Positions 1 through 64,000 of a stretch of DNA of 64,000 nucleotides are shown one piece after another. Position numbers and translations under genes: made by a program. The stretch's first letter is position 1. Every line of letters begins with the position of its first letter. Below the pieces are notes generated by a model. The model worked only from the letters and a program-made list of their open reading frames with translations, had not been told where the DNA came from and searched no databases. Source of the stretch: Candidatus Omnitrophota bacterium (GTDB lineage: Bacteria > Omnitrophota > Gorgyraeia > Zapsychrales > Aceulaceae). Where the stretch lies: the NCBI GenBank assembly GCA_028693815.1, contig JAQUUP010000003.1, forward strand, positions 1,850-65,849. The letters run 5' to 3'.

Positions 1-1131
1 AAGAAGAACCTCTTTAGCATCTCCCTTAATAATAGAAGCTTGAACAGCAGCCCCAAGAGCTACACATTCCATCGGGTCAATACCACGTTCAATTTTCTGA
101 CCTATTTGCTTTTCAACGAACTCTTGAACAATCGGCATACGAGTTGGACCGCCAACTAAAATAACTTTATCAATTTTAATTTCTTCTCCAAGCTTGGCAC
201 CCGCATCTTTTAGGGTCTGAGCAATTGGTCCTTGGCAACGATCAACAATTGGAGAAACTAAGCTTTCCAATTTTGAACGCTCAACCTTCAAATTAAGATG
301 TTTCGGTCCTGTTGCGTCAGCAGTGATAAACGGTAAATTAACATCCGTTGAAATTGTAGAAGAAAGTTCTACCTTTGCTTTTTCAGCGGCTTCCCGAAGT
401 CTCTGAAAAGCCATCTTATCAGCTTTAAGATCAATACCGCTTTCTTTCTTAAACTCTTCACAAATATAATTAATCAACACATTATCCATATCTGTTCCAC
501 CAAGATGATTATCTCCACTGGTCGACAAAACTTCAAACGTTGCGGCTTTATGTGTCTCATCCCATCCCATTTCTAAGACAGTGACATCAAGCGTTCCTCC
601 GCCAAAATCAAAAACCATAATTTTTTGCTCTTTACCAGCTTTATCTAAACCATAAGCAAGACAAGCAGCTGTTGGTTCATTGATAATACGCAATACTTTT
701 AATCCTGCGATTTCACCAGCATCTTTAGTCGCTTGTCTTTGATTATCATTAAAATAAGCAGGCACAGTAATTACAGCCTCATCAACAGTGTCTCCGAGAT
801 ATTTCTCTGCATCAGCCTTGATTTTTTGCAAAATAAAAGCACTGATCTGTTGTGGCGTAAATTCTTTTCCGTCAACAGAAAATTTCTCACTTGTTCCCAT
901 CTTTCTTTTAGCGGCATACACCGTTCCTTGCGGATTAACGGCCGCTTGTCTTTTAGCTGGCTCGCCAACAAGACGATTTCCCTCTTTGTCAAATGCAACA
1001 AAAGACGGAAAAGCTTTGCCTGATGCCACGCCAGCACCTTCTGCTGATGGAATAATTGAAGGACGGCCTGCTTCCATGATTGCCGCCGCGGAGTTTGATG
1101 TGCCTAAATCAATTCCAATAACTTTTGCCAT
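1..1131 (-). CDS. dnaK: Molecular chaperone DnaK (Hsp70), N-terminal ~377 aa; the C-terminus runs off the window
   Basis: Reverse-complement translation gives [24 protein letters not shown]...[19 protein letters not shown], a canonical Hsp70. An AGGAGG RBS precedes the ATG at 1131. It follows grpE in the same orientation. Confidence 0.95.
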
Positions 1132-1177
1132 TTTCTTATCCTCCTTTTAAGAACTACATTCTGTCTTTTAAAAATTC

Positions 1178-1720
1178 TTACTCTGATTCACTTTGTTTTT
1201 GTTTTGCTACTTTTACCTTATTTGTGCGAATCACTTTATCTCCCAACATATATCCTTTTTGAAATTCATCTAAAACAATCCCCTCCTCTGCCTCAGATGT
1301 CTCTTCTTGCATAAGAGCTTCGTGACAATTCGGATCAAACATCTTTCCAATTGACTCAATAGGTTTAACATCATTTTTACGCAAAAGATCATAAACGTGT
1401 GCCATCACCATCTCGATGCCCTTTAAAAAAGCAGTATAATCTTCATGGTTAGCACGTGCAGCCTCAACAGATCTTTCTAAATCATCGAGAATACCTAAAA
1501 ACTCAATGATCAGTTCTTGATTCGCGTATTTAAAAAATTCAAGCTTTTCGCGCTCCGTCCGCTTGCGCATATTTTCAAATTCAGCATAAATTCTTAAATA
1601 TTTATCTTTATGATCAGCGACTTCATCAAGCAATTTTTGATGTTCTTCTTTTTTCAGAACAACAATATCCTCTTTTTTCTCTTCCTTCTTTTCTTCTTTT
1701 TTCTTCTCTTCTTTTTCCAT
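1178..1720 (-). CDS. grpE: Nucleotide exchange factor GrpE
   Basis: 180-aa ORF with an acidic/lysine-rich N-terminus and a GrpE-like core (YLRIYAEFENMRKRTERE...). It sits between hrcA and dnaK. Confidence 0.9.
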   Translation of the reverse strand: MEKEEKKKEEKKEEKKEDIVVLKKEEHQKLLDEVADHKDKYLRIYAEFENMRKRTEREKLEFFKYANQELIIEFLGILDDLERSVEAARANHEDYTAFLKGIEMVMAHVYDLLRKNDVKPIESIGKMFDPNCHEALMQEETSEAEEGIVLDEFQKGYMLGDKVIRTNKVKVAKQKQSESE

Positions 1721-1725
1721 CTTTT

Positions 1726-2469
1726 TTACCTTATTAACATTTCATCAATTAATTCTGTAAAATATTCTAAATTAGAAATTGCCTTCTCATAATTCATGCG
1801 AGTCGGACCTAAAAGCGCAACGCTACCTTTGGGTCCATTCTCATTTCCATATCGAGAAACAATCAACGAACAACCTTCCATATCTGAACACCCTGCCTCA
1901 TCGCCAATATAAATATGAATTTTTCTCTCTAAGTCACGATTAATAATTTCCAAAATTCTCTCTTTTTCCTCAAGAAGATGAACAAGGCGTTCAATTTTCT
2001 GAAAATTATGAAACTCCGGATATCCCGCAACAAAACTAATTCCCCTACAAAATGTTTTGTCACCATACCCATCTATAGAAATAATGGCTGGATAACGCGT
2101 TTCTTGGGCCAAAATCTCGGATGTTTTTTTCAAAAGAGCTTCTAATTCTAAAACGCCCTGACTATATTCGGCCAGAATCCTTTGCTTTTCAATAGCCAAA
2201 AGATCAATCTCTTCCATCAAATGATCTACATAATAGCGATATCCATCTTGCGTTGGAATTCGACCTGCTGAAGTATGCGGATGTGTTAAAAAACCATCTT
2301 CTTCTAGTTCTGCTAAAATATTTCGAATAGTCGCTGGGCTCAAATCAAAAAGCCGCTCTTCAACAATTTGATTAGAACTCACAGGCGTTATATACTGAAT
2401 ATAACGGCTGACAACATAAGTCAAAATTTTCTCTTTACGATATTGTGGGTCTAAACGTTTTAAACGCAT
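1726..2469 (-). CDS. hrcA: Heat-inducible transcription repressor HrcA
   Basis: 247-aa ORF with an HrcA-like winged-helix N-terminus (ILTYVVSRYIQYITPVSSNQIVEE). It is the first gene of hrcA-grpE-dnaK and a CIRCE element lies upstream. Confidence 0.9.
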   Translation of the reverse strand: MRLKRLDPQYRKEKILTYVVSRYIQYITPVSSNQIVEERLFDLSPATIRNILAELEEDGFLTHPHTSAGRIPTQDGYRYYVDHLMEEIDLLAIEKQRILAEYSQGVLELEALLKKTSEILAQETRYPAIISIDGYGDKTFCRGISFVAGYPEFHNFQKIERLVHLLEEKERILEIINRDLERKIHIYIGDEAGCSDMEGCSLIVSRYGNENGPKGSVALLGPTRMNYEKAISNLEYFTELIDEMLIR

Positions 2470-2532
2470 TTTTTCATGTTCTCGATTCTTCTTGAAATAA
2501 AAACCCTATAAATATAATGCGTTAGGGTAAAA

Positions 2533-2559
2533 TTAGCACTCTATACTGAAGAATGCTAA
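2533..2559. promoter_or_regulatory. CIRCE heat-shock operator (HrcA binding site) upstream of hrcA
   Basis: TTAGCACTC-N9-GAATGCTAA matches the CIRCE consensus TTAGCACTC-N9-GAGTGCTAA with one mismatch, about 65 bp upstream of the hrcA start. Confidence 0.85.
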
Positions 2560-2616
2560 GTCAGAATTATAGCAAAAACTTGCTTGTTGTCAACAAAATA
2601 TTTTTAAGGAATTTTA

Positions 2617-3228
2617 TTAAATCTGGTCTTCAAGCTTAGCAATAAGATCATTGACTTCCCGCGATATTTCAGCAGGAAGAGTTTTCGAATCTTCCATCTC
2701 TCGCTTCAAAGATTTGAGCGTTCCAATAAAGCGCTTAATATTAGATTCCTTTCTTTTCTGCCAAGCCTCTTTGGGGTCCAGCTCTTCGCGTTGCCGCATC
2801 AAAAGAGTCAAGTCTTTGCGCACTTCTTTTGAATCTTTACCTTTTAAGAAAACTTTTTCTTTAAGCGATTGATAATCCTCATGATTTATGTTTTTATCCT
2901 TAGCTTGTCTTAAAACATCAACAGCTTCATAGCTTGGAATTTCAGTCGCCTCGGCATTTTCAGCATATTCTTTATCAAGATACGTTGGCTCTTCTTTTTC
3001 GAGAAAATAATAAGATTTTAAAAGTTTTAAAGATGTTGCTTTGCGAATACCAATCTCTTTCGTTACATATTTATCAAAGTCCTGATATCCCCATTCCTTA
3101 TATGTCTTATCTCGCCAGATGGAATATAGAACACGTCCAAGATCAATCCAAGATTTCTTAAAATTCTTTGAACTTTGAATTGCTAAGTCACGCATAGAGC
3201 CTTGCTGAATCATTGTCATATCTTGCAT
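2617..3228 (-). CDS. Hypothetical protein (charged, coiled-coil rich)
   Basis: 203-aa ORF with no recognisable family from sequence alone. Confidence 0.4.
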   Translation of the reverse strand: MQDMTMIQQGSMRDLAIQSSKNFKKSWIDLGRVLYSIWRDKTYKEWGYQDFDKYVTKEIGIRKATSLKLLKSYYFLEKEEPTYLDKEYAENAEATEIPSYEAVDVLRQAKDKNINHEDYQSLKEKVFLKGKDSKEVRKDLTLLMRQREELDPKEAWQKRKESNIKRFIGTLKSLKREMEDSKTLPAEISREVNDLIAKLEDQI

Positions 3229-3364
3229 AAAATCCCCTTTTTAAAAATATTAATCAATGGATTAAGCGTCAATTGTATATCAATCGAATTTATTTGTCAA
3301 AACATCTAAAAAAATGGGCGGGGTTTTAAAACCCCGCCCATCTATTTTTCTTTTTAAATACCTT

Positions 3365-6300
3365 TTACTTGTCAGAAAAAATAGATCCTACCTTTCTTTC
3401 TGATTTAATTGGCGATTTTAACGTCACTGTTCCATCAGGATGGACATAAACCTTTTCGCCTTTTTCAAAGCTAACTTCATAACTTGGATGAAACTTTGAT
3501 GTGCCGAAACTTTTTGACCAAACAAGAGAAGCATTGCTTTCCATCCGAGAGACTCTGTTTGATCCATATTTTCGAGAAGAAGAATCCTTGCCCAAATATC
3601 TTGAAGCAATTGAAACCGCTTCGCTTTGTGAAATGCGAGGATACACTTCTCCTGCTTCATCCCATGTTGCCTGAAGACAAGCTCCGTTAATTGGATTAAC
3701 TTGAACCAACACATGCGTTTTTAAAACATTCTTCTGATATGGATTAGATATATTACTTGCCTTTGTCCCGTCAATATCACCTTTTTCATTTTTTGTTAAT
3801 GAAGGCGTTATGTTTGAAACAAATCGGTCTAAAGCCAATAATGTATATTCTTTATTGTCATCCAGAGAAGTCACATTGAATTTTCTCATTTCTTGGGCTT
3901 TATCAAATAAACTCAAGAACTCAGCATCACCTTTCAAAGGATCAGGCAATGCTTGCGCCAAATAAATCAAACAAAGAACTGGAGCCGGTGCCTTCTGAAA
4001 GTTTCCATGGCTCATTAGAGACTTTGGAAAACCTTTTTCTCTTGATAAAGCAACGCTTTCTTGTGTCTCTGCTTTTCTTTCTTGATTCATTTCATCAATT
4101 TGTGCAAGCGCAACAACCAAGCTTGAATTAGGCCTTGCTTGAACAAGATGGCAAGAAGTATTTTCTAATTCTTTCTTATACGCTTCTTGATTAAGATTCT
4201 CTGGCGGTTCGTATACAGCTTTATACGTTCCTGTTGATACCAAAGGCAAATAATCTGCCTGAAAAGCCGTTGTTGTTTGATAGATATTAAAGCCAAGACC
4301 TGAAACTTCTGGATCATTAACCCATAAACCTTCAACGTTAAACTCTGGCATAGGAGCCGCAAAAGGATGAGGCTTAACATCTGTTACAATACCGCGAACT
4401 AAGCGCCAATTAAGATCGCCATTGACAGGAACCAATGCCGGAGAATATCCTCCCATCGGCGGTAAATAATCAATCCAATAAACAAAATTCTTAATGGCAT
4501 CTATTTGATTTGTTGTCTCATACCAATCGCTAAAATGATACGCAGGAGCGATTGGAGCAATCTCAGAATTAAGAGCCGTCACGATTTCACCTGAAATCAT
4601 ATCTTCACCCGGCGTTGTCCAGTGATATGTATTATAAATATCTGATTGCGTTGGACTACTTCCTAATGTGTATCGGATCGTTGCTCTCGTCGATGCAGCA
4701 CCTGTATAATAAGATTGCTGAGCCGTCTCTTGAGGAAACGTGTCTTGACCGTTAAGTACCCCAAGATGATTGACGTATGCAAAATCTAAAAATGCATCAT
4801 CAAAATACGCCACACCTCCATCGGCAAGCACATCTCCTGCATTTGCATAAACATAAAGCATATAACGCATTTTTACAATACTATCATTATCGGCCAAAGT
4901 ACCGCTTACCTGTAATTGCGTCCAACCATTAACACCAACAACGCTTTCATCTGAATCAGAAACAACCTCGCCGGCCGCATTTAATGCTTCAATCTTAAGC
5001 CCTGCTGTTGCAGAGGAATTAAAATCAAAATCTGTTTTTATTTGAACAGTTGCATAAAACGGATCATTTGGACCCGCATCAAATTCTTGGGTCAATGCAG
5101 CAAAATAATTTTCATTCCCATACATATTTAAATTATCAATTGTATTTTTCGCTGCCAATGCTCCTCCGCTAACATACTCTGCTTGAGCAATCCAAGAACT
5201 GGTTGCCTGATTAGGCTGCGGCCAATTAATATATGGCTCAACAATGGTCCAGTCGTGCAAACCATTCTCCATATCAGGATTCATCAAATTTCCAGGTGGT
5301 GTTGGAGGCTGAATAACATCAGTGCTCAATACAGCTTGATCAAACTGAACAATACCTCCATTAGCCAATGTATCGCCTTCTTTGGCAGAAACAAAGGCAA
5401 CATATCGAACCTTAACAGCATTCTGAGGCGCTGCTGCAGCAACATAGAGAAGTCGCCAAGAAGTCTCTCCTCCGATAATATCTTCATCTCCCACAGGATT
5501 ACCGTTTAGATCCTCCTCAATGACGAGCCCGCCATCATCCAGAAACTCAATAGCAAGTCCACCGGCTGCCATTGATATTGGATTAATGTTCGTCTGCGCT
5601 TCAATCGTTGCATAATACATTGTGCCTAACACCGGCTGCGGAATAACAAACTCTTGACTAACGGTTGCATAATAATCAAAATCGCTGCAATTCGTTACAT
5701 CAATTGTATTTCGAGCAGAATAAGTTCCTGCAAAAGGAGACTGTGTCTCAAGATCCCATGTTATAGAAGACGGCACTGGCTCAGAAACATCCCAAGCGTT
5801 AAGACCATTCTCGAATCCTGGATTTTGCAAATCTCCTCCAGGAGGTGGAATAGGATCTGTCGTTAAAACAGCTTCATCAAACATCGCAATCCCACCTTGA
5901 GCACTAAGATCTTCTCTTAATGCAAAGACTGAACAACTATATCTGATTTTTGCTGTTCCTTCTGGTGTATCAAAAGATAAGTAAAGCTGTGTCCAGTTTG
6001 TGTTGCCTCCAATCATGTCCTTGTATTCAATAATATTTCCATCATCATCCTCAATTTCCTCTCCAGCATCATTTAAGAACACAACTGAAATTCCGGCTTG
6101 CGCTGTTGATACTACGCTAATCTCAGTCATAGCTTGAAGAGTTACATAATATGTTGTGAGCTCTGGAGCATCAATATCCTGACTCACAGCCGCATAATAA
6201 TCTGGGAGAGGATCGCCATTTGGAGGCGGCACAGTTGAAAGATCTTCAACATTGATCGTATTTTTTGCAGAAAAAATTCCCATAAAAGGAGCAACCTGTT

Positions 6301-8689
6301 CCAAGTCCCATGTTGGAGCAGTGCCTTCTTCTAAATAAGCTTCTGTAATATCCCAGTGGTTAAATCCATTTTCGAATCCTGGGTTTTGTAAACTCTCAAC
6401 AACAGGAGGTGGAATATAGTCAGTGGTCAAAACAGCTTCATCGAATATCGCCGTACCACCTTGAGCGCTAAGATCTTCTCTTAATGCAAAAACTGAACAG
6501 CTATATCTAATTTTTACAGTATCCTCTGGCGTATTAAAGGATAAGTAAAGTTGCTCTTCGGGGGTGTTGCCTCCAATCATGTCCTTGTATTCAATAATAT
6601 TTCCATCATCATCCTCAATTTCCTCTCCAGCATCATTTAAGAACACAACAGAAACACCAGCCTGTGCCGTTGAAGCTGAATTAATATTAGTTTTTGCTTG
6701 AAGAGTTACATAATATGTTGTGAGCTCTGGAGCATCAATATCCTGACTCACAGCCGCATAATAATCTGGGAGAGGATCGCCATTTGGAGGTGGCTCAGTT
6801 GAAAGATCCTCGATATTAATTGTATTTTTTGCCGAAAGAGACTCTGCAAGAGGATTATTTTGTTCAAGACTCCATGTTGGAGCAGTGCCTTCTTCTAAAT
6901 AAGCTTCTGTAATATCCCAATGGTTAAATTCATTTTCGAATCCTGGATTTTGTAGATTCTCAACAACAGGAGGTGCAATATAATCAGTCGTCAAAACAGC
7001 TTCATCGAATATCGCAATCCCACCTTGAGCATTAAGGTCTTCTCTTAATGCAAAGACTGAACAACTATATCTGATTTTTGCAGTATTCTCTGGCGTATCA
7101 AAAGATAAGTAAAGTTGTTCTACAGGAGTGACGCCTCCAATCATGTCTTTATATTCAATAATATTTCCATCGTCATCTTCAATTTCCTCTCCAGCATCAT
7201 TTAAGAACACAACAGAAACACCAGCCTGTGCGGTTGAAGCTGGATTAATGTCAGTTGTCGCTTGAAGAGTTACATAATATGTTGTGAGCTCTGGAGCATC
7301 AATATCCTGACTCACAGCCGCATAATAATCTGGGAGAGGATCGCCTGGCTGAGGGGGTTCTGTAAGAAGATCCTCAATATTAATTGTATTTTTTGCCGAA
7401 AGAGACTCTGCAAGAGGATTATTTTGTTCAAGGCTCCATGTTGGTCCCGGAGGAGGAGTTAGATTAGGATCAAGTGCCGCTTCTGTAATATCCCAACCAT
7501 TAAGCCCATTTTCAAATCCTGGATTCTGAAGCTGACTTCCTCCTGGAGGTGCAATATAGTCAGTGGTCAAAACAGCTTCATCAAATAGCACAACTCCGTC
7601 ATGAGCAGCAAGATCGTCTCTGAGCGCAAAAACCATACAACTATATTTAATCTTTACAGTTCCCGCAGGCGCTGTGACAGCTAAATAAAGATTTTTCCAA
7701 TCAGTTGTCCCTCCAATCGTATCAGATGCCTCAGAAAGAACAGTTCCTACAGAATTTAAAAATTGAATTAAAATTCCAGCTTGCGCTGTCGATAATACAC
7801 TGATATCTGTCTTTGCTTGAAGTGTTGCATAATACGTCTCTCCGGCGCTTGCACCATAAAGTTCTTGGCTAACAGTAGCATAATAATCTGGAAGAGGATC
7901 GCCTGGCTTAAGTGGCTCTGTAACAAGATCTTCAATATTAATTGTATTTTTAGCAGAATAAACTCCCCAAGGACTCGGCGTCTGAAGACTCCACGTTGGC
8001 GCCGGAGGAGGAGTTAGATTAGGATCAAGTGCCGGCTCTGTAATAGTCCAGCCGTTAAATGCATTTTCAAACCCTGGATTCTGAAGCTGACTTCCTCCTG
8101 GAGGTTCAATATAACTCGTGGTCAAAACAGCTTCATCAAAATACGCAAGACCATTCTGAGCTATGACATCGTCCTTAGATGCATAAACTGAGCAATTATA
8201 TCTAATCTTTGCGGTTCCCGGAGGAGCCGTAACAGCTAAATAAAGATTTTTCCAATCAGTTGTCCCGCCAATCATATCAGATGAATCGAAAATAACGAAT
8301 CCTGCAGAATTTAAAAATTGAATTGCAACTCCAGCCTGCGCTGTCGATAATGGACTAATATTTGTCTTCGCTTGAAGTGTTGCATAATAAGTCGTCCCAA
8401 CGCTTGCATTAAATTCCTGTTTAAGTGTTGTATAGTATTCCGGTGCCGATGATTGAAGAGCATTGACATTAATTGTATTTATAGCAGAATAACTCCCCCA
8501 AGGACTCGGTGCAAGATTCCATGTTGGCAAAGTACCTTGTACTACGGCGGGCTCTATTCTAGTCCAACCATTTAAGCCATTTTCAAACCCTGGAGTTGCA
8601 AGCATGTTGACAGCCAAAGCAGGCGCAGCAAAAATAAACACAACTGCCATGGTAAGAGTGATTAATCTCGTTAATTTCTGAAACAACAT
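3365..8689 (-). CDS. Giant secreted repeat protein (1774 aa) with about 8 tandem CBM4/9-like ~185-aa modules and a ~570-aa unique C-terminal region
   Basis: N-terminal signal peptide (MLFQKLTRLITLTMAVVFIFAAPALA). The protein has repeated NPGFENGLNGW...YYATLQAKT...STAQAG...FDEAVLTTDYI blocks typical of CBM_4_9 carbohydrate-binding modules. The repeat DNA is nearly identical between modules. Confidence 0.85.
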   Translation of the reverse strand: MLFQKLTRLITLTMAVVFIFAAPALAVNMLATPGFENGLNGWTRIEPAVVQGTLPTWNLAPSPWGSYSAINTINVNALQSSAPEYYTTLKQEFNASVGTTYYATLQAKTNISPLSTAQAGVAIQFLNSAGFVIFDSSDMIGGTTDWKNLYLAVTAPPGTAKIRYNCSVYASKDDVIAQNGLAYFDEAVLTTSYIEPPGGSQLQNPGFENAFNGWTITEPALDPNLTPPPAPTWSLQTPSPWGVYSAKNTINIEDLVTEPLKPGDPLPDYYATVSQELYGASAGETYYATLQAKTDISVLSTAQAGILIQFLNSVGTVLSEASDTIGGTTDWKNLYLAVTAPAGTVKIKYSCMVFALRDDLAAHDGVVLFDEAVLTTDYIAPPGGSQLQNPGFENGLNGWDITEAALDPNLTPPPGPTWSLEQNNPLAESLSAKNTINIEDLLTEPPQPGDPLPDYYAAVSQDIDAPELTTYYVTLQATTDINPASTAQAGVSVVFLNDAGEEIEDDDGNIIEYKDMIGGVTPVEQLYLSFDTPENTAKIRYSCSVFALREDLNAQGGIAIFDEAVLTTDYIAPPVVENLQNPGFENEFNHWDITEAYLEEGTAPTWSLEQNNPLAESLSAKNTINIEDLSTEPPPNGDPLPDYYAAVSQDIDAPELTTYYVTLQAKTNINSASTAQAGVSVVFLNDAGEEIEDDDGNIIEYKDMIGGNTPEEQLYLSFNTPEDTVKIRYSCSVFALREDLSAQGGTAIFDEAVLTTDYIPPPVVESLQNPGFENGFNHWDITEAYLEEGTAPTWDLEQVAPFMGIFSAKNTINVEDLSTVPPPNGDPLPDYYAAVSQDIDAPELTTYYVTLQAMTEISVVSTAQAGISVVFLNDAGEEIEDDDGNIIEYKDMIGGNTNWTQLYLSFDTPEGTAKIRYSCSVFALREDLSAQGGIAMFDEAVLTTDPIPPPGGDLQNPGFENGLNAWDVSEPVPSSITWDLETQSPFAGTYSARNTIDVTNCSDFDYYATVSQEFVIPQPVLGTMYYATIEAQTNINPISMAAGGLAIEFLDDGGLVIEEDLNGNPVGDEDIIGGETSWRLLYVAAAAPQNAVKVRYVAFVSAKEGDTLANGGIVQFDQAVLSTDVIQPPTPPGNLMNPDMENGLHDWTIVEPYINWPQPNQATSSWIAQAEYVSGGALAAKNTIDNLNMYGNENYFAALTQEFDAGPNDPFYATVQIKTDFDFNSSATAGLKIEALNAAGEVVSDSDESVVGVNGWTQLQVSGTLADNDSIVKMRYMLYVYANAGDVLADGGVAYFDDAFLDFAYVNHLGVLNGQDTFPQETAQQSYYTGAASTRATIRYTLGSSPTQSDIYNTYHWTTPGEDMISGEIVTALNSEIAPIAPAYHFSDWYETTNQIDAIKNFVYWIDYLPPMGGYSPALVPVNGDLNWRLVRGIVTDVKPHPFAAPMPEFNVEGLWVNDPEVSGLGFNIYQTTTAFQADYLPLVSTGTYKAVYEPPENLNQEAYKKELENTSCHLVQARPNSSLVVALAQIDEMNQERKAETQESVALSREKGFPKSLMSHGNFQKAPAPVLCLIYLAQALPDPLKGDAEFLSLFDKAQEMRKFNVTSLDDNKEYTLLALDRFVSNITPSLTKNEKGDIDGTKASNISNPYQKNVLKTHVLVQVNPINGACLQATWDEAGEVYPRISQSEAVSIASRYLGKDSSSRKYGSNRVSRMESNASLVWSKSFGTSKFHPSYEVSFEKGEKVYVHPDGTVTLKSPIKSERKVGSIFSDK
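5400..8400. repeat. Intragenic tandem DNA repeats of period about 555-570 bp inside the giant surface-protein gene
   Basis: Near-identical segments recur at about 6011, 6581 and 7141, and again at 7262-7462 versus 7817-8017. Antisense spurious ORFs in the provided track have near-identical translations. Confidence 0.75.
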
Positions 8690-9108
8690 AAAGCCCTCCT
8701 TGATTTGTTATTAAATATCTAAATTATATACCTGATTTTTGTTTATTCCGTGACTTAGGCACTAAAAGTATAGCACGCGCTTATTCTGAATGCCACTTGA
8801 TATCAAATATATACTAATATTAGTAGCGTCATAAGTCATTATTTTACAACCAGTTAAAACAGTATTTCAAAGAAAACCAAAAAAATATCAATTTCTCAAA
8901 GAAAATATTCTATTTCTCAAATAAAAAGCCACGGTTCCGAACTCCCTTTAAAAGCTCTTCTACCGTGGCAGTTAAATATTGTACCCAAAGTATAGCCGAT
9001 AAAATAAACTTTTCAAGGCCAAAATGGCACCTTTAAGTAAACGCTTTCTTTAAACACCTTAACTTTATTTCTTTCAAAGAGTTAAAATATTTTACCAAAA
9101 AATTTTCC

Positions 9109-10359
9109 TTATTTTTTAATAGAAAAACCCTTAACTTTCTGAAAAACCTTTGGCGGGACTGAAGCTCGAACGCACACAGACTCGCTTGTATATTTTATCT
9201 CATACACTTGAGCTTCTTCATACAAAAGATTAACCAAATCCATACGATCAACAGGGATGTGAACATCAATCTGTATTAACGAAGGAGCCAACACCTTTGA
9301 AATACGCTCGACTAAATAATCCATATTTTCACCTGTTTGACCTGAAACAAAAACAACATTCTCAAAACTATCAATTAAATAATTAAGTCCTGTCCGATCT
9401 TCTATTTTATCAATTTTGTTAAATACAGTGATCATCGGTTTGTTTTGGACATTCAATTCTTTCAAAACAACAACAACTGATTCATGAAAATCTCGAAATT
9501 TAGGATTACTGACATCAACCACATGAAGCAAAATATCTGCCTCCTCGACTTCTTCAAGTGTGGCGTGAAACGCATCAATAAGCCCGTGCGGTAAATCATG
9601 CAAGAAACCAACCGTATCAGACAAAACAATGGTTTGATGATTAGGCATAACATATTGTCGAGACAGTGGATCAAGCGTTGTAAAAAACCCATCATAAACA
9701 CGCTGATCCGATTTTGTTAACTGATTTAAAAGCGTTGACTTTCCTGCATTGGTATATCCAACTAATGAAATAGCAGGAATTTTTTGGTTTTGTCTTTTTT
9801 TACGCTTTGTTTTTCTAATTTGGCTAACGCCCTCAAGCTGTTTTTTTAATTTCTCGATACGATCTGTAATTCTTCTGCGATCTATTTCTAGTTTTGTTTC
9901 GCCTGGACCGAGGGTTCCAATGCCGCCACCCAAGCGAGACATCTCTGTCCCTCTTCCTCTTAGTCGCGGCAAAAGATATTGAAGCTGCGCAAGCTCAACT
10001 TGCATTCTTCCTTCCTGAGATTTAGCATGTTTAGCAAAAATATCTAAGATCACCTGCGTACGATCAACGACTTTAACCCCCAGTTCCTTTTCAAGATTAT
10101 GCCTTTGGCTCCCTTTTAATTCTTGGCTAAAAATAACTGTATCGATACTTTTAAGCGCGCAAATCTCTGCGATCTCTTTTACTTTTCCTTCCCCAATTAA
10201 AAAATTTGGTGTCGGCTCTACTCCTCGACACAGAACCAAATCAACAATTTCTCCAAAACAAGAAAGAATCAACTCTTTAAGTTCCTCAGCAACCTGCTCA
10301 AGCGGCCAATTTTTACCTTTTTTAAATTCAATCGCTACAACTAAAATCTTTTCTGTCAC
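9109..10359 (-). CDS. hflX: GTPase HflX
   Basis: 416 aa with an HflX N-domain and G-domain motifs (GYTNAGKSTLLN, DTVGF). It overlaps miaA by 4 bp. Confidence 0.9.
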   Translation of the reverse strand: MTEKILVVAIEFKKGKNWPLEQVAEELKELILSCFGEIVDLVLCRGVEPTPNFLIGEGKVKEIAEICALKSIDTVIFSQELKGSQRHNLEKELGVKVVDRTQVILDIFAKHAKSQEGRMQVELAQLQYLLPRLRGRGTEMSRLGGGIGTLGPGETKLEIDRRRITDRIEKLKKQLEGVSQIRKTKRKKRQNQKIPAISLVGYTNAGKSTLLNQLTKSDQRVYDGFFTTLDPLSRQYVMPNHQTIVLSDTVGFLHDLPHGLIDAFHATLEEVEEADILLHVVDVSNPKFRDFHESVVVVLKELNVQNKPMITVFNKIDKIEDRTGLNYLIDSFENVVFVSGQTGENMDYLVERISKVLAPSLIQIDVHIPVDRMDLVNLLYEEAQVYEIKYTSESVCVRASVPPKVFQKVKGFSIKK

Positions 10360-11285
10360 TTCATCGCCTCTCTTAAAATTTGTTCGCCTATATTTTTAAC
10401 CGTGTCATTATCTTTAATATTAATCCATTCTAATCTCTGGTCACGCCGAAACCATGTCAATTGGCGCTTAGCAAAATTTCGAGTATTCTTTTTAATAATT
10501 TCCTTTGTCTGCTCTAAATCGCACCGCCCATCCAAAAACTCAGATATTTCCTTAAAACCAATAATGCTCTTCGCTGTTCGACTAATTTTCTTACCCTTAA
10601 TATTCTCGATTTCTTTAACAGCGCCTTTTTGAAACATTTTGTCTACACGTTTATCAATATCACTATAAAGTTTATCTCGATCTCGATTTAATACAAAAAT
10701 ACAAATATCATATTTACCCCAAAGACCTTCTCTATTTGGATGAAGCTGACTAATTGGTTTTCCGCAAACTTCAAAAACCTCCAAAGCACGTACAAGCCGC
10801 CTAACATCATTCGCATGAATTCTTGACGCAGATATTGGATCTATTTCTTTAAGTCGTTCGAGAGCCTCTTCCCTTCCATTATTTTTAATATTTTCTTCAA
10901 TTCTTTTTCGAACCTCAAAATTCTTTTCAGAATCCTTTTCTTCAAATATTCCGTCAAGTAAAACAGACATATACAATCCACTTCCACCAACAACAATAGG
11001 AATTGTTTTCTTTTTCTCAATAGCACAAATTGCCTTAAGCGCTTCTTGACGGAACATAGAAACATCGAAATTCTTTGCCACCGAAATAACATCAATCAAA
11101 TAATGCTTAATTCCTCCAAGCATCTTTAAAGATGGTTTTCCCGTTAAAATGGAAACCTCTTTGTAAACCTGCATGGCATCGCATGAAATAATTTGTGTTT
11201 TTAGTTTTTTTGCTAACCAAAAAGCAACATCTGTTTTTCCGACAGCGGTTGGTCCAACGATAAAAATAATTTTCTTTTTTGTCAT
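10356..11285 (-). CDS. miaA: tRNA dimethylallyltransferase MiaA
   Basis: The N-terminus IIFIVGPTAVGKTDVAFWLAKKL and overall length fit MiaA. It sits in the conserved miaA-hflX arrangement. Confidence 0.9.
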   Translation of the reverse strand: MTKKKIIFIVGPTAVGKTDVAFWLAKKLKTQIISCDAMQVYKEVSILTGKPSLKMLGGIKHYLIDVISVAKNFDVSMFRQEALKAICAIEKKKTIPIVVGGSGLYMSVLLDGIFEEKDSEKNFEVRKRIEENIKNNGREEALERLKEIDPISASRIHANDVRRLVRALEVFEVCGKPISQLHPNREGLWGKYDICIFVLNRDRDKLYSDIDKRVDKMFQKGAVKEIENIKGKKISRTAKSIIGFKEISEFLDGRCDLEQTKEIIKKNTRNFAKRQLTWFRRDQRLEWINIKDNDTVKNIGEQILREAMK

Positions 11286-11288
11286 AAA

Positions 11289-12059
11289 TTAAGGATAAAT
11301 AATGGTAGGATACCCAATATCAGCGAGTTTATTTCGAAGATTTCTCGCTTTTTCCAAAGAAGTTGTTTCTCCGATACGAACACGATAAAACTTTTTTCCA
11401 TTCTTATCTATTGTCTCAACAATATACCCATATTGTCCTTTTGATTTCAGCTCTGAAACAAGTTTTTCAGCTCGATTTTGATCTAAAAAAGCACCAACTT
11501 GAACAGCAAAATACTGCTTCTCTTCTAAAAGCTGTTTTGCCGTAAAGGCCTCAAGGCTATCAGGAAACTCTTCTTCGATCTTGCGCAAAATTTTTCGTGC
11601 CTCATCCCATCGAGCAAGCCTTAAATTTGCACGAGCTTTCTTAAGATAAATTAAACTTAAAAAGTTTGAGTCTCTGCGATTTTCTAAAAGCTGATCAGTC
11701 TTCTTTAAAACCTGGTCATAATGACCTTCCAAGAAATACGTATTGATAATCCCAATACTTGATTGATCATAAAGATCGCTGTTTGAGGTTTCCTTTACAA
11801 TACTTTGAAAAATATCCCGCGCCTGTTGATAATCACCTAAATACAAATCGCTTAACGCAGCATAATATTTTATCTCATTTTCTTGATTACGAGTAACAGG
11901 CCCTAACAACGCTTCTTTTGCTAAAATGCGTGCCTGCCCAAAATCTTCTCTTAAGATTGAAGTTTTTACATCATCAAGGGTCGCTGCGCAAACATAATTA
12001 GCATTTCTTAAAAAGAAAATACAAAAACCGATAAATATATAAATAATTATTCTTTTCAT
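11289..12059 (-). CDS. Secreted TPR-repeat protein with a C-terminal SPOR domain
   Basis: Signal peptide followed by TPR-like helices. The C-terminal YFAVQVGAF...YRVRIG block is a SPOR peptidoglycan-binding fold. Confidence 0.7.
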   Translation of the reverse strand: MKRIIIYIFIGFCIFFLRNANYVCAATLDDVKTSILREDFGQARILAKEALLGPVTRNQENEIKYYAALSDLYLGDYQQARDIFQSIVKETSNSDLYDQSSIGIINTYFLEGHYDQVLKKTDQLLENRRDSNFLSLIYLKKARANLRLARWDEARKILRKIEEEFPDSLEAFTAKQLLEEKQYFAVQVGAFLDQNRAEKLVSELKSKGQYGYIVETIDKNGKKFYRVRIGETTSLEKARNLRNKLADIGYPTIIYP

Positions 12060-12179
12060 GGATTCTATTTTAACAAAAAATGATAATTTCTAACAGAGAA
12101 TGCTCAATTTCCTCCATTTACAATAAATTAAAAACAAAACCGAAAACAACATGCAAGGCTAAAAAACTCGAAACATTAT

Positions 12180-12569
12180 TTAAAACTCTTGCTGCTCGCT
12201 CTTTCCCTCTACTTTAATCATTTGATTATCAGATTGCTTATGTTCTTCAGTAGTTTGATTAAGCTTTTCAACTTGACCTTGCAGAACGAGCACAGATTCC
12301 TTTAAACTTTCAATTTCCTGCATTATTTCATAAAATCGGCGCGAAAAATATTCTGCATCTTTTTCTACAATAATCTGTGCTCCAACCTTCTCAACCTTAG
12401 CTCCCATAGGAACAACAACACGGCTTCCATCAGTAATCTCAACCGCTTCCATGCCCAAAGGAACATCTTTCAAATTTGCTTCTTTAGGATTAAGATCTTC
12501 TTCAAACCCAAAACATATCAATGGAATTAAAAAGAAAAAGAAAAGAAAAAGCTTAAAAATCCTCATCAT
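12180..12569 (-). CDS. Hypothetical secreted protein
   Basis: 129 aa with an N-terminal hydrophobic signal-like segment. The stop-start overlap with the downstream gene is 4 bp. Confidence 0.45.
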   Translation of the reverse strand: MMRIFKLFLFFFFLIPLICFGFEEDLNPKEANLKDVPLGMEAVEITDGSRVVVPMGAKVEKVGAQIIVEKDAEYFSRRFYEIMQEIESLKESVLVLQGQVEKLNQTTEEHKQSDNQMIKVEGKSEQQEF

Positions 12570-13174
12570 CCTGAAACCTGTGGCTGAATTTCTTCTTTCT
12601 TAGATGGGTTAAAAATACGCTTTAAGAATCGAAACATTTTCTTTAAAAACCATATAGAAACAAAAATAAATAAAATAACAACAATACTAGCAATCACAGG
12701 ATGGTTAATAATCAAATACAAAATACCAACAACAGAAACATCCTCAGTAACGCTTGCCACAGAATTTGTAATAGGCTCTGGTGATGTGTTGATAGCCGCG
12801 CGCGCCGTGGCTTTAGTTAAATGGGACTCAAGGGTAACGCCACCTGCCAAAAGAGCAACAGGTATTTGCAGCGCAGGTCCTGCTCCTGCTGCCGCCATAT
12901 AACCTAAAGCTGCTCCACCAGCTGGTCGAATAAAAGTATGAATGCTATCCCACGCTGAATCAACATAAGGAATTTTATCCGCAAAGAATTCAATCCCATA
13001 AAGTAAAAGCGCTGCAACAATAATTAGAGGATGGGCTAAGATATCCATACTGCCAGGAAGTTCGATCAAGTGCAGCCTCTGTGCAATACCAAGACCTGCC
13101 GTCGTTAAATAAAGATTAACACCTGACCCCCAAGACCCACCAAGAACAACAGGAATAGCGCCTAATGATTCCAT
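12566..13174 (-). CDS. DUF4126-like integral membrane protein
   Basis: 202 aa with several TM segments and a Gly/Ala-rich core containing IPYVDSAWD, resembling DUF4126. Confidence 0.5.
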   Translation of the reverse strand: MESLGAIPVVLGGSWGSGVNLYLTTAGLGIAQRLHLIELPGSMDILAHPLIIVAALLLYGIEFFADKIPYVDSAWDSIHTFIRPAGGAALGYMAAAGAGPALQIPVALLAGGVTLESHLTKATARAAINTSPEPITNSVASVTEDVSVVGILYLIINHPVIASIVVILFIFVSIWFLKKMFRFLKRIFNPSKKEEIQPQVSG

Positions 13175-13189
13175 CCGAAATTCTTTCTA

Positions 13190-13378
13190 TTAATTTTTAT
13201 TATCCCGAGGCCAAACTTTTATCTTTTCAGAATCAGGCTTATTTCGTATCTGATCTAAAATCTCTTTAGCTTCCGGTTTTTCAACTCCAACAGACTTAAT
13301 GGTTTCATCTTTATTATAAATAAATGCGCATCCAACGACTGTTGAAAGCAAAAAAAGAATAGTAATTATTTTTTTCAT
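13190..13378 (-). CDS. Small lipoprotein (62 aa)
   Basis: Lipobox-like LLSTVVGC near the N-terminus. It overlaps the upstream gene by 4 bp. Confidence 0.4.
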   Translation of the reverse strand: MKKIITILFLLSTVVGCAFIYNKDETIKSVGVEKPEAKEILDQIRNKPDSEKIKVWPRDNKN

Positions 13379-13917
13379 TTCTCAAGCTCCTTAATTTGTT
13401 CATTCAAAAGTAACGCCTTAAAATCTTTCCTTGCCAGATTTCCCTTATATCCGATTTCAACAACCTCTAAAATTTCAATCTTAAAAATAACAAATTTATC
13501 TGACATGCCCATTTCAAAATCTTCATGAATTTTCTTCTCTCGAACACCATCAATAACACGTTTAACTGTTAGAGCCATTTCTTTTTCCTGCAGATCATCA
13601 ATAAGCTGTTGACAAATCGCATGGCCTTCAATAATTTTGCCTTTTCCCTTAACTTGATACCCTTTTAATGATTTTTCATCTACAAAAGATAGGGAAACGC
13701 TAGAATCACGGTTTAAATTCTCCCATGTTTTCCCAATCGTGCAATCAATTAAATAAATAAACTCATCCAATGTTTTTAAAATCATTTTAGGCGCGGCATT
13801 GGGATGCCCATCAGCATTAACAGTTGCCACATTTAAAAACTGAATCTTATTTAAAAGTTTTTTAAATTCATCAATACGCATAAAAAATATTCTACCCTTT
13901 TTATGTTTAATCAACAA
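13375..13917 (-). CDS. Pyridoxamine 5'-phosphate oxidase-like FMN-binding family protein
   Basis: The NVATVNADGHPNAAP motif and length fit the PNPOx-like split-barrel family. The true start may be the internal Met at 13878. Confidence 0.5.
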   Translation of the reverse strand: MLIKHKKGRIFFMRIDEFKKLLNKIQFLNVATVNADGHPNAAPKMILKTLDEFIYLIDCTIGKTWENLNRDSSVSLSFVDEKSLKGYQVKGKGKIIEGHAICQQLIDDLQEKEMALTVKRVIDGVREKKIHEDFEMGMSDKFVIFKIEILEVVEIGYKGNLARKDFKALLLNEQIKELEK

Positions 13918-13933
13918 GAAATATTATAAAGAT

Positions 13934-13972
13934 AAAAAGGGCAAACCGCAACAAGCGGTTTGCCCTTTTTTT
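13934..13972. terminator. Bidirectional rho-independent terminator
   Basis: Hairpin GGGCAAACCGC-aacaa-GCGGTTTGCCC followed by a T7 run, directly downstream of the EF-G paralog. Confidence 0.7.
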
Positions 13973-13988
13973 ACTGCATTATAACCCC

Positions 13989-15925
13989 TTATTCTTTCTT
14001 GGCCTTTTGACCAACAACTTGCGATACCACTTTTTCTGGAGATTTCTCGTAATGAGAAAACTTCATGCTATAAGTTCCTCGACCTGCAGTGACAGAGCGA
14101 AGATCCGTCGCATATTTAAACATTTCCGAAAGCGGCACATGAGCTTTTAAAATTTGCTTCTTAACTCTAACTTCAGATCCCATAATTCGTCCCCTGCGAG
14201 AACTAAGATCCTTTGTAATCTGACCTAGAAATTCGTCTGGAATAACAATGGAAACTTCCATAATTGGTTCAAGCAAAGCCGGTCCTGCCAATTTAACCGC
14301 TTCTCTCAAAGCCATTGCAGCTGCAATCTGAAATGCCATATCAGATGAATCAACAGCATGAAACGATCCATCCAAAACAGTCACTTGAATATTTTGAATT
14401 GGAAAACCAGCTAAACGCCATCATGAACAGCCTGTCGTACCCCTTTCTCAACAGAAGGAATATAATTTCTCGGAATTGCCCCACCAAAAATCTTATTAAT
14501 AAACTCAAACTCTGCTCCATCTTTTGACAATGGCTTAACTTCAAGCTCAACATCTCCGTACTGTCCACGTCCACCAGATTGTTTCTTATATTTATGGCGA
14601 GCGCGCGCTGTTCTTGAAATAGTTTCTCGATAAGAAACTTTAGGCGTGCCAAGATCTACGTCAACATGATAGCGCATTCTCATTCTTTCCAACATAACTT
14701 TAAGATGAAGATCACCGACACCAGAAACAATAAGTTCGTTTGTATCATTATCTCGATAAGATCGAAACGTATGATCTTCCTCGCACATGCGATGTAAACT
14801 TGCTGAAATCTTCTCTTCATCCGAACGTGTTTTAGGTTTAATCGACGCCGAAATAGATGGCTCAGGAAATTTAATCGGATCAAAAATAATTCTTTCCTTG
14901 TTTTCACACAACGTGTCACACACATGCGTATTTTTAAGTTTTGGCAAAGCAACAATATCGCCACAACTTGCTTCTGTAACACTAATTTGCTCTTTTCCTT
15001 GTAATATACTAATAGAGCCAACCGTTTCTCTTGTGTTTTGATTAACATTAAAGAATGACGAATTTGCTGTCATTTTTCCACTTAAAATGCGGACCAAAGA
15101 CAAATGCCCAAGGTGAGGATCAAACATCGACTTAAAAACATACCCTGTCAAAGGAGCTTGATCTAACGGCTTGATGCGCCTGATTTCTTCAGAATTCTGG
15201 AGATGTGCTTCAAATTCTGGATGCTCAACTGGAGAAGGCAAATATGCAACGATCCCATTTAAAAGGTCTTTAATTCCCGCATCCGTCAAAGCGCTTCCAG
15301 AAAAAATAGGAAAGAATTTTGCCTGCGAAACAGCTTTATGAAGAGCTTGCTTAATTTCATTTTCAGACAAAGTTCCCACCTCTAAATACTTCTCAATCAG
15401 CTCATCATCCGTCTCTGCTACAGACTCAATAAACTGAGGATCATTGTAATCAACAACACCTGCCTTAGATGAAAGCTGCTCTCTGATTGAAGCAATAGTT
15501 TCGTCTATATTAACTTCATTTTTATCTGTTTTATTAATAAAAATAATGCGAGGAATATATCGTTCTTGAAGCCGCTGCCAAACATCCTCAGTTCCAACTT
15601 CAACACCATTGACGGCATCCACGATAACAATAGCTGAATCTACAACTCTTAAGGCAGAAATTGTCTCGCCAATAAAATCAGAATATCCAGGAGTATCTAT
15701 GATTTGAATTTGATAATTATTATATTTTACGGTGAGCATGCTAGCGTTAATCGAGATCTGACGCTCAATCTCATCATCATTAAAATCACTAATCGAGCTT
15801 CCTTTTTGAACATCACCTTTGCGCGTAATTGATCCGCTAACGAACAAAATGCTTTCCGCAAGCGACGTCTTACCGCAATGAGCGTGTCCAACTAATGCAA
15901 TGTCGCGCTTAAATTTGGCTTCCAT
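13989..15925 (-). pseudogene. Elongation factor G paralog (EF-G2-like) split by a -1 frameshift near 14385-14411
   Basis: The 5' ORF carries the GTPase domain (AHCGKTSLAE, DTPGYSDF, NKTD) and domains II-IV, ending ...VEKGVRQAVHDGV*. The 3' ORF (13989-14384) carries domain V. The lost frame continues LAGFPIQNIQVTVLDGSFHAVDSSDMAF, which is contiguous in intact EF-G. Confidence 0.75.
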
Positions 15926-15966
15926 AATCATTTCCCCTCTTTTAATTTTTATAATCACAATATGTT

Positions 15967-16425
15967 CTAAGCATACGAAATATCACCTGTTTCTACGTCT
16001 AACATAACATGCTTATGACCGACATCAACAGCAGAAACTTCACGACACCTAATGCGTCGCTCTTTTAAGATATTAAAAATTCGATCTACTTCTTCATCAT
16101 ACTCAAAATCATCTTTTTGATGATCAACATTCTCGCCAGCCACAAGAGAAACTTCGATGTCGTCTGATGCTGCCCCAAGAAGAGTCATATTAGAAATCAT
16201 TTTATCGATCGACTCTCGAGCATCTTTCGCAAGAATAGGATCTGTTTTTTCTTTATGCACACTATGAAGAAACATTGCATGGGCAATTGCTCCAATCTTA
16301 TGCATCGGATCTCTTGCCACAATCGCAAAACAAGAACGATCTCGAATATCTGACTTCAAAATTACCTCTCCTCGGCCAGCAGTGGCTTCTCCTTTATGAA
16401 CATTAACAAATCGTTTCATCCGCAC
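15967..16425 (-). CDS. CheD-like chemoreceptor glutamine deamidase family protein (orphan)
   Basis: SCFAIVARDPMHKIGAIAHAMF resembles the CheD active-site region GSCVAV..DP..K.GGMAH. The C-terminal ...LDVETGDI is also CheD-like. No other che genes are in the window. Confidence 0.5.
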   Translation of the reverse strand: MRMKRFVNVHKGEATAGRGEVILKSDIRDRSCFAIVARDPMHKIGAIAHAMFLHSVHKEKTDPILAKDARESIDKMISNMTLLGAASDDIEVSLVAGENVDHQKDDFEYDEEVDRIFNILKERRIRCREVSAVDVGHKHVMLDVETGDISYA

Positions 16426-16462
16426 CTCCCGCTTTTTATGATTAATAAATTTTTTACCGAAT

Positions 16463-16680
16463 AACAGAAAAGGGGCAACTCTTAACTCACAAGAGTTGCC
16501 CCTCTAAAAATCTTTATTTAGTATTTTATTAACATTCATAACGCAGCCTCCCTTAATTGAAAAGGGCTCAGAACTTTAAAATACTTAATAATTAAAAAGG
16601 GCAGCTCTGTAAAGAGCTGCCCTTAAAATTTCTAAATATTTTTTAAGCGAACATTCATAACCTGGAAGCCTCCTGTCGCT
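16463..16680 (-). promoter_or_regulatory. Two tandem paralogous modules, each RBS + mini-ORF + intrinsic terminator, upstream of the CheD-like gene
   Basis: Module 2 is AGGAGG-N10-ATG (16658..16632: MNVRLKNI*) followed by hairpin GGGCAGCTCT/AGAGCTGCCC and a T-run. Module 1 is GGGAGG-N7-ATG (16539..16504: MNVNKILNKDF*) followed by GGGGCAACTCTT/AAGAGTTGCCCC and a T-run. Confidence 0.5.
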
Positions 16681-16744
16681 AGGTCAAGTGACGCTATTTT
16701 ATTCCTTTTTTAAATACTTGGCAAGAAATTCTTTTTACTTGCCG

Positions 16745-18067
16745 CTAAATATCTTTCAAATTCAAATTATCTTTAGATGTTTCAATTGCCTGCTCCAAAC
16801 CCTTTAGACAATCCGAAATCTTATTCATTTCTTTCGTTGAAACAACAGGAATACTGTCCACTCCCCTATCATCGATCATCTTTACAACATTCTTTATTGT
16901 ATAAAGTTCAATGTTACGTGCCGGCTGATATCCTGTAGCCCCATCATCTCTTTTAACTTCAGCTAAAACACCAGCCTCTGTTAAATTAAATAAAATTTCA
17001 TTTGTTAAACGTATTGGCGACTCTAAAACATGTGAAATTTCTTCAGCTTTAGGGGCCAAATCTCCTTTATAAAGATGCTTGATGCACAAATGCGTAATAG
17101 CCAACGCCATAAATCTTCTAAAAGATCGGCTAGCTTTTAAACAATCTGGTTCAAATTCATATGTGTCAACATTCTGCTTTGCAAAAGAAACTTCTGCGCC
17201 AAAAAGAACAATGAGCCAACTCACCTGAAGCCATACCAAAAAAAGCGGCAAAGCAGCAAAGCTACCATAAATCGCACCATATTTACTGGCCCCAATTTGA
17301 AAGTTTATATAGGCCCATTGCACAATTTGGTAAACAGTTCCAGCAATAACGCCACCCATTAATGCTGAAGAGAGCTTAACTTTAGTATTTGGCATAAAAA
17401 TATAAATAAAAGTAAACATAACCCAAATCACAACAAACGGCAAAAGCTTAAGAGAGAAAAATATAAACGGTGCAACAGCGCCTAAAATTTCAATTCTTTG
17501 AGTAATCGCCGTAATTTGGCTCGCGACCAAAACTGTTGCACTACTCGACATAATCAAAAGAATCGGGCAAATTAACATAATGGAAAGATAGTCACTGAAC
17601 TTTCGGCTGAACCCTCTTCCTTTTTTAATACCCCAAATATCATTAAAAGATGTTTCAATGTTTCCTAAAACTTTAATGACTGTCCAAAACAAAATAACCA
17701 CACCAATTCCTGCGATGAGCCCACCTCTTGTATTTTCTAAAAACGCATTCGAAAACCCTATGATTTGAGCGACAATTTCTTCTTGCCCAGGCAAGCGATT
17801 ATACAGCTGTGCTTCAAGCATTGATTCAAAACCAAACCCTTTCGCAATTCCGAATGCCATGGCAACAACCGGCACAACGGAAAGCAAAGAATAAAAAGTT
17901 AAGGCTGATGCTCTAAGCTGACATTTATCCTCATTAAATCCGCGCAAAGCTAATAAAACAATTCTCAACTGCTGGATTAAGAAAAATTTTGTTTTTGGGA
18001 GCTTGTTGGCACGAATACGCCAAATATCCGTTTTTAAAAATCGAACAAACTTTGAAATGTTGGCCAT
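16745..18067 (-). CDS. YihY/BrkB family membrane protein with a C-terminal extension
   Basis: The N-terminal ALTFYSLLSVVP and a six-TM core are typical of YihY/BrkB (formerly called RNase BN). About 130 aa of cytoplasmic tail follow. Confidence 0.8.
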   Translation of the reverse strand: MANISKFVRFLKTDIWRIRANKLPKTKFFLIQQLRIVLLALRGFNEDKCQLRASALTFYSLLSVVPVVAMAFGIAKGFGFESMLEAQLYNRLPGQEEIVAQIIGFSNAFLENTRGGLIAGIGVVILFWTVIKVLGNIETSFNDIWGIKKGRGFSRKFSDYLSIMLICPILLIMSSSATVLVASQITAITQRIEILGAVAPFIFFSLKLLPFVVIWVMFTFIYIFMPNTKVKLSSALMGGVIAGTVYQIVQWAYINFQIGASKYGAIYGSFAALPLFLVWLQVSWLIVLFGAEVSFAKQNVDTYEFEPDCLKASRSFRRFMALAITHLCIKHLYKGDLAPKAEEISHVLESPIRLTNEILFNLTEAGVLAEVKRDDGATGYQPARNIELYTIKNVVKMIDDRGVDSIPVVSTKEMNKISDCLKGLEQAIETSKDNLNLKDI

Positions 18068-18171
18068 GTTTAACTTTCAGTTAAGACATTATTAAAAGGA
18101 AATTAGGGGAGATGCTTCTTGATTCTCAGAAAATATCTCCCCCCTAAACCTAACAACAAACCTTGCAACCT

Positions 18172-18339
18172 TTATTTCTTTTTTCCAACAAGATAATAAA
18201 GAATCAAACCAACCACCGGAAGAATAAGAATCAAAACAATCCAAAGAACCTTCTTGCCTGTATCCTTGATGGTTTTAATACAATCAACAATAGCTAAAAC
18301 ATCTAAAACCAAAACTACTAAACCTAGTAAAGTACCCAT
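18172..18339 (-). CDS. PLD nuclease N-terminal (PLDc_N) domain small membrane protein
   Basis: The C-terminal ILILPVVGLILYYLVGKKK block is the PLDc_N hallmark. The track ORF extends to 18441, but that extension lies over a dispersed repeat element, so the Met at 18339 is preferred. Confidence 0.55.
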   Translation of the reverse strand: MGTLLGLVVLVLDVLAIVDCIKTIKDTGKKVLWIVLILILPVVGLILYYLVGKKK

Positions 18340-18400
18340 CACTTCCGCCTTTAAATGAGCACGTGTCTTATGGAAAGCTAATGAACATAAGTCACTGTGC
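18340..18400. repeat. Conserved ~60-nt 5'-leader element (copy upstream of PLDc_N)
   Basis: AAATGAGC...CTTATGGA...GAACATAAG...GCGAATTTACTCCG aligns with the copies at 19975-20037 and 22381-22435. Confidence 0.6.
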
Positions 18401-18457
18401 GAATTTACTCCGTGCCTGAAAGGCATCGAAGTTCTTAACATTTGGCTTTGAACGTTA

Positions 18458-18560
18458 TCCCAAGAAGGTCCAGGTTTGCGGAATAAAATAACGTAAATCT
18501 GCTAACCCGACGCCATCCTCGCGCGTTCAAAAAATGCGCGGAGACTTCCTTAGGGTTTCC
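18458..18560. repeat. ~105-bp dispersed intergenic element, copy B
   Basis: About 85% identical to 22586-22690. It contains the conserved hairpin GGTTTGCG-GAATAAAATAA-CGTAAAYC and a second stem before AAAAAATGC. Confidence 0.65.
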
Positions 18561-18658
18561 ATATTTAATTTCTTAAGCAATGCTGAACAATGCCTTAATA
18601 TACCTTATTTTTCAAAGAATCGTCAAGCACAAAGAACTACCACAACTATCTAAGATCT

Positions 18659-19195
18659 TTATCGAAATTCAGAAATTTCAACCACATCTTTTCTTATCTT
18701 CTCACGCAAACCATCGCCTTGCGGATATCCCACGCTAAACATAATATCAATTTGATCTTTTCTTGAAAGCCCCAACACTTTTTTTACACCTCTTTGATTA
18801 AACCATCCAAGCCAACAAGTTCCTAGCCCCTCTTCGGCGGCCTGTAAACAAAAATGTTCACCTGCGATCCCTAAATCAATCAAGCTATATTGCGTCCCAC
18901 GAAAATGACCCGCTAATTGCGCTGCATATTTTGACCGCTCGGTTACAACAGCAACTAAAACCGGCGCATTTTTTGCAAAGCTATTCATCGTGTGCACACC
19001 AGAAAAAGCCGCATCAGCTAACTTGTTCTTAAGTTCCGTCTCGGCAACGACAATAAATCGCCAGGGCTGAGAATTGCATGCCGATGGGGCTAAGCGCGCC
19101 GCCTCAACACACCTCTCTAAAACTTCTTTAGGAACAGGAGCATCAGAATATTTTCTACAACTTTGGCGTTTTTTAGAAAGATTTAAAAAATTCAT
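18659..19195 (-). CDS. Nitroreductase family protein
   Basis: [18 protein letters not shown] and the ~178-aa length fit the family. Confidence 0.8.
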
Positions 19196-19974
19196 TTTCT
19201 TTGCTCGAGATAAGTTTTAATAATTTCCTTATGATCAAACGCATACATGCCTTCTAAAAGTTTATCGTAAGGCACGATCTTTAAATTTTGAGCATCATCA
19301 CCTGATTGCGGCGTTCCAACTCCTTTGGCAACAAAAACGGTATCAATTGTATGAAACCGCGGATCACGGCTCGGGTCAGAATAAGTATGAAATTGTCTCA
19401 AATCTTCAAGATCTAAATTTGTTTCTTCTTTGGCTTCTCTTACTACTGCGGCTTCTAGACTTTCGCCAGGCTCAACAAACCCTCCGGGCAAAGCCCAGCC
19501 AAAAGGCGGATTGCTTCGTTCAATAATCACAAGGCCTTCAGGCCTTTCGATAATCGCGTCTACCGTGCAATACGGCTCGCCAGCTAGATGTTTAAGCAAA
19601 TGATGAATATAACCATAAACTTCTTTTTCAAAGACTTCTAGAAGCTCTTTATTGTCGACGGCAATGATGATTCTTTCTAAAAGCGCTTTACCATTCTTAA
19701 GCAATCGATAAATTTCCTGAGTCACAATGCGCGTTAGACCAACGGCTGGAAAGTTTTTAGGTAGGATAATATCTAAAACAACGGTTTTGTGTTTTTCGTT
19801 ATTACTTTTTTCTAAAATATCGCGGCAAATCTTTCGAATAGGCGCTTCTCTTTCTTGTAAAGAAAGCGAACTATCAATTTTATTAACATCCAAAAAGCTT
19901 CCGACAAAATCAGCATCAATATTCTTTGCTTTCTCTAATACAACGTCAATATCGGTTTGTTGAATACGTTCCAT
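19192..19974 (-). CDS. NUDIX hydrolase with an N-terminal accessory domain
   Basis: Nudix box [24 protein letters not shown] in the C-terminal half. It overlaps the downstream gene by 4 bp. Confidence 0.8.
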
Positions 19975-20037
19975 AAATGAGCTCCAAGCTTATAAAATGT
20001 CAACGAACATAAGTTCGCTCAGCGAATTTATCCCAAT
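19975..20037. repeat. Conserved ~60-nt 5'-leader element (copy upstream of the NUDIX gene)
   Basis: CAT-AAATGAGCTCCAAGCTTAT...CGAACATAAGTTCGCTCAGCGAATTTATCCC, immediately 5' of the start codon. Confidence 0.6.
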
Positions 20038-21471
20038 TTATTTTATCATCACTCTTGCAATATCAAGAGCTTGTTTTTTTGTTTTAATTTCGCCCAATGC
20101 ATATTTTTCTTCAATACGCACTAAAATCTTCGCAAAAACTGGAGATGGCTTAAGCTTCAAAGTTTTAATGAGATCATCGCCCGTTAAAATACGCACTTTC
20201 TTTTCTTTTTTTTCTTCTTCAAAATATTTAGAAATAAGCCCATAAATAATTTCTTCATGATGCTCTTGATCCTTTTCTGTTGTCAGAGGTCCTCTTGTTG
20301 AGCGTTGATCCGAAAGAGATAAAAGCAAAACGCCTATCGCCTCTTCTTTTACATCACGAAAAAATCGAAAGATTGCACGCGGTGTTGGATTCTTAAAATT
20401 TGATAAATATCCTGGCCTTAAATGATGGCCCACCATTATCTCAAGCGCTGTTCTTTCGTTCACAGACATTTTTAACATTTTTGCAATATTACGCACAATA
20501 TAACGGCCAACATGCTCGTGGCCATGATACGTTATCTTGTTGCGCTCTTTTTTATAGGTTTCTGGTTTTCCAGCATCATGCAAAAGGGCTGCGAGCTTGA
20601 TCAAAGCAAAACGCTTTCTACCGCAAGCCAACTCTTCATTTAGATACTCCGAAACTTTCTCATTATCAGAAAACTCTAAAAAACATTTCTCAACCTGACG
20701 GACAGATTCAAAGCTATGATCCATTAAAGACAAGTGATGATATCCTCCCCCAGAAATATATCGCATTGAAGCAATCTGAGGAATAATCCTCTCCAAAAGA
20801 CCAATCGAATGCATTTGCTTTAGATTTTTATAAGCATTTTTAGATGATAAAATCTTAAAAAATTCTTCACGTACGCGCTCACGAGCAACCTGACTTATCA
20901 ACAAAAGGTCTTTTTTGATCTGTGCTTTTGTTTTTGCTTCAATCTTAAAGTCCAAAACAGCCTGTAGACTAAAGCCGCGCAACATACGCAACGGATCTTC
21001 CGCAAAAACTTTTTTAGACACCATCTTAATTGTTCTAGATCTAATGTCTTTAAGACCTTTTTTGTAGTCTTTGGCCTGTTTTAAAATATTTGTATCGTTG
21101 TAAATATTTTTAATATCAACTGAAATCGTATTAATAGTAAAATCCCGATGAGAAAGATCCCCTTTTAAATCTTTAGCTCGAAAGTCTGCAAAATCAAATG
21201 TTAACAACTTTCCCTTCTGCTTACGGGCAACGCGTGCACAATTATGCTCTTCATCTAAAAGAACAAAAGCACCCTTAATTTCTTTAGCAAAAATCTTAGC
21301 AATCTTAATAGCATTTTTGCTCGTTGCAAAATCAAAATCAACAACCTCGCGACAGAGATAGAGATCACGCAAAGCTCCTCCAACTAAAAAAGCATCAACG
21401 TGATTTTTTTTCGTAATAGCATTTAATATTTTAATAAATGGGGAAAGATTAGGTAGTGTTTGCTCAGGCAT
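20038..21471 (-). CDS. cca: CCA tRNA nucleotidyltransferase with an HD domain
   Basis: The N-terminal FLVGGALRDLYL...DFDFAT nucleotidyltransferase motif is followed by an HD phosphohydrolase region (HDAGK). Confidence 0.85.
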   Translation of the reverse strand: MPEQTLPNLSPFIKILNAITKKNHVDAFLVGGALRDLYLCREVVDFDFATSKNAIKIAKIFAKEIKGAFVLLDEEHNCARVARKQKGKLLTFDFADFRAKDLKGDLSHRDFTINTISVDIKNIYNDTNILKQAKDYKKGLKDIRSRTIKMVSKKVFAEDPLRMLRGFSLQAVLDFKIEAKTKAQIKKDLLLISQVARERVREEFFKILSSKNAYKNLKQMHSIGLLERIIPQIASMRYISGGGYHHLSLMDHSFESVRQVEKCFLEFSDNEKVSEYLNEELACGRKRFALIKLAALLHDAGKPETYKKERNKITYHGHEHVGRYIVRNIAKMLKMSVNERTALEIMVGHHLRPGYLSNFKNPTPRAIFRFFRDVKEEAIGVLLLSLSDQRSTRGPLTTEKDQEHHEEIIYGLISKYFEEEKKEKKVRILTGDDLIKTLKLKPSPVFAKILVRIEEKYALGEIKTKKQALDIARVMIK

Positions 21472-21504
21472 GATATGCGATCAGTATTAATGTTCTTAAA
21501 GCTT

Positions 21505-21915
21505 TCAGAACTTTGGAATTTCTGTGCTTTTCAAAACTTCTTCTTCAACAAAAATCGGTATTTGCGCGCGAACAGCCAAAGCCACGCCATCCGAAGGTCG
21601 CGAATCAATTTCTTTAGTTACACCGCTAGCGGTCTCAACAACTAATTTGGCATGAAACGTATGATCAACAATCTTATCAATAACAAGTTTTTTAGGTGTT
21701 GCCTCAAGTCCCTCTAGAATAGAAATAATCAAATCATGGGTCATCGGTCGCGGTAATTCAAGATTGGATAATTTCATTTTGATGCTAGATGCTTCCACGA
21801 GACCAATCATAATAGGAAATTGACGAGTTCCTCCTCGCTCTTTCAGAACAATAACCTGATCTTGCCTTTTCTCATCAATAATGATTTTATTCAAATCAAC
21901 TTCAATCAAACTCAT
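21505..21915 (-). CDS. Bifunctional nuclease (BFN/DUF151) family protein
   Basis: 136 aa with the characteristic QFPIMIGLVEASSI...RPMTHDLI block. Confidence 0.7.
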   Translation of the reverse strand: MSLIEVDLNKIIIDEKRQDQVIVLKERGGTRQFPIMIGLVEASSIKMKLSNLELPRPMTHDLIISILEGLEATPKKLVIDKIVDHTFHAKLVVETASGVTKEIDSRPSDGVALAVRAQIPIFVEEEVLKSTEIPKF

Positions 21916-21918
21916 CAG

Positions 21919-22380
21919 CTACTTTTTTCCTTTTTGGAGCAAATGACTCAGCTCATTAACAAATTGATTCACATCGCGAAATTGCCGATAAACAGAAGCA
22001 AACCGAACATAAGCAACATCATCTAAAAGCGCAAGTTTTTCCATAATCAGCTCGCCAATATCTTTAGAATTAACTTCACGATCATTCTTCTTTTGAACTA
22101 AACGTTCAATTTCTGACGTTACTTCTTCCATTTTATCCATACTAATAGGTCGCTTTTCGCAAGCTTTAACAATGCCCGATAAAATTTTTGCACGGTTAAA
22201 GGCCTGCCGACGACTATCCGACTTAACAACCATCAAAGGAACTTGCTCAACATATTCATAAGTTGTGAAACGATCTTCGCACTTTAGACATTCTCTTCGA
22301 CGACGAATTGAGGTCCCATCGTTATTTAAACGAGAATCAACAACTTTTGTTTCTTTATATTGGCATTTCGGACAACGCAT
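21919..22380 (-). CDS. nrdR: Transcriptional repressor NrdR
   Basis: MRCPKCQYKETKVVDSR...ECLKCEDRFTTYE zinc ribbon followed by an ATP-cone domain. Confidence 0.9.
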   Translation of the reverse strand: MRCPKCQYKETKVVDSRLNNDGTSIRRRRECLKCEDRFTTYEYVEQVPLMVVKSDSRRQAFNRAKILSGIVKACEKRPISMDKMEEVTSEIERLVQKKNDREVNSKDIGELIMEKLALLDDVAYVRFASVYRQFRDVNQFVNELSHLLQKGKK

Positions 22381-22435
22381 AAATGAGCTCCGAGCTTATG
22401 GAGCACAGCGAACATAAGCTCGCTGAGCGAATTTA
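22381..22435. repeat. Conserved ~60-nt 5'-leader element (copy abutting the nrdR start)
   Basis: In mRNA sense it reads ...TTCGCTCAGCGAG CTTATG ttcgctgtgctc CATAAG CTCGGAGCTCATTT-ATG. Stem CGAGCTTATG/CATAAGCTCG shows covariation with the other copies. Confidence 0.65.
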
Positions 22436-22585
22436 TCCCGTACCCGAAGGGTATCGGGATATTGAACATTTAATTTTGAACCCAATCCCGTACCCGAAGG
22501 GTATCGGGATGTTGAACATTTAATTTTGAACCTGATCCCGTACCCGAAGGGTATCGGGATATTGAACATTTAATTTTAAGCCTGA
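22436..22585. repeat. Three tandem 50-bp repeats, each carrying an imperfect hairpin
   Basis: The unit TCCCGTACCCGAAGGGTATCGGGATATTGAACATTTAATTTTGAACCNNA recurs at 22436, 22486 and 22536, with a CCCG-TACC-gaag-GGTA-CGGG stem-loop. Confidence 0.85.
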
Positions 22586-22690
22586 TCCCAAGGAGGCCTA
22601 GGTTTGCGGAATAAAATAACGTAAACCTGCTGACCGATGCCATCCTCACGCATTCGAAAAAATGCTCGGGGACTTCCTTGGAGCTGCCAA
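22586..22690. repeat. ~105-bp dispersed intergenic element, copy A
   Basis: Aligns with 18458-18560. The minus-strand track ORFs 22470..22745 and 22576..22764 overlap it, but the other copy does not preserve those frames. Confidence 0.65.
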
Positions 22691-22802
22691 ATTTCATTCG
22701 GCTTGTCCCTTTTATCAAACACACAAAACGTGTCAGGATTCTCAACTTTTAGATTCTTGAACATTATCCCAAAAACATTTTAAAAAAACAACGCGGGATT
22801 TT

Positions 22803-24056
22803 TTACTTATACAGCGGAAACTTTGCTGTTAATTTTTCTACATCCAACTTAATTTTCTTAAGCACACTCTCATCGCCCTTATGCGTAACCGCATCATCAA
22901 TAAATGTTGCAATTTGCTTCATCTGATCTTCTTTCATGCCGCGCGTTGTAACGGCAGGAGTCCCGATACGAATACCACTTGTAATTGTTGGTTTCTCAGA
23001 ATCATATGGAATCAAATTCTTATTAACCGTAATGCACACCTTATCGAGCGCATCAGCAGCATCACGTCCTGTTGTTTTCTTCGTACGAAGATCAACCATA
23101 AACAAATGATTATCTGTGCCACCAGCGACAATGCGATACCCTTTTTCTGCTAAAACACTCGCCATCGTAGCTGCATTAACCACAACCTGTTTTTGATATT
23201 CCTTAAAACCATCCTCCAAAGCTTCTTTAAAACAAACAGCCTTTGCAGCAATCACATGCATTAAAGGCCCGCCCTGAACGCCAGGGAAAATGGCAGAATC
23301 AATTTTCTTGGCGAATTCTTTGCGACATAAAATCATTCCCCCTCGAGGGCCGCGCAACGTTTTGTGCGTCGTAGTCGTAACAAATTCAGCATAAGGCACA
23401 GGATTCGGATGAAGCCCCGCAGCTACAAGTCCTGCAATATGCGCCATATCCACCATTAAATAAGCACCAACCTCATCACAAATTTCACGAAATTTCTTGA
23501 AATCAATAGTGCGCGAATAAGCTGAAGCACCGGCAATAATCATTTTAGGCTTTGTCTCTTTCGCCAATTTTAAAATCTCATCATAATTAATCATTTCTGT
23601 TTTTTTATCAACACCATAACTAACAATATGATACATGCGTCCTGAAAAATTAATCTTATGTCCATGTGTTAAATGTCCGCCACAAGCTAAGTCAAGCGCC
23701 ATTAATGTATCATTGTTTTTAAGCGCAGCTAAACAAACTGCCATATTGGCTTGCGATCCAGAATGTGGCTGCACGTTAGCATGCTCTGCTCCAAAAATCT
23801 CTTTAGCACGATCTATGGCAAGCTGTTCGACAACATCAACATTTTCGCATCCATGATACCAACGAGCCTTTGGATATCCTTCAGCATATTTGTTAGTCAT
23901 AACAGACCCTTGCGCTTCTAAAACAGCCTTTGAAACAAAATTTTCAGAAGCAATCAGCTCAATATTATTATTTTGACGCTTAATTTCTTTTTGGATCGCA
24001 TCAAAAACTTTATTATCTTTTTCTTTTAAATCATCCATAACACTTCTCCTATCCAC
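22803..24056 (-). CDS. glyA: Serine hydroxymethyltransferase
   Basis: 417 aa with conserved SHMT blocks ([28 protein letters not shown]). Confidence 0.95.
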
Positions 24057-24504
24057 AACACTTCTTTTTGCTTATTCGATCAATCTGATTAATGCGTCTC
24101 AAATGACGTCCGCCTTCAAATGGTGTTGTAAGCCAAATATTTAAAATTTGAAAAATCTCTTTATGCGTAACAAATTCTGATCCTAATACTAAAATATTTG
24201 CATTATTATGCGCACGCGATAATTTTGCTGCTTTCTTGTTGTAGCACAACGCCGCTCTAGCCCCAATAACACGATTAGCTGCTATAGAGTGACCAATGCC
24301 CGTCATGCAAACAAGAATACCTCGAGCATTTTTATCTTTTGCAACACTTTGAGCAACGCGAAAAGAAAATTTTGGATAATCACAAGGCTTCTTAGGGTCA
24401 TGAGAGCCTACATCAATAACATCAATATCTTTTTTGCCCAAAAAATCAACAATTTGATTCTTAAGCAAAACGCCTCTATGGTCCGCTCCAATATAAATTC
24501 TCAT
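24049..24504 (-). CDS. rpiB: Ribose-5-phosphate isomerase B
   Basis: [11 protein letters not shown]...[17 protein letters not shown] is typical of RpiB/LacAB. Confidence 0.9.
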
Positions 24505-25556
24505 ATCAACTCCACAATTCTTTCCACAGATTCTTTAATGACTTTTGCGCACTCATCATATGTTTGCGCGCCTTGCCCAATAGGATCGGGAACCCCTAAA
24601 TCATACTCTCCTGCTGTTGTTTTAGCAAATTCTCTTAATAGATACGTACGGTTTGTTGCCTGAGAATCAAAACTAACAACTTGATACCGATGCATCGATG
24701 TCATCGCCAGAATCAAATCCGCTTTTTTAGTCATAATTTTATTTAAACATCGTGCGCGATGATTTGAAGCATTAATGCCTTCTTTTTCAAGCGTTCGAAT
24801 CGTCTGTTCTGTTGGTCCGCCACTTAAAAAAGCACTCGTTCCCGCCGAAGAAACCTCAACATCTTTTCTGCCAGCCAATATTTCTCTTAAAAAGTATTCT
24901 GCCATAACAGACCGACAGCTGTTTCCCGTGCAAACAAAAAGAACATGCTTCTTGCTTGCTTCAACATCAATGTCTTGTTCGCTAATCGGACCCTGACGAA
25001 GAATCTTTCGACCACTTGTTAGATCTAAGATGGTTGATGCCTGTCCAATTTCAGAGGCCCCAGAATCAATGGCCATTTCAACCAATCCCTCTAATTTTTC
25101 AAGGGCTTGATCGCAATTTGTCGCCGGGTCGTCGCCTTCTACGTTTGCTGATGGAGCCGCCACCACGCAACGTGACTGCCAAACCAGTTCAGAGGCAACA
25201 GGATGACTCGTCATTCGAAGACCAATTGTTTTCCCATCGCGTGAAGGGACAACAACTGTTAACGGTCCCGGCCAAAAGGCATCAATAATTTTATAGACCG
25301 AAACATCCATCGGCACGGCTAAATCATCAAAAAACTCTTTTGTTGGAATCAATACGGAAAACGGTTTATCCTCCGCTCTCTGTTTGACCTCACGCAACGC
25401 CTGCATCGCCTTAGGATCAAAATAATTCGCGCCAACACCATATACCGTTTCCGTTGGAAAAACAACCAAGCCTCCCGCTTGAATAACAGCACTGGCTTGC
25501 GAAATTTTCTCTAAATCAATTTGATTAGAATCAATTTCTATTCTTTTTGTTTTCAC
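24501..25556 (-). CDS. Fusion of threonylcarbamoyl-AMP synthase (TsaC/YrdC-like) and low-molecular-weight phosphotyrosine phosphatase
   Basis: The N-terminal half carries GGLVVFPTETVYGVGANYFDPKA (YrdC fold). The C-terminal half carries VLFVCTGNSCRSVMAEYFLR (LMW-PTP P-loop CX5R). It sits next to rpiB-glyA, as the B. subtilis ywlC/ywlE genes do. Confidence 0.8.
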   Translation of the reverse strand: MKTKRIEIDSNQIDLEKISQASAVIQAGGLVVFPTETVYGVGANYFDPKAMQALREVKQRAEDKPFSVLIPTKEFFDDLAVPMDVSVYKIIDAFWPGPLTVVVPSRDGKTIGLRMTSHPVASELVWQSRCVVAAPSANVEGDDPATNCDQALEKLEGLVEMAIDSGASEIGQASTILDLTSGRKILRQGPISEQDIDVEASKKHVLFVCTGNSCRSVMAEYFLREILAGRKDVEVSSAGTSAFLSGGPTEQTIRTLEKEGINASNHRARCLNKIMTKKADLILAMTSMHRYQVVSFDSQATNRTYLLREFAKTTAGEYDLGVPDPIGQGAQTYDECAKVIKESVERIVELI

Positions 25557-26047
25557 GATACAATTTTTATTTTTTTAATTTTATCTGCTTGCTCTTTTTT
25601 AAATTTCTTAAGCTTTGCATTCAACAACTGATCATTAAGCGCTAAAATTCTTATCGCAAGATAGGCCGCATTTTTTGCACCCATTTTTCCAATCGCAACC
25701 GTTGCCACAGGAACTCCCGGAGGCATCTGGACTGTTGAAAGCAAAGAATCCATACCATTGAGCGACGAGGCTTCAATGGGAATCCCAATAACAGGAATCG
25801 ATGTATGCGCTGCAACCACGCCTGCAAGCGCAGCCGCGCCACCAGCTGCAGCAATCGCAACTTGAACGCCACGGCGTTCAAGTCCAACCGAATAAAAAGC
25901 TGTTTCTTCTGGCGTTCGATGCGCCGATAAAACCCTGACCTCAAAAGACACTTTAAAATCTTTTAAAATTTTTGCTGTTTCTGTCAGTGTTGGCCAATCA
26001 GATTGACTTCCCATGACTATAATAACTTTTGGATTTTTCATCTTCAC
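25553..26047 (-). CDS. purE: N5-carboxyaminoimidazole ribonucleotide mutase PurE
   Basis: [14 protein letters not shown]...[15 protein letters not shown] is typical of PurE. Confidence 0.9.
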
Positions 26048-26176
26048 CCCCTCCTGCGATTGGTCTTTTTCTTAAAAAAAATTAAAAATTAAATAAAACC
26101 AATATTAACACCTTCATTTTCCTAAAAAACCAGAATCCTTTGACTTCCTTAAATAAATTCTTCAATGCAACACAGA

Positions 26177-27478
26177 TCAATAAATTCTTTTTTCGGACAA
26201 TTCTTCCTTACGCTTTAACGCCTTTTCACCAATATCTCGTCTGAAAAAACATCCTTCAAATTGAATTTTTTCAACAGCATTATAAACTTTAACAATAGCC
26301 TGTTCAATATCATTGCCAAGGCTTGTCACTCCTAACACCCGTCCTGCGCAAGTGACGATCTGATCGTTCTGTTTTTTTGTTCCTGCATGAAACACAATCG
26401 TATCTGCACACTCCTGAACATCGGATAAACCTTTGATCACTTTTCCTTTTTCATAAACTCCAGGATATCCTCGAGAACTCATCACAACGCAAACACAAGT
26501 CCCCTTGTCCCATTCAAGTCTTATTTCGTGAAGAGACCCATTGCAAGCAGACAAAAAAACATCCAAAAGATCAGTTTTTAGACGTGGTAAAATAGCTTGT
26601 GTTTCAGGATCACCAAAACGCACATTAAATTCCAAAACCATAGGACCATCTTGCGTCATCATCATCCCCGCGTACAAAACACCTTTGAATGGGGCCCCTT
26701 CTTCTTTCATGCCCTGTATTGTCGGTCCAATAACATTAAGGGCAATATCAACCAATTTTTCTTTGGTAATCACCGGAGTCGGTGAATAAGCTCCCATCCC
26801 TCCTGTGTTTGGTCCTATATCCTCATCAAAAATACGCTTATGGTCTTGAGAAGAATCTAAAACAACAAATTGATGTCCGTCGCTAATCGCTAAAATAGAG
26901 GCTTCTTCTCCAACAAGACAATCTTCAATAATCACTCTGTTACCCGCCTCACTAAAAACCTTCTCAAGCATAATCTCATCCAAGGCCTGCTCTGCCTCTT
27001 CTTTATTTTGACAAATCATAACACCTTTGCCAGCCGCCAGTCCATCAGCTTTAACAACAAGGGGAAAAACTTTATCTTCCAAGAACGCCTTTGCTTTCTC
27101 AGCATCATCAAAACTCTGAAAGCTAGCCGTCGGAATATCGTATTTCTTCATAAATTCTTTTGAAAAAACTTTGCTTCCTTCCAGTTGAGCTGCTTGCTTG
27201 CTTGGACCAAAAATTTTCAATCCTTTTTCTTCAAAAGAATCTACAATCCCAGCAACCAAAGGAATCTCAGGGCCCACCACAGTTAAACCAATATTATTCT
27301 TTTGAGCAAAATCACGCAATCCTTGAATATCATCAATTTTAATATCAACACATTTCGCGTCTTTCTCAATGCCGCCATTGCCTGGAGCACAAAAGATATT
27401 CTTTACCTTTGGACTCTGCTTTAGTTTCCATACCAGCGCGTGCTCTCTGCCGCCAGAACCAATAACTAAGACGTTCAT
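26177..27478 (-). CDS. purD: Phosphoribosylamine-glycine ligase PurD
   Basis: MNVLVIGSGGREHALVWKL at the N-terminus and ATP-grasp architecture. Confidence 0.95.
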   Translation of the reverse strand: MNVLVIGSGGREHALVWKLKQSPKVKNIFCAPGNGGIEKDAKCVDIKIDDIQGLRDFAQKNNIGLTVVGPEIPLVAGIVDSFEEKGLKIFGPSKQAAQLEGSKVFSKEFMKKYDIPTASFQSFDDAEKAKAFLEDKVFPLVVKADGLAAGKGVMICQNKEEAEQALDEIMLEKVFSEAGNRVIIEDCLVGEEASILAISDGHQFVVLDSSQDHKRIFDEDIGPNTGGMGAYSPTPVITKEKLVDIALNVIGPTIQGMKEEGAPFKGVLYAGMMMTQDGPMVLEFNVRFGDPETQAILPRLKTDLLDVFLSACNGSLHEIRLEWDKGTCVCVVMSSRGYPGVYEKGKVIKGLSDVQECADTIVFHAGTKKQNDQIVTCAGRVLGVTSLGNDIEQAIVKVYNAVEKIQFEGCFFRRDIGEKALKRKEELSEKRIY

Positions 27479-28473
27479 AAAATAATCCTCTTCTGATTAT
27501 GATTGATAACCCGCCCTATTTGCCAACACTCTAGTTTGCTCTTTTTTAAATCACATAGGACAGAAGCCGCATCCTTGCGTTCGACAACAAGGACAAGTCC
27601 GATACCCATGTTAAATGTCGTAAACATTTCCTTATCAGAAATCTTTGCTCTTTTTTGAATAATTTCAAAGATTTTTGGCATAGGCCAGCTCCCTTTTTGA
27701 ATTTCAAAACATTTTCCCTTAGGCAAAATCTTTGTTAACTTTTCATAAAAGGCGCCACCGGTAATATGCGCAATACCATTAATACGATGCTTCTCGATTA
27801 ACTTTAAAATAGGTTTAACATAAATCTTAGTCGGACGCAAAAGCTCTTGACTCAGACTTCTTTGTTCAGGAATCGTAAACACTTTTCGCACAAGAGAAAA
27901 TCCATTCGAATGAAGCCCGCTAGACGCAATGCCGATGACAACATTATCTTTTTTAATTTTAGACCCATCAATAATCTTCGATTTTTCAACAACACCCACA
28001 GCAAACCCAGCCAAATCGTAATCATCTTGCTTGTAAATTCCCGGCATCTCAGCGGTTTCTCCGCCGACAAGACCACACCCAGACTGCCGGCACCCTTCAG
28101 CGATACCTTTGATAACTTTCGTCAACACATTGGGATCAAGTTTTCCGCACGCAATATAATCCAAAAAAAACAACGGTTTTGCCCCTGTGCATAAAACATC
28201 ATTAACATTCATTGCAACCAAATCAATCCCTATCGTATCGTGCTTATTAGCCACATTACCAATCATCAACTTTGTTCCCACCCCATCAGTCGACGCAACC
28301 AAGACAGGCTTCTTATATTTTTTCGTATCAAAAGAAAAAAGGCTGCCAAAACTCCCCTTTCTTCTAATCACCGAAGCGTTCATTGTTGATTTTGTCATGT
28401 CAGCTATTGAATCAATAAAAATATTGGCCTTTTGAATATCCACGCCACTTGTTTTATAGGTCATTTTCTTCAT
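27475..28473 (-). CDS. purM: Phosphoribosylformylglycinamidine cyclo-ligase PurM
   Basis: AIR synthase family blocks (YKTSGVDI, GLVGGETAEMPG). Confidence 0.95.
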   Translation of the reverse strand: MKKMTYKTSGVDIQKANIFIDSIADMTKSTMNASVIRRKGSFGSLFSFDTKKYKKPVLVASTDGVGTKLMIGNVANKHDTIGIDLVAMNVNDVLCTGAKPLFFLDYIACGKLDPNVLTKVIKGIAEGCRQSGCGLVGGETAEMPGIYKQDDYDLAGFAVGVVEKSKIIDGSKIKKDNVVIGIASSGLHSNGFSLVRKVFTIPEQRSLSQELLRPTKIYVKPILKLIEKHRINGIAHITGGAFYEKLTKILPKGKCFEIQKGSWPMPKIFEIIQKRAKISDKEMFTTFNMGIGLVLVVERKDAASVLCDLKKSKLECWQIGRVINHNQKRIIL

Positions 28474-28501
28474 ACAAAAACCCCTTTATGTTAATTCTTA
28501 A

Positions 28502-29320
28502 TTAATAGATAGCAGATAATAAATTTTTTTTAACATATTGAACACCGTTCTGAAAAATCTTCGCACCATCTCCATAGCGCGACTTTGTTTTAAATCTTGT
28601 CCAAAACGGATGTTGTGTAAAAAAGAAATGTCTTTCTGGATGAGGCATGAGACCCAACACACGCCCTGTGGAATCTGTGATTCCCGCGATATTATCTACT
28701 GACCCATTTGGATTATCTGGATAAAGAGCCTTTTTGCCGTCCTTCGTGCAATAACGAAAAACAACCTGACGGTTACTTTGAATTTTGTTTAAAATCGCAT
28801 CGGTTTTGCACATAAATTTTCCTTCACCATGAGCAACCGGGAAATAAACAACTTTTCCATCAATATCCTTTGTCCAAACACATTGACCTGTCGCTTGTAG
28901 ATGCGTCCATCGATCCTCGAACTTGGCTGAATCATTTGTCATCAGCGTCGTAGTTTGTTCAAACTCTTGCTTCTCATCCGAAAAATTACCTGGCAAAATA
29001 CCCGCCTTAACTAAAATCTGAAACCCATTGCAAATGCCGATAATAAGTTTGCCATCTTTAATAAACTTCTTTAAATCTTTGCCAAGCTTAACGCGCAATT
29101 CATTGGCCAAAATGCGCCCAGCCGCAATGTCGTCACCATACGAAAAGCCACCAGGAAGAGCCAAAATATGATAATCCGACAATTTCTTTTTTCCTTCAAA
29201 AAGCATATTGATGTGAACCAAATCAACATCCGCGCCGCTATCTTTAAACGCAAATACTGTTTCTTTGTCGCAATTTGTTCCAGCTGTTCTTAAAACTATA
29301 ACCTTAGCGTTTTTTGCCAT
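28502..29320 (-). CDS. purQ: FGAM synthase glutamine amidotransferase subunit PurQ
   Basis: Class I GATase with KVIVLRTAGTNCD, catalytic GICNGFQ and PHPER blocks. The Met at 29320 is the preferred start. Confidence 0.85.
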   Translation of the reverse strand: MAKNAKVIVLRTAGTNCDKETVFAFKDSGADVDLVHINMLFEGKKKLSDYHILALPGGFSYGDDIAAGRILANELRVKLGKDLKKFIKDGKLIIGICNGFQILVKAGILPGNFSDEKQEFEQTTTLMTNDSAKFEDRWTHLQATGQCVWTKDIDGKVVYFPVAHGEGKFMCKTDAILNKIQSNRQVVFRYCTKDGKKALYPDNPNGSVDNIAGITDSTGRVLGLMPHPERHFFFTQHPFWTRFKTKSRYGDGAKIFQNGVQYVKKNLLSAIY

Positions 29321-29984
29321 TTTTTTTATCTTTACCATAAAACTTTTTTATCTCTTTAAGGACTTCTTGAGGCGTATCAACAATTTTAAAGATATCAAAA
29401 TCCTCTTCACTAATACATTTTTCTTTCGCAACTGTATTTTTAAGCCAACTCATCATCCCTGCCCAAAACTCTGACCCAACAAGGATAACAGGAAAACTTG
29501 GCATACGATTTGTTTGAATCAAAGTAACACTTTCAAAGAATTCATCAAGAGTTCCGAATCCCCCTGGAAAAATAACGAATGCCTTTGCATATTTTAAAAA
29601 CATAAACTTTCGGCAAAAGAAATAATGAAAATTAACTAACAAAGTAATAAAGCGATTTGGAACTTGCTCAAATGGAAGCTCGATATTAAGCCCCACAGAT
29701 TCCGCTTTAGCTTCTTTAGCGCCTTTATTAGCAGCTTCCATAATGCCTGGACCACCACCAGTAATAACAGTGTATCCTTCTTTTCCTAAAAGATACGCTG
29801 TCTTTTCTGCTCTTTTATACATTTCATGATCCACCGCAAGACGTGCCGAACCAAAAATTGTAACAGCTCTTCCAACCTTCGAAAGAACATCGAACCCATC
29901 AACAAATTCAGACATAATTCGAAAAACACGCCACGGGTCTTCCATGGTGACAATATCATCTTTTACTTTTCTTCTATTTTGCAT
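29304..29984 (-). CDS. LOG family (TIGR00730) nucleotide 5'-monophosphate nucleosidase-like protein
   Basis: TIFGSARL...ITGGGPGIMEAANKGA...FPGGFGTLDEFFE motifs mark the LOG / lysine-decarboxylase-like family. It lies between purSL and purQ. Confidence 0.8.
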   Translation of the reverse strand: MQNRRKVKDDIVTMEDPWRVFRIMSEFVDGFDVLSKVGRAVTIFGSARLAVDHEMYKRAEKTAYLLGKEGYTVITGGGPGIMEAANKGAKEAKAESVGLNIELPFEQVPNRFITLLVNFHYFFCRKFMFLKYAKAFVIFPGGFGTLDEFFESVTLIQTNRMPSFPVILVGSEFWAGMMSWLKNTVAKEKCISEEDFDIFKIVDTPQEVLKEIKKFYGKDKKNGKKR

Positions 29985-29987
29985 ATC

Positions 29988-32897
29988 TCACCACCTTAAA
30001 GTTTTTTGCCACACTTGTTTTAACGCATTAATATTAGATTTAATACAAATCTCTTCATCTAGCCCGTAGACTGTCATTTCTTTTTCTTGTTTGACGCGAC
30101 CAATAAGCCCAAAAGAAACACCCTTGAGCAACAATTCAAATCTAGCTTGATTCTTAGGCTCAACTTCAACAACAATCCTTGAATTTGATTCAGAAAACAA
30201 AATAACATCATTTTGTTTTTGTTGATCTTTATATGGAACTTTCTTCAATGAAATCGTGGCACCAAGTCCGCCACTAAAAGCCATTTCAGAGATAGCGACA
30301 GCAAGGCCTCCTTCGGAACAATCGTGAGCAGACCGAACAAGCTTTTTAGCAATCGCCTTTTCAACCGCTTTAAAATTTCTCAAAGCTGTCTTCGTGTTCA
30401 CTTTTGGAACACTCATCCCCAGACTTCCTAAAGTATCCAAATAAATTGAACCACCCATTTCATTAAATGTATCACCAATCACATAAATTAAATTACCGTC
30501 TTCCTTAAAATCCATGGTCACTGTCTTTTCAACATCATCAACAAGTCCCATCGCAGAAATCAGAATCGTTCCAGGGATCGATATCGTTTTTCCTTTTTGC
30601 GCATATTCGTTATAAAAACTATCTTTCCCAGAAATAAACGGAGTCTTGTAGCCAATTGCGACATCTCTGCATCCTTGCGCCGCTCGCACAAGCGAACCAA
30701 GGCGATCCGGCTTATCAGGATTACCCCAGCAAAAATTATCTAAAATAGCAATATTATCAAGCCTTCCTCCAACAACGATAATTTGGCGAATCGCCTCATC
30801 AATACAAGATGCTGCCATCCAATAAGGATCAATCATGCCAAAACGTACATTGATACCGTTAGAAATAGCGATACCTTTTTTTGAATCAAATTTTGGTCGA
30901 ACAACACTTGCGTCCGATGGCCCATCACAATTAATCCCAACAAAAGGCTTTATAACGCTACCACCTTGTACTTCGTGATCATAGCGACGTACCACATTTT
31001 CTTTAGAGCAAACATTGTAATGAGACAAAACACTTTCTAAATTCTTTGTTAGATTCTTACCCAAAGGTCTCTTAGGATCTTTTCCCTTTGGTGGCTGCCA
31101 AATAGCTTTCTTGGCAATCTTAGGAATACCATCATACAAAAATTTCATATCCAAATCACAAACTTGAACCCCTTTATAAAAAATCTCTAATCTTTTCGTA
31201 GAAGTAAACTCGCCAATAACAGTTGCCTCAACATTTTCTGATGAACATAACGCAAGGAGCTTCTTAATATTCTTTTTAGGAACAGAAATAACCATGCGCT
31301 CCTGCGATTCAGAAATCCAAATTTCTTCATATGTTAATCCATCATATTTTGTTGGAGCTTTGTCTAAATCCACACGACATCCAAGTTTTTCAGCCATTTC
31401 GCCAACTGCTGAAGAGAATCCTCCAGCTCCACAATCAGTGATTGATGTATATAAATTCTGATCTCTTGCCTGTAAAAGAACATCCAGTGTCTTTTTTTCC
31501 TGAATTGGATCTCCGATCTGAACGGCCCCAGAAGAAACAGTTTCAGACTCTTCAGTCAATTCTCCAGAAGAAAAAGTTGCTCCATGAATACCATCGCGGC
31601 CTGTGCGCCCACCAAGACTAACAATTAGATCTCCTTTATTCGCTTCTTTCTCTACCTTATCTTTTGGCAAAATCCCAACAGTGCCACAATAAACAAGCGG
31701 ATTTCCTACAAAACGCTCATCAAAAAGGATAGATCCGTTTACCGTTGGAATACCCATTTTATTACCATAATCACGAACACCATTAACAACGCCTTTCATC
31801 ACGCGCTTAGGGTGCAACGATCCTTCGGGCAAATCCTCAAACGACATCTCAGGTGATGCAAAACAAAAAATATCCGTATTACAAATTGGCTTAGCTCCCA
31901 AACCAGTCCCTAAAGAATCACGAATAACACCACCAATTCCTGTGTTAGCGCCACCAAAAGGCTCTAGCGCAGAGGGATGATTATGCGTCTCAACTTTAAA
32001 ACATACATGAGAATCTTTATCAAACTTAATAACACCCGAATTATCATGAAAAACAGATACGCACCAAGGTGCGTTAATTTCATAAGTAGCTTTAACAATC
32101 GTTGATTTCAAAAGATTACGAATCATGGACGTCTTCTTTTTTCCATTCTCAATATGAGTATATTCAATGTCCCCTCGAAATGTCTTGTGATGACAGTGCT
32201 CACTCCATGTTTGCGCAATCGTTTCTACTTCGCAATCAGTAGGATTTCGCTTTAATTTTCGAAAATATTTCTGAATCTCTCTCATCTCATTTAAGTTCAA
32301 GAAAAGCTGACCTTTTTGACTTAGCTTAAGAAGATCCTCATCTTTCAAATTTAAAATATCGACGACAACGGCTTTGATATCTTTTTTTTCTTTTATTTTC
32401 TTAGTCAGTTTTGATGTTTTAGAAGAATGATCGACAACATGCTGAATCAACTTATTGGATAAAATCCGTTTGATGATAATATCAAGCTCTTTTTCTGTTG
32501 GCTTTCCGAACAAAAGATATTTCTTCGCAGTTCGCACTGAAGACACGTTCATGATGCCTAAGTCCTTAATCCCTTTTAGAGTAGACTTTTCAACGGGATC
32601 CATAACGCCAGGATTATAAGCAATCTCAACAGTTTTAAAATCTTTTTGTTCGAATTTAGATAAAGAAGGTGTAGTTTCTTGAAAACACACGTAATCTTGA
32701 ACAACAGGATCAACGAGTAATTCTCGGCAAATTTTGTGGATTTCTTTTGAAGCAATCTGACCATCGATCAAAAAAACTTGCTCAACAAGGACTTTGCTAA
32801 TCGATGTAATGCCTAGATCCTGTATGTCGCAAGCAACCGCTTGACCTACAGCATCAAAAACACTTTCCTTGTCTTTTATTTCAACGCGCCAAATCAT
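29988..32897 (-). CDS. purL: FGAM synthase PurS-PurL fusion (PurSL)
   Basis: The N-terminal ~80 aa are PurS-like. PurL AIRS-type repeats follow, giving 969 aa in total. Confidence 0.9.
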   Translation of the reverse strand: MIWRVEIKDKESVFDAVGQAVACDIQDLGITSISKVLVEQVFLIDGQIASKEIHKICRELLVDPVVQDYVCFQETTPSLSKFEQKDFKTVEIAYNPGVMDPVEKSTLKGIKDLGIMNVSSVRTAKKYLLFGKPTEKELDIIIKRILSNKLIQHVVDHSSKTSKLTKKIKEKKDIKAVVVDILNLKDEDLLKLSQKGQLFLNLNEMREIQKYFRKLKRNPTDCEVETIAQTWSEHCHHKTFRGDIEYTHIENGKKKTSMIRNLLKSTIVKATYEINAPWCVSVFHDNSGVIKFDKDSHVCFKVETHNHPSALEPFGGANTGIGGVIRDSLGTGLGAKPICNTDIFCFASPEMSFEDLPEGSLHPKRVMKGVVNGVRDYGNKMGIPTVNGSILFDERFVGNPLVYCGTVGILPKDKVEKEANKGDLIVSLGGRTGRDGIHGATFSSGELTEESETVSSGAVQIGDPIQEKKTLDVLLQARDQNLYTSITDCGAGGFSSAVGEMAEKLGCRVDLDKAPTKYDGLTYEEIWISESQERMVISVPKKNIKKLLALCSSENVEATVIGEFTSTKRLEIFYKGVQVCDLDMKFLYDGIPKIAKKAIWQPPKGKDPKRPLGKNLTKNLESVLSHYNVCSKENVVRRYDHEVQGGSVIKPFVGINCDGPSDASVVRPKFDSKKGIAISNGINVRFGMIDPYWMAASCIDEAIRQIIVVGGRLDNIAILDNFCWGNPDKPDRLGSLVRAAQGCRDVAIGYKTPFISGKDSFYNEYAQKGKTISIPGTILISAMGLVDDVEKTVTMDFKEDGNLIYVIGDTFNEMGGSIYLDTLGSLGMSVPKVNTKTALRNFKAVEKAIAKKLVRSAHDCSEGGLAVAISEMAFSGGLGATISLKKVPYKDQQKQNDVILFSESNSRIVVEVEPKNQARFELLLKGVSFGLIGRVKQEKEMTVYGLDEEICIKSNINALKQVWQKTLRW

Positions 32898-32969
32898 AGA
32901 ATGAGGATTTTCTTAAATAACTATTAAAAAGGGTTTGCCTGGCTAGAAAACAAAATTCCCTAACAAAGC

Positions 32970-33674
32970 TTATTTAACAACTCTGCTTAACACTTCTTTA
33001 TAGGCCTCTTCCACATTCCCGAGGTCCTTTCGAAAGCGATCTTTATCTAATCTTTTACCTGTGCCAACCTCCCATAAACGACAAGTATCAGGAGAAATTT
33101 CATCAGCTAAAATAATTTTTCCCTTAAAACGACCAAACTCAACTTTAAAATCAATTAAATCAAGATTGATGTCTAAAAAGAATTTCCTCATCAAATCATT
33201 AATCTTAAAAACGTATTCCTTCATCTGCTTAACTTCTTCATCCGTAGCCCATCCTAACGCACGAATATGGTATTCACTGACTAAAGGATCATTCAAAGAA
33301 TCTTCTTTGTAACAAAAATCCAAAATAGGATTTTTAAGCTTCATGCCTTCTTCAAGATTAAGCAATCGACACAAAGAGCCCGCTGCAACATTACGGATAA
33401 TAACTTCAATAGGAACAATTTCGACTTTCTTAACAAGCATCTCTCGATCATTGAGCGTTTTTTCAAAATGCGTCGGAATACCTTCAGATTCAAGATACTC
33501 AAATATTCGAGTTGAAATTTTGTTATTAAAGATTCCTTTTTGTTCAATAGTTCCTTTCTTCTGAGCATTAAAGGCTGTTGCGTCATCTTTAAAATACTGA
33601 ATCAAGAAATCTGGAGAATCTGTTTCAAAAAGAATCTTTGCTTTGCCTTCATAAACCTGATTTTTCTTTTCCAT
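32970..33674 (-). CDS. purC: SAICAR synthetase PurC
   Basis: YEGKAKILFETD...FKDDATAFN block and a 234-aa length. Confidence 0.9.
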   Translation of the reverse strand: MEKKNQVYEGKAKILFETDSPDFLIQYFKDDATAFNAQKKGTIEQKGIFNNKISTRIFEYLESEGIPTHFEKTLNDREMLVKKVEIVPIEVIIRNVAAGSLCRLLNLEEGMKLKNPILDFCYKEDSLNDPLVSEYHIRALGWATDEEVKQMKEYVFKINDLMRKFFLDINLDLIDFKVEFGRFKGKIILADEISPDTCRLWEVGTGKRLDKDRFRKDLGNVEEAYKEVLSRVVK

Positions 33675-33705
33675 AAAATCTCCTATTTAAAATATTAAAC
33701 TTTAA

Positions 33706-34998
33706 TTAAAGTCCAACTTTCTTAAAAATCTTATCTCTGTGACGAATATAATATTTCACATCAAAACATGCGTCAATCGCGCCCGGCCCCATATGCTTAC
33801 GAAGCTTTCGATCACGCTTAAGAACATCTCTAAAATCTGAAGTTTCTTGCCAAACTTGCATCGCACATCGCTGAATAATGTCATATGCATCATCTCGTGT
33901 TAATCCTTTTCTCATAAGCTCTAAAAGAATTCTCTGCGAATAAATAAGCCCTCGAGTTTTAGTTAAATTTTGGATCATGTTCTTTGGATAAACCAATAAC
34001 CCCTCTAAAACAGGAATAAATTTACTAAACATATAATGAAGCGCCATCGTACTATCCGGTAAAATGATACGTTCGACAGAAGAATGACTAATATCCCGTT
34101 CGTGCCAAAGATTAATATTTTCAAAGCCAGCTATAACATTTGCTCTTAAAAGACGAGCCAACCCAGAAATTCTCTCGCAAGTAATTGGGTTTCTCTTATG
34201 CGGCATCGCAGAAGATCCAATCTGTCCCTTAAAGAAAGGTTCTTCGACTTCTAAAATTTCTGTCTTCTGCAAATGACGAATTTCAGTCGCAAATTTATCT
34301 AAAGAACAACCAATAATAGCTATCGTATTTAAAAACTGACAATGAATATCTCTCTGAATAATCTGAGTGGCTACATTCGCAGCCTTCAAACCTAACTTCT
34401 GACAGACATACTCTTCAACCGATGGATCCACGTTTGCGTATGTCCCTACAGCACCTGAAAGTTTTCCAATGCGCAAGCTTTCTCTAGCTTGCTGCAAACG
34501 CTCTTCATTGCGCACCATTTCGTCATACCAAACAGCTAATTTCAATCCAAAAGTTGTTGGCTCAGCGTGCACACCATGAGAACGAGCAACACAAATTGTA
34601 TCTTTATATTTTTTAGCTTGTTTCTTTAATGCCTTTAAGGTTTTATCAATATCTGATAATAAAACATCACAAGTTTCAACGCACTGCACAGAGAGCGATG
34701 TATCTAAAAGATCGGAAGACGTTAAGCCCATATGAAGATATCGAGCATCAGGGCCAATGCTTTGGCCGACGTTGACAATAAAAGCCACAACATCATGCTT
34801 TGTCTTCTCCTCGATTTTTTTAACTTCGTCAAGATCGTATTTGGCCTTCTTCTTGATATTCTCCATAGATTTCTTAGGAATAAGCTTTAACTTGGCCATA
34901 GCCTCACAAGCTAAAATCTCAATCTTTAGCATAATATCTAGTTTATGTTTTTCAGACCAAATATTTCCTATCTTCGACAAGGTATAACGTTCTATCAT
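33706..34998 (-). CDS. purB: Adenylosuccinate lyase PurB
   Basis: Fumarate-lyase signature GSSAMPHKRNP. The preferred start is MIERYTL at 34998, which has a GGAGAG RBS. Confidence 0.9.
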   Translation of the reverse strand: MIERYTLSKIGNIWSEKHKLDIMLKIEILACEAMAKLKLIPKKSMENIKKKAKYDLDEVKKIEEKTKHDVVAFIVNVGQSIGPDARYLHMGLTSSDLLDTSLSVQCVETCDVLLSDIDKTLKALKKQAKKYKDTICVARSHGVHAEPTTFGLKLAVWYDEMVRNEERLQQARESLRIGKLSGAVGTYANVDPSVEEYVCQKLGLKAANVATQIIQRDIHCQFLNTIAIIGCSLDKFATEIRHLQKTEILEVEEPFFKGQIGSSAMPHKRNPITCERISGLARLLRANVIAGFENINLWHERDISHSSVERIILPDSTMALHYMFSKFIPVLEGLLVYPKNMIQNLTKTRGLIYSQRILLELMRKGLTRDDAYDIIQRCAMQVWQETSDFRDVLKRDRKLRKHMGPGAIDACFDVKYYIRHRDKIFKKVGL

Positions 34999-35329
34999 AA
35001 TTCTTCTCTCCTTTTTTACTATTACCTTTACTTCTTTAAAAAACAAATTTGCCCGAGCACCTTAAGACAATTTCTAATATTGAACTCAAACAATATATCA
35101 AAAAAGGTATTTAAGGTCAAACAAAAACGCTTTTAAATATATATATTTAATACTTTATTTTATATAAGTTGTTGGAATACATAAAGATGTGATAATGAAG
35201 AATTCTATAGAAAATAGCCAATTTTTATCAAAAATGAGCTAAAAATCAAGTATTTTTGGAATAATCAGAAATAAAGATTTTTCTGCAAACGTTTACGCGC
35301 CAACAAGTTTTGTTTTTGATAAAACTCTT

Positions 35330-35902
35330 CTATTCGAGTTTTCCCTGAAAATATTTGTAACTTACGTCCATACTGTCTTGCAAAATCATGGGATTAACCT
35401 CTAAAACCTTGCGCCCGGTTGGACTTTCATAAAAATTAATCAAGTCTTGAAGTTCTTTATCGCTAAAATATTTCTCATAAATCGGTACGAGCTGAAGAAC
35501 AATATCTTCTACATTAAATGCCTGTGCCAATTTATCCCTATCCTCCTCAGGCGATTGAGCAATCACATTGTCAAAAGTTTTACGCATATTTTCCTTAACC
35601 CCAGCAGCTTCCATATAGCGCAGAGCTAAATTTTTACTATCCCCTGAAAGACTTTTTGTCTTTTTGGGCACAGCCACCACCTGTTCAGACGAAGATGCCC
35701 CATCGCCGATGCGTTCAATCTCATCGAGATAGTAAGTCAACAAAAGACCATTAGCCTCAATTTTAATTTGGCGCTCTGTTTTCTCAACGATCACACCTGT
35801 AACAACACGTCCATTCTTGAGGTAAACTGTTTCTGCAAACACAATGGAAGCCGAATAATATAAAATAAACATACTTACACTTAAAATTAAAAATTTTTTC
35901 AT
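35330..35902 (-). CDS. Secreted DUF2059-like protein
   Basis: Signal peptide, with a C-terminal helical region that resembles DUF2059. Confidence 0.45.
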   Translation of the reverse strand: MKKFLILSVSMFILYYSASIVFAETVYLKNGRVVTGVIVEKTERQIKIEANGLLLTYYLDEIERIGDGASSSEQVVAVPKKTKSLSGDSKNLALRYMEAAGVKENMRKTFDNVIAQSPEEDRDKLAQAFNVEDIVLQLVPIYEKYFSDKELQDLINFYESPTGRKVLEVNPMILQDSMDVSYKYFQGKLE

Positions 35903-36080
35903 AAAATCTCCCCAATAATATTTTTTATGCTTAAACAGAAAATGTTTCTTATTGTATCGCTTTGTATGGCTCTGGTCAAATAATCACTACACTATTAAAA
36001 AATTCTTTCCCATCAATAATTAAGTTGAATACAGAACTTTCCTATGATACGATATTTTTCAAAATAACAATAATTTAATT

Positions 36081-37160
36081 ATGATTGAAACTTACAAAAA
36101 AAATATCGACAAGAACCTTCAAGCTTTTTTAGAAAAAATTAAGAAAGAATATAAATTTCATCTAGTCTACCCAATTCTTTTTGAAAGCATCAAAGACTTC
36201 TGTTCGCGTAAAGGAAAACGCATTCGTCCTCTTTTAATGATTTTAAGCTATCAAGGCTACGCAAAAAAAAGAGTCTCCCCAAAAAACCTTTATACCGCTT
36301 CTTCTTGCCTTGAACTTTTACATAATTTCATGCTGATCCATGATGACATTATTGACTGCTCTGATTTAAGGCGTGGAAAACCAACCATTCACAAAATTCT
36401 TTCCAAAACAGTTAAAACGAACGATAAAGAAAAGCTTGGCCAAGATCTAGCGATTGTTGCAGGCGACATTGTTTACGCCCTTGCCATTGATGCTTTTTTA
36501 TCAATTAATGAAAATCATCAGCGCAAAGAGCAAGCTTTAAAATATTTTATTCAAACAGCCGCCTTTACCGCTATGGGAGAATTTATTGATATCGTTCACG
36601 GGTTTAAAAAAGTTAGCCATATTAAAGAAAAAGATGTCTTTTTAAATTACAGCTTAAAAACAGCTCGATACACTTTTGAATGCCCGCTAATCATTGGAGC
36701 GATTTTGGCCGGAGCCCAAAAGAAAGAAATCAAAAAACTTTCCCGATTAGGACTCCTTACGGGCCAAGCCTTTCAAATCCAAGACGACATATTAGGTGTT
36801 TTTGCAACACAAAAAAATATCGGAAAATCAATTCTTAGTGATATCGCTGAATTTAAAAAAACAATTCTTGTTTGCCATGCCTATCGCGAACTTTCAGGAC
36901 AAAAAAAGAAAAACTTTATTAAATGTTTTGAAAAGCCTAAAAAAACCTACTCAGATTTAACAGCCATTAGAAAGATATTTATTGAATCCGGCAGCCTTCA
37001 ATATAGCCTAAAAAAAATGAACTCTCTTATTGAGGAATCAAAAGAAATTCTTAAGAAACTTAGAATAAAACCAGAACACAAACACTATATTGAAACCGCC
37101 CTTTTTAAACTGTTTGAACAGTCGCAACATACGATGAACACAATACCGTTTGAAACTTAA
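36081..37160 (+). CDS. Polyprenyl (isoprenyl diphosphate) synthase family protein
   Basis: First Asp-rich motif LIHDDIIDCSDLRRG and second motif FQIQDDILG. Confidence 0.85.
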   Translation: MIETYKKNIDKNLQAFLEKIKKEYKFHLVYPILFESIKDFCSRKGKRIRPLLMILSYQGYAKKRVSPKNLYTASSCLELLHNFMLIHDDIIDCSDLRRGKPTIHKILSKTVKTNDKEKLGQDLAIVAGDIVYALAIDAFLSINENHQRKEQALKYFIQTAAFTAMGEFIDIVHGFKKVSHIKEKDVFLNYSLKTARYTFECPLIIGAILAGAQKKEIKKLSRLGLLTGQAFQIQDDILGVFATQKNIGKSILSDIAEFKKTILVCHAYRELSGQKKKNFIKCFEKPKKTYSDLTAIRKIFIESGSLQYSLKKMNSLIEESKEILKKLRIKPEHKHYIETALFKLFEQSQHTMNTIPFET

Positions 37161-37172
37161 AATCTTAAACTG

Positions 37173-37670
37173 ATGAAACTAGAAAAAAAAGTATTCTGTC
37201 CTAATTGCGATTCGAAATATACAGATCTTGTTTCTTACGTTTATCGATGTTTAGAATCTGAAGATGCTGGACGCAAATTCTTTTCAGATGAAATAGAGAC
37301 AGAAGTTGCCAAAAAAAAGAAGATCAATCCTGATCGGAGAGAGGAGCTCAAAAAGAAATTGTGTCCTCCGATGGAAGCCAAAATTTCCTTTCCTGCTCTT
37401 ACCGTTGCCTTAATGGCTTTTTTAATTTCTTGGCTAGTAGTGGGATCTGTCCTTGCAAGTCGTATCGGAGAAAAGACATACTTCTTTCTAACGCTGATTA
37501 TTGTAGGATCTTTGGCTTATCCGTTTTTTTCAACAATGGAATATATCATTGCGCAAGTTCGAAAAAATTACGCAAAATACAAAAAAGAAAAAAGCATTTG
37601 GGTCAAAAAATATTTCTGCTATGACTGTGAACATGTTTTTTCTTTAAAAAAAGAACCAGAAGAAAAATAA
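37173..37670 (+). CDS. Zinc-ribbon membrane protein, hypothetical
   Basis: CPNC...CYDC Cys pairs flank two TM helices. Its stop codon abuts the stop of the convergent hemW-like gene. Confidence 0.45.
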   Translation: MKLEKKVFCPNCDSKYTDLVSYVYRCLESEDAGRKFFSDEIETEVAKKKKINPDRREELKKKLCPPMEAKISFPALTVALMAFLISWLVVGSVLASRIGEKTYFFLTLIIVGSLAYPFFSTMEYIIAQVRKNYAKYKKEKSIWVKKYFCYDCEHVFSLKKEPEEK

Positions 37671-38786
37671 CTAAATTAATCTGGCCGAAATCTCATCTAG
37701 AACAAGCCGTCCTTTCATCGTGCAACAAAGAACGCCTCCCTTGAGCTCAAAAAAACCGTCACTGATAAAACACTCGATTTTCTTTTTCTTTTCAGAGGAT
37801 ATTTTTTGCCCAAATCTCTTCTCGAGGACACCGATCTTAACGCCTTTATTCATCCGCAACCCAATCAACAAGCTTTCCATCATACGAAGACGAACACTTA
37901 GCTTCTCTTTTCCCTCAACAGAAGATTTCTTTTTCTGCATCAAGACAATATAATCATAAAGTTTCGAAACATTCCAATAGCGCTCTCCGTCCAAATGAGA
38001 GTGCGCGCCGACGCCAAAACCAACATAATTCCCACCATTCCAATAAATACAATTATGCAACGATTGCTTTTTATCTGATGCAAAATTGCTAATTTCATAC
38101 TGGCAAAATCCTTTTTTTTCAAGAAACTTAACAACGAAAACATAAAATCTTGCCAAAGCATCCCCTGTAGGAAGAATTACTTTTGTCCGATAAAACTTAC
38201 TATGCGGATCAATCGTTAACGTATAAAGAGAAAGATGTTCGCTTTTTAAATCCACCATCTTTTTAAGATCAATCGCAAGCTCTTGAGTAGTCTGTCCTGG
38301 AAAACCATACATAAAATCAAGATTAATATTTGAAAATCCAGCCTTGCGTAGAATAAAAAAAGATTTTCTGATATCGCTACAACAATGTGTTCGTCCTAAG
38401 AATTTCAAATATTTATTGCTAAAACTTTGCGCACCTAAGCTGACCCGATTAACCCCCAAGGATCTTAGTAATTTCGCTTTCTTTAAATCAATTAAATCAG
38501 GATTTATCTCAAATGTGATTTCGCATTTTTTATCAATAACAAAATTATCTTTAATCATATAAAAAAGTTTTTTTATTTGTCTTTCATCCAAAAAGCTCGG
38601 AGTCCCTCCTCCAATATAAATTGTTTTTATTTTTTTCTTTGAATGCTTCTTCATTTCTGAATTTAAACTATCTAAATATTGATTAACACGATGATTTTTT
38701 GCAACACTAATAACAAAAGAACAAAAAAAGCATTTTTGTTTGCAGAAAGGAATATGAATATAAATAGAAGAAAAATTCTTTATCAT
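37671..38786 (-). CDS. hemW: Radical SAM family heme chaperone HemW / coproporphyrinogen III oxidase-like protein
   Basis: CxxxCxxC cluster (HIPFCKQKCFFCSF) and a HemN-like C-terminal domain. Confidence 0.8.
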   Translation of the reverse strand: MIKNFSSIYIHIPFCKQKCFFCSFVISVAKNHRVNQYLDSLNSEMKKHSKKKIKTIYIGGGTPSFLDERQIKKLFYMIKDNFVIDKKCEITFEINPDLIDLKKAKLLRSLGVNRVSLGAQSFSNKYLKFLGRTHCCSDIRKSFFILRKAGFSNINLDFMYGFPGQTTQELAIDLKKMVDLKSEHLSLYTLTIDPHSKFYRTKVILPTGDALARFYVFVVKFLEKKGFCQYEISNFASDKKQSLHNCIYWNGGNYVGFGVGAHSHLDGERYWNVSKLYDYIVLMQKKKSSVEGKEKLSVRLRMMESLLIGLRMNKGVKIGVLEKRFGQKISSEKKKKIECFISDGFFELKGGVLCCTMKGRLVLDEISARLI

Positions 38787-38946
38787 TTTTATTCTTTTTT
38801 TATCTTATATCTTACGATTTTTCTCGTCGGTATAATAAAATATTATTTTCAAGATTATATTAATCATTCTATAGCGTTTCATACCAAAACTCAACAAAAG
38901 TATTATTTTTAAAGAAAAATAATTTTAAAAAAATAAAAAATATTTT

Positions 38947-38975
38947 TTGCATCATAAAAAATAAGATGCTAATAT
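38947..38975 (+). promoter_or_regulatory. Sigma70-like promoter for the lysine-rich small gene
   Basis: TTGCAT-17 nt-TAATAT, about 30 nt upstream of the AGGAGG RBS. Confidence 0.45.
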
Positions 38976-39006
38976 AAAAATAACAATTACGAAAGGAGGA
39001 ATCCCG

Positions 39007-39126
39007 ATGGTCGTAAAAAAGAAAGCGCCAGCTAAGAAAAAAGTGGCAAAGAAGAAAGTAGCAAAGAAGAAAGTAGCAAAGAAAAAGGTTGCAAAAAAGA
39101 AAGTAACTAAAGCAAAAAAGAAATAA
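39007..39126 (+). CDS. 39-aa lysine/alanine-rich histone-H1-like small protein
   Basis: MVVKKKAPAKKKVAKKKVAKKKVAKKKVAKKKVTKAKKK. A strong RBS AGGAGG lies 7 nt upstream and an intrinsic terminator follows. The gene is absent from the ORF track because it is under 60 aa. Confidence 0.6.
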   Translation: MVVKKKAPAKKKVAKKKVAKKKVAKKKVAKKKVTKAKKK

Positions 39127-39146
39127 ACGCAACTTATAGATTTTAA

Positions 39147-39182
39147 ATAAAAACCCTCCATATTTTGGAGGGTTTTTATTTT
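39147..39182 (+). terminator. Rho-independent terminator
   Basis: AAAACCCTCCA-tatt-TTGGAGGGTTTTTATTTTT. Confidence 0.75.
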
Positions 39183-39214
39183 TCTTAATTATTATTTTTA
39201 ATTAAAGAAATTAT

Positions 39215-39249
39215 AAAAAAGCCCTGCATTTTAAATGCAGGGCTTTTTA
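39215..39249. terminator. Bidirectional terminator
   Basis: AAAAAAGCCCTGCATTT-t-AAATGCAGGGCTTTTT, flanked by A- and T-runs. Confidence 0.7.
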
Positions 39250-39267
39250 TTAAATTAATAACTACCT

Positions 39268-39534
39268 TTATTTCTTTGCAACTTTCTTAGAAGCTTTTCT
39301 TTTTGATGGAGGTTTTGGTTTGCTTATTTTAGATTTTGCTTTCTTTTCTTTTGAAAGACTTCCTGGCAAATGATACTTTATCCATCCTTCAGAATAAAGT
39401 CGCACCCATTCATCCGTTGCTCTTTCTATGCCTATGCTATAACCAGCTTTTTGGCTTTCAATCCAAAGATGCTTATGAATTTCTTCAGCAACTCTTTTAT
39501 CTTTTAAAAGCTCTCTGATCTGCGTAATCTTCAT
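39268..39534 (-). CDS. Hypothetical protein with a lysine-rich C-terminal tail
   Basis: 88 aa, consisting of a globular N-terminal part followed by KKAKSKISKPKPPSKRKASKKVAKK. Confidence 0.5.
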   Translation of the reverse strand: MKITQIRELLKDKRVAEEIHKHLWIESQKAGYSIGIERATDEWVRLYSEGWIKYHLPGSLSKEKKAKSKISKPKPPSKRKASKKVAKK

Positions 39535-39614
39535 ACATCCCCCTTTAAATGTTTAATGTCTATATTTTAAAATCTCTTTTTGCATGATTATCTTAGTTTA
39601 GAAAATAAAGAAAT

Positions 39615-40136
39615 TCAATATAAATTATTTTTTTTATCCTTAAGCAGTTTTTGATAAATCTCTACATCTTGCTGAGAAAAACAAGCAAAATAAACTTCCT
39701 CTAATTTGGAAGCTTTCAGGCATTCCTTTACCGCCTTAACAGCAATTTGAGCTGCCCTTAACTTTGGAAACCGATAAACACCTGTGCTAATACAAGGAAA
39801 AGCAAGCGTTCTTACCTTGTGCTCACCAGCAATCTTAAGACTACACCTGTAACAGCTATCCAACAGCCTATCTTCACCTTTTGTGCCGCCAAACCACACA
39901 GGCCCAACAGTATGAATCACATATTTAGCCAAAAGATCATATCCTTTTGTTATTTTTGCATCTCCGGTCACACATTCTTTTAGCTTACGGCACTCTTCTA
40001 AAAGCTTTGGGCCAGCCGCTCTGTGAATCGCCCCATCAACGCCACCACCTCCAAGCAAAGACCGGTTAGCCGCATTAACAATTGCATCAACCGAAAGCGT
40101 AGTAATATCTTGCAGAATAACTTGAATAGTGCACAT
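39615..40136 (-). CDS. Macro domain (O-acetyl-ADP-ribose deacetylase-like) protein
   Basis: [27 protein letters not shown] motif. The preferred start is the Met at 40136. Confidence 0.8.
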
Positions 40137-40141
40137 ATGTA

Positions 40142-41527
40142 TTATGAAGAAAAAAATGGAATGAAAACAACCGATAACATCGCTAAAAACATAGTCAGAA
40201 CTCCAACGATAAAACCGACACGAAGCCATTGCATAAAATCAACCTTTAGATTTCTTTCCTTTTCTAACAGTCCTAAAGCAACGATATTCGCAGTAGATCC
40301 AATTAATGTAATGTTTCCTCCGTAACACGCACCAAAAAGAAGCGCCCACCACAAAGACTTCATGTTAACATGGAGTGCACCCAAGCTCTGAACAATCGGC
40401 ACATATGAAGCAACAGCCACAACGTTATCAACACCACTCGAAAAAAAACCGCTAGACATTAAGACAATACCAGACAAAACTTGCGGATAGCTTCCGATAG
40501 ATCCTATCATTTTCTGTGCAACAAAACTTGCAATGCCTGTTGACTGAATAACACCAGCTTGCGCAAATAAAAACATAAAAAATAAAATCGACGGCCACTC
40601 AACCTCACGTTCAATATAATGCCTTGCCTTATCATGACGATACGCCATAACAATCCCCGCCGAAATAACTGGGATCATAAAAAGCAACGTATTTTCTGTT
40701 AAACCAAGAAGCATCTCTAATCTTTTGTGTAACGAAATCAAAAGAATGGTTACCGCAAAAATTCCAATGCTGATTTTAGTGCGCCTGTCAGGTGGAATAG
40801 AAATTAAATAAAGAAAACTTTTATCATCTTGATAATCTTTGAGCTTGCCACAAACATCTTTGATGCTTCTTTGGTAATAAATAAGAATAATGCAAATTAC
40901 TAAAATTAAAGCTAATAATGATACCGGTAATGCATGAATTAAAAAATCTTCGAAAGACAGCTTGCCTCGTGCCGCAATCAAAACACCAACAGGATTTCCC
41001 AAAACAGTTGCCGCTGATCCAATGTTAGTTGCCATAATCGATGAAATAATAAGCGGGATCGGATCTACTTCTAAAAAGTCACAAATATTCAGGATAACCG
41101 TTGCCACAACAATAATAGAGGCGACCTCTCCCATAAGTCCAGACAAAAAAGCTGATGTCAACATAGTCAAAATATAAAGCTTCATTCCATTTAAGTTCTT
41201 AATACGTAAAACAAGTGTAACTAACCATGTAAAAAGACCTGCCTCTTTCATCATGCCAACAATAATCATCATGGAAATCAAAAACAAAATAACATCAAGA
41301 GAGGCGAAAAGAATAAAATCATTTAGGTGAACAGCATTCATCATCAGTAAAATACCGCTTCCGATAAAAACAAAACTTAATCGAAAATCCCAAAAGAAAA
41401 GTGTTCCTAAAACAGAGGTGGCAAATACAGAAACAATAAGCGCCTGCTGAGTGCTAAGACCAATATACGCACCCAAAGCACCAATTGCTAATGAAAGTGT
41501 AATAAGCCATAAGAATTTCTTACGCAT
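40142..41527 (-). CDS. ArsB/NhaD superfamily permease
   Basis: 461-aa polytopic membrane protein with an internal two-fold repeat typical of the ion transporter superfamily. Confidence 0.55.
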
Positions 41528-41755
41528 AGAACCTTCCTTTTATTGTTAATCTCATCTCTAATAAAAAAATCATCAATATATTTTAAAACATTTCTTTAAC
41601 ATCGGTTAAAGAAAAGAACATTTGCCTCTGCTGCCCCTTTGAGTCAAATTGATTCTCTAAATAAACAATTAAATTCTTAAACCCTTAGATAGAATAAGCT
41701 AACATTCGGATTTACTTTGCGGAAGGAATACTTAAAACCAAGCCGCGGCAATAGA

Positions 41756-42112
41756 TTATTTCTTGTCAATAACCTGAATTAAAATTGTAACTTTTTGACC
41801 TTCTGGATTAGCGGTCAGCTCAACATAAACATTGTCTCCCGGAAACAACTCATCCATCTCAACCTCATTACCATTCTTCGTGATTTTTGTTTCAGAATCT
41901 ATGAAACAATTAACCTCTTCAAAGCTTTCGGCAAGTTTACTCATAGTACGTTTAACAATAACCATCGATACATCTGGATCAATGTCATAAATCTCGCCAT
42001 GAAAAGAATATTCTGTATCTTGAGCATAACTAAACAAATTTAAGAAACTGCTAAAAAGTAACATCAATACAAAACATATCACAAAAGAAATAATAACTGC
42101 CGTCCTCTTCAT
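41756..42112 (-). CDS. Hypothetical secreted protein
   Basis: Signal peptide; 118 aa. Confidence 0.4.
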   Translation of the reverse strand: MKRTAVIISFVICFVLMLLFSSFLNLFSYAQDTEYSFHGEIYDIDPDVSMVIVKRTMSKLAESFEEVNCFIDSETKITKNGNEVEMDELFPGDNVYVELTANPEGQKVTILIQVIDKK

Positions 42113-42164
42113 GCATCTCCTTCTCTTATTTTAAACTAAACCAATAACATGCACATGTCACATT

Positions 42165-42521
42165 TTATTCTGCCACAACAAGAGAGCCTTCTAAAAAACC
42201 ACCTTCTTTCGCATAAACCGCAACTTTAATAACATCGCCAACCTTAGCCGTAACTGCAATATCTTGAATAAACATTAAATGGTCTCTCTGTTTGCCATAA
42301 TATTTCTTCTCAGGTACTCCTCTATTAATCGATATTGTCACTTTATGAATATACTCATTATTTCGATTATCGCAAACATGCTCTACCTCAACATGCAACA
42401 TCTGGCTCTGAAGATCGTAGCTTAAATTCATGTTTCTTGGCGGCTTAGCTTTAGCAACATTCACCATTACAAAAAACCCTACAACAACCATCAATATAAT
42501 TAGTATCTTTTGTCTGCTCAC
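42165..42521 (-). CDS. Hypothetical secreted protein
   Basis: Signal peptide; 118 aa. Confidence 0.4.
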   Translation of the reverse strand: MSRQKILIILMVVVGFFVMVNVAKAKPPRNMNLSYDLQSQMLHVEVEHVCDNRNNEYIHKVTISINRGVPEKKYYGKQRDHLMFIQDIAVTAKVGDVIKVAVYAKEGGFLEGSLVVAE

Positions 42522-42599
42522 TTAACTCCTCTTAAAAATAAATTAAACAAATACAACGAATTTACCCCAGGCTTAACTCTCAGAAATAAAAAGATCTCC

Positions 42600-43274
42600 T
42601 TACTTCTTTTTCGGATCAGGCGGAACATCTTTCGTCTTAAAAAGAATTTTCCAAGGATTTCGCTTTAAGTCATCACTAAACTCTTCAAAATTCTGAGATG
42701 TTTCTTCAAAATTCTTTATTGTTTGGCGCAAGCCTTCCTGATTATCAGAAATAGTATCATTTAAATTCGCAAGAAGCGAATCAAAATTCTTTATAGCCAT
42801 GTTAATATTTTCTTTGTTTTCCTCAGCAATGGCATTTAAATTTCGAATAAAAACATCTAAATCAATATAGTCTTCACCTTTAAGAATTGCTCCAGAAGAA
42901 ACAAAATTACTATTATCTGAAGACATAATCTGAATATATTTCTCCCCCATTAATCCCATCATCTTAATCGATATCTTTGAACCTTCTCGAATCTTTGCTT
43001 GGTTTTCAAGCCAAAGCTTTAAGGTGATCTGTGTTTTTCCATCCTTATAAGATGGAGTAATTTCGTCTACCTTCCCGACCTCAAGACCATTGAGCATAAC
43101 AGGCGCTTTCGGCTCGAGCCCTGCAGATTCCTCAAAAACAACAGAAACAAAATATCCTTTGTCGCTTTTAATATCAAGCTTACCAGTGCTATACATCATA
43201 TAAAGAAATCCTAAAACACAAAAAATAACAAAAAACCCTACCTTAAATTCATTAGTCCATTTCTTTTTTCTCAT
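42600..43274 (-). CDS. mlaD: MCE-domain protein MlaD
   Basis: N-terminal TM followed by an MCE domain (VSVVFEESAGLEPKAPVMLNGLEVGKVDEI). Confidence 0.8.
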   Translation of the reverse strand: MRKKKWTNEFKVGFFVIFCVLGFLYMMYSTGKLDIKSDKGYFVSVVFEESAGLEPKAPVMLNGLEVGKVDEITPSYKDGKTQITLKLWLENQAKIREGSKISIKMMGLMGEKYIQIMSSDNSNFVSSGAILKGEDYIDLDVFIRNLNAIAEENKENINMAIKNFDSLLANLNDTISDNQEGLRQTIKNFEETSQNFEEFSDDLKRNPWKILFKTKDVPPDPKKK

Positions 43275-43401
43275 AACACTCCCCTTAAATGAGCAGTTAA
43301 GTTACAAAGCTTAAAAAGCGACGCAACTTAGAGCTGCGAATTTACTCCGCACGTGAAACGTGTCAGAGTTTCATTAAATAGATATTTTGCAAAAACTAAA
43401 T

Positions 43402-44214
43402 TTACAAGACAGCTTCTTGCCCAGATTCTTTTTGTTCTTCAATAAAATTAATCGGTCCATCTGGATTCCCATTAATAAACTGACGCACAAAAGGATTTTT
43501 AGAATCTTTGATCTCCTGCGGCGTTCCGATCTCAATTACACGTCCTTGGTGAATCATAGCAATACGATCTGCAATCTTAAAAACGCTATGCATGTCATGC
43601 GTCACCACGACAGATGTAATCATCAGCTTAACGCTTAAGTCCTTAATTAATTTATCAGTAATACCGCCGACGACAGGATCAAGACCGCTTGTCGGTTCAT
43701 CATAAAATACAATATCTGGATCAAGCGCGATCGCACGAGCTAGCCCAACACGTTTGCGCATCCCACCTGAGATTTCAGACGGATAATAATGCTCAAATCC
43801 TCTTAATCCCACAAGAGACAATTTCATTTTGATGATAATTTCAATAATTTCATCTGCCAGCTTAGTGTGCTCACGCAATGGAAGAGCAACATTTTCTTCG
43901 ATTGTTAAAGAATCCAAAAGCGCAGAATACTGGAAAGACATACCAAACGTCTTTTTAACTTCGTCTAATTCATTAGGAGAAATATCAGCGATATTTTTAC
44001 CCTTAATAAAAATATTGCCTTGATCGGGACAAATCGCACCTGTCATATGACGCAACAGTGTGCTTTTCCCCGACCCCGAACAACCCATGATCACAAACGT
44101 CTCTCCACAAACAACATCTAAAGAAACATTATCTATAATTTTTCTACCCTGAAAAGATTTTGTGACATTTTCGAGAGAAACAACACTTTGGCCATGACAC
44201 TCTTTAATAGTCAT
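43402..44214 (-). CDS. mlaF: ABC transporter ATP-binding protein MlaF
   Basis: Walker A GCSGSGKST, ABC signature LSGGMRKRV and Walker B. Confidence 0.85.
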   Translation of the reverse strand: MTIKECHGQSVVSLENVTKSFQGRKIIDNVSLDVVCGETFVIMGCSGSGKSTLLRHMTGAICPDQGNIFIKGKNIADISPNELDEVKKTFGMSFQYSALLDSLTIEENVALPLREHTKLADEIIEIIIKMKLSLVGLRGFEHYYPSEISGGMRKRVGLARAIALDPDIVFYDEPTSGLDPVVGGITDKLIKDLSVKLMITSVVVTHDMHSVFKIADRIAMIHQGRVIEIGTPQEIKDSKNPFVRQFINGNPDGPINFIEEQKESGQEAVL

Positions 44215-44240
44215 AAAACTCCCATTTTAATAATCTTAAA

Positions 44241-45026
44241 TTAATTAAAGAAATAAAAAAATGCTGTTAGCAAACAATCCGCCGCAATAATCAAAATAAA
44301 GCTAATGACAACGCTACGCGTTGTCGCGCGCCCAACCCCCTCTGCTCCGCCTTTAGTCGTTAGTCCTTCATAGCATGAAACCAATGCAATAATAATACCG
44401 AAGACAAATGCCTTTAGGAGCCCCGTGTTGATATCTTTAAGTTCTAAATATTTAAATGTGACCTGCATATATAAATCAGGATTGATGTTCATGCTTCCAG
44501 TCCCAATTAAAAATCCTCCGAAAATGCCAGAAAGATTTCCCAATACCGTTAACGCTGGAAGCATCACAACCAAAGCTAAAAACCGGGGAACAGCAAGAAA
44601 ACGAACAGGATTAATCGCCATTGTCTCAAGAGCTTCGATTTGCTCTGTGACCTTCATGGTCCCAAGTTCTGCTGCGATCGCAGAACCTGCACGACCAGCA
44701 ACAACCAAAGCCGTTAAAACAGGCGAAAGCTCTCGGCACAAAGACACCGCAACTAACGATGCCACATAAAGCTTTGCACCCATTTTCTCTAGAATATAAG
44801 CACTTTGCATCGCAAGAACAATCCCTGTAAAAAAATCAACAAAGAAAACAATTACAATAGAACAAATCCCAACAAAAATCATCTGGTGAGTAATACTTTC
44901 TCTTCGAGAAAACTTGCCTAAAAAAGGACCCACGAAAAGCCAATAAAGAATATCAACAAAAAGAATAACAACACCTTTTACCCAAAGTGCATATTCAATA
45001 ATAAATCTTCCCAAATAACTAATCAT
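44241..45026 (-). CDS. mlaE: ABC transporter permease MlaE
   Basis: 261-aa MlaE/YrbE-like permease. Confidence 0.85.
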   Translation of the reverse strand: MISYLGRFIIEYALWVKGVVILFVDILYWLFVGPFLGKFSRRESITHQMIFVGICSIVIVFFVDFFTGIVLAMQSAYILEKMGAKLYVASLVAVSLCRELSPVLTALVVAGRAGSAIAAELGTMKVTEQIEALETMAINPVRFLAVPRFLALVVMLPALTVLGNLSGIFGGFLIGTGSMNINPDLYMQVTFKYLELKDINTGLLKAFVFGIIIALVSCYEGLTTKGGAEGVGRATTRSVVISFILIIAADCLLTAFFYFFN

Positions 45027-45358
45027 GCAAAATCCCCTATGGCTTTTTCTTTGGAATCATAAATCTCAAAAAGCTTATTTAATTTTGTAATCTCAAAGAT
45101 ATTCTTAACTTTTTGATCCAACTGGCTTATTTTCAAATGACCGTCAATTCTTTTAAGCCTTTGAAACATTTCAATCAATGTCGCGAGACCCGAGCTGTCA
45201 ATGTATGGCACGGCACTAAAATCAACCACAACTTTTTTTTCATTCGTAGAAATAAGCTGATCAAATGCTTTGCGCAAGTCCGGAGAATTATTGATATCGA
45301 TCTCTCCGGTAATCGTGCAAAGAGCAACGTCATTATTCTTTTGAATATTAATTTCCAC
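45023..45358 (-). CDS. STAS-domain protein (anti-sigma-factor antagonist / MlaB-like)
   Basis: SpoIIAA-like fold with the phospho-acceptor motif DSSGL. Confidence 0.75.
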   Translation of the reverse strand: MEINIQKNNDVALCTITGEIDINNSPDLRKAFDQLISTNEKKVVVDFSAVPYIDSSGLATLIEMFQRLKRIDGHLKISQLDQKVKNIFEITKLNKLFEIYDSKEKAIGDFA

Positions 45359-45767
45359 AAGAACTCTCCTTGTTTAAAAATTTTATCATCTTTAGCCTGC
45401 GACCTCCATCAAAAAACTCAACTTTATCCATCTGCTCTTTAATCAAAAAAACGCCTCTTCCGCAAAGCTTGCACAAATTTTTTTCAATCGTTGGATCCTC
45501 AAGGCTCCCTAAATCAAAACCTTGCCCTTGATCCTCAAGATCAATCTCAATGCAATCTGAGTTTATTCTAACTTGAGTTGTAACGTTTAATCTTTCATCA
45601 AGTTTATTTCCGTGCTTAATAGAATTAACCAGAGCCTCCTCGAGACATAGCTTTATTTCAAATATTTTTTGTTCTTCGATTTTGTTTCTTTTAAGAAGAG
45701 AAACAACCTCAGAAAGAAAATCCGGGATCACATTAAGGCGAGATGGTAATATTCTTAAAATTTCCAT
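45348..45767 (-). CDS. Anti-sigma regulatory factor-like Ser/Thr kinase (RsbW/SpoIIAB-type HATPase)
   Basis: N-box EALVNSIKHG and G-box DQGQGF of GHKL-type partner-switching kinases. It overlaps the STAS gene. Confidence 0.7.
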   Translation of the reverse strand: MEILRILPSRLNVIPDFLSEVVSLLKRNKIEEQKIFEIKLCLEEALVNSIKHGNKLDERLNVTTQVRINSDCIEIDLEDQGQGFDLGSLEDPTIEKNLCKLCGRGVFLIKEQMDKVEFFDGGRRLKMIKFLNKESSCGN

Positions 45768-46086
45768 ATTTGACTTGAAAGCCTATCTTAAGAAAGAATT
45801 TATGAAATTGTGGATTTCTTGTATTATATCGATATTTATATTTAGTAGCAAGAAAATAAAGGAAGGGTTTTAAAATAAGGGATAACTATTAGAATATCTT
45901 GCCTGCCCATAAAGCAATAACGATTTCAATTCACAGATTCCCTGTTTTTACTAATTCAATAGATCCGACAAAGAGGAATTCTTGCTCTTTTTTGCTGCTA
46001 GATTTCCAGCATTACTACTGCAAATATTTTATTCCCCTTATAAAATTTGAGAACCACCCAATCAACAAAATAACATATGCCAATAA

Positions 46087-46557
46087 TTATTTATTTTTAC
46101 GTTTATAGAAAGGAGAGTCTTTTCTTGGGGCAACATTTCTTTTTTTGTCGCCAAACTTCTTTTTAAAAGGACGATCTTCACTAGATCTCGTCTCTCGGTT
46201 ACCATCATAATCTTTCTTTGGACCACCAAAACCTCGAGCGCCCTCTCCAGGACGGTTTTCAGAACGATAACTAGACCGAAAGCTTCTTTCTCCAGATCCT
46301 TCGCTCTGAGATCTACTCTTAGAATAATGACTCAGACGATAAGGCCGATCAGGCGACGGGAACGATCTTGACTGATATTTTTCCCTAGAAGATTTTTCTC
46401 GAGACTGACTAATCAAAATATCTATCTTTTTATCTAAAGAATCCAACTGCTGACGCATCTTTTTGATCAAAGCAAAAACATCAGGTTCAGCGTTCTGAGA
46501 CGTTGATTCATCGTCATTTTTTAACTGCTCACTCATTTTTTCTCTTTTCTTTAACAA
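46087..46557 (-). CDS. Hypothetical RS/RG-rich low-complexity protein
   Basis: N-terminal coiled coil followed by an SR/RS/RG-rich disordered tail. Confidence 0.4.
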   Translation of the reverse strand: MLKKREKMSEQLKNDDESTSQNAEPDVFALIKKMRQQLDSLDKKIDILISQSREKSSREKYQSRSFPSPDRPYRLSHYSKSRSQSEGSGERSFRSSYRSENRPGEGARGFGGPKKDYDGNRETRSSEDRPFKKKFGDKKRNVAPRKDSPFYKRKNK

Positions 46558-46593
46558 ATAACTCTTTAAAAAACTTTCTTTTGCAATACATCG

Positions 46594-47463
46594 TTAACTG
46601 CCATTTTTATCCCTTTTTAAAGGCAATACTCCGGCCATCTCCCCAATGACATTAACCAACTCTGTATCTTGAGGAATAACAATTTTAGCATTATTTTCCA
46701 AGGAAACTTCCACCGTCTGAAGCTTTCTTAAAAGCTGCGCGTTTCCGACAAAATATTTATCGGCCGCCTCATTAACCAACTGGATCGCTTCGGCTTCACC
46801 TTGAGCTTGTAAAATACGGGCCTGCCTAACACCTTCAGCTTCTTTAATCTTTGCCCTCTTTTCACCATCAGCAACAGTTTCTCGAGCTGTTGCAAAATCA
46901 ACCGCAGCAACTTTCTCATTTTCCGCTTTAACAACCTTGTTCATTGTTTCCTGTACGTCTTGCGGTGGCTCAATTTCTTTAAGCTCTGTGCGAACAATTT
47001 CTATTCCCCAACTTTGAGTTTCCTCTTTAAGGGTTGCATGTAATTCAGAGTTAATTTTACCTCTCTCGCTATTAGCAGATTTTAAAGTTAATGTACCAAT
47101 AATATTTCTTAATGTTGTCCGTGCTAAATTAACAATTTGCCACTGATAATTATTCACATTATATTGCGAACTCTTAACGCTCTCTTCCTCAAGTTTAACT
47201 TTAAAATAGACCTGTGCATCAACGCTGGCATTCAAGTTATCATTTGTAATAATTTCTTGGCGTTCCGCATCAATCATTTGTTCGGTTATGTTCACAATAT
47301 ACATTTTTTCAATAATAGGAAAAATCCAATGAAACCCTGGTCCTGCAAAGCGATCATATTTACCAAGTCTCTCAACCAAGCCTCGGTGTGTCGGTCTTAT
47401 AATCTTTATGCCATTAAAAAATACAAAAATTACAGCCCCAACCAAGAAATACATAATATTCAT
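46594..47463 (-). CDS. SPFH/Band 7 (stomatin/HflK-like) membrane protein
   Basis: N-terminal TM followed by IIRPTHRGLVERLGKY and the SPFH core. Confidence 0.8.
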   Translation of the reverse strand: MNIMYFLVGAVIFVFFNGIKIIRPTHRGLVERLGKYDRFAGPGFHWIFPIIEKMYIVNITEQMIDAERQEIITNDNLNASVDAQVYFKVKLEEESVKSSQYNVNNYQWQIVNLARTTLRNIIGTLTLKSANSERGKINSELHATLKEETQSWGIEIVRTELKEIEPPQDVQETMNKVVKAENEKVAAVDFATARETVADGEKRAKIKEAEGVRQARILQAQGEAEAIQLVNEAADKYFVGNAQLLRKLQTVEVSLENNAKIVIPQDTELVNVIGEMAGVLPLKRDKNGS

Positions 47464-47731
47464 AATCTGCCCCTTTCCTTAATTTAAAAATATTTACTTT
47501 ATTTATAGTTACCAAATTGTTATTCGAAGTGCAATTATTATATATAGCAAATCAAAGACAGTAAAGGTTAATTTATCGACTAAAAATCCTCTGCACTCTA
47601 AAAGCAAGATTAGAAAATTTTTCTCGAAACTACTATCAACGGGGTGACCAGGCGAACTAAATTAAAACTTTTTTGCCGGCAAATCACGGCGTTGCGCCAT
47701 AGCCTTGATCCCACACACATCTTTTTTATTT

Positions 47732-49621
47732 CTACGCACCCAATTCTTCCAACTGTTCCCATCGCTGATAAGCTTTGGAAAGCTCATCAACAATCACCTT
47801 AGAACGTATCTGGGCTGCTACTGCTTTTTGAGGATCTTTTTGATATAAGCCGATATCACTTATAAGTGCGCAAATCTTTTCTTGTTCTTCCTCAAGCTTC
47901 TGAATTTGATTAGGTAACTTTTCTAACTCTTTTTGTTCGTTAAAGGAAAGCTTACGCCTAACAATCCCTTCTTCTGCTCTTTTAAGTTTAGGATTCACTT
48001 TAAGCTTAGATTTCTTTAGTTTGTTTACTTTGCTCTGAAAAAGCCAATCATCATAACCACCAGCATATTCATAAACGTCCCCTTTGCCTTCAACAACAAT
48101 CGTCGACGTAATCACATTATCTAAAAAAACACGATCGTGACTCACTAAAATCAAAGTCCCAGAATACTCCATCAAAAGCTCTTCAAGCAACTCCTGAGTT
48201 TCAATATCCAAATCATTCGTTGGCTCATCCATTATCAAAAAATTAAAAGGCTTCGTAAAAAGACGAGCCAAAAGAATGCGATTGCGCTCACCACCTGAAA
48301 GAACTTTGACAGGAGTCCGCGCCCGATCTGGTGTAAACAAAAAATCCTGTAAATACCCAATGGCATGTTTTGGCTTTCCGTTGATCATCACGGTGTCTCC
48401 ACCTCTGGTAACATTTTCAATAACAGTCTTTTCTTCATCTAATTGTTCGCGCAGCTGATCATAATAAAGAACTTCTAAATTTGTACCCAAACGAACCTTG
48501 CCTTTGTGTGGCTGCAATTCATTCATTAAAAGACGCAACAATGTCGTCTTGCCGCTACCATTCGCGCCAATGACACCAATCCTGTCTCCGCGCATAATTT
48601 GGGCTGAAAAATCTTTAATAATACAATCGTCTCCATAACTAAAACTTAAGTGTTCGACCTTAACAACCAAACGACCCGAAGCACCAGCTTCTTGAGCTTG
48701 AATGCGCGCTTGACCAATTTGCTCACGTTGAGCTTTTTTCTCTTCACGCATATGCTCAAGAGCCTTAACCCGTCCTTCATTGCGCGTACGTCGCGCTTTG
48801 ATGCCTTTGCAAATCCATACTTCTTCTTCAGCCAATTTTTTAGCAAAAACAACACGCTGAGCAGATTCAACTTCCAACGCCATTTGTTTACGTTTCAAAA
48901 ATGTTGGATAATCGCACGTCCAGTTAAAAATCTTGCCACGATCAAGCTCCATAATACGAGTTGCTAAATTAGTCATAAATCTGCGATCATGTGTAACAAA
49001 AAATAATGTGCCAGAATAATTCTTTAGAAAATCTTCCAACCAATTAATCGTATCAATATCCAAATGATTGGTAGGCTCATCAAGAAGTAAAATCTCGGGC
49101 TTAATCACTAGCGCTTTAGCCAAAAGCACTCTGCGCTTTTGTCCACCTGATAAAGTTTCAAAATCATCTTCCCCGTTTAACTTCAAATGAGAAAGCACAT
49201 TCTCCGTTTCAGCATCTAGATCCCACCCGTCGGTATGGTTGAGCTCTTCTTGCAAGCGGTCAAGCTCTTGCATAAGCTTAGATGTATTCTCAGTGTGTAA
49301 ACGATGGACGACGTGATGATAATCGCTCAAAAGCTTAGCGCGTTCCCCAAGACCAGAAAATACAATATCAAATACTGTACCTTTAATGTCATGTGGCACT
49401 TCCTGCGGTAAATGCGTAACCTTAATATTTTTTTGATAAATGATCTCGCCCGAAAAAACTTCTATTTGGCCAGCCATAACTTTCATCAGTGTGGTTTTGC
49501 CAGTGCCATTTCGACCAAGCAAAGCTACCCTCTCGCCTAGCTCCAACTGCAAGCTTACCCCGTCAAACAATAACGGTCCACCAAATGCGAGTGAAATTTC
49601 TTGCAAACTAATAAGTGCCAT
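47732..49621 (-). CDS. ABC-F family ATPase (Uup/EttA-like)
   Basis: Two ABC cassettes (GRNGTGKTT, GANGSGKTT), an inter-domain linker and a C-terminal coiled coil. Confidence 0.85.
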   Translation of the reverse strand: MALISLQEISLAFGGPLLFDGVSLQLELGERVALLGRNGTGKTTLMKVMAGQIEVFSGEIIYQKNIKVTHLPQEVPHDIKGTVFDIVFSGLGERAKLLSDYHHVVHRLHTENTSKLMQELDRLQEELNHTDGWDLDAETENVLSHLKLNGEDDFETLSGGQKRRVLLAKALVIKPEILLLDEPTNHLDIDTINWLEDFLKNYSGTLFFVTHDRRFMTNLATRIMELDRGKIFNWTCDYPTFLKRKQMALEVESAQRVVFAKKLAEEEVWICKGIKARRTRNEGRVKALEHMREEKKAQREQIGQARIQAQEAGASGRLVVKVEHLSFSYGDDCIIKDFSAQIMRGDRIGVIGANGSGKTTLLRLLMNELQPHKGKVRLGTNLEVLYYDQLREQLDEEKTVIENVTRGGDTVMINGKPKHAIGYLQDFLFTPDRARTPVKVLSGGERNRILLARLFTKPFNFLIMDEPTNDLDIETQELLEELLMEYSGTLILVSHDRVFLDNVITSTIVVEGKGDVYEYAGGYDDWLFQSKVNKLKKSKLKVNPKLKRAEEGIVRRKLSFNEQKELEKLPNQIQKLEEEQEKICALISDIGLYQKDPQKAVAAQIRSKVIVDELSKAYQRWEQLEELGA

Positions 49622-49704
49622 AATTTTCCTTTAAACCCATTACCCTTTTTCAAAAATAATTATCCTTATTTATGCGCTTATTTACAAATTAAGTTTTGCC
49701 AACC

Positions 49705-50985
49705 TTAAACTTTTTCCCTTCCAGATCTTTTAATGTCTCGCTCCCTATGTCTCTCTTCCTTAGCAGCAGCCACGCGCGCTTTATCTTTTTTGCTCATACG
49801 CAAACCTTTGACAGGAGGCTTACCTTTCGCTTTTAGCAAAGGATCTCCCTTTAATTCAAAACCATTTATAGATTCTCTTTTTAAACGCATCTGCGTTCTT
49901 TTTTCAATTAATGCAAAATGTGCCTGATCTTCATGACCAATAAAAGTTATTGCTTCTCCGGGCTCTCCCGCCCTTGCCGTACGCCCAATGCGATGAATAT
50001 AATCATCTGGCGAGCGAGGCAAATCATAATTAACGACATACGGCAATTTATTAATATCAATCCCGCGGGCAGCTAAATCTGTTGCAACTAAAACATTAAA
50101 TTTCTTTTTCTTAAAATCACCTAAAACTTGCGTTCGTTGCGCCTGAGTTAGTCCACCATGAAAGGCTTCTGCATCAATGTTCAGCTTATTAAGTTTCGCA
50201 GCCATAACATCAGAGTCTCGCGCCTTTGCCACAAAAACCAACACGTGTTGCCAGCCTTCCACTTGAATCAAATGACGCAACAACGGCCCTCTATTAAAAC
50301 GATTGACTTCAATAGCCCGCTGGCAAATATGATCAACCGTTAAAACAGTATCTTCTATTTTAATATTCACAGCTTCAGGCATAAAACTCTGCGCTAATGC
50401 TTGAACCTTATCGCTCATCGTTGCTGAAAATAATAAATTCTGCCTTTTCTTCGGCAATAAATTTAAAACAGATTCTATTTCTTTGGAAAATCCCAAATCA
50501 AACATCTTATCAGCTTCATCAATAACCAAAAATCTAAGAAAATTAAAATCAACTCTCTGACGCTGCGCCACATCCAATAGCCGCCCTGGTGTCGCCACAA
50601 CAATATCCACTCCATGAATTAAAGCTCTTGATTGCACATCAATGTTCGATCCACCAACAATCAATGCCGTCTTTTTTGGCTTAGTTAAATGTCGTCCATA
50701 AATTTTTATCACACTGCTAACCTGACCAGCTAATTCGCGCGTTGGCATCAAAATAAGCGCCTTGATCGTTTTGCGTTCTTGATCAGGACAGTCCTGCAAT
50801 AACTGTAAAATCGGCAACACAAAACTCGCTGTTTTTCCTGTTCCTGTCTTAGCTTCAGCAATGACATTCTTCCCATCAAGAATAAATGGAATAACTTGCG
50901 CCTGAATGTCTGTTGGTTTCTGATATCCAGCATATTCCACAGCCTTCAATAAATCTTTAGATAATCCTAATATTGAAAATGACAT
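49705..50985 (-). CDS. DEAD-box ATP-dependent RNA helicase
   Basis: Q-motif, AKTGTGKT, DEAD, SAT and HRIGRTAR motifs. Confidence 0.9.
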   Translation of the reverse strand: MSFSILGLSKDLLKAVEYAGYQKPTDIQAQVIPFILDGKNVIAEAKTGTGKTASFVLPILQLLQDCPDQERKTIKALILMPTRELAGQVSSVIKIYGRHLTKPKKTALIVGGSNIDVQSRALIHGVDIVVATPGRLLDVAQRQRVDFNFLRFLVIDEADKMFDLGFSKEIESVLNLLPKKRQNLLFSATMSDKVQALAQSFMPEAVNIKIEDTVLTVDHICQRAIEVNRFNRGPLLRHLIQVEGWQHVLVFVAKARDSDVMAAKLNKLNIDAEAFHGGLTQAQRTQVLGDFKKKKFNVLVATDLAARGIDINKLPYVVNYDLPRSPDDYIHRIGRTARAGEPGEAITFIGHEDQAHFALIEKRTQMRLKRESINGFELKGDPLLKAKGKPPVKGLRMSKKDKARVAAAKEERHRERDIKRSGREKV

Positions 50986-51169
50986 AGCGAATATAATAAC
51001 TTAAACTTCTCGCCATGTATACTATATAAAAATTTCACCAAAATCAGGCTGGATTCTTATTTCTAAGATAAAATTGGAAAAAATCGTTTTTTATGTAGGA
51101 ACCACAACAGATAAGTGAAATTACGCCCGAAATCCAGATGCAACAGAAGTTAACGATAAAAATTTAAAA

Positions 51170-51202
51170 GGGCTAAATCATTTTTTTTCAATGATTTAGC
51201 CC
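51170..51202. terminator. Intrinsic terminator (13-bp stem)
   Basis: GGGCTAAATCATT-ttttttc-AATGATTTAGCCC. Confidence 0.65.
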
Positions 51203-51298
51203 ATACCCATTCAACAGAAAACTGGGGTCCCGCGCCAGTATGAAAACGAAAAATTTCTCGCTCACCACCCTAAGCTATGTTCAAAGATTATCAACGAA

Positions 51299-52060
51299 TC
51301 AAGCAATCTTAATCACAATAGCCTGACCAGTAAGATTATGAATGACAACCCTATCCTTTATATCAAGCTGCTCTTCGACATGCTTTCGGATCCCTTGAGT
51401 CGTATGAAAACCAAAATCATCATAAACCAACATCCCCCCTCGACATAATCGCGGCCAAACCCAATTCAATATATCTTTTGCAGAATCATAAGTATCGACA
51501 TCAACGTGGCAAAAACGGATCTGCTGCTCTTTAATCATAGAAGATGTTTCATCAGGAAAAATACCTTTAAGCACGGTTACATTCTCTACACCGAGAACTC
51601 TCAGCAACTCATTCACAGTTTCTAAAGACGTATCCGCGAATTCCCCTCCTTTATAATGCGGATCCTGATCGCCGGCTTTTACAACACCTGTGAAGGTATC
51701 GCATAAATAAACATTATCCGTAATTCCACACATAGTCGCTCGTTTCGCAATCAAGGCGCCGCTTCCCCCTCTCCAAGTTCCTATCTCAATTAACGCACCT
51801 TTCAATTTTGATGTTTGCTGAACCAACATCCAGAGAGAATACGACCGGTATCGCTCCACAGCTGTTACAGTCATAGCTTCTATCCTAGAAAACAGATCAA
51901 TAAAAGATTTATCCCCAATCCACGGAGAATATGAAGCTTGTGTCACATATCCTGAATAAAGAGGGTCACGCGTATAAACCCGGAAAACTGTCCGAACGAG
52001 CCTATCAAAACAGTCATATACTATTCGTTTAATTTTCATTCGTCGTGTCAGATACTTCAT
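51299..52060 (-). CDS. TylF/MycF-family SAM-dependent O-methyltransferase
   Basis: CDTFTGV..AGD and overall similarity to macrocin O-methyltransferase family proteins. Confidence 0.65.
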   Translation of the reverse strand: MKYLTRRMKIKRIVYDCFDRLVRTVFRVYTRDPLYSGYVTQASYSPWIGDKSFIDLFSRIEAMTVTAVERYRSYSLWMLVQQTSKLKGALIEIGTWRGGSGALIAKRATMCGITDNVYLCDTFTGVVKAGDQDPHYKGGEFADTSLETVNELLRVLGVENVTVLKGIFPDETSSMIKEQQIRFCHVDVDTYDSAKDILNWVWPRLCRGGMLVYDDFGFHTTQGIRKHVEEQLDIKDRVVIHNLTGQAIVIKIA

Positions 52061-52148
52061 AAATACCTTTCCATAATATATTTCTTCCTTTATTAATCAA
52101 TTCTAGCGACTAGGAAAACCGATGTCGCTGGGCAAAACAAATTAAAAC

Positions 52149-52547
52149 CTATTTACAGCAAACCTCCACCTGCCAATGACTGTTAACCCAAAGCCCAACA
52201 ATCTCAAATTCTGGCCAATGCACTTTCAAACGTGCAACAGCCTTGATTATGTGCTCGTGATGAGCTCCTTCGTCAACAGAGTTGCCCCGACAATCATGAT
52301 GGCCGACAAGAAAAATTCGGATAGATTTATTAATGTTAACGGAAATTTTAATGCTTCGAATAATTTCATCGATATTCTCCTGTGAGGCGATAACCCCATC
52401 CATGCCCGCCTCAGTAATAACATCCACAAAATCAATATTATATTTCTCTTGAATCCAATTTAAAACCGGTAATTGCACACGTCCATCCATGCAATTTAAA
52501 CATGTTGCCCGAACAGTCAAATCATCTTTTTTGTCAACTGGTGTCAT
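52149..52547 (-). CDS. Small beta-carbonic-anhydrase-like protein (Cys/Asp/Arg...His/Cys motifs)
   Basis: CMDGR ... GHHDCRG with about 62-aa spacing parallels beta-CA zinc ligands (CxDxR...HxxC). The 132-aa length is shorter than canonical beta-CAs. Confidence 0.35.
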   Translation of the reverse strand: MTPVDKKDDLTVRATCLNCMDGRVQLPVLNWIQEKYNIDFVDVITEAGMDGVIASQENIDEIIRSIKISVNINKSIRIFLVGHHDCRGNSVDEGAHHEHIIKAVARLKVHWPEFEIVGLWVNSHWQVEVCCK

Positions 52548-52690
52548 TATTCACTCCTCTCAAAAAAACTAAGGTTGGATGTTCGAACCAAACTAGAGCC
52601 TGCTTAACAACCATTTAATCGATTTTCTATACATATCCTTTTTATCATCACAACGACTTAATCCAATATCGGCTAAGATTCCTTTTGCCC

Positions 52691-54535
52691 TTAAGCTCTG
52701 AATCTTTTGCGTTCGCTCAACAAAAGAATATCTTTTAATTGATGTTCATCCTTGGAACCAAGCCATAATTTTTCGAATTTTTGATTATGTACAATTTGAG
52801 CTATAGCCGATAGCACTATCAAGTGAAAGGTCCGCTCATCCTTAGTCCCGAACAACACAAAAACCGCCTTGATGCTATCTCTCTCGCTAGTAAACTTAAT
52901 TCCTTCTGAACACCTAGCAACAACCAATTTGAACTTTTTTTGACCCGGAATTATTATATGAGGCATCGCAACAAATGGTGTGATGGCGGTTGACCCCTGC
53001 GACTCCCTTTGGTTAAAAAGTTCAACAACCTCTTCCCTCGACAACCCTATTTCACCAGAAACTCTCTGAGATATATCAGCAATGAAATCGTCAAGACTTG
53101 TCCCTTTTTTAATATCTAAAACAATCGAATCATCAACAAGCGCATGAAACCGGTCTATCGTTAGCTCGTCTCTATGAATAATTACTTGTTTTAATTCTTC
53201 TTCCAAAGCATTGGTTGTTAGGCTTTTATTAATCACTCTTTCTATCAAATGAAGCAAGGCATATTCAATTTTATGCCTTTTTCGTCCATATAATAAATAT
53301 ATCGTCATCGCCAGCACTGCCATTGAAACACTTATTTCCATAGCAACTAAACCCATATCGATTATAAGAAAAATAAAAAGAGTGATCCCTGCTATATGAA
53401 TCCACGGATAAAACGGAACCTTAAACGCCGGTCTATAGTTTTGAACCTTTCCCTCTCTGAGTATAATGACCGCTATATTGGTCAAAATATATAGCATTAA
53501 GATCACCACAGAACCCAGCTTTACAAGCGTTGTCAAATCCAACATTAAACATATAAAAATAAACAAACCAGTTAAAGAAATAGCGACTACTGGTGATTTT
53601 TTACGTTTTGTAAGTTTACCAATGAATCCAGGAAGAAGCTTGTCTTTACTTAAGGCTAGCGGATATCTTGATGCAGACATTATTCCAGCATTAGCCGTAG
53701 TGATAAATGCCAAAAGCGCCCCAACAGAAACTATAAAATATCCGATATCCCCGAACAAAATTCTTCCAACATCGGCGATCGGAGTAAGTGACCCCGAAAG
53801 CTTATCACCCGACAATATACCAACCGCTATTATTAATATAGCGGTATAAACAACAGTAACAGATAGAATCGATAACAGCATCCCTCTTGGAATATTTTTT
53901 GAAGGGTCTTTTACCTCACCTGAGATACTCGCAATATTCAAAAGCCCACCGAAAGAAATAAAAACAAACCCAGAGGTTACCAATACCTTATTAAAACCAT
54001 ATGGGAGCAAAGGTGTAAAGTGGCTGGCAGACAATCTCCCGGCCCCTCCAATAATAAGGAAAAACATTATGGCAAAAAGTCCCAGCACGAGCATCACCTC
54101 TAGCTTTGCCGCTTCTTTTGCTCCAAAAATATTAAGCCCGATAAAGAAACAACATATAAAAAAAGATGACACGATAACAGGAAATCCAAAAGTAAGATAT
54201 AAAATTTCTGCTATGCCGAATACTGCAAATGCGGATTTTAGGCAAAGTGCAGTCCAGCTAAGAAAAGCAGATACCGTTCCAATAAGTGGTCCAAGGCTTC
54301 TCGTAATAAAAAAGTAGTCTCCACCGGCTTTAGGCATGGCAGTCGCAAGTTCAATAACACTTAAAGTCCCTACAAGAGCCAGAATTCCAGCAAAGAAATA
54401 GGATGCGAACACTAGCGGACCTGATTGATTGTATGCTAAGCCCGGCAATATAAATATCCCGGAACTTATCATCACTCCAGATGCGAGACAAAATATATCT
54501 AAAAGTCCCAAATTCTTTTTTAGTTCACTTTTCAT
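52691..54535 (-). CDS. APC-family amino-acid permease fused to a C-terminal PTS EIIA type-2 regulatory domain
   Basis: A 12-TM APC core (about 430 aa) is followed by an EIIA-2-like domain (...FVAMPHIII...KAVFVLFGTKD). Confidence 0.7.
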   Translation of the reverse strand: MKSELKKNLGLLDIFCLASGVMISSGIFILPGLAYNQSGPLVFASYFFAGILALVGTLSVIELATAMPKAGGDYFFITRSLGPLIGTVSAFLSWTALCLKSAFAVFGIAEILYLTFGFPVIVSSFFICCFFIGLNIFGAKEAAKLEVMLVLGLFAIMFFLIIGGAGRLSASHFTPLLPYGFNKVLVTSGFVFISFGGLLNIASISGEVKDPSKNIPRGMLLSILSVTVVYTAILIIAVGILSGDKLSGSLTPIADVGRILFGDIGYFIVSVGALLAFITTANAGIMSASRYPLALSKDKLLPGFIGKLTKRKKSPVVAISLTGLFIFICLMLDLTTLVKLGSVVILMLYILTNIAVIILREGKVQNYRPAFKVPFYPWIHIAGITLFIFLIIDMGLVAMEISVSMAVLAMTIYLLYGRKRHKIEYALLHLIERVINKSLTTNALEEELKQVIIHRDELTIDRFHALVDDSIVLDIKKGTSLDDFIADISQRVSGEIGLSREEVVELFNQRESQGSTAITPFVAMPHIIIPGQKKFKLVVARCSEGIKFTSERDSIKAVFVLFGTKDERTFHLIVLSAIAQIVHNQKFEKLWLGSKDEHQLKDILLLSERKRFRA

Positions 54536-55109
54536 AATCTTCTGATTTTTTATGAGTAACGATAATAAATCTTATCATTTATCAAAACATATCACAATAA
54601 TTAACTATTATAAACTAAGAAAATCTAACCTCCAGTAAGAAGCAACAAAAAAACCATTGTAAATTATTGATTCAAAACAGTTTTAACACTCAGATAAACA
54701 AAAACAGAGTTGGAACCTTTTTAATTCTTAATTAAATATTGTATCCTCAGACCTTCCCCCTATTATTTTCGTTGCAACACCATCTTTCCTAAATATTTCT
54801 TTTCGCTTAATCCAGACAATAATGACCGCTAAAAAATAAAAAAAATGTGTCGCATAGTTGAACATCGGGGCAAATAGGATTAATAAGTTAAAAAAATGTG
54901 TCAATAACTAGAAATAAATACCAAACGATAGAACATCGCCAAATTAATACTCAATCGAAATAATGCCTTAATCCTTTAAATTCACTGCTGGACAACACAA
55001 TAATAAAAGCACAATTGCCCAAACATGCGCATCTAAGAAAAAGAAAAAAATAGCTAACACCTTCTGAACAGATATTTTCTTCTTTTGATTGTGCATTAAA
55101 TATACTATA

Positions 55110-55604
55110 TTATTTTTTTCTAATATTGCGGATATACTTCTGAAAGAATAAGGAATTTGGAATATTAATATAATTTTCTTCTTCATCTATAATTAAAGAA
55201 TAAAAAGTATTGATCGCGAGAACCTTTCCTTTTATCCCATCAGGCATTATTTCAATCGTATCATTTATTTTAAATGGAGTTGTAAAATAAATGATAACCC
55301 CTGCTAAAATATTACCAACAAGACTCCAAACAGCAAAAAAAGCCACTGCAACCATAGCTAAAATGCCTGCAATAGAAACCCATAAATCTTTAATATTTAT
55401 ACCCCAAATAAAAATTAAAATAATCAATAAAAAAATCAAACTGACAAAAAAAATCAATCTTTTAATAACAAAATACCTTGTTTTTTTAATATTCTTTTTT
55501 TGAGCAATCTCCCTTGCCTGCCTTTTCAAAAAATGAAAAATTAAAATAATCGATAAAATGGCTATAATGGAAAAAATTAGTTTTCTAAATATCAATAAAT
55601 CCAT
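55110..55604 (-). CDS. Small-conductance mechanosensitive channel (MscS) family protein, short form
   Basis: TM helices plus the LAGVIIYFTTPFKINDTIEI...G.V..I pore-lining/beta-domain signature. Confidence 0.55.
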   Translation of the reverse strand: MDLLIFRKLIFSIIAILSIILIFHFLKRQAREIAQKKNIKKTRYFVIKRLIFFVSLIFLLIILIFIWGINIKDLWVSIAGILAMVAVAFFAVWSLVGNILAGVIIYFTTPFKINDTIEIMPDGIKGKVLAINTFYSLIIDEEENYINIPNSLFFQKYIRNIRKK

Positions 55605-55996
55605 TTATCCTCCATAATTTTTATAAAATTAAATCAGTCGAAAGAAATCTTGATTTCCTTCCCTTAGCTGTTTATTCTAAATAATTTTGGTATAATTCTC
55701 CCCTATTTTTTAAGGAATTGGCAAATGTAGCAATTAGAGTAACTAGACCCACATTCCCTAAGACTATTAATACAGACGCAATCTGCCGTCTCTGTGGATT
55801 CCCTACAACTAGTTCTGCTTCACTTGTTGTGAATCCAGTACCTGTAAAACAAGGCTTGAAATTTTGCAAAAGACCATTCTAACCCTATTAATTCAAAAGC
55901 AATGGCACCAATTCTTACCACAATAAAAGAAATGACCAATATAAATACAAACAACAATAAATTTATATTTTCTCCTTTAATTCAATTTTATATTTT

Positions 55997-56194
55997 TTAT
56001 TGCCAATCCCGTGATTTTCTTCCAACAAAAAAACCAATAACAAAACCAAAAAACATAACAAGTGGTAAAAGGATGATCCTTGACATACTTATTTGCCAAA
56101 ACAAAAATCGCATAGAAACAACTTGGGTATTTTGCAATAAAACAACAAGTAAGATTATTCCAAAAATTAATAACAAAATATTTTTAAATTTCAC
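55997..56194 (-). CDS. DUF1049 (LapA-like) small membrane protein
   Basis: 65 aa with two TM segments and a basic C-terminus. Confidence 0.4.
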   Translation of the reverse strand: MKFKNILLLIFGIILLVVLLQNTQVVSMRFLFWQISMSRIILLPLVMFFGFVIGFFVGRKSRDWQ

Positions 56195-56227
56195 CAGCCC
56201 TCCCTAAGCAAAACTTCTCACTTTTCC

Positions 56228-57247
56228 CTAATTAGCGATTCGTTGAACAATGCCCCTCAAAAGCCTCCCTAAAATATCTGCTCCAGTAATAATCCGCTTC
56301 TCATTATTCCAATACAAAACAATGTCGTTATCCACAACATCATCATCTTTATGTTTCGAAGATACCTTAAATTTAAGAATAACTTCCTCTAATTTTGTCC
56401 CCGATTCGGTAACCACAATAGGCCTGTGGCAATAAGTATAAATGCTTCTAACTTGTTTGGAATATATCGCATCACGCAAGAATTGGTCTGCGTTGAGAAC
56501 AAAAACCGGATCATTCTCTTCGTTCGTTATGATAACCCATTTTTCCCTCGAAGCATTAATCTTTTTCAAGAAAGGATCATCAAAACTCTGCTCGTAAGGA
56601 GGAAAGCGTGGCAACCCCTTTGGGGAAAGAGGCAATTGCAAAATACTATTCGAATTAATAATTTCTCCCTCTTTTTCAACATCAATATCATCAAGAGATA
56701 AAAAATTAGAGGCTCCTAAACTTTCCAAAAATCCAACATCCGTGCTTCCCGATTGAGCATGCCGATGAAGAAAAACCTTAACTTCATCTTCTTTAAAGAA
56801 AATCGTTTCTTCTTTTCCTAATAAAACATCCATAAATAGACCCGATGGTTTAGCAATAGGAAACAAAAGAAACTGATAAAATCTAATAATCGGAACAAGG
56901 AACCTGCTTGATTTCAATGCGTGACGAGCAAAATATGCCTGAGGAATAATTTCGCCAAAGAAAGTAATCCAAAAAGTCGAAAAAATAAATGCATAAAAAA
57001 CAGGAAAGAAAGAATCTATCAAAAGTGTTAACAAAACATTCACTCCGACATTTCCCCATAATATCGTGGCTAATAACCAATGAGCATCTTTTCTTAAATT
57101 CAGGATTCTTGCCGCATCAACATTGTTTGTCTTAGCCTGCACCTCAAGCCTTAGTCGACTTAGACCAAATAATCCTAGATTAAGGCCAGAAAACATCGCC
57201 GAATGCAAAATACAAATCAAAATTCCAATTGATTTAAATATGATCAT
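56228..57247 (-). CDS. DUF21 (CNNM) transmembrane + CBS-pair protein, paralog 1
   Basis: FSGLNLGLFGLSRLRLEV DUF21 signature. It is about 45% identical to the adjacent paralog. The preferred start is the Met at 57247. Confidence 0.7.
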   Translation of the reverse strand: MIIFKSIGILICILHSAMFSGLNLGLFGLSRLRLEVQAKTNNVDAARILNLRKDAHWLLATILWGNVGVNVLLTLLIDSFFPVFYAFIFSTFWITFFGEIIPQAYFARHALKSSRFLVPIIRFYQFLLFPIAKPSGLFMDVLLGKEETIFFKEDEVKVFLHRHAQSGSTDVGFLESLGASNFLSLDDIDVEKEGEIINSNSILQLPLSPKGLPRFPPYEQSFDDPFLKKINASREKWVIITNEENDPVFVLNADQFLRDAIYSKQVRSIYTYCHRPIVVTESGTKLEEVILKFKVSSKHKDDDVVDNDIVLYWNNEKRIITGADILGRLLRGIVQRIAN

Positions 57248-57261
57248 AAATTCGAAAATTA

Positions 57262-58284
57262 TTACTTCCGAGGAACTATCCCTCTCAAAAGCCTCCCCAA
57301 AAAATCCGCCCCTGTTATAATTCTTTTTTCTTCCTGACGCCAATAAAGAATAATATCATTATCAATAACATCATCTTCAGGGCTTTTTGCTCTAACTTTA
57401 AGTCTCAATAAAACTTCACCCAATTTCATCTTGCTTTCTTTAATAACAATCGGTCGATGACAATATGTATATATGCTTTTGGCACATTCTTGATCCAGCG
57501 CATCCCTTAAAAATTGATCCGCATTCAGAACATACAAAGGGTCTCCATTTTTATTCGTAAAAACTATCCACTTTTCTCCTGAAGCATGAACTTTTTGAAG
57601 AAATTTATCATTAGCATTTCTTTTATATTTTGGAAAAATTGGAACTCCCTCTATGTTCAAAGATAAAGCAATAATGCTTTTCGGATCTAAGATTTCTCCT
57701 TCATCTTTGGCGAGAATGTCATCAAGAGCTAGAAAATTGGAAGCCCCCATCCCCTCGAAATGACTAACATCTGTATTGCCCGACTGAACATGATGACGCA
57801 ATAAAACAGATATTTCATTCTCATCAAAATAGCTTGTTTCTTCTTTGCCAAGCCATTTATCCAAAAAAAGAGCCGTTGGCTTAGCAAAAGGATACAAAAG
57901 AGTTTGATAAAAATGAATAATGGGAACAAGAATACCGCTTGCCTTCAACGCATGCTTAGCCAAATATGCTTGTGGAATAATCTCCCCGAAAAACGTAACA
58001 GCAATTGTTGCAAAGAAAAACGCCCCTATTCCGTTCATGACTGAATCAGTAAATAACGTCAAAAGAACAACGCTGCCCACATTTCCCCACAGCAAAGTTG
58101 CCAACAGAAAATGTAGATCTTTCCTTAACGAAAGAACCCTCTTCGCATCAGGATCATTCATCTCTGCCAACACTTCCAGCCGTAAACGGCTAGACCCAAA
58201 AAAACCCAAGTTTAATCCAGAAAACAAACCACAGTGAATTAAACTAATAACAACGCCTATCCAGGTAAATACTTTCATTAGCAT
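57262..58284 (-). CDS. DUF21 (CNNM) transmembrane + CBS-pair protein, paralog 2
   Basis: FSGLNLGFFGSSRLRLEV, lying in tandem with paralog 1. Confidence 0.7.
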   Translation of the reverse strand: MLMKVFTWIGVVISLIHCGLFSGLNLGFFGSSRLRLEVLAEMNDPDAKRVLSLRKDLHFLLATLLWGNVGSVVLLTLFTDSVMNGIGAFFFATIAVTFFGEIIPQAYLAKHALKASGILVPIIHFYQTLLYPFAKPTALFLDKWLGKEETSYFDENEISVLLRHHVQSGNTDVSHFEGMGASNFLALDDILAKDEGEILDPKSIIALSLNIEGVPIFPKYKRNANDKFLQKVHASGEKWIVFTNKNGDPLYVLNADQFLRDALDQECAKSIYTYCHRPIVIKESKMKLGEVLLRLKVRAKSPEDDVIDNDIILYWRQEEKRIITGADFLGRLLRGIVPRK

Positions 58285-58396
58285 TTTTCTTTAAATTAAA
58301 TATTTCTTAAATATAAAAATAATCCAAAACAAAAAAAGTCACTTATTAACATAATCTCTATTTTTTCCTTCTTTTTTACAAAAATGTGAAGCCGAA

Positions 58397-58753
58397 TCAA
58401 CTTTTTAAATCGATAGAGATATCCTGCTGAGCGTCAATTCTTTTCTGAAGACTCTTACGCCATGTATCAAACTCATCAATAAAGCCGCGAATACTATAAA
58501 AATAATCTTCTTGTTTTTTTATAGAAAAAGACCCAATCCACCGGTCATTGGCTAAAGATTTCATAGGAATTTCGTTCCACTTGTCTTCTTTCGCTGTCCG
58601 ATAAAGGAGCACAGCAGCAATCTCATCATAACCCTTAACAAAAATATTGGCCTCCGCAACAACATTTTCTCCAATAACCCTTTTAACAGGAAAAGCTCCT
58701 GCATCGATCTCAGGAAAAACTTTTTCAATCATAATACGCGAAGCATGATTCAT
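58397..58753 (-). pseudogene. Stand-alone fragment resembling the N-terminal DUF3416 domain of alpha-1,4-glucan:maltose-1-phosphate maltosyltransferase GlgE
   Basis: IDAGAFPVKRVIGENVVAEANIFVKGYDEIAAVLLYR...WNEIPMKSLANDRWIGSF matches the GlgE N-domain pattern. A stop follows after 118 aa and no catalytic domain is present. Confidence 0.5.
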
Positions 58754-58837
58754 TTTTTCTTAACTGGAAGGAGCGTTGCTTTTCTCGAACATCCTAATCC
58801 TTCTTATTCTTTAATAAACAAATACAATTGTTTAATA

Positions 58838-59458
58838 TTATTTATTAAAACTTTTTGTTTTTTCAATACCGTGGAAATAAATATTCCATAATGTATAAAA
58901 CTTACTAATTGGTGGATTCTTATAATTGGTTAAAGCAAAATGTGCACTAGCTGATCGAATAAGCCCAAAAAAAGCAAAACTAGCCGTATCAATATCAATA
59001 TCATCACGTAAAAAATCTTCTTCTTTTGCTTTTATAAGTATCTTTTTTATTCGTAATCGATACTTATCCGTTATGCCTAATATTTTCTTTCTTAAAAAAT
59101 CATCCTTAAGATGAATCGCAGTTGAAGTAACGGCAAACAGCAAACTTTTCTTTTTTTGCGCGAACACAATATGCGCTCTCATAATTTCTTTTAATTGCTC
59201 AATAGGATTTTGGTGATTCTTTATAGGTTGATCGATAACAAAAAGAAGGTCATTCTCAAACTGGTCAATCAACCCAATAAGAATCGACTGCTTGTCTTTA
59301 AAATGACGATAAATAGCGCTTTCCGAAATCTTGTTTCGTTGTGCTAAATTTTTTATGGTTAAATCTTGTAAGCCTTTTAAAATAAGTATTTCGGCAGCTG
59401 AGCTAATAATCTCGATTTTCCTTTGCGACGACGCTTTTCTTTTCATTACAATTTCCAT
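58838..59458 (-). CDS. TetR/AcrR family transcriptional regulator
   Basis: An N-terminal HTH (LTIKNLAQRNKISESAIYRHF) is followed by a helical ligand-binding domain. Confidence 0.8.
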   Translation of the reverse strand: MEIVMKRKASSQRKIEIISSAAEILILKGLQDLTIKNLAQRNKISESAIYRHFKDKQSILIGLIDQFENDLLFVIDQPIKNHQNPIEQLKEIMRAHIVFAQKKKSLLFAVTSTAIHLKDDFLRKKILGITDKYRLRIKKILIKAKEEDFLRDDIDIDTASFAFFGLIRSASAHFALTNYKNPPISKFYTLWNIYFHGIEKTKSFNK

Positions 59459-59994
59459 TCTAGCATAATAAAAATAGTCAAATATACTTTAACACTCATA
59501 TGTTAATGAATAATCACTAACATAATATCACTACGAATTATTTTAGTCAAGATAAATACTCACTTAACTCCTCAGTTTTCCCCATGATCGGTTTCCCCTC
59601 GTTTATGTGCCACACTACGAAAGAGCTCAAAAATATCTTCTAAAACTTATGTTCCAGTAAAAATAAAAAAACGCAAAATAAATTAACTCAAAATTATTTT
59701 ATCTTGCATTAAAAATAACTTTTATAACCAATAAAGATTTTAATAGAATAAAAAACTTTAATTTCTGCTATTCAAAACATATAAAACATCCTCAACGCAA
59801 TTACTTTTTAAAATGCCATCATTGATCAACCAGTGCCCTCTCGCTAATAAAGATAAGATCGATAACTCACGCAAATTAGAATCTGTCTTATGAAAAACCT
59901 TAATTAAAATACAATAAATACACAATAAATTAAAATTTTAAAAATTTAAAATGCTATACCTTAAAACAACATAAAAAATACTAAAAACAAAAAA

Positions 59995-60028
59995 CCCTTA
60001 AAGGCACTGCCTCTAAGGGTTTTAAAAA
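59995..60028. terminator. Intrinsic terminator downstream of the SPOR gene (functional on the minus strand)
   Basis: CCCTTAAAGGCA-c-TGCCTCTAAGGG, flanked by A5 and T4. Confidence 0.6.
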
Positions 60029-60047
60029 GAACGTTAAGCTTGCAAGG

Positions 60048-60515
60048 CTACATCTTCCGAATGAAAGACCCTGGATAATCTTTTTTAACCATATCCAAAA
60101 AGCTCTGGGCTTGGTCTTTGGTTTCAAATCCATCAGCATAAACGCGATACCAAATCCCTTTTTCGTTTAAATCTTTTGTCTCAACAAAAGGCGCATAACC
60201 TTTCTTTTTTAACTCTTCAATAGCTGTATCAGATCTTTTTTTATCCTGAAATGACGCAACCTGAACAAGAAATTTCTTTTCTATCAAAGGTTGCAAAAAA
60301 ACTTCATCCTCTTGCTGCACCTCAACGATTTTTTGATCTATCTCCTCGGGAAAAAAATCTTCTTGTTCGCTGATCTCCTCAGGAACCGAAGGCTCCTCTG
60401 GCTTCCATGATTCAAGCAATTGGGCTACAAAAAAGATTAAAATCATAAAAAGAACAACAAACCCAATATTGGTCCATGAAAAAATTTTTTTTAAAAGACT
60501 TTCTTTATATTCCAT
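60048..60515 (-). CDS. SPOR-domain membrane protein
   Basis: N-terminal TM, an acidic linker and a C-terminal SPOR fold (FLVQVASFQDKK...YRVYADGF). Confidence 0.7.
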   Translation of the reverse strand: MEYKESLLKKIFSWTNIGFVVLFMILIFFVAQLLESWKPEEPSVPEEISEQEDFFPEEIDQKIVEVQQEDEVFLQPLIEKKFLVQVASFQDKKRSDTAIEELKKKGYAPFVETKDLNEKGIWYRVYADGFETKDQAQSFLDMVKKDYPGSFIRKM

Positions 60516-60570
60516 TTCTTCTCCTATTGTTTAGCTAGCTTTAACCGCTAGAATATCTGAGGGTCCCAAA

Positions 60571-60585
60571 CTTGACGCCAGGCGA
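60571..60585. repeat. Left arm of a 15/16-bp inverted repeat (CTTGACGCCAGGCGA)
   Basis: Its reverse complement recurs at 61825-61840. The pair brackets about 1.27 kb that contains a methyltransferase gene. Confidence 0.5.
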
Positions 60586-60982
60586 GTTTCAGAATCCCAA
60601 TCAATTCAGGTGCTTGTGAAATTTCATAAAAGCTTGAAAGTCGCAAATCAGTAAAAATTGAACGATCCATTGCCAAAAGAACGCAAACCCGACCCTCAAT
60701 TAATATCATTCAACAAACATTATATGTCAAAGCCTACCTGAAAATCAACCCTAACGAATACGCTATCGTAACCGCTGAAAAGCTGGGGATCCACCGAAAA
60801 CATATACCGAAGCTCATAACCATCCCTGAAAACCTCCCGGCTGAATTTCAACAAAAAAACTACACAACTGCCAAGAAAACCGAATCCACCGCATCTTCAG
60901 CCTCAACAAACTTCACTCCATCGCACAACTAAACTCAAAAGAACAAATGGTCAAACGGCTCAATTCTCTTATTCCTGAATAA

Positions 60983-61744
60983 TTATTTCTCAGCAACAAC
61001 AAGCATCTCAAAATCTTCTGTGGTTAATTTATGCTCCCTCGAAAATTCCCCCAGCTTTGCTCCAAATATATCAATTTTCTTATACCCCAACGATTTCAAA
61101 AGCCACGTAATCTCACTCGGCACATAATAGCGCTCGTTGCATTTGAGTTCTTTCTTATTTCCGCAATCGTCTTCAAAAACAGCGGTATTGTGATCGCGAA
61201 ACGTCATCAGATCAAAAGTGCAGTCCTTACATTGAGCGTTTCCTTCTTTAGCTTGCGATTCATAAAATTCTTTAACCGAATGGAACAGCGGGAATAAACC
61301 GTTTAGCGTAGTAAAGATCAACTTGCCGTTATCTTTTAATGCCTTCGTAGCATTCTTAAGAATCTCAAAATTCATCTCGTCCGTTTCCATAAGAGAAAAA
61401 CCTGCTTCACACAGCATAATCGCAAGATCAAAATCACCTTCAAAAAGAAGCTTCCTTGCATCTTGCTGTTGAAAATTAATCTCCAAGGATTGTTCTTGTG
61501 CTTTTTCCCTCGCCCTTTGAAGTAGCGAATCAGACAGATCTACCCCTGTCACATTATACCCTCTTTTTGTGAGCTCAATCGTATGACGACCAGTACCGCA
61601 ACCAATATCAATAATCTTTAATGATTTATTCCCATTAATCTCTTTCTCAATAAAGTCGCACTCGCCAAACGTTCCCTTCACAAAACACTCGCTGTCGTAT
61701 TTATTTCCATAATTTACATATAATTCTTCATACCATTGCTTCAT
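60983..61744 (-). CDS. Class I SAM-dependent methyltransferase
   Basis: Motif I IIDIGCGTGRH and motif II-III spacing. The gene is bracketed by inverted repeats. Confidence 0.75.
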   Translation of the reverse strand: MKQWYEELYVNYGNKYDSECFVKGTFGECDFIEKEINGNKSLKIIDIGCGTGRHTIELTKRGYNVTGVDLSDSLLQRAREKAQEQSLEINFQQQDARKLLFEGDFDLAIMLCEAGFSLMETDEMNFEILKNATKALKDNGKLIFTTLNGLFPLFHSVKEFYESQAKEGNAQCKDCTFDLMTFRDHNTAVFEDDCGNKKELKCNERYYVPSEITWLLKSLGYKKIDIFGAKLGEFSREHKLTTEDFEMLVVAEK

Positions 61745-61824
61745 AAAAAATTTCTCCTATTAAATCACAACCTCACCCGAATGAGTGAGGTTGCGGCTCC
61801 AGACAGCTTTATTTCGCCTGGGCG

Positions 61825-61840
61825 TCAAGTAAGGGTGGCT
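61825..61840. repeat. Right arm of the inverted repeat (TCGCCTGGGCGTCAAG)
   Basis: Reverse complement of 60571-60585 with one extra G. Confidence 0.5.
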
Positions 61841-61880
61841 GGGTGAAGAAGGTTCGCACCACTCTTATGACCAGCACCTG

Positions 61881-62453
61881 TTATTTATGAGCAAGCTCTT
61901 TCTGATCCTGCTCCTCAAAATCGCCGCTAATCTCGGAAACCGTGAACATTTCCTTCTTAAACTTGTTTGATTTTGCCTGCGCCGCGATCAAATCCTTCAA
62001 ATTAGATAATAAATTGTCCGCGAAAGTGTCTGTCGTGTTTCTCATGGCCTTGAGAACCCCCAGACCCATCTGATCATCGTCACCTGAAAGCTTCACCAGC
62101 CGTTTGATCAACTGATGAATGGCGTGCAAATGAAAACGAATCAAATCAACGATCTTCAGATTCCGTGGCGCAAAGTTAAAATTGATGTTCATATCCAAAA
62201 CCCTGCCGTAATCCAACAAATCTTTAACCGTCAAATCCATATCCTCAGCATGCTCGATCTTGGAAATCCGGCTTTGTGTGCATCCGAGCTTTTGAGCCAT
62301 TTGTTTTTGTGTCATCCCCTTTTGATTACGCAAAACGAACAAAAACCGGGACAACCGGCGCTTGTTGACTTGTTCATCAAACTGCTGGTCAAATTCTTTA
62401 TCCTCAGACAAAGATTTCACCATGTCCTGAACACTTTTAAATTTTTTAGCCAT
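61881..62453 (-). CDS. XRE-family HTH antitoxin (HigA-like addiction-module antidote)
   Basis: Cro/C1-type HTH (MTQKQMAQKLGCTQSRISKIE). It overlaps the upstream toxin-like gene by 8 bp. Confidence 0.65.
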   Translation of the reverse strand: MAKKFKSVQDMVKSLSEDKEFDQQFDEQVNKRRLSRFLFVLRNQKGMTQKQMAQKLGCTQSRISKIEHAEDMDLTVKDLLDYGRVLDMNINFNFAPRNLKIVDLIRFHLHAIHQLIKRLVKLSGDDDQMGLGVLKAMRNTTDTFADNLLSNLKDLIAAQAKSNKFKKEMFTVSEISGDFEEQDQKELAHK

Positions 62454-62820
62454 CTTCGCTCTCCCTTATTGCTTTGACAAATTCTTTTGCCAACTGAATA
62501 TCTGTTTTCTGCGTGTTTTTATCGCCAATCGTAATAAGCCAAATCTCACGCTTTTCTTTATCCGGATACAAATACAACCGCGTCTGCTTCAATTTCTTCC
62601 TAACTCCGCCTCGCTTCTGATCGATCGCCACAACGCCCATGGGTTCCGGATGAATGAATCCCGCCTGAACACGCAACGGATCAATGCCTGAATCCACCGC
62701 AGTCTTATAATCAAGCAAATTCGCCAAAACCGCCTGCAGTTCATCCTTATGTTTCTTTTGATACTGTTTAAAAGAACGATCGTACTTATCCGTGTTGCAT
62801 AAATTCCAAGACATAAACAT
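62446..62820 (-). CDS. RelE/ParE-superfamily toxin (HigB-like addiction-module killer protein)
   Basis: C-terminal ...IWLITIGDKNTQKTDIQLAKEF resembles the TIGR02683 killer-protein motif (GDK.TQ..DI..A). The toxin-first gene order is also HigB-like. Confidence 0.55.
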   Translation of the reverse strand: MFMSWNLCNTDKYDRSFKQYQKKHKDELQAVLANLLDYKTAVDSGIDPLRVQAGFIHPEPMGVVAIDQKRGGVRKKLKQTRLYLYPDKEKREIWLITIGDKNTQKTDIQLAKEFVKAIRESEDG

Positions 62821-62888
62821 TCTCCATAAGAATATATACCATATTAAAAGATAAAAAACAACCTAAAATATTCCTGACAGGAATTTCT

Positions 62889-64000
62889 CTATCTCACCAC
62901 AATTTTAACAAATGCGCTTCTGCCGTTGGCATCAACAACCGCGATCTTATGATCACCATCCATCATATTCCAAAACACCTTCTGCCCCGCACTGCTTTTC
63001 TGATAAAACTTGTCATCCACAAACCAAAAAAGCGCGCCGCTATCAAACCCCGCGTCCGCAAGCAAAGCCAACTGATCATTCATCTGATTATTCAATTTAA
63101 AATATTCCGTCCCATGAGACGGAGAAATAATTTTCGGACGATTCTTATCTAAATTCACCAATCTGCTGTCTTGCTCTAAATACCGTGGAGGCTCGTGATA
63201 ATTAGCTCGATTCTGCTTAGCCCATGTCTGCAACTTCTGCGGCCAAATCTCAAAAACTTCTTCTGTATACTCTCGCTCCTGCTTCAACTGATCATCAAGC
63301 GCCAAACCTGTTTCTTTATCAATGGCGATCTTTTTATGCATATCCGACGGCAGGCTCACACTCACGCCCTTAATAAAATAATCCTTCACAACAACCGGCG
63401 ATAATGCCGTCGCAGGCTTTCCGCTTAAAGCGCAAACGTCTCGTTCTCCAATAGAATCAGGCTTGTCATACCATGGCGCCTGCTTCTTCGCGTATACATG
63501 ATCAAACACCCTCGCCACAACTGGAGCCGCGGTTGGCAGACCAACAAGAGCCTTGGAGGACTTGCCTGAAAAATTTCCAAGCCAAACACCGACGGTATAT
63601 TCCGGATTAAAGCCTATTGTCCAAGCGTCTCGATGCCCGTATGATGTGCCTGTCTTAAAGGCAAATTTCGGATGCGTTTTATCGTGATGATATTGCGTAT
63701 CCTTAAACCGATTTGAATCTGACAAAATATCCGCGACCAAGAATGAAGCGCCTTGCGAGAAAACCCGCTTTCCCTCAACAGCATCTCCACCCTCAAGAAA
63801 ACTATACGGCTTAAAGACGCCAAGACGCGCGAATGACGTATACGCATTGGTCAGTTCAAGCAGATTCACGTCCCCCGACCCCAATGTCAACGCCAACCCA
63901 TAATGTGAAGGCGGTTTAGATAGCGTAGTCACCCCGGTTTTCTTAAGCGTAGAATAAAGATTCTGATACCCCACCTTATCAAGCACCTCGACAGCTGGAA
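62889..64000 (-). CDS. pbpC: Penicillin-binding protein 1C, C-terminal portion; the gene continues beyond the window
   Basis: KTGTSYGHRDAWTIGF (KTG motif) and TLGSGDVNLLELTNAY transpeptidase blocks, followed by a PbpC-type C-terminal domain. Confidence 0.8.
   Translation of the reverse strand, partial: PAVEVLDKVGYQNLYSTLKKTGVTTLSKPPSHYGLALTLGSGDVNLLELTNAYTSFARLGVFKPYSFLEGGDAVEGKRVFSQGASFLVADILSDSNRFKDTQYHHDKTHPKFAFKTGTSYGHRDAWTIGFNPEYTVGVWLGNFSGKSSKALVGLPTAAPVVARVFDHVYAKKQAPWYDKPDSIGERDVCALSGKPATALSPVVVKDYFIKGVSVSLPSDMHKKIAIDKETGLALDDQLKQEREYTEEVFEIWPQKLQTWAKQNRANYHEPPRYLEQDSRLVNLDKNRPKIISPSHGTEYFKLNNQMNDQLALLADAGFDSGALFWFVDDKFYQKSSAGQKVFWNMMDGDHKIAVVDANGRSAFVKIVVR

Follow-up and report, generated by a model that had tools for sequence, protein, structure and literature searches.

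In a 64,000-nucleotide stretch of DNA from a Candidatus Omnitrophota bacterium (referred to as the window here), two paralogous modules lie on the minus strand between a YihY/BrkB-family gene and a cheD-like gene. With somewhat more confidence than doubt, and on the basis of comparative sequence analysis, we read them as tandem translation-dependent transcription attenuators of the pyrBI/pyrE type, located in the leader of an operon that encodes a CheD-like protein and an EF-G paralog. Given that the design is kept across Omnitrophota, it most likely tunes this operon to the coupling between ribosome and polymerase.

Layout of the locus

Each module consists of an SD sequence, a mini-ORF whose peptide begins with Met-Asn-Val, and an intrinsic terminator. 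This pairing, first described in a first-pass annotation of the DNA, was confirmed from the sequence: an exact 12-nt repeat, GTTATGAATGTT, has one copy in each module, with the copies 119 nt apart, and an alignment of module 1 with module 2 has 63 invariant columns out of 126. The features of the locus are the following.

16745-18067: YihY/BrkB-family gene (Pfam Virul_fac_BrkB), flanking the upstream side of the leader
16724-16696, minus strand: sigma-70-type promoter TTGCCA-17-TAAAAT predicted by promoter scan, 5' of module 1
16674-16669, minus strand: SD 1, AGGAGG, with a 10-nt spacer to the ATG of mini-ORF 1
16658-16632, minus strand: mini-ORF 1, MNVRLKNI-stop (ATG AAT GTT CGC TTA AAA AAT ATT TAG)
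16624-16594, minus strand: intrinsic terminator 1, AAGGGCAGCTCT-TTAC-AGAGCTGCCCTT plus T-run, 12-bp stem
16552-16547, minus strand: SD 2, GGGAGG, with a 7-nt spacer to the ATG of mini-ORF 2
16539-16504, minus strand: mini-ORF 2, MNVNKILNKDF-stop, the TAG stop overlapping the stem base of terminator 2
16505-16469, minus strand: intrinsic terminator 2, AGAGGGGCAACTCTT-GTGAGTT-AAGAGTTGCCCCTTT, 14- to 16-bp stem and T-run; its stem arms, GGGGCAACTCTT/AAGAGTTGCCCC, form the ancestral-type hairpin common to relatives with a single module
16419-15967, minus strand: cheD-like gene, 150 amino acids, with its own SD GGGAGG at 16430-16425; first gene of the putatively regulated operon
15931-13989, minus strand: EF-G paralog, about 646 amino acids; second gene of the operon
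13970-13934, minus strand: operon-end terminator with a 16-bp GGGCAAACCGC stem, forming a hairpin on both strands

The stems had initially been described as 10 to 12 bp long, with each stop codon running directly into its hairpin. We measured 12 bp in module 1 and 14 to 16 bp in module 2, and the description of the stop codon holds for module 2 only; in module 1 it does not abut the hairpin, with 7 nt separating it from the extended stem and 9 nt from that stem's GC core. The listed promoter was the one promoter-like site in the 1.1 kb that were scanned, placing the transcription start about 17 nt before SD 1, and the promoter scan predicted no second promoter between the modules and the cheD-like gene. 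A terminator scan of 1.1 kb returned four terminator-like sites, both module hairpins among them, against 0.7 expected from shuffled sequences. Throughout the 64-kb window, only these two of about 20 terminator-like hairpins are accompanied by an SD and a mini-ORF in the geometry of the modules. The two-module leader is not an assembly artifact, since the leader and the cheD-like gene (783 bases) are 100% identical in an independent public assembly.

Two further sites were observed next to these features. Between terminator 2 and the SD of the cheD-like gene, TTAATCATAA (window 16431-16450, minus strand) is invariant in the window and in two related loci (L003 and L004), and its surroundings vary among the three. 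At the other end of the operon (window 13934-13990, minus strand), the stop codon of the EF-G paralog is directly followed by GGGG-N5-ATG CAG TAA and then by the operon-end terminator, whose stem base (GGGCAA/TTGCCC) resembles the leader terminators.

Conservation of the leader across Omnitrophota

For comparison we fetched 46 related loci, all from organisms that are uncultured MAGs. About 30 distinct Omnitrophota loci, with cheD-like genes 41 to 90% identical, carry the promoter, SD, mini-ORF, and terminator upstream of the cheD-like gene. Apart from five distant loci, all those with enough upstream sequence share one layout, namely, the promoter tttcTTGCCAa-17-TAnAAT, an SD, a mini-ORF of 6 to 18 codons, and, as the last part, a strong terminator that in most cases reads (A)AGGGCAACTCTT-loop-AAGAGTTGCCCTTTTT. 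Even next to a different upstream gene, the −35 and −10 boxes keep their position. The five most distant loci (L044 to L048, 26 to 32% identity), in which true cheD genes stand behind cheY-like genes, served as a negative control; the leader is absent upstream of these chemotaxis genes, and a covariance model of the module (R1, built from 35 modules) has no match there.

Two modules were found only in the clade with a cheD-like identity of at least 63% (the window and L003, L004, L005, L006, L007, and L026), and all other loci have a single one, making the duplication specific to this Aceula-like clade. Module 2 of the window represents the ancestral type. In the window, R1 gives 77.5 bits to module 2 and 69.4 bits to module 1, followed by the operon-end terminator with 38 bits; in the related loci it matches the expected site, once or twice, everywhere but in L008, which has a different stem sequence. 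No further copy of the module was strongly matched by R1 elsewhere in the window or the related loci. When the window was compared with L003 and L004, invariance amounted to 69 to 85% for SD, ORF, and terminator and 75% for the cheD-like coding sequence; it was 36% for the spacer between the modules, 43% for the 5' UTR, and 74% for mini-ORF 1.

A few observations stand beside this pattern. In L030 (1240-1290), an extra hairpin with a T-run, following TTGAATGTA and lacking a clear SD, lies between promoter and module; this may represent a second module that has degenerated in a locus not belonging to the Aceula-like clade. The ordinary terminator of an upstream gene in L012 (3104-3195) reaches 31 bits with R1. 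In another Omnitrophota MAG (L066, 3560-3740), an identical hairpin, GGCAACTCTT...AAGAGTTGCC, precedes a PAS-GGDEF-HD-GYP gene and is itself preceded by a promoter-like site and a four-codon ORF (MEIE-stop); other genes of the phylum may be equipped with such leader terminators. Every CheD-like homolog for which a taxonomic label exists stems from an Omnitrophota MAG. Several of the MAGs with this Omnitrophota-specific cassette are labeled “uncultured Planctomycetales” (L002, L004, L006, L008, L013, and L019), which probably reflects a coarse or outdated taxonomy.

Signs that the mini-ORF is translated

Several features of the 36 modules collected from these loci point to translation of the mini-ORF. 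Thirty-five of them have an SD at a distance of 3 to 11 nt from a downstream ATG, TTG, or GTG codon, the start of the remaining one being CTG (in total, ATG 21, TTG 12, GTG 2, and CTG 1), and the G-rich block of SD columns is conserved. Codon 2 is mostly Asn (AAT 17, AAC 6), and codon 3 is Val in 26 modules (GTC 15, GTT 8, GTG 2, GTA 1), with variation in these two codons mainly at third positions. Accordingly distributed is the information content, which for positions 1, 2, and 3 is 1.41, 0.90, and 0.62 bits in codon 2 and 1.00, 1.33, and 0.43 bits in codon 3. No module has a premature in-frame stop (P of about 2e-4 by dinucleotide shuffles of 22 lineage representatives). Across the phylum, the conservation of the peptide is confined to the N-terminal M-N-V, and the length of the ORF and the position of its stop vary. 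The orthologs in the close clade are MNVDLKNI-stop, MNGEIRNI-stop, and MNVDLKNR-stop for mini-ORF 1 and MNVGKILQKDL-stop, MNVGKIGIKDL-stop, and MNVGTLRCKSF-stop for mini-ORF 2. This conservation looks like coding, and we infer that the mini-ORFs are translated.

Loss of the mini-ORFs and their ribosome-binding sites under persisting hairpins had been named in the first-pass annotation as the mark of simple tandem terminators, and the conservation of MNV peptides followed by a terminator in related genomes had been named as a check. Wherever the upstream sequence suffices, we found SD, start codon, open frame, and terminator persisting together, and the codon-like conservation favors a translated leader. 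A sensing of RF1, considered because all stops appeared to be TAG, was rejected, as this applies to the close clade only and TAA and TGA occur elsewhere (the window background is TAA 22, TGA 9, and TAG 7).

Terminator spacing and RNA structure

Across the modules, the terminator stems comprise 9 to 18 bp followed by a T-run. RNAalifold returned the terminator helix only, with compensatory double changes in 7 of 11 pairs and a nearly invariant GGCA/UGCC core; orthologs of terminator 1 are among those with compensatory changes in the stem. Neither RNAalifold nor the folding of RNA lacking the 3' arm revealed a conserved antiterminator; as long as the 3' arm is missing, the 5' arm is paired with upstream sequence in 16 of the 36 modules, but in inconsistent ways, and we rejected this pairing as an antiterminator.

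Start codon and GC core are separated by an almost constant distance of about 33 nt (mostly 31 to 35 nt). The distance from the stop codon to the core spans −15 to +14 nt in 34 of 36 modules, with stops between 14 nt upstream of the core and the inside of the hairpin, and the ORF reads through in the other two. A fixed start-to-core distance with a wandering stop fits the need for a ribosome to reach the hairpin. In about eight modules, including module 1 of the window, the stop lies 9 to 14 nt before the core, which is borderline for cover by a ribosome. In 31 of 36 modules, the 16 nt that precede the stem core include a run of at least three T's, which recalls the U-rich pause region in pyrBI.

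We also searched for relatives of the hairpin itself. At the gathering threshold, an Rfam search of 15 related loci returned tRNAs only. Below it, module 1 matched the L20_leader (RF00558) with 35.7 bits against a gathering score of 58.7; we rejected this assignment, because the genes downstream are not infC-rpmI-rplT and the match is driven by the terminator and AT-rich sequence, the helices specific to the family having noncanonical pairs. The hairpin is unique in the window, which speaks against a genome-wide repeat or regulon marker. Scanning 185,579 genomes for the exact hairpin gave 27 places, five of which are known cheD-like loci; the others, with the L066 site being of note among them, are in unrelated taxa or at other genes, and their model scores are at the level of the hairpin only. 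Pairing of the mini-ORF start with codons 4 to 10 of the cheD-like gene (repeat I2) was rejected as well: codon 6 varies (N, D, E, G, or S) without matching changes in the leader, and AAUGUU is self-complementary when wobble pairs are allowed.

The operon downstream of the leader

The first gene of the operon encodes a protein that has the predicted CheD fold but is probably not a CheD ortholog. It matches the NCBIfam CheD model with an E value of 2e-10 but only 41 bits against a cutoff of 240, and the Pfam CheD model with 16.6 bits against a cutoff of 25. Its AlphaFold2 model (pLDDT 90) has Thermotoga maritima CheD (2f9z_C) as the best fold match (E value of 4e-9, TM score of 0.68), followed by structures of NTAN1, the N-terminal asparagine amidohydrolase. 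Cys30 and His47, aligned with the Cys/His pair of CheD, are unchanged throughout 27 homologs. With regard to the NTAN1 match, it may be a coincidence that the leader peptides have a conserved Asn2. As for its genomic context, the cheD-like gene has an EF-G paralog as its neighbor instead of che genes; true cheD loci are found behind cheY. It had been described as an orphan at first, but in 21 of 21 genome loci the EF-G paralog follows directly, while the flanking genes vary.

The EF-G paralog is closest to canonical EF-G in domains II to V and keeps the domain IV loops SGGRGQYG and HAVDSS, but its G' subdomain is about 48 residues shorter. In switch II, the DTPGH motif of canonical EF-G is changed to DTPGY in all 28 copies, a Tyr thus taking the place of the catalytic His. 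Together, the DTPGY motif and the shortened G' subdomain suggest altered or absent GTP hydrolysis. We rejected an assignment of the paralog to the tetracycline ribosomal protection proteins or to EF-G2, since it scores below the cutoffs of both models. In the window, a 1-nt deletion at a T-run near 14412 (14405-14420, minus strand, GGC GTT T-TA GCT) splits the gene into frames of 515 and 131 amino acids; the gene is intact, with 645 to 646 amino acids, in the relatives as well as in an independently assembled copy of this identical locus, and the split probably stems from an error in sequencing or assembly or else represents a strain variant. A literature search on an EF-G/CheD pairing in Omnitrophota returned nothing relevant.

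Proposed mechanism and alternative explanations

The attenuation that we favor would proceed as follows. Transcription would start at the conserved promoter, and each module would provide a strong SD together with a quickly initiated mini-ORF (ATG/TTG AAY GTN...) that has no stop until it reaches or enters the 5' arm of the highly stable terminator. If no ribosome stood at the end of the mini-ORF when the T-run is transcribed, the hairpin would form, a transcript of roughly 100 nt would be released, and the operon would be off. If the leading ribosome were at or near the stop codon, its footprint, reaching about 10 nt past the stop, would cover the base of the 5' arm, and the blocked hairpin would let the polymerase read on, turning the operon on. 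The leader would thus read the ratio between the speed of translation initiation and early elongation and the speed of transcription. In a series of two modules, the read-through probabilities would multiply, giving a lower basal level and a steeper response. Candidate signals would be a polymerase slowed by low NTP or an altered speed of the ribosome. Blocking of the hairpin by ribosome occupancy and the physiological signal are both inferred, and a feedback loop is plausible because the products of this translation factor operon are ribosome related.

Experimental work on Escherichia coli describes such an effect: a terminator 5 bp after a stop codon was less than 10% efficient, compared with about 90% at 28 bp, and slowed translation raised termination (PMC4824070). 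Similarly, an advancing ribosome suppresses the pyrL/pyrBI attenuator (PMC5021804). The predicted leader has the parts of an occlusion-type attenuator, namely, an ORF with ribosome-binding site and start codon, a terminator between promoter and genes, and close proximity of ORF and hairpin; over similar distances, terminators are repressed in E. coli (PMC4824070). The lack of both an antiterminator and a regulatory codon run indicates that it is not of the trp/his or erm type and fits direct occlusion by the ribosome. The original suggestion of a leader-peptide attenuator or ribosome-stalling peptide is therefore supported in part, namely as a translated regulatory leader, and a sequence-specific arrest peptide is not indicated. 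Some points run counter to occlusion. Where the stop lies 9 to 14 nt before the GC core, a terminating ribosome would reach the stem base only; the conserved Asn-Val is not needed for pure occlusion and may have a more specific role; and the invariant GGCA/UGCC core exceeds what a generic terminator needs. In addition, with ORFs of 6 to 18 codons, a ribosome must load and translate during about 40 nt of polymerase travel, so that pausing is required.

One rival to occlusion is an arrest-peptide attenuator. Here, a nascent M-N-V... peptide would stall the ribosome and alter termination, as in the erm, cat, ABC-F, and hflXr leaders, the trigger being a small molecule, an antibiotic, or a defect of a translation factor. 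The motif is indeed kept at the peptide level while third positions vary, replacements in the close clade are conservative (L/I, K/R, D/E, F/L), and the EF-G paralog with its DTPGY motif makes the downstream operon translation related. However, there is no conserved alternative structure for a stalled ribosome to free, and a stall at codons 2 to 4 falls short of the hairpin about 33 nt downstream, so it would only favor termination. The length of the ORF (6 to 18 codons), its C-terminal sequence, and its stop codon all vary, and the EF-G paralog is not a ribosomal protection protein (277 bits with tet_protect against a cutoff of 775). We therefore regard an arrest peptide as unlikely. The stem core, in turn, could be explained by a protein that binds the hairpin, either an operon product or a ribosomal protein, as in the L20, L10, and TRAP leaders, with the mini-ORF being secondary. 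Such a role is improbable in our view. The core GGCA(A/G)C...G(Y)UGCC is nearly invariant phylum-wide and there is the subthreshold L20_leader match of module 1, but that score is far below the threshold and owed to terminator and AT-rich sequence, the loops vary, the stem of L008 is entirely different, the operon-end terminator has a similar GGGCAA base, and the exact hairpin also occurs at unrelated genes as well as in unrelated taxa.

The remaining two explanations detach the modules from the operon. With promoter, SD, and terminator all strong and the peptides conserved within the clade, the transcript of roughly 100 nt could be a small RNA or the mRNA for trans-acting micropeptides of 8 to 11 residues. 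Against such independent small genes, the element always adjoins the same operon in the same orientation while the flanking genes vary, the window and the loci contain no further copy, a second promoter before the cheD-like gene is not predicted, and the peptides are not conserved across the phylum beyond M-N-V; we give this explanation very little credence. Plain tandem terminators shielding the operon from its upstream neighbor, with mini-ORFs arising by chance in AT-rich DNA, are already disfavored and appear to us highly improbable. Since the YihY gene, whose stop is at 16745, has no terminator of its own ahead of module 1, terminator 1 also puts an end to transcription arriving from upstream, but SD, start codon, and open frame are conserved (P of about 2e-4, as given above), the other terminators of the window lack an SD with a mini-ORF, and the conserved promoter upstream of the terminators means that they interrupt the operon's own transcript.

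Implications of the proposed ribosome-occlusion attenuation

If the favored reading of the modules as ribosome-occlusion attenuators is true, they constitute a minimal ribosome-dependent attenuator that does without an alternative helix, its parts being an SD, roughly ten codons, and a terminator; this attenuator would be maintained across an uncultured phylum and tandem-duplicated in one clade. Attenuation that senses coupling has so far been described mainly for enterobacterial pyr genes; it would then also exist outside of them, for a translation factor operon. The operon itself holds an uncharacterized pair, found in these searches in Omnitrophota only, of an amidase with the CheD/NTAN1 fold and an EF-G copy with the His-to-Tyr change, and its regulation suggests a function connected with the speed of translation or the supply of nucleotides. 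R1 could serve as the seed of a new RNA family. A more far-reaching idea, which we consider rather improbable, is that the leader acts as a sensor of the first elongation cycles (fMet-Asn-Val), wired by feedback to the products of the operon, the EF-G paralog with its His-to-Tyr change and a CheD/NTAN1-like amidase that alters ribosomal translocation. In its boldest form, the amidase would act on Asn2 of the leader peptide, or on Gln/Asn of the EF-G paralog or of the ribosome. In this way, the operon would gauge what it does to translation and correct it.

Comparison with known systems

The tandem design and the downstream genes each have a counterpart elsewhere. As in the Salmonella mgtCBR leader, whose two short ORFs sense different signals through alternative stem-loops (PMC3641672), and as in tandem riboswitches, two termination checkpoints follow each other in cis within one leader, and as in mgtCBR each of them is tied to a short ORF; unlike in mgtCBR, the modules here are paralogous copies of a single minimal design. 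Like EF-G2 of Bacteroides, Thermus, and Mycobacterium, the EF-G paralog is a second EF-G with an altered G domain, encoded outside the str operon, but it differs in the invariant His-to-Tyr change, the G' subdomain shorter by about 48 residues, the constant CheD-like partner, and scores below the EF-G2 model cutoffs.

Among attenuators that depend on translation, those of the trp/his/leu type rely on features absent from the modules, which contain neither codon runs nor a conserved alternative helix. We also compared antibiotic-responsive leader-peptide attenuators, i.e., those of ermC/ermB, cat, vmlR and bmrCD of Bacillus subtilis, lmo0919 and hflXr of Listeria, and tet(M) of Tn916. In them, as in our modules, a ribosome-related factor is preceded by a short ORF that has an SD and leads into a terminator. 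However, the drug leaders combine an alternative antiterminator or SD-freeing structure with drug-dependent stalling at defined codons, and the modules have no such conserved structure; M-N-V alone is conserved and ORF length varies, setting them apart from the erm/cat/ABC-F/tet(M) type.

The closest likeness is to pyrBI (pyrL) and pyrE (rph-pyrE) of E. coli. In both cases an ORF, which for the modules is predicted to be translated, extends up to or through an intrinsic terminator, with a U-rich stretch ahead of the hairpin; no antiterminator helix is needed, as the leading ribosome sterically blocks the hairpin, and read-through reports the coupling of translation and transcription, a working mode that the modules would share. 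The putative Omnitrophota attenuators differ in that their ORFs have 6 to 18 codons, versus 44 for pyrL and a whole gene for rph, in the conserved Asn-Val codons 2 and 3, and in the tandem modules of one clade. They would regulate a CheD-like amidase and an EF-G paralog rather than pyrimidine genes, and NTP-sensitive pausing is only hinted at by the T-run in 31 of 36 modules. As judged from the sequence comparison, what appears to be new relative to the pyrBI/pyrE attenuators is thus their size, their M-N-V start, the regulated genes, the phylum, and the tandem duplication.

Follow-up and report, generated by a model that had tools for sequence, protein, structure and literature searches.

Why should four unrelated genes, encoding NrdR, a NUDIX hydrolase, a PLDc_N protein and MlaD, start behind almost the same leader in one stretch of 64,000 nucleotides (the window) of a Candidatus Omnitrophota bacterium? 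A previous reading of this DNA alone (the sequence-only reading) had described a hairpin-containing leader of about 60 nt that abuts the four start codons and, in the first three genes, supplies the Shine-Dalgarno (SD) motif, and had proposed a riboswitch-like element, a thermosensor, a protein-binding site or a mobile promoter/RBS cassette. The repetition itself was borne out. A covariance model (CM) built from other genomes gave exactly four matches in the window, all of them full copies on the minus strand (E 1.5e-14 to 3.2e-11), the next match having an E of 0.04, and the identities of the four genes were confirmed by Pfam. The motif GGRRTAAATTCGC, with one mismatch at most, occurred seven times in the window against 0.4 expected, and four of the seven occurrences were full elements.

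The search of related genomes upheld a structured, covarying motif, but the unit was larger than had been described and proved to be a phylum-wide repeat. The full unit is formed by two adjacent hairpins, a variable P1 (closed by AYCCC/GGGRU) and P2, a stem-loop of about 55-72 nt closed by UAAAU/AUUUA. The hairpin previously reported as CTTATG/CATAAG was present, but the whole 60 nt constitutes one stem-loop, from UAAAU to AUUUA. The following features were located in the window:

22380..22439, minus strand: P2 module of the nrdR leader, composed of GGGAUAAAUUCGC, a long hairpin and GCUCAUUUA, the last of which we take to be boxA-like; CM 68.9 bits, E 1.5e-14.
22435..22460, minus strand: P1 hairpin of the nrdR copy, AUCCCGAUACCC-UUC-GGGUACGGGAU; it folds, with a z of -5.9 for P1+P2.
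22435..22589, minus strand: three tandem 50-nt units in the nrdR leader, each made of a spacer UUCAAAAUUAAAUGUUCAAU and one P1 hairpin.
22590..22695, minus strand: Module X of the nrdR leader, an outer helix around a small hairpin and a P2-like hairpin, with GGGAU at its 3' end.
19974..20034, minus strand: P2 module of NUDIX; CM 55.3 bits, E 3.2e-11.
18352..18411, minus strand: P2 module of the PLDc_N leader; CM 66.2 bits, E 6.8e-14.
18407..18431, minus strand: P1 hairpin of the PLDc_N copy, CUUCGAUGCCU-UUC-AGGCACGGAGU; fold z -4.5.
18453..18567, minus strand: Module X of the PLDc_N leader, a paralog of 22590-22695.
18597..18626, minus strand: candidate sigma-70-like promoter, TTGACG-18-TATATT, scoring 10/12 in a consensus scan (no functional evidence).
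43286..43348, minus strand: P2 module in the mlaF/mlaD gap; CM 58.7 bits, E 4.6e-12.
43344..43369, minus strand: P1 hairpin of the mlaD copy, ACUCUGACACG-UUU-CACGUGCGGAGU; fold z -4.8.
42539..42568, minus strand: remnant copy in the gap from the mlaD stop to the following gene, GGGGUAAAUUC-14 nt-AUUUA; CM 18.3 bits, E 0.04, ends only.

In the nrdR copy, the 3' strand of P1 (GGGAU) is also the beginning of the P2 module, and the tandem units upstream were detected by TRF with a period of 50, 3.1 copies and 94% matches. The P2-like hairpin of Module X in this leader reads UC-GGUC...GGCC-UC and gave a weak CM match at 22593-22637. The NUDIX copy occupies the whole 63-nt gap from the stop codon of the CCA-adding enzyme to the NUDIX AUG (19974-19972), both genes being identified by Pfam; it has no P1 5' strand, its stem is partly degraded and its RNA stability, taken alone, was not significant (fold z -0.67). 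The remnant at 42539..42568 lacks the hairpin core.

P2 carries two constant internal loops (5'-UC-3'/5'-UC-3'), a small bulge on its 5' side and a U...C apical loop, and the UC/UC loop was counted 160 times among 120 folds. The GGRR motif is the 3' strand of the upstream hairpin P1 and is itself base-paired: exact complements were found in 82/127 cases, against 9-17 in the controls, and P1 pairing was recovered in 102 of 118 minimum-free-energy folds. Between 96.6 and 97% of the alignment cells were paired, and 220-242 cells had changed on both sides compared with 52-58 in the shuffles, none of which (0/500) attained the observed value. Covariation was detected at all of the 18 modelled pairs, in copies that had not been pre-selected by pattern, and also at the closing pair of P1. 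The GGAG position in the 3' arm covaried with its 5' partner (AU 63, GC 41, CG 8, UA 4), and the UAAAU/AUUUA ends varied with compensation, as in UGAAU/AUUCA. Compensatory changes are seen among the window copies too, for instance in the P1 of PLDc_N as compared with those of nrdR and mlaD, and the PLDc_N stem retains a single A.A mismatch. This is a conserved structured element with genuine compensatory changes.

With respect to the start codons, the leader is flush in only two of the window copies, nrdR and NUDIX, in which AUUUA and the AUG (22380-22378 in nrdR) overlap by one A, the final base of the former, whereas a gap of 12 nt separates the end of the PLDc_N copy (18352) from its downstream ATG (18339-18337), and one of 11 nt the end of the mlaD copy (43286) from its ATG (43274-43272). 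Only the two flush window copies carry GGAG in the 3' arm; PLDc_N has its own SD in the spacer and mlaD has GGGGAG there. Over the family, the start codon was offset from the element by -1 or 0, or by +9 to +17; an SD-like motif was absent in 21 of the 27 flush copies found elsewhere, and the SD lay outside the structure, in the unpaired spacer, in 33 of the 41 spaced ones.

A riboswitch-like or thermosensing leader controlling the downstream SD would agree with a covarying structure that adjoins the RBS and with the GGAG in the 3' arm of the nrdR and NUDIX copies, but we find it highly improbable. In most copies the SD either lies beyond the structure or is lacking, and an RNA thermometer was rejected on these figures (33/41 and 21/27). 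P2 is a plain extended hairpin with no multi-helix ligand pocket. Moreover, tens of copies per genome, about one per 16-40 kb, lie beside unrelated housekeeping genes in both orientations (about one quarter antisense), and the element is dispensable at orthologous sites, being present in some orthologs and absent from others. The scan of the 64 kb against Rfam 15 returned 0 matches at the gathering score, and that of 22300-22850 on both strands just chance-level miRNA or SL2 matches (E 0.14-8.6), in agreement with the sequence-only reading, which could not match the leader to a riboswitch class. The element does not serve as a dedicated switch of these four genes.

The promoter part of the proposed mobile cassette did not withstand the alignment. 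A cassette supplying expression signals to the downstream gene could be read from the -10-like TAAATT, from a CTGACA 16 nt upstream in the mlaD copy and from the GGAG at SD distance in two window copies. Nevertheless, the -11 A is swapped for U, G or C with the other arm compensating, no -35 element is held in common, the GGAG is not conserved and the element occurs within operons; we therefore consider this reading barely credible. In addition, the PLDc_N copy lies downstream of a separate promoter-like site: the candidate at 18597..18626 is upstream of the entire X-P1-P2 array, which would make the array part of a roughly 250-nt 5' UTR, and a similar promoter-like site was found at the corresponding place in an element-free relative (L202). 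A Nus-factor boxA/nut-like site (GCUCUUUAA-like, single-stranded) was also considered and rejected, since the GC and AUUUA segments are paired and covary (e.g., GGCC...GGCCUCAUUAA) and one quarter of the copies are antisense.

The same element was found at no fewer than 116 loci in 85 Omnitrophota species genomes, and loci matching the exact pattern numbered at least 120, almost all of them in Omnitrophota. No description of it was found in Rfam or in the searchable literature, and the family is apparently new to description. The element sits inside the conserved operons rpsS-rplV, rplM-rpsI, rpmI-rplT, trmD-rplS, pheS-pheT and trpB-trpA, and for this reason its co-transcription with the neighboring genes would be expected. 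Often it makes up the entire stop-to-start spacer, so that the upstream stop and the downstream SD or AUG flank the P1/P2 junction; the 5' base of P1 was 0-9 nt downstream of a stop codon in 23/59 cases. Between co-directional genes, 44 copies were sense and 15 antisense. In the antisense copies the AUUUA end meets a stop codon or the 3' end of a tRNA instead of a start: 15 directly follow stop codons, with the stop within TAAATGAGC, and six follow tRNA 3' ends.

These last two groups are what an intrinsic, possibly bidirectional terminator (A-rich UAAAU, GC-based stem, U-rich AUUUA) would predict, and a simple scan marked parts of the element as terminator-like. However, most copies are sense and lie inside operons that must be read through (rpsS|rplV, rplM|rpsI, rpmI|rplT, pheS|pheT); the tail is just AUUUA, and a change in it is matched on the 5' side, although a U-tract would require no such match; and internal loops constant across a phylum are not a terminator trait. 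As a general explanation termination is very unlikely, although the antisense copies after tRNAs and stops could still serve as terminators.

Another possibility is a purpose-built translation device in which two coaxial hairpins juxtapose the upstream stop and the downstream AUG, a host function and not a selfish repeat. Ribosomes that terminate at the stop would start again past the insert, or "shunt" over it; alternatively, near-leaderless mRNAs would arise from cleavage at the P2 base. The division between flush copies without SD and spaced copies with it speaks for such a device, as do the distance of 1-9 nt between the P1 base and the upstream stop in 11 of 20 flush copies, the presence among the flush genes of essential ones in coupled operons (rplV, trpA, pheT, nusB), the ability of the strand GGGA-UAAAU to pair with the unit's 5' end (UCCC) and also with its 3' end (AUUUA), and positions shared by deep orthologs: rsmD in four species (46-55% amino-acid identity), rplS (50%) and leuA in three species. 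The antisense quarter of the copies, joined to stops or tRNA 3' ends, is contrary to it; close relatives manage the same junctions with 5-18 nt of spacer and no copy of the element; and some copies, such as those of nrdR and PLDc_N, lie in long 5' UTRs, distant from upstream ORFs. On balance, we regard a translation device as unlikely.

The element also showed the behavior of a repeat. In the 18-22 kb region, all three sites were empty in relatives with an 87-90% identical SHMT. A copy occupied the NUDIX site in L123, L124 and L203 but was missing from it in L122/L202, L125 and L204. The nrdR site was filled in L125. As in REP/BIME repeats, high copy number, intergenic location, both orientations, clusters and inverted pairs were found; adjacent copies were arranged as 13 tandem, 8 head-to-head and 3 tail-to-tail pairs, and modular arrays (e.g., 3x P1) were also present. 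A composite X-P1-P2 of about 215 nt occurs in the two unrelated leaders of nrdR and PLDc_N, 4 kb apart, with 78-89% identity (88.9% over 81 nt by BLAST for the Module X paralogs), and represents a recent duplication within this genome. No recent bursts of copies were seen when the identity within a genome (0.646) was compared with that between genomes (0.605). Target-site duplications were not found, the longest flank match (5.94) having the same distribution as the control (5.75), and a fixed TA duplication is excluded because variants such as UGAAU/AUUCA exist. No related IS was seen and the element is not the end of a known one; a MITE was rejected for these reasons, together with the lack of near-identical copies within a genome. 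In the 1.3 Mb of slices searched, Y1_Tnp genes were present in L120 (two copies), L178 and L194, but no transposase was linked to the element, and that of L120 was flanked by its own inverted repeat GGGTCAAACCTTGAC.

The stems are nearly all Watson-Crick, and the ratio of G.U to A.C was 37:29, or 35:22 when oriented by transcription; since G.U is not clearly favored over A.C, an RNA-level reading is unproven. A DNA hairpin or cruciform in single-stranded or supercoiled DNA, with incidental RNA folding, would fit this composition, the two orientations and the REPIN-like inverted doublets. Its reader could be a nucleoid protein, a recombinase or a transposase, of the HUH type or another; Y1_Tnp genes do occur in the phylum. 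With RNA parameters the opposite strand gave the better fold in 107 of 120 copies, and with DNA parameters in 100 of 120, and the conserved asymmetry places on it tandem G.A mismatches and GNA/GNNA loops, which are of a kind known to be stable in DNA hairpins. By contrast, a link between the element and an enzyme was not found, the Y1_Tnp genes having different inverted repeats, and neither target-site duplications nor recent bursts were detected; moreover, the 3:1 orientation bias with transcription and the SD/no-SD split of the 3' ends suggest that expression imposes constraints. A DNA-level element appears quite unlikely.

The explanation that we prefer places the four leaders in an ancient family of repeated intercistronic hairpins that spans the Omnitrophota and is similar in kind to REP/BIME, ERIC or Correia elements; as a whole, RNA role included, we give it an even chance of being right. 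In this reading, copies are gained by local and dispersed duplication and lost through deletion of the hairpin core. The constant loops may be the recognition points of one common trans-acting factor, which probably reads the element. The RNA form would be a generic dsRNA hairpin and most likely acts as a processing site of the RNase III type or as a decay barrier at cistron borders, the assignment to RNase III or to another factor being one that we purely infer; it would be neither a ligand or temperature sensor nor a gene-specific one. Against this hairpin family stand the copies within a genome, barely more alike than those of different species, unlike active MITEs or REPINs, the lack of target-site duplications and of a transposase link, the positions shared across deep orthologs and the scarce excess of G.U. 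The constancy of the sequence across the phylum makes a host function a better fit than a selfish repeat.

Among known systems, the REP/BIME and REPIN-RAYT repeats of Enterobacteria and Pseudomonas are also intergenic, transcribed imperfect palindromes with many copies in both orientations, and they share with the element singlets, inverted doublets, mosaic clusters, conserved stem mismatches and a short conserved tag beside the stem. REPs go together with a RAYT gene that has REPs on either side (PMC2817692, PMC3116915), and they measure 20-40 nt and bear a GTAG or CGTC tag (PMC3733652). The Omnitrophota hairpin differs in its 55-72 nt plus P1, its base-paired GGRR tag, the lack of a RAYT link in our searches and a consensus that is phylum-wide, not species- or genus-wide; with GGRR and UAAAU as its flank, and neither GTAG nor CGTC, a RAYT-associated REP was rejected by sequence.

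The imperfect palindrome between genes, the conserved foot, the strand-marking unpaired bases and the covarying stem also recall integron attC sites. These were rejected, as the alignment contains no R''/R' core sites (RYYYAAC / GTTRRRY); furthermore, the element flanks syntenic housekeeping genes instead of cassettes and appears once per 16-40 kb, not after each gene.

The ERIC/IRU elements of Enterobacteriaceae and Vibrio are longer imperfect palindromes, known from transcribed intergenic regions only, some of them within operons. Both orientations are seen, several genera share them, and a given orthologous site may hold a copy or lack one; orientation-dependent effects on mRNA stability have been reported for them. 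ERIC is about 127 bp long and confined to one family-level group. No sequence similarity was seen between these repeats and the element, and the P1/P2 layout, the UC/UC loops and the flush start/stop fusion are not known as ERIC features.

For the putative processing or stability role, the functional model is provided by the RNase III signals of the phage T7 early region, intercistronic hairpins that carry a conserved internal loop and directly precede the next RBS. Those are a few sites in one phage with demonstrated cleavage, and the UC/UC loops of the Omnitrophota element are symmetric (2x2). Correia (CREE/NEMIS, Neisseria), BOX and RUP (Streptococcus pneumoniae) elements are likewise small, repeated, co-transcribed hairpin inserts beside genes, and RNase III cleaves the hairpins of Correia, whose terminal inverted repeats are 26 bp long and which has a TA duplication. 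All three are genus-restricted with near-identical copies, whereas the Omnitrophota copies are equally diverged within and between genomes and lack a target-site duplication. BOX is modular, and its variable number of middle modules resembles the 1-3 P1 units of the Omnitrophota element.

The hairpin found in the leaders of nrdR and the NUDIX, PLDc_N and mlaD genes is a repeated module located between cistrons, constrained in its structure and co-transcribed, whose copies have been gained, duplicated and lost. The observation made in the sequence-only reading of the window was real but incomplete. Exactly four full elements in the window, all on the minus strand and with E-values between 1.5e-14 and 3.2e-11, were detected by a covariance model for which most of the input came from other genomes; a weak match ranked next.

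Window 22380-22439, minus strand: full element, nrdR leader
Window 19974-20034, minus strand: full element, NUDIX leader
Window 18352-18411, minus strand: full element, PLDc_N leader
Window 43286-43348, minus strand: full element, mlaD leader
Window 42539-42568: weak match of the ends only (GGGGUAAAUUC ... AUUUA), E-value 0.04

The weak match looks like a copy that has lost its hairpin core. The gene names proposed earlier (NrdR, NUDIX, PLDc_N and MlaD) were borne out by Pfam, and the repeat reported between their leaders is real, since GGRRTAAATTCGC occurs seven times in the window when 0.4 occurrences were expected. The leaders had all been said to abut the start codon; this applies to the nrdR and NUDIX copies only, whereas a spacer separates the copy from the AUG at PLDc_N (12 nt) and at mlaD (11 nt), each of these two having its own Shine-Dalgarno sequence (SD). 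The upstream neighbors of the element-bearing genes were identified by Pfam as SHMT (glyA), a CCA-adding enzyme and a nitroreductase, and the ORF upstream of mlaD was taken, by eye, as the ABC ATPase MlaF. This SHMT is 100% identical to a protein from a “Candidatus Omnitrophica bacterium” MAG, which places the window in Omnitrophota. Because only 4 of the approximately 39 window gaps of 45 nt or longer carry the element, it is not a generic intergenic structure.

The main hairpin (P2) forms a single long hairpin across its 60 nt. From the outermost pairs inward, its 5′ side consists of UAAAU, a 2x2 loop (UC), GCNC, a 5′ bulge of 1–3 nt and a helix of about 9 bp (..ACUUAYG), followed by a second UC-type loop, a short stem and a U..C loop, and the 3′ side returns via GNGC, UC and AUUUA. 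The UC/UC loops are constant, with 160 occurrences in 120 folds among the matches listed. The apical loops are U..C triloops and tetraloops, and the enrichment in UUCG or GNRA tetraloops that would be an RNA signature was absent. The sequence GGRR(U) ahead of P2 pairs further upstream, with AYCCC, and so forms the 3′ arm of a second, variable hairpin (P1). Among the matches listed, 82 of 127 have an exact complement of this arm no more than 120 nt away, compared with 9–17 in the controls, and 102 of 118 minimum-free-energy folds show it paired. The three P1 hairpins compared in the window differ from each other in a compensatory manner (UACCC/GGGUA, UGCCU/AGGCA and CACGU/ACGUG). Small ORFs, read by eye on either strand, were not conserved.

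The nrdR and PLDc_N leaders also have in common an additional unit of about 105 nt upstream of P1, module X, which contains a P2-like hairpin, and the nrdR leader also carries three tandem P1 units of 50 nt. No sequence match to module X or to the 50-nt repeat was obtained among the other loci compared. The X-P1-P2 composites of these two leaders are 78–89% identical from (U/G)AAAU to AUUUA and their flanks are unrelated; the pair is a dispersed duplication within the lineage of the window.

An exact pattern from which the stems were excluded, scanned in one genome per species, matched at least 120 stretches. Among the matches listed, 4 of 120 were chance matches without the stem in other phyla, and the other loci, from at least 85 assemblies, were labeled as Omnitrophota, “Planctomycetales/Planctomycetia” or “uncultured bacterium” MAG. 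The same pattern gave no matches in viral contigs. In the P2 alignment of the matches listed, 96.6% of the cells were paired and 220 were changed on both sides versus 58 in shuffles, a number reached by none of the 500 shuffles. Even the apparently invariant ends covary in copies found by the model and not by the pattern (UUAAU/AUUAA, UGAAU/AUUCA, UCAAU/AUUGA, UAAGU/ACUUA, GGCC/GGCC and AGCC/GGCU), and with these copies included double changes were observed in all 18 pairs, in an alignment fitted to the model and thus favoring the structure.

In agreement with the sequence-only reading, in which no known riboswitch class had been recognized, Rfam matched no family at either gathering or permissive thresholds. 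Literature searches by phylum, motif type and literal sequence, which included an Omnitrophota genomics paper that ran Rfam, yielded no description of the element. The family spanning Omnitrophota is apparently undescribed so far, and was rated as kin of the intergenic palindromic repeats and of structured RNAs between cistrons; owing to its unusual features, it merits experimental follow-up. The leaders of the window are members of this family, and the gene-specific regulation previously attributed to them is unsupported. If borne out, this would be a strongly covarying new non-coding element common to a whole uncultivated phylum with small genomes (0.86–3.2 Mb; PMC10066038), in which tens of copies per genome could occupy up to ~0.5% of the DNA.

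The position of the copies relative to genes was analyzed in the matches listed. An ORF of the same sense starts within 60 nt of 76 of the 127 pattern copies, and one of reverse sense in 20, with start-codon offsets clustering at -1 (21 copies), 0 (8 copies) and +9 to +17. In these listed matches, the SD is missing in 21 of the 27 flush copies, those whose AUUUA end abuts the start codon, and is present in the spacer of 33 of the 41 spaced copies. The AUUUA end of the listed matches is equally flush with gene borders other than starts: the stop codon of an opposite-strand ORF is the TAA or TGA inside TAAAUGAGC in 15 cases, six tRNA genes end exactly at AUUUA, and one tRNA starts 2 nt past a sense copy. 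Between co-directional genes, 44 of the listed copies are sense and 15 antisense; the 5′ base of P1 is located 0–9 nt past the upstream stop in 23 of 59 listed cases, and therefore the unit often constitutes the entire spacer.

Sense copies were found within rpsS/rplV, rplM/rpsI, rpmI/rplT, trmD/rplS, pheS/pheT and trpB/trpA, operons that are co-transcribed almost everywhere, and, by eye, at the fabG/acpP, ribH/nusB and hisS/aspS junctions. Among the filled junctions are trmD/rplS, fabG/acpP and ribH/nusB, each between genes whose products other bacteria need in widely differing amounts. Operons for ribosomal proteins and aminoacyl-tRNA synthetases, which hardly vary elsewhere, contain the element, and the essential downstream gene often lacks an SD, which raises a question of translation or mRNA processing. 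Additionally, upstream of leuA in four of the contigs compared (L053, L063, L094 and L032), the element is adjoined by a mini-ORF whose product is conserved (MPWM(R/K)K or MMPWMKK, followed by a stop) and which is present on both sides of it in L063 and L032. This mini-ORF, which has no Leu codons, is a candidate leader peptide for leuA.

The constant loops, whose spacing is fixed while the rest of the helix is free to vary, would be read by one common factor, and the role of the element would be one that tolerates either orientation, demands a regular helix and is placed at cistron borders. The simplest role meeting these demands may be that of a dsRNA processing site or decay barrier, as in the T7 RNase III sites and the REP or ERIC elements. 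The flush starts without an SD and the juxtaposition of stop and start codons leave room for another explanation, in which ribosomes would bridge the folded insert by re-initiation or a cut would yield near-leaderless mRNAs; we consider this improbable. Also unlikely, in our opinion, is a dedicated punctuation of Omnitrophota operons in which a phylum-specific factor reads the UC/UC loops of a two-hairpin RNA module, the base of the module is cut or bypassed, and the cistrons are separated or re-initiated exactly at their stop and start codons. If true, genes within essential operons such as rpsS-rplV would start without an SD and almost without a leader, and the system would be the bacterial counterpart of tRNA punctuation in organelles or of ribosome shunting in viruses. 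The terminator, riboswitch, thermosensor and promoter-cassette readings each failed a direct test, and a promoter was rejected since a shared -35 is absent and the -10-like A is not conserved.

A processing site or decay barrier would act in the transcript. The stems are almost purely Watson-Crick, and the ratio of G.U to A.C was 37:29 in the element sense (p 0.39) and 35:22 with the copies oriented by the local coding strand, the strand test not being significant either way. This ratio leans weakly toward the transcript, short of proof. An element acting purely at the DNA level is judged unlikely. The sense strand displays the UC/UC loops and U..C apical loops, and the opposite strand, with tandem G.A mismatches and GNA/GNNA loops, folds more stably (-23.3 versus -19.7 kcal/mol) in 107 of the 120 copies among the matches listed. 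GC skew tracks gene orientation in sense and antisense contexts alike, so replication is inseparable from transcription, and the replication-strand hypothesis was set aside. Over the whole window (1-64000), the minus strand holds 60 of the 65 long ORFs and the GC skew is about -0.2 throughout.

The rsmD junction is filled in four species with proteins 46–55% identical, that of rplS in species with proteins 50% identical, and that of leuA in three species. The copies are hardly more alike within a genome (similarity of 0.646) than between species (0.605), and therefore most of them are old and individually maintained. By contrast with the 422 nt of the window, the glyA-nrdR spacer measures 15 nt in four relatives (SHMT 87–90% identical). 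In L202, the contig of one of these relatives, the CCA-NUDIX spacer is 5 nt long and PLDc_N is preceded by 95 nt without the element; the L202/L122 lineage has no copies over the 14 kb in which the window has three. At the NUDIX junction, L123, L124 and L203 carry the element and L122/L202, L125 and L204 do not; L125 carries it at the nrdR junction. L203 also has copies at purD-purE and nitroreductase-psiE, two sites at which neither L202 nor L204 has one. The glyA-nrdR spacer of L204 (7073-7164) contains, instead of the element, another palindromic or tandem motif (gtaagctgtaaattttaagcttacagcttatagcttatagcttacagc). The empty orthologous junctions L202 10093-10097 and L204 3723-3732 read TAAATTTCATG and tagAAATTCttag, and may be basal-helix footprints left after loss of the hairpin core, which is suggestive only, as it concerns two of about nine empty sites. 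The element thereby joins traits that are usually separate, namely repeat behavior (arrays, doublets, gain and loss, duplication), phylum-wide constancy and compensatory evolution of each copy.

Adjacent copies formed 13 tandem, 8 head-to-head and 3 tail-to-tail pairs. Target-site duplications at the element were not above control; SD-like direct repeats flanking doublets in L135 and L119, and a 21-nt direct duplication flanking the L063 element, are isolated cases. No transposase linked to the element was found. Y1 transposases were searched by tblastn, and the following genes were located in the contigs compared.

L120 7-396 and 2693-3655, minus strand: IS200-like Y1_Tnp genes, two copies, 320 aa
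L178 1103-1540: IS200-like Y1_Tnp gene
L194 1099-1536: IS200-like Y1_Tnp gene

These genes have a 15-bp inverted repeat of their own on their flanks, GGGTCAAACCTTGAC, and are unrelated to the hairpin element; no RAYT link was thus found in the 1.3 Mb of contig sequence searched. In L206 (1815-2083), a 268-nt insert fused to the rpiB ATG was observed between sua5 and rpiB, genes that overlap in the window. It contains a GIY-YIG (URI-domain) gene with a frameshift, enclosed between ATCCCGTTAGACC and GGTCTAACGGGAT (ATCCC...GGGAT stem), with closing pairs as in P1. A GIY-YIG link was dropped because three other such genes (L019, L103 and L104) do not have these flanks.

The element may be used as a sequence marker of Omnitrophota contigs, and probably accounts for some assembly breaks. 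The sole other assembly with an identical NrdR, L001 (Logan contig SRR22315505_296556), stops 73 nt upstream of nrdR, within the repeat array, and the element probably breaks short-read assemblies. Tandem repeats were also observed elsewhere in the window: five to six units of ~564 nt at 5500-8600 (repeat families D1-D7, 60–89% identity), which presumably belong to a minus-strand gene for a repeat-domain protein, and a 15- or 30-nt repeat (AGCAAAGAAGAAAGT) at 39015-39118, probably a low-complexity coding stretch.

Follow-up and report, generated by a model that had tools for sequence, protein, structure and literature searches.

The window analyzed here, a stretch of 64,000 nucleotides (64 kb), comes from the metagenome-assembled genome (MAG) of an Omnitrophota bacterium that is close to Ca. 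Aceula. Members of this phylum are uncultured and often ultra-small, their genomes are compact, and to our knowledge almost nothing is known about their gene expression signals. The - strand holds 61 of the 64 open reading frames (ORFs) that were taken as genes, and the GC skew stays at about -0.2 throughout the window. The product of nrdR (21919-22380, -) is 100% identical to a protein from an NCBI MAG labelled Candidatus Omnitrophica bacterium and 97% identical to NrdR of Ca. Aceula lacicola. MlaD, which is less conserved than NrdR, is only 84% identical to its Ca. A. lacicola counterpart, which places the window in a different species of that group. No mobile-element gene, transposase or RAYT was found among the 60 window ORFs scanned against Pfam, and a tRNA/tmRNA scan of the 64-kb window returned none. 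A search of Rfam with the whole window at the gathering score and with both repeat regions described below at E ≤ 10 gave no family match. At E ≤ 10, the tandem hairpins attracted just chance matches to miRNA and snoRNA models.

Two intergenic regions are at issue. Site A is the 422-nt spacer between glyA (22803-24056, -) and nrdR; site B is the 316-nt spacer between a nitroreductase gene and a gene for a small PLDc_N (Pfam) membrane protein. Site A holds three 50-nt tandem units (22436-22585, -), which a preliminary description of this DNA had reported and which are recovered by Tandem Repeats Finder (22435-22589, period 50, 3.1 copies, 94% matches, score 275), by a repeat finder and by the fold of the composite. 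Each unit contains a 25-nt hairpin, H (22436-22460, 22486-22510 and 22536-22560, all -), of the form AUCCCG-A-UACC-cUUCGg-GGUA-CGGGA, with a bulged A and, on the - strand, a cUUCGg tetraloop. The rest of each unit is a 25-nt AT-rich spacer, GGUUCAAAAUUAAAUGUUCAAYAU. A promoter reading of the 50-bp units or of TAAATT was rejected, since there are no consensus matches in the array and the -35 element would sit in the variable H hairpin. The array adjoins copy A of an element of about 105 nt, E105 (22586-22698, -), delimited by its pairing with 18458-18570 and by its folds, and preceded by the terminal motif AATGAAATTTGG. Upstream of E105, a decayed unit that the preliminary description had missed was read from the sequence at 22715-22770 (-). 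It consists of the spacer and a degenerate H hairpin, CCUGACACGUUUUGUGUG, and resembles the hairpin of site C (see below) and locus L108 of Ca. A. lacicola.

Site B carries a single 50-nt unit (18408-18457, -), reported by the repeat finder as a fourth unit, 67% identical, at 18407-18461. Its H hairpin (18408-18431) reads CUUCG-A-UGCC-UUUC-AGGCA-CGGAG and is joined to the spacer. E105 copy B (18458-18570, -), delimited by its pairing with copy A, has TAAATATGGAAAC as its left terminal motif. A sigma-70-like promoter, TTGACG-18-TATATT (18626-18597), precedes it by about 20 nt and is conserved in relatives without the insert. Over 22586-22690 and 18458-18560 the two E105 copies are about 82-86% identical depending on the ends chosen; in a global alignment of 22590-22690 (101 nt) with 18458-18560 (103 nt), 84 positions match and there are two 1-nt indels. 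The repeat finder also pairs 98 nt across the two sites (18410-18507 and 22538-22635, 78%). Both copies lie on the same strand, each followed by a small H hairpin and a conserved leader, L, and at both sites the - strand order is E105, unit(s), leader, start codon, so that the leader does lie downstream of E105 in the mRNA, as had been proposed. The homology of the two composites runs from the terminal motif (TAAATATGGAAAC or AATGAAATTTGG) to the end of L, which argues that a block of about 220 nt was copied as a unit.

L is an imperfect palindrome of about 57 nt, TAAATTCGC...GCTCATTTA, with four copies in the window, all on the - strand. A covariance model, R1, built from an alignment of 81 distinct L sequences scored against the drawn hairpin, finds these four at 54-68 bits (E 4e-11 to 2e-8), well outside what chance would give, and nothing else in the 64 kb above 19 bits. 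Copy A (22380-22435, 67.8 bits, E 4e-11) ends in the A that opens the nrdR ATG, and a GGAG Shine-Dalgarno (SD) sequence lies within its 3' arm. Copy B (18352-18407, 66.2 bits) is followed by AAGGCGGAAGUG-AUG of the PLDc_N gene. Copy D (19974-20030, 55.2 bits), which the preliminary description had overlooked, fills the 63-nt spacer between the genes for a CCA-adding enzyme and a NUDIX protein, and an ATG directly follows it. The short motifs noted earlier near 43355 are real and belong to site C, between mlaF and mlaD, where a full leader (copy C, 43286-43344, 54.3 bits) and an H hairpin (43345-43368) together occupy 43286-43368 (-). A probable decayed remnant of L lies at 41658-41714 (-; R1, 18 bits, E 0.54), and a truncated 5' end of L, GGGGTAAATTCGT..., was found at 42539-42564 (-) by sequence reading and R1. 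Compensatory changes distinguish the H hairpins of the three sites, A, B and C (UACCC/GGGUA, UGCCU/AGGCA and CACGU/ACGUG). Copy C sits inside mlaFED and the 63-nt spacer of copy D has no room for a promoter, so both must be transcribed through. The modules are non-coding repeats that fold into hairpins and are probably transcribed within mRNAs.

We scanned one genome per GTDB species with the pattern TAAATTCGC-N34-46-GCTCATTTAWR and obtained at least 120 matches. The matches listed include at least about 107 L loci, found in at least 58 genomes with an Omnitrophota label and in bins that have a PVC label or none. Going by record titles, Omnitrophota, Omnitrophica or Aceula genomes (at least 58) account for at least 80 loci; of the other listed loci, 22 belong to co-assembly bins labelled Planctomycetales or Planctomycetia, 5 to bacteria without a label and 1 to a Paceibacterota bin. 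Thirteen of the listed pattern matches are from unrelated taxa. About 10 of these 13, those within the 100 sources searched with R1, are rejected by the model as chance matches (among them L018, L030, L032, L033, L037, L038, L054, L083 and L111), and the unrelated loci L114, L118, L125 and L133, outside the L016-L113 range searched, were excluded on poor folding and sequence alone. A scan of 2.9 million viral contigs with this pattern gave no match. R1 identified 119 L copies in 720 kb of Omnitrophota loci (100 sources), and 31 of them deviate from the search pattern; these carry compensatory changes in the base stem (UUAAU/AUUAA, UAAGU/ACUUA, CGG/CCU) and keep the 2x2 UC/UC loop. L recurs about once per 16-25 kb, is 53-64 nt long and occurs in loci of 35-53% G+C. 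The leader is apparently a member of an undescribed, Omnitrophota-wide family of hairpin repeats of about 57 nt, and full-text searches of the literature on Omnitrophota/Omnitrophica yielded no description of such repeats.

What is conserved in L is the structure, not the sequence of the stems. In the alignment of 81 sequences 96% of the cells are paired, against 18-44% in a control with slid 3' partners, and cells in which both sides have changed in a compensatory manner number 162, whereas shuffling gives 38 ± 4.7 and none of 500 shuffles attains 162. Seven of the 19 pairs are fixed by the search pattern, and the covariation signal therefore comes from the other twelve. UAAAU/AUUUA forms the base stem of the hairpin, which also has a constant 2x2 UC/UC internal loop and covarying stems placed around a CUUAYG/CRUAAG box; this box and a second UC/UC (UY/UC) loop near the tip are conserved as well, neither of them imposed by the search. 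All copies begin with TAAAT, TTAAT or TAAGT, with GGNN before them. G-U (18) and A.C (16) are equally rare in the 81 hairpins, and H hairpins are equally stable on either strand (48:47). The opposite strand of L folds slightly better (-22.9 versus -19.6 kcal/mol) because UC/UC there becomes tandem G.A. Given this balance of G-U and A.C, of H stability and of near-equal folding, no strand is marked as the functional RNA, and L behaves as a symmetric palindrome with a built-in polarity mark.

The placement of L at gene boundaries is strict. The GCTCATTTA end always faces the boundary, and H is attached to the TAAATTCGC end. Most often (T1, 42 classifiable cases), an ORF on the strand of L begins at -1 to +17 nt from it, either directly (ATTTATG in at least 11 cases; ATTTAAAATG and similar) or after AAGGAGG, and for at least 25 downstream genes the ATG follows L by 0-5 nt with no SD in the spacer. 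In the second arrangement (T2, 12 cases), the end of L abuts an opposite-strand tRNA 3' end or overlaps a stop codon; the tRNA end is at distance 0 in seven cases, after CCA or the discriminator base, and the stop codons overlap the terminal TAA of L. Genes downstream of L are diverse housekeeping genes, including those for ribosomal proteins, acpP, gap, tpiA, secY, pheT, rsmD and rpoA-rplQ. Inverted doublets, L'-H-L (n = 8, '-+', 151-236 nt), share one central H and fill whole stop-to-start spacers, their outer ends (TAAATGAGC... and ...GCTCATTTA) touching the flanking genes and L' and L forming 57-nt inverted termini. Four of the eight have the TAA of the upstream ORF as the opening 3 nt of L', with 2-14 nt between L and the start of the following ORF, and in another two a divergent ORF begins 3 nt from L'. 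Half elements (H-L) and tandem amplifications are common, with four tandem pairs and tandem H-L arrays at L041, L119 and L025.

Several candidate readings were tried and rejected. An orientation of L fixed to the replication strand was ruled out, as 9 of the 12 T2 loci have the opposite GC skew. L is not an intrinsic terminator: it ends in ...GCUCAUUUA, with three U and no U tract, copies C and D lie inside operons where a promoter would not fit, and the canonical terminators with 5-8 U found elsewhere in the window indicate that L is not the terminator of this organism. The segment GCUCAUUUAA resembles GCUCUUUAA, which we take to be boxA/nut-like; this reading was dropped because the bases concerned change together with those of the 5' arm and inverted copies of the element occur as well. 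A transposon carrying cargo between distant inverted copies of L was discarded as well, the 1.1-kb cargo in the case examined being rpoA. An integron attC site does not fit either, since the termini are TAAATTCGC and GCTCATTTA, not RYYYAAC/GTTRRRY, and the flanks are housekeeping genes in conserved synteny.

Comparison with relatives reveals that modules are gained and lost between close relatives, at gene boundaries. The glyA-nrdR spacer measures 15 bp in all 18 of the 18 relatives' loci with this junction, drawn from NCBI, ENA, JGI and Logan (NrdR 96-97% identical), and the whole 422-nt spacer of the window is therefore an insertion. The nitroreductase-PLDc_N spacer is 95 bp in relatives, where the promoter is kept and there is no E105, H or L. 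Between the CCA-enzyme and NUDIX genes, the window has 63 bp with one L, L006 has 5 bp, Ca. A. lacicola has 101 bp with a hairpin and a variant L, and two other relatives have 129 bp of unrelated AT-rich DNA. The mlaF-mlaD spacer, which carries H and L in the window (127 nt), is 164 nt long in Ca. A. lacicola, with a spacer-plus-H unit of the same kind and a 73-nt L variant between the same flanks; Ca. A. meridiana (40 nt) and another relative (30 nt) have an empty site there. The L-bearing loci of Ca. A. lacicola and Ca. A. meridiana, compared with the window, gave no overlap. At the right junctions, [L]TA-AGGGGAG in the window corresponds to TA-AGAGAGGA in the empty site at mlaD, TA-AAGGCGG to TA-AAGGTGAG at the PLDc_N gene and TA-TG to cTATG at nrdR; the left junctions are unalignable. 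The elements start and end with TA (TA...TA), and the termini of the window composites match at just 6 of 9 positions (TAAATATGG versus TAAATGAGC). A REP/MITE-like nature, one of the suggestions of the preliminary description, is supported by the absence of the modules from orthologous spacers of close relatives, by the leader being a high-copy palindrome and by its doublets and arrays.

We consider the region to be, more likely than not, a lineage-specific mosaic derived from an interspersed palindromic repeat family that colonises the gene boundaries of Omnitrophota in the manner of REPINs, BIMEs or MITEs. A composite of about 220 nt, comprising E105, one 50-nt unit and L, would have been duplicated in the window genome, one copy residing in the 5' UTR of the small membrane-protein gene and the other in the formerly 15-bp glyA-nrdR spacer, where the 50-nt unit may later have been amplified to three copies. 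The complete element of the family would be the inverted doublet L'-H-L of 150-240 nt, in which H abuts L on the TAAATTCGC side. We infer that it spreads at the DNA level, plausibly into TA beside stop codons or SD sequences, with a putative conserved enzyme as the mobiliser, as RAYTs are for REPINs. Insertion at the TA of a stop codon ahead of an SD would explain, on this hypothesis, both that L' supplies the TAA and that AGGAGG often follows L. Such elements may be tolerated because each module folds on itself and the upstream stop and downstream start thus stay close. If the host benefits, be it through RNA end protection, through RNase III-type processing or through translational coupling, this would be a secondary effect.

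E105 combines a stem that closes it, P1, with two hairpins, the H-like P3 and the L-core-like P2 (GGUUUACG...CGCAAACC in the - sense), whose region (22593-22637) is a weak match to the L covariance model (14.9 bits). On the + strand the fold is a three-way junction, with shuffle z-scores of -3.1 and -3.3 for the two copies, compared with -1.5 and -1.3 on the - strand; this better folding on the + strand is unexplained by the mosaic model. At five positions of the stems, G-U on the + strand corresponds to A.C on the - strand, and a block of 26 nt is identical in both copies. It is correct, as had been noted, that the stem GGUUUGCG...CGUAAAYC is fully paired on the + strand only, with G-U there and A.C on the - strand. 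From this an antisense or independent small RNA had been proposed, and E105 would then be transcribed from the + strand either as an RNA of its own or as antisense to the nrdR and PLDc_N leaders. We judge this improbable. The G-U pairs are found in two recently duplicated copies, about 85% identical, whose common features are for that reason not independent, and there are no compensatory changes between them. Neither copy has a + strand promoter or terminator, bar a weak terminator-like site (18540-18560) that competes with P1, and the 61 of 64 genes as well as all recognisable repeat modules are oriented the other way. G-U and A.C are, as described above, equally rare in L, and no Rfam family was matched.

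The origin of the stem also bears on this point. The GGUUUGCG/CGUAAACC stem is a variant of the L core, and in Ca. A. lacicola its orientation relative to the genes is the opposite one, that is, in gene sense: the P2 stem GGUUUACG/CGCAAACC recurs there in an L-like hairpin that overlaps the NUDIX stop codon. The P2 variant differs from the L consensus GACUUACG/CGUAAGUC by two compensatory pairs and one A-to-G change. This single A-to-G change is the G-U pairing seen on the + strand only, a subfamily trait and no evidence for an antisense RNA. Beyond this stem, E105 and the NUDIX-downstream spacer of Ca. A. lacicola have only stretches of 11-17 nt in common. Two different gapped patterns for E105 gave 0 matches in the genome-contig and metagenome-contig collections, and blastn and nhmmer against 975 kb of Omnitrophota loci found no homologue besides the two copies in the window. 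Among all the collections searched, E105 appears to be private to the window genome. The concern that only two copies might exist, raised in the preliminary description, thus holds for E105 itself and fails for the leader, which is high-copy across Omnitrophota.

Both E105 copies lie in the 5' leaders of - strand genes, copy B begins about 20 nt after the predicted transcription start, and the element contains a CCUCCUU segment that is anti-SD-like. These features could suit a ligand- or protein-responsive, riboswitch-like leader acting in cis on nrdR and the PLDc_N gene, but such a role is very unlikely: none of the relatives examined has E105 ahead of these genes, nrdR and the PLDc_N gene are unrelated, the - strand folds no better than shuffled sequence (z -1.3 to -1.5) and Rfam gave no match (gathering score or E<0.1). 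An ATG-initiated ORF (22576-22764, -) spans copy A and is annotated in the MAG by NCBI as a 62-aa hypothetical protein, which might be taken for the remnant of a protein-coding gene. The chance of this is negligible, as the sole match of the ORF among 5.8 billion proteins is itself and the second E105 copy breaks the frame with 1-nt indels and in-frame stops; the degraded coding sequence that had been allowed for earlier is thereby excluded. E105 is most likely without a function of its own, and the mosaic is neither a small RNA gene nor a riboswitch.

A different question is whether L serves its host. The conservation of its sequence is far deeper than that of known REP/REPIN families, which argues for selection on a host function, and the strict SD/ATG placement and conserved UC/UC polarity are more than a purely selfish element would need. 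L, with H, could primarily be a functional RNA punctuation, a conserved hairpin between cistrons or in 5' UTRs. Recognition by a host factor (e.g. RNase III or an RNA-binding protein particular to the phylum) would lead to the processing of polycistronic transcripts and the protection of their new ends, or the hairpin would join the upstream stop to the downstream start for termination-reinitiation, with the mosaic of the window as an over-grown instance. Its conservation in at least 58 genomes of 35-53% GC, including the sequence boxes that the search did not force, its covariation, the 25 or more SD-less starts and the copies immediately after tRNA 3' ends would all suit such a role. In addition, stop and start may stand at the two sides of the hairpin base, as in rpoA-TAA...L...AG-ATG-rplQ at L043. 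Different species retain orthologous copies ahead of rplS, acpP and rsmD, and at acpP there is a compensatory change from C-G to U-A. Nearly identical L variants occur in different species (e.g. L027, L056 and L035), and the copies upstream of rplS in L027 and L056 are near-identical next to completely different H hairpins. The predicted helix of about 22 bp with internal loops would have the size of an RNase III substrate, a size established from the R sites of phage T7. Against a primary role of this kind, individual copies are dispensable, closely related species having no L at the same junctions. Both orientations occur (42 T1 versus 12 T2) and give different RNAs (UC/UC versus GA/GA loops), with no G-U excess on either strand, and copies within a genome are alike, including the H module (L017, L036, L084), which indicates recent amplification. 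Deep conservation, near-identical variants across species and SD-less downstream genes keep this reading alive, as one we doubt.

A wider formulation, which we hold tentatively and with slightly less reserve, is that L and H are either a phylum-wide gene punctuation read by a conserved host factor or a REPIN-like replicator that has co-evolved with its enzyme across the phylum. A punctuation cassette would supply the stop of the upstream gene and abut the downstream start or the tRNA 3' end, and the putative factor reading it would process RNA, protect its ends or, at starts without an SD, mediate hairpin-bridged termination-reinitiation. From either standpoint the glyA-nrdR mosaic would represent a runaway local amplification.

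There are practical consequences as well. The repeats break short-read assemblies, as seen in a Logan contig of the window organism that ends inside the 50-bp array, and they lead to false gene predictions, the 62-aa hypothetical protein over E105 being one. The L covariance model could serve to mark Omnitrophota contigs.

Among known systems, the RNase III hairpins at the R sites of phage T7 are similar to L in having 20-25 bp with internal loops and in lying between cistrons, immediately upstream of ribosome binding sites, but L is a genome-wide host repeat present in both orientations. The BOX elements of Streptococcus pneumoniae, boxA-boxB(n)-boxC, share the plan of a central module, about 45-50 nt long, in variable copy number, which here takes the form E105-unit(n)-L with n = 1 or 3. 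There is however no sequence relation to BOX, the end modules are no matched A/C pair, and E105 is confined to one genome. The MITE-like elements Correia/NEMIS of Neisseria and ERIC/IRU of enterobacteria resemble the family in their size (100-250 bp), in what may be terminal inverted repeats and in TA...TA termini, which would be compatible with a TA target duplication, as well as in their transcribed intergenic sites, long RNA hairpins and presence/absence polymorphism between relatives. They differ in that the terminal repeat of the Omnitrophota family is itself a 57-nt hairpin with a much wider phylogenetic spread, and no parent IS with L termini was seen beside any L in the loci inspected.

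REPs, BIMEs and REPINs also offer parallels in behavior. Like them, L is an extragenic, imperfect palindrome with conserved asymmetric mismatches and many copies (4 strong copies in 64 kb and 119 in 720 kb, all intergenic or at gene ends). It occurs as singlets, as inverted doublets forming a larger hairpin and in mosaic or tandem clusters with other short motifs, it is transcribed within operons, and individual copies are quickly gained and lost. REPINs of Proteobacteria are mobilised by RAYT, a Y1 transposase usually flanked by REPs, whereas the 60 window ORFs scanned include no RAYT. The palindromes described as REPs by Di Nocera et al. (2013, PMC3733652) carry a conserved GTAG or CGTC tetranucleotide at one end; L has no GTAG/CGTC head, and the family appears REPIN-, BIME- or MITE-like in behavior yet without the GTAG tag. 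L is also longer, at 53-64 nt versus 20-40, and its copies stand flush against start codons, stop codons and tRNA ends. Known REP and REPIN families are species- or genus-specific, whereas the L consensus is conserved across many species-level genomes of one phylum. As one hairpin of about 57 nt with sequence boxes, flush at gene ends in dozens of species, L would, if selfish, be the most widely conserved REP-like family described and, if functional, a new kind of operon punctuation.

L, the ~57-nt imperfect-palindrome hairpin repeat found at Omnitrophota gene boundaries, can lie in direct contact with the neighbouring genes. At seven loci from other assemblies or genomes (L072, L074, L076, L085, L099, L109 and L116), its outer end begins at the base directly after a tRNA gene on the opposite strand, and the same abutment is probably present at L068, L098 and L106. 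The junction follows the end of the tRNA gene itself: L comes right after the discriminator base at, for example, L072, L074 and L085, and right after the encoded CCA of tRNA-Leu at L099 and L109.

Contact extends to coding genes. In Ca. Aceula lacicola (locus L002, 9325-9369), a hairpin resembling the L core (GGACAUGGUUUGCG...CGUAAACCAUAAGUCC) overlaps the 3' end of the NUDIX gene, taking in its final codons and stop codon, and part of the repeat is therefore now coding sequence. The ribosomal alpha operon of Omnitrophica GWA2_41_15 (locus L043, 6695-7937) also carries L copies: the TAA of TAAATTCGC is the rpoA stop codon, rplQ starts 2 nt past GCTCATTTA without a Shine-Dalgarno sequence, and a second, inverted L lies upstream of rpoA.

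Repeat DNA also bears on gene calls and assembly. The public MAG annotation places a hypothetical protein of 62 aa, PHY73_01505 (22576-22764, minus strand), across the ~105-nt element E105; a search of 5.8 billion proteins returned no homologues, and PHY73_01505 is almost certainly an artefact of gene calling in repeat DNA. In a short-read assembly of the same organism (Logan SRR22315505, contig L001, positions 1-73), the contig ends 73 nt upstream of nrdR, within the first of the 50-bp tandem hairpin units. Because repeats break assemblies, their copy numbers in MAGs are underestimates.

Several other features of the window, all on the minus strand except where only spacers are concerned, were recorded. 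An ORF of 1,774 aa (3365-8689) has no Pfam match and consists mostly of at least five tandem repeats, each 555-576 nt long (about 188 aa), at 60-90% identity; a non-coding spacer of 419 nt (8690-9108) lies upstream of it. Two AT-rich spacers (54536-55109, 574 nt; 59459-60047, 589 nt), unusually long for an otherwise compact genome, hold no ORFs or recognisable repeats. An EF-G-like gene (13989-15958) is divided between an ORF that stops mid domain IV (14411-15958) and one encoding the remainder of that domain and the C-terminal domain (13989-14384); the split could mean that the gene is frameshifted or a pseudogene, or it could stem from an error in the assembly. Adjacent, overlapping CNNM-domain paralogues of 371 and 340 aa form a tandem pair at 56228-58284. 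Upstream of a BrkB-family gene, a mini-cassette occurs in two tandem copies (16426-16744). Each combines a Shine-Dalgarno sequence with a very short ORF (MNVRLKNI* in one, MNVNKILNKDF* in the other) and a canonical G+C hairpin that carries a U tract; possible readings are leader peptides/attenuators and small proteins.
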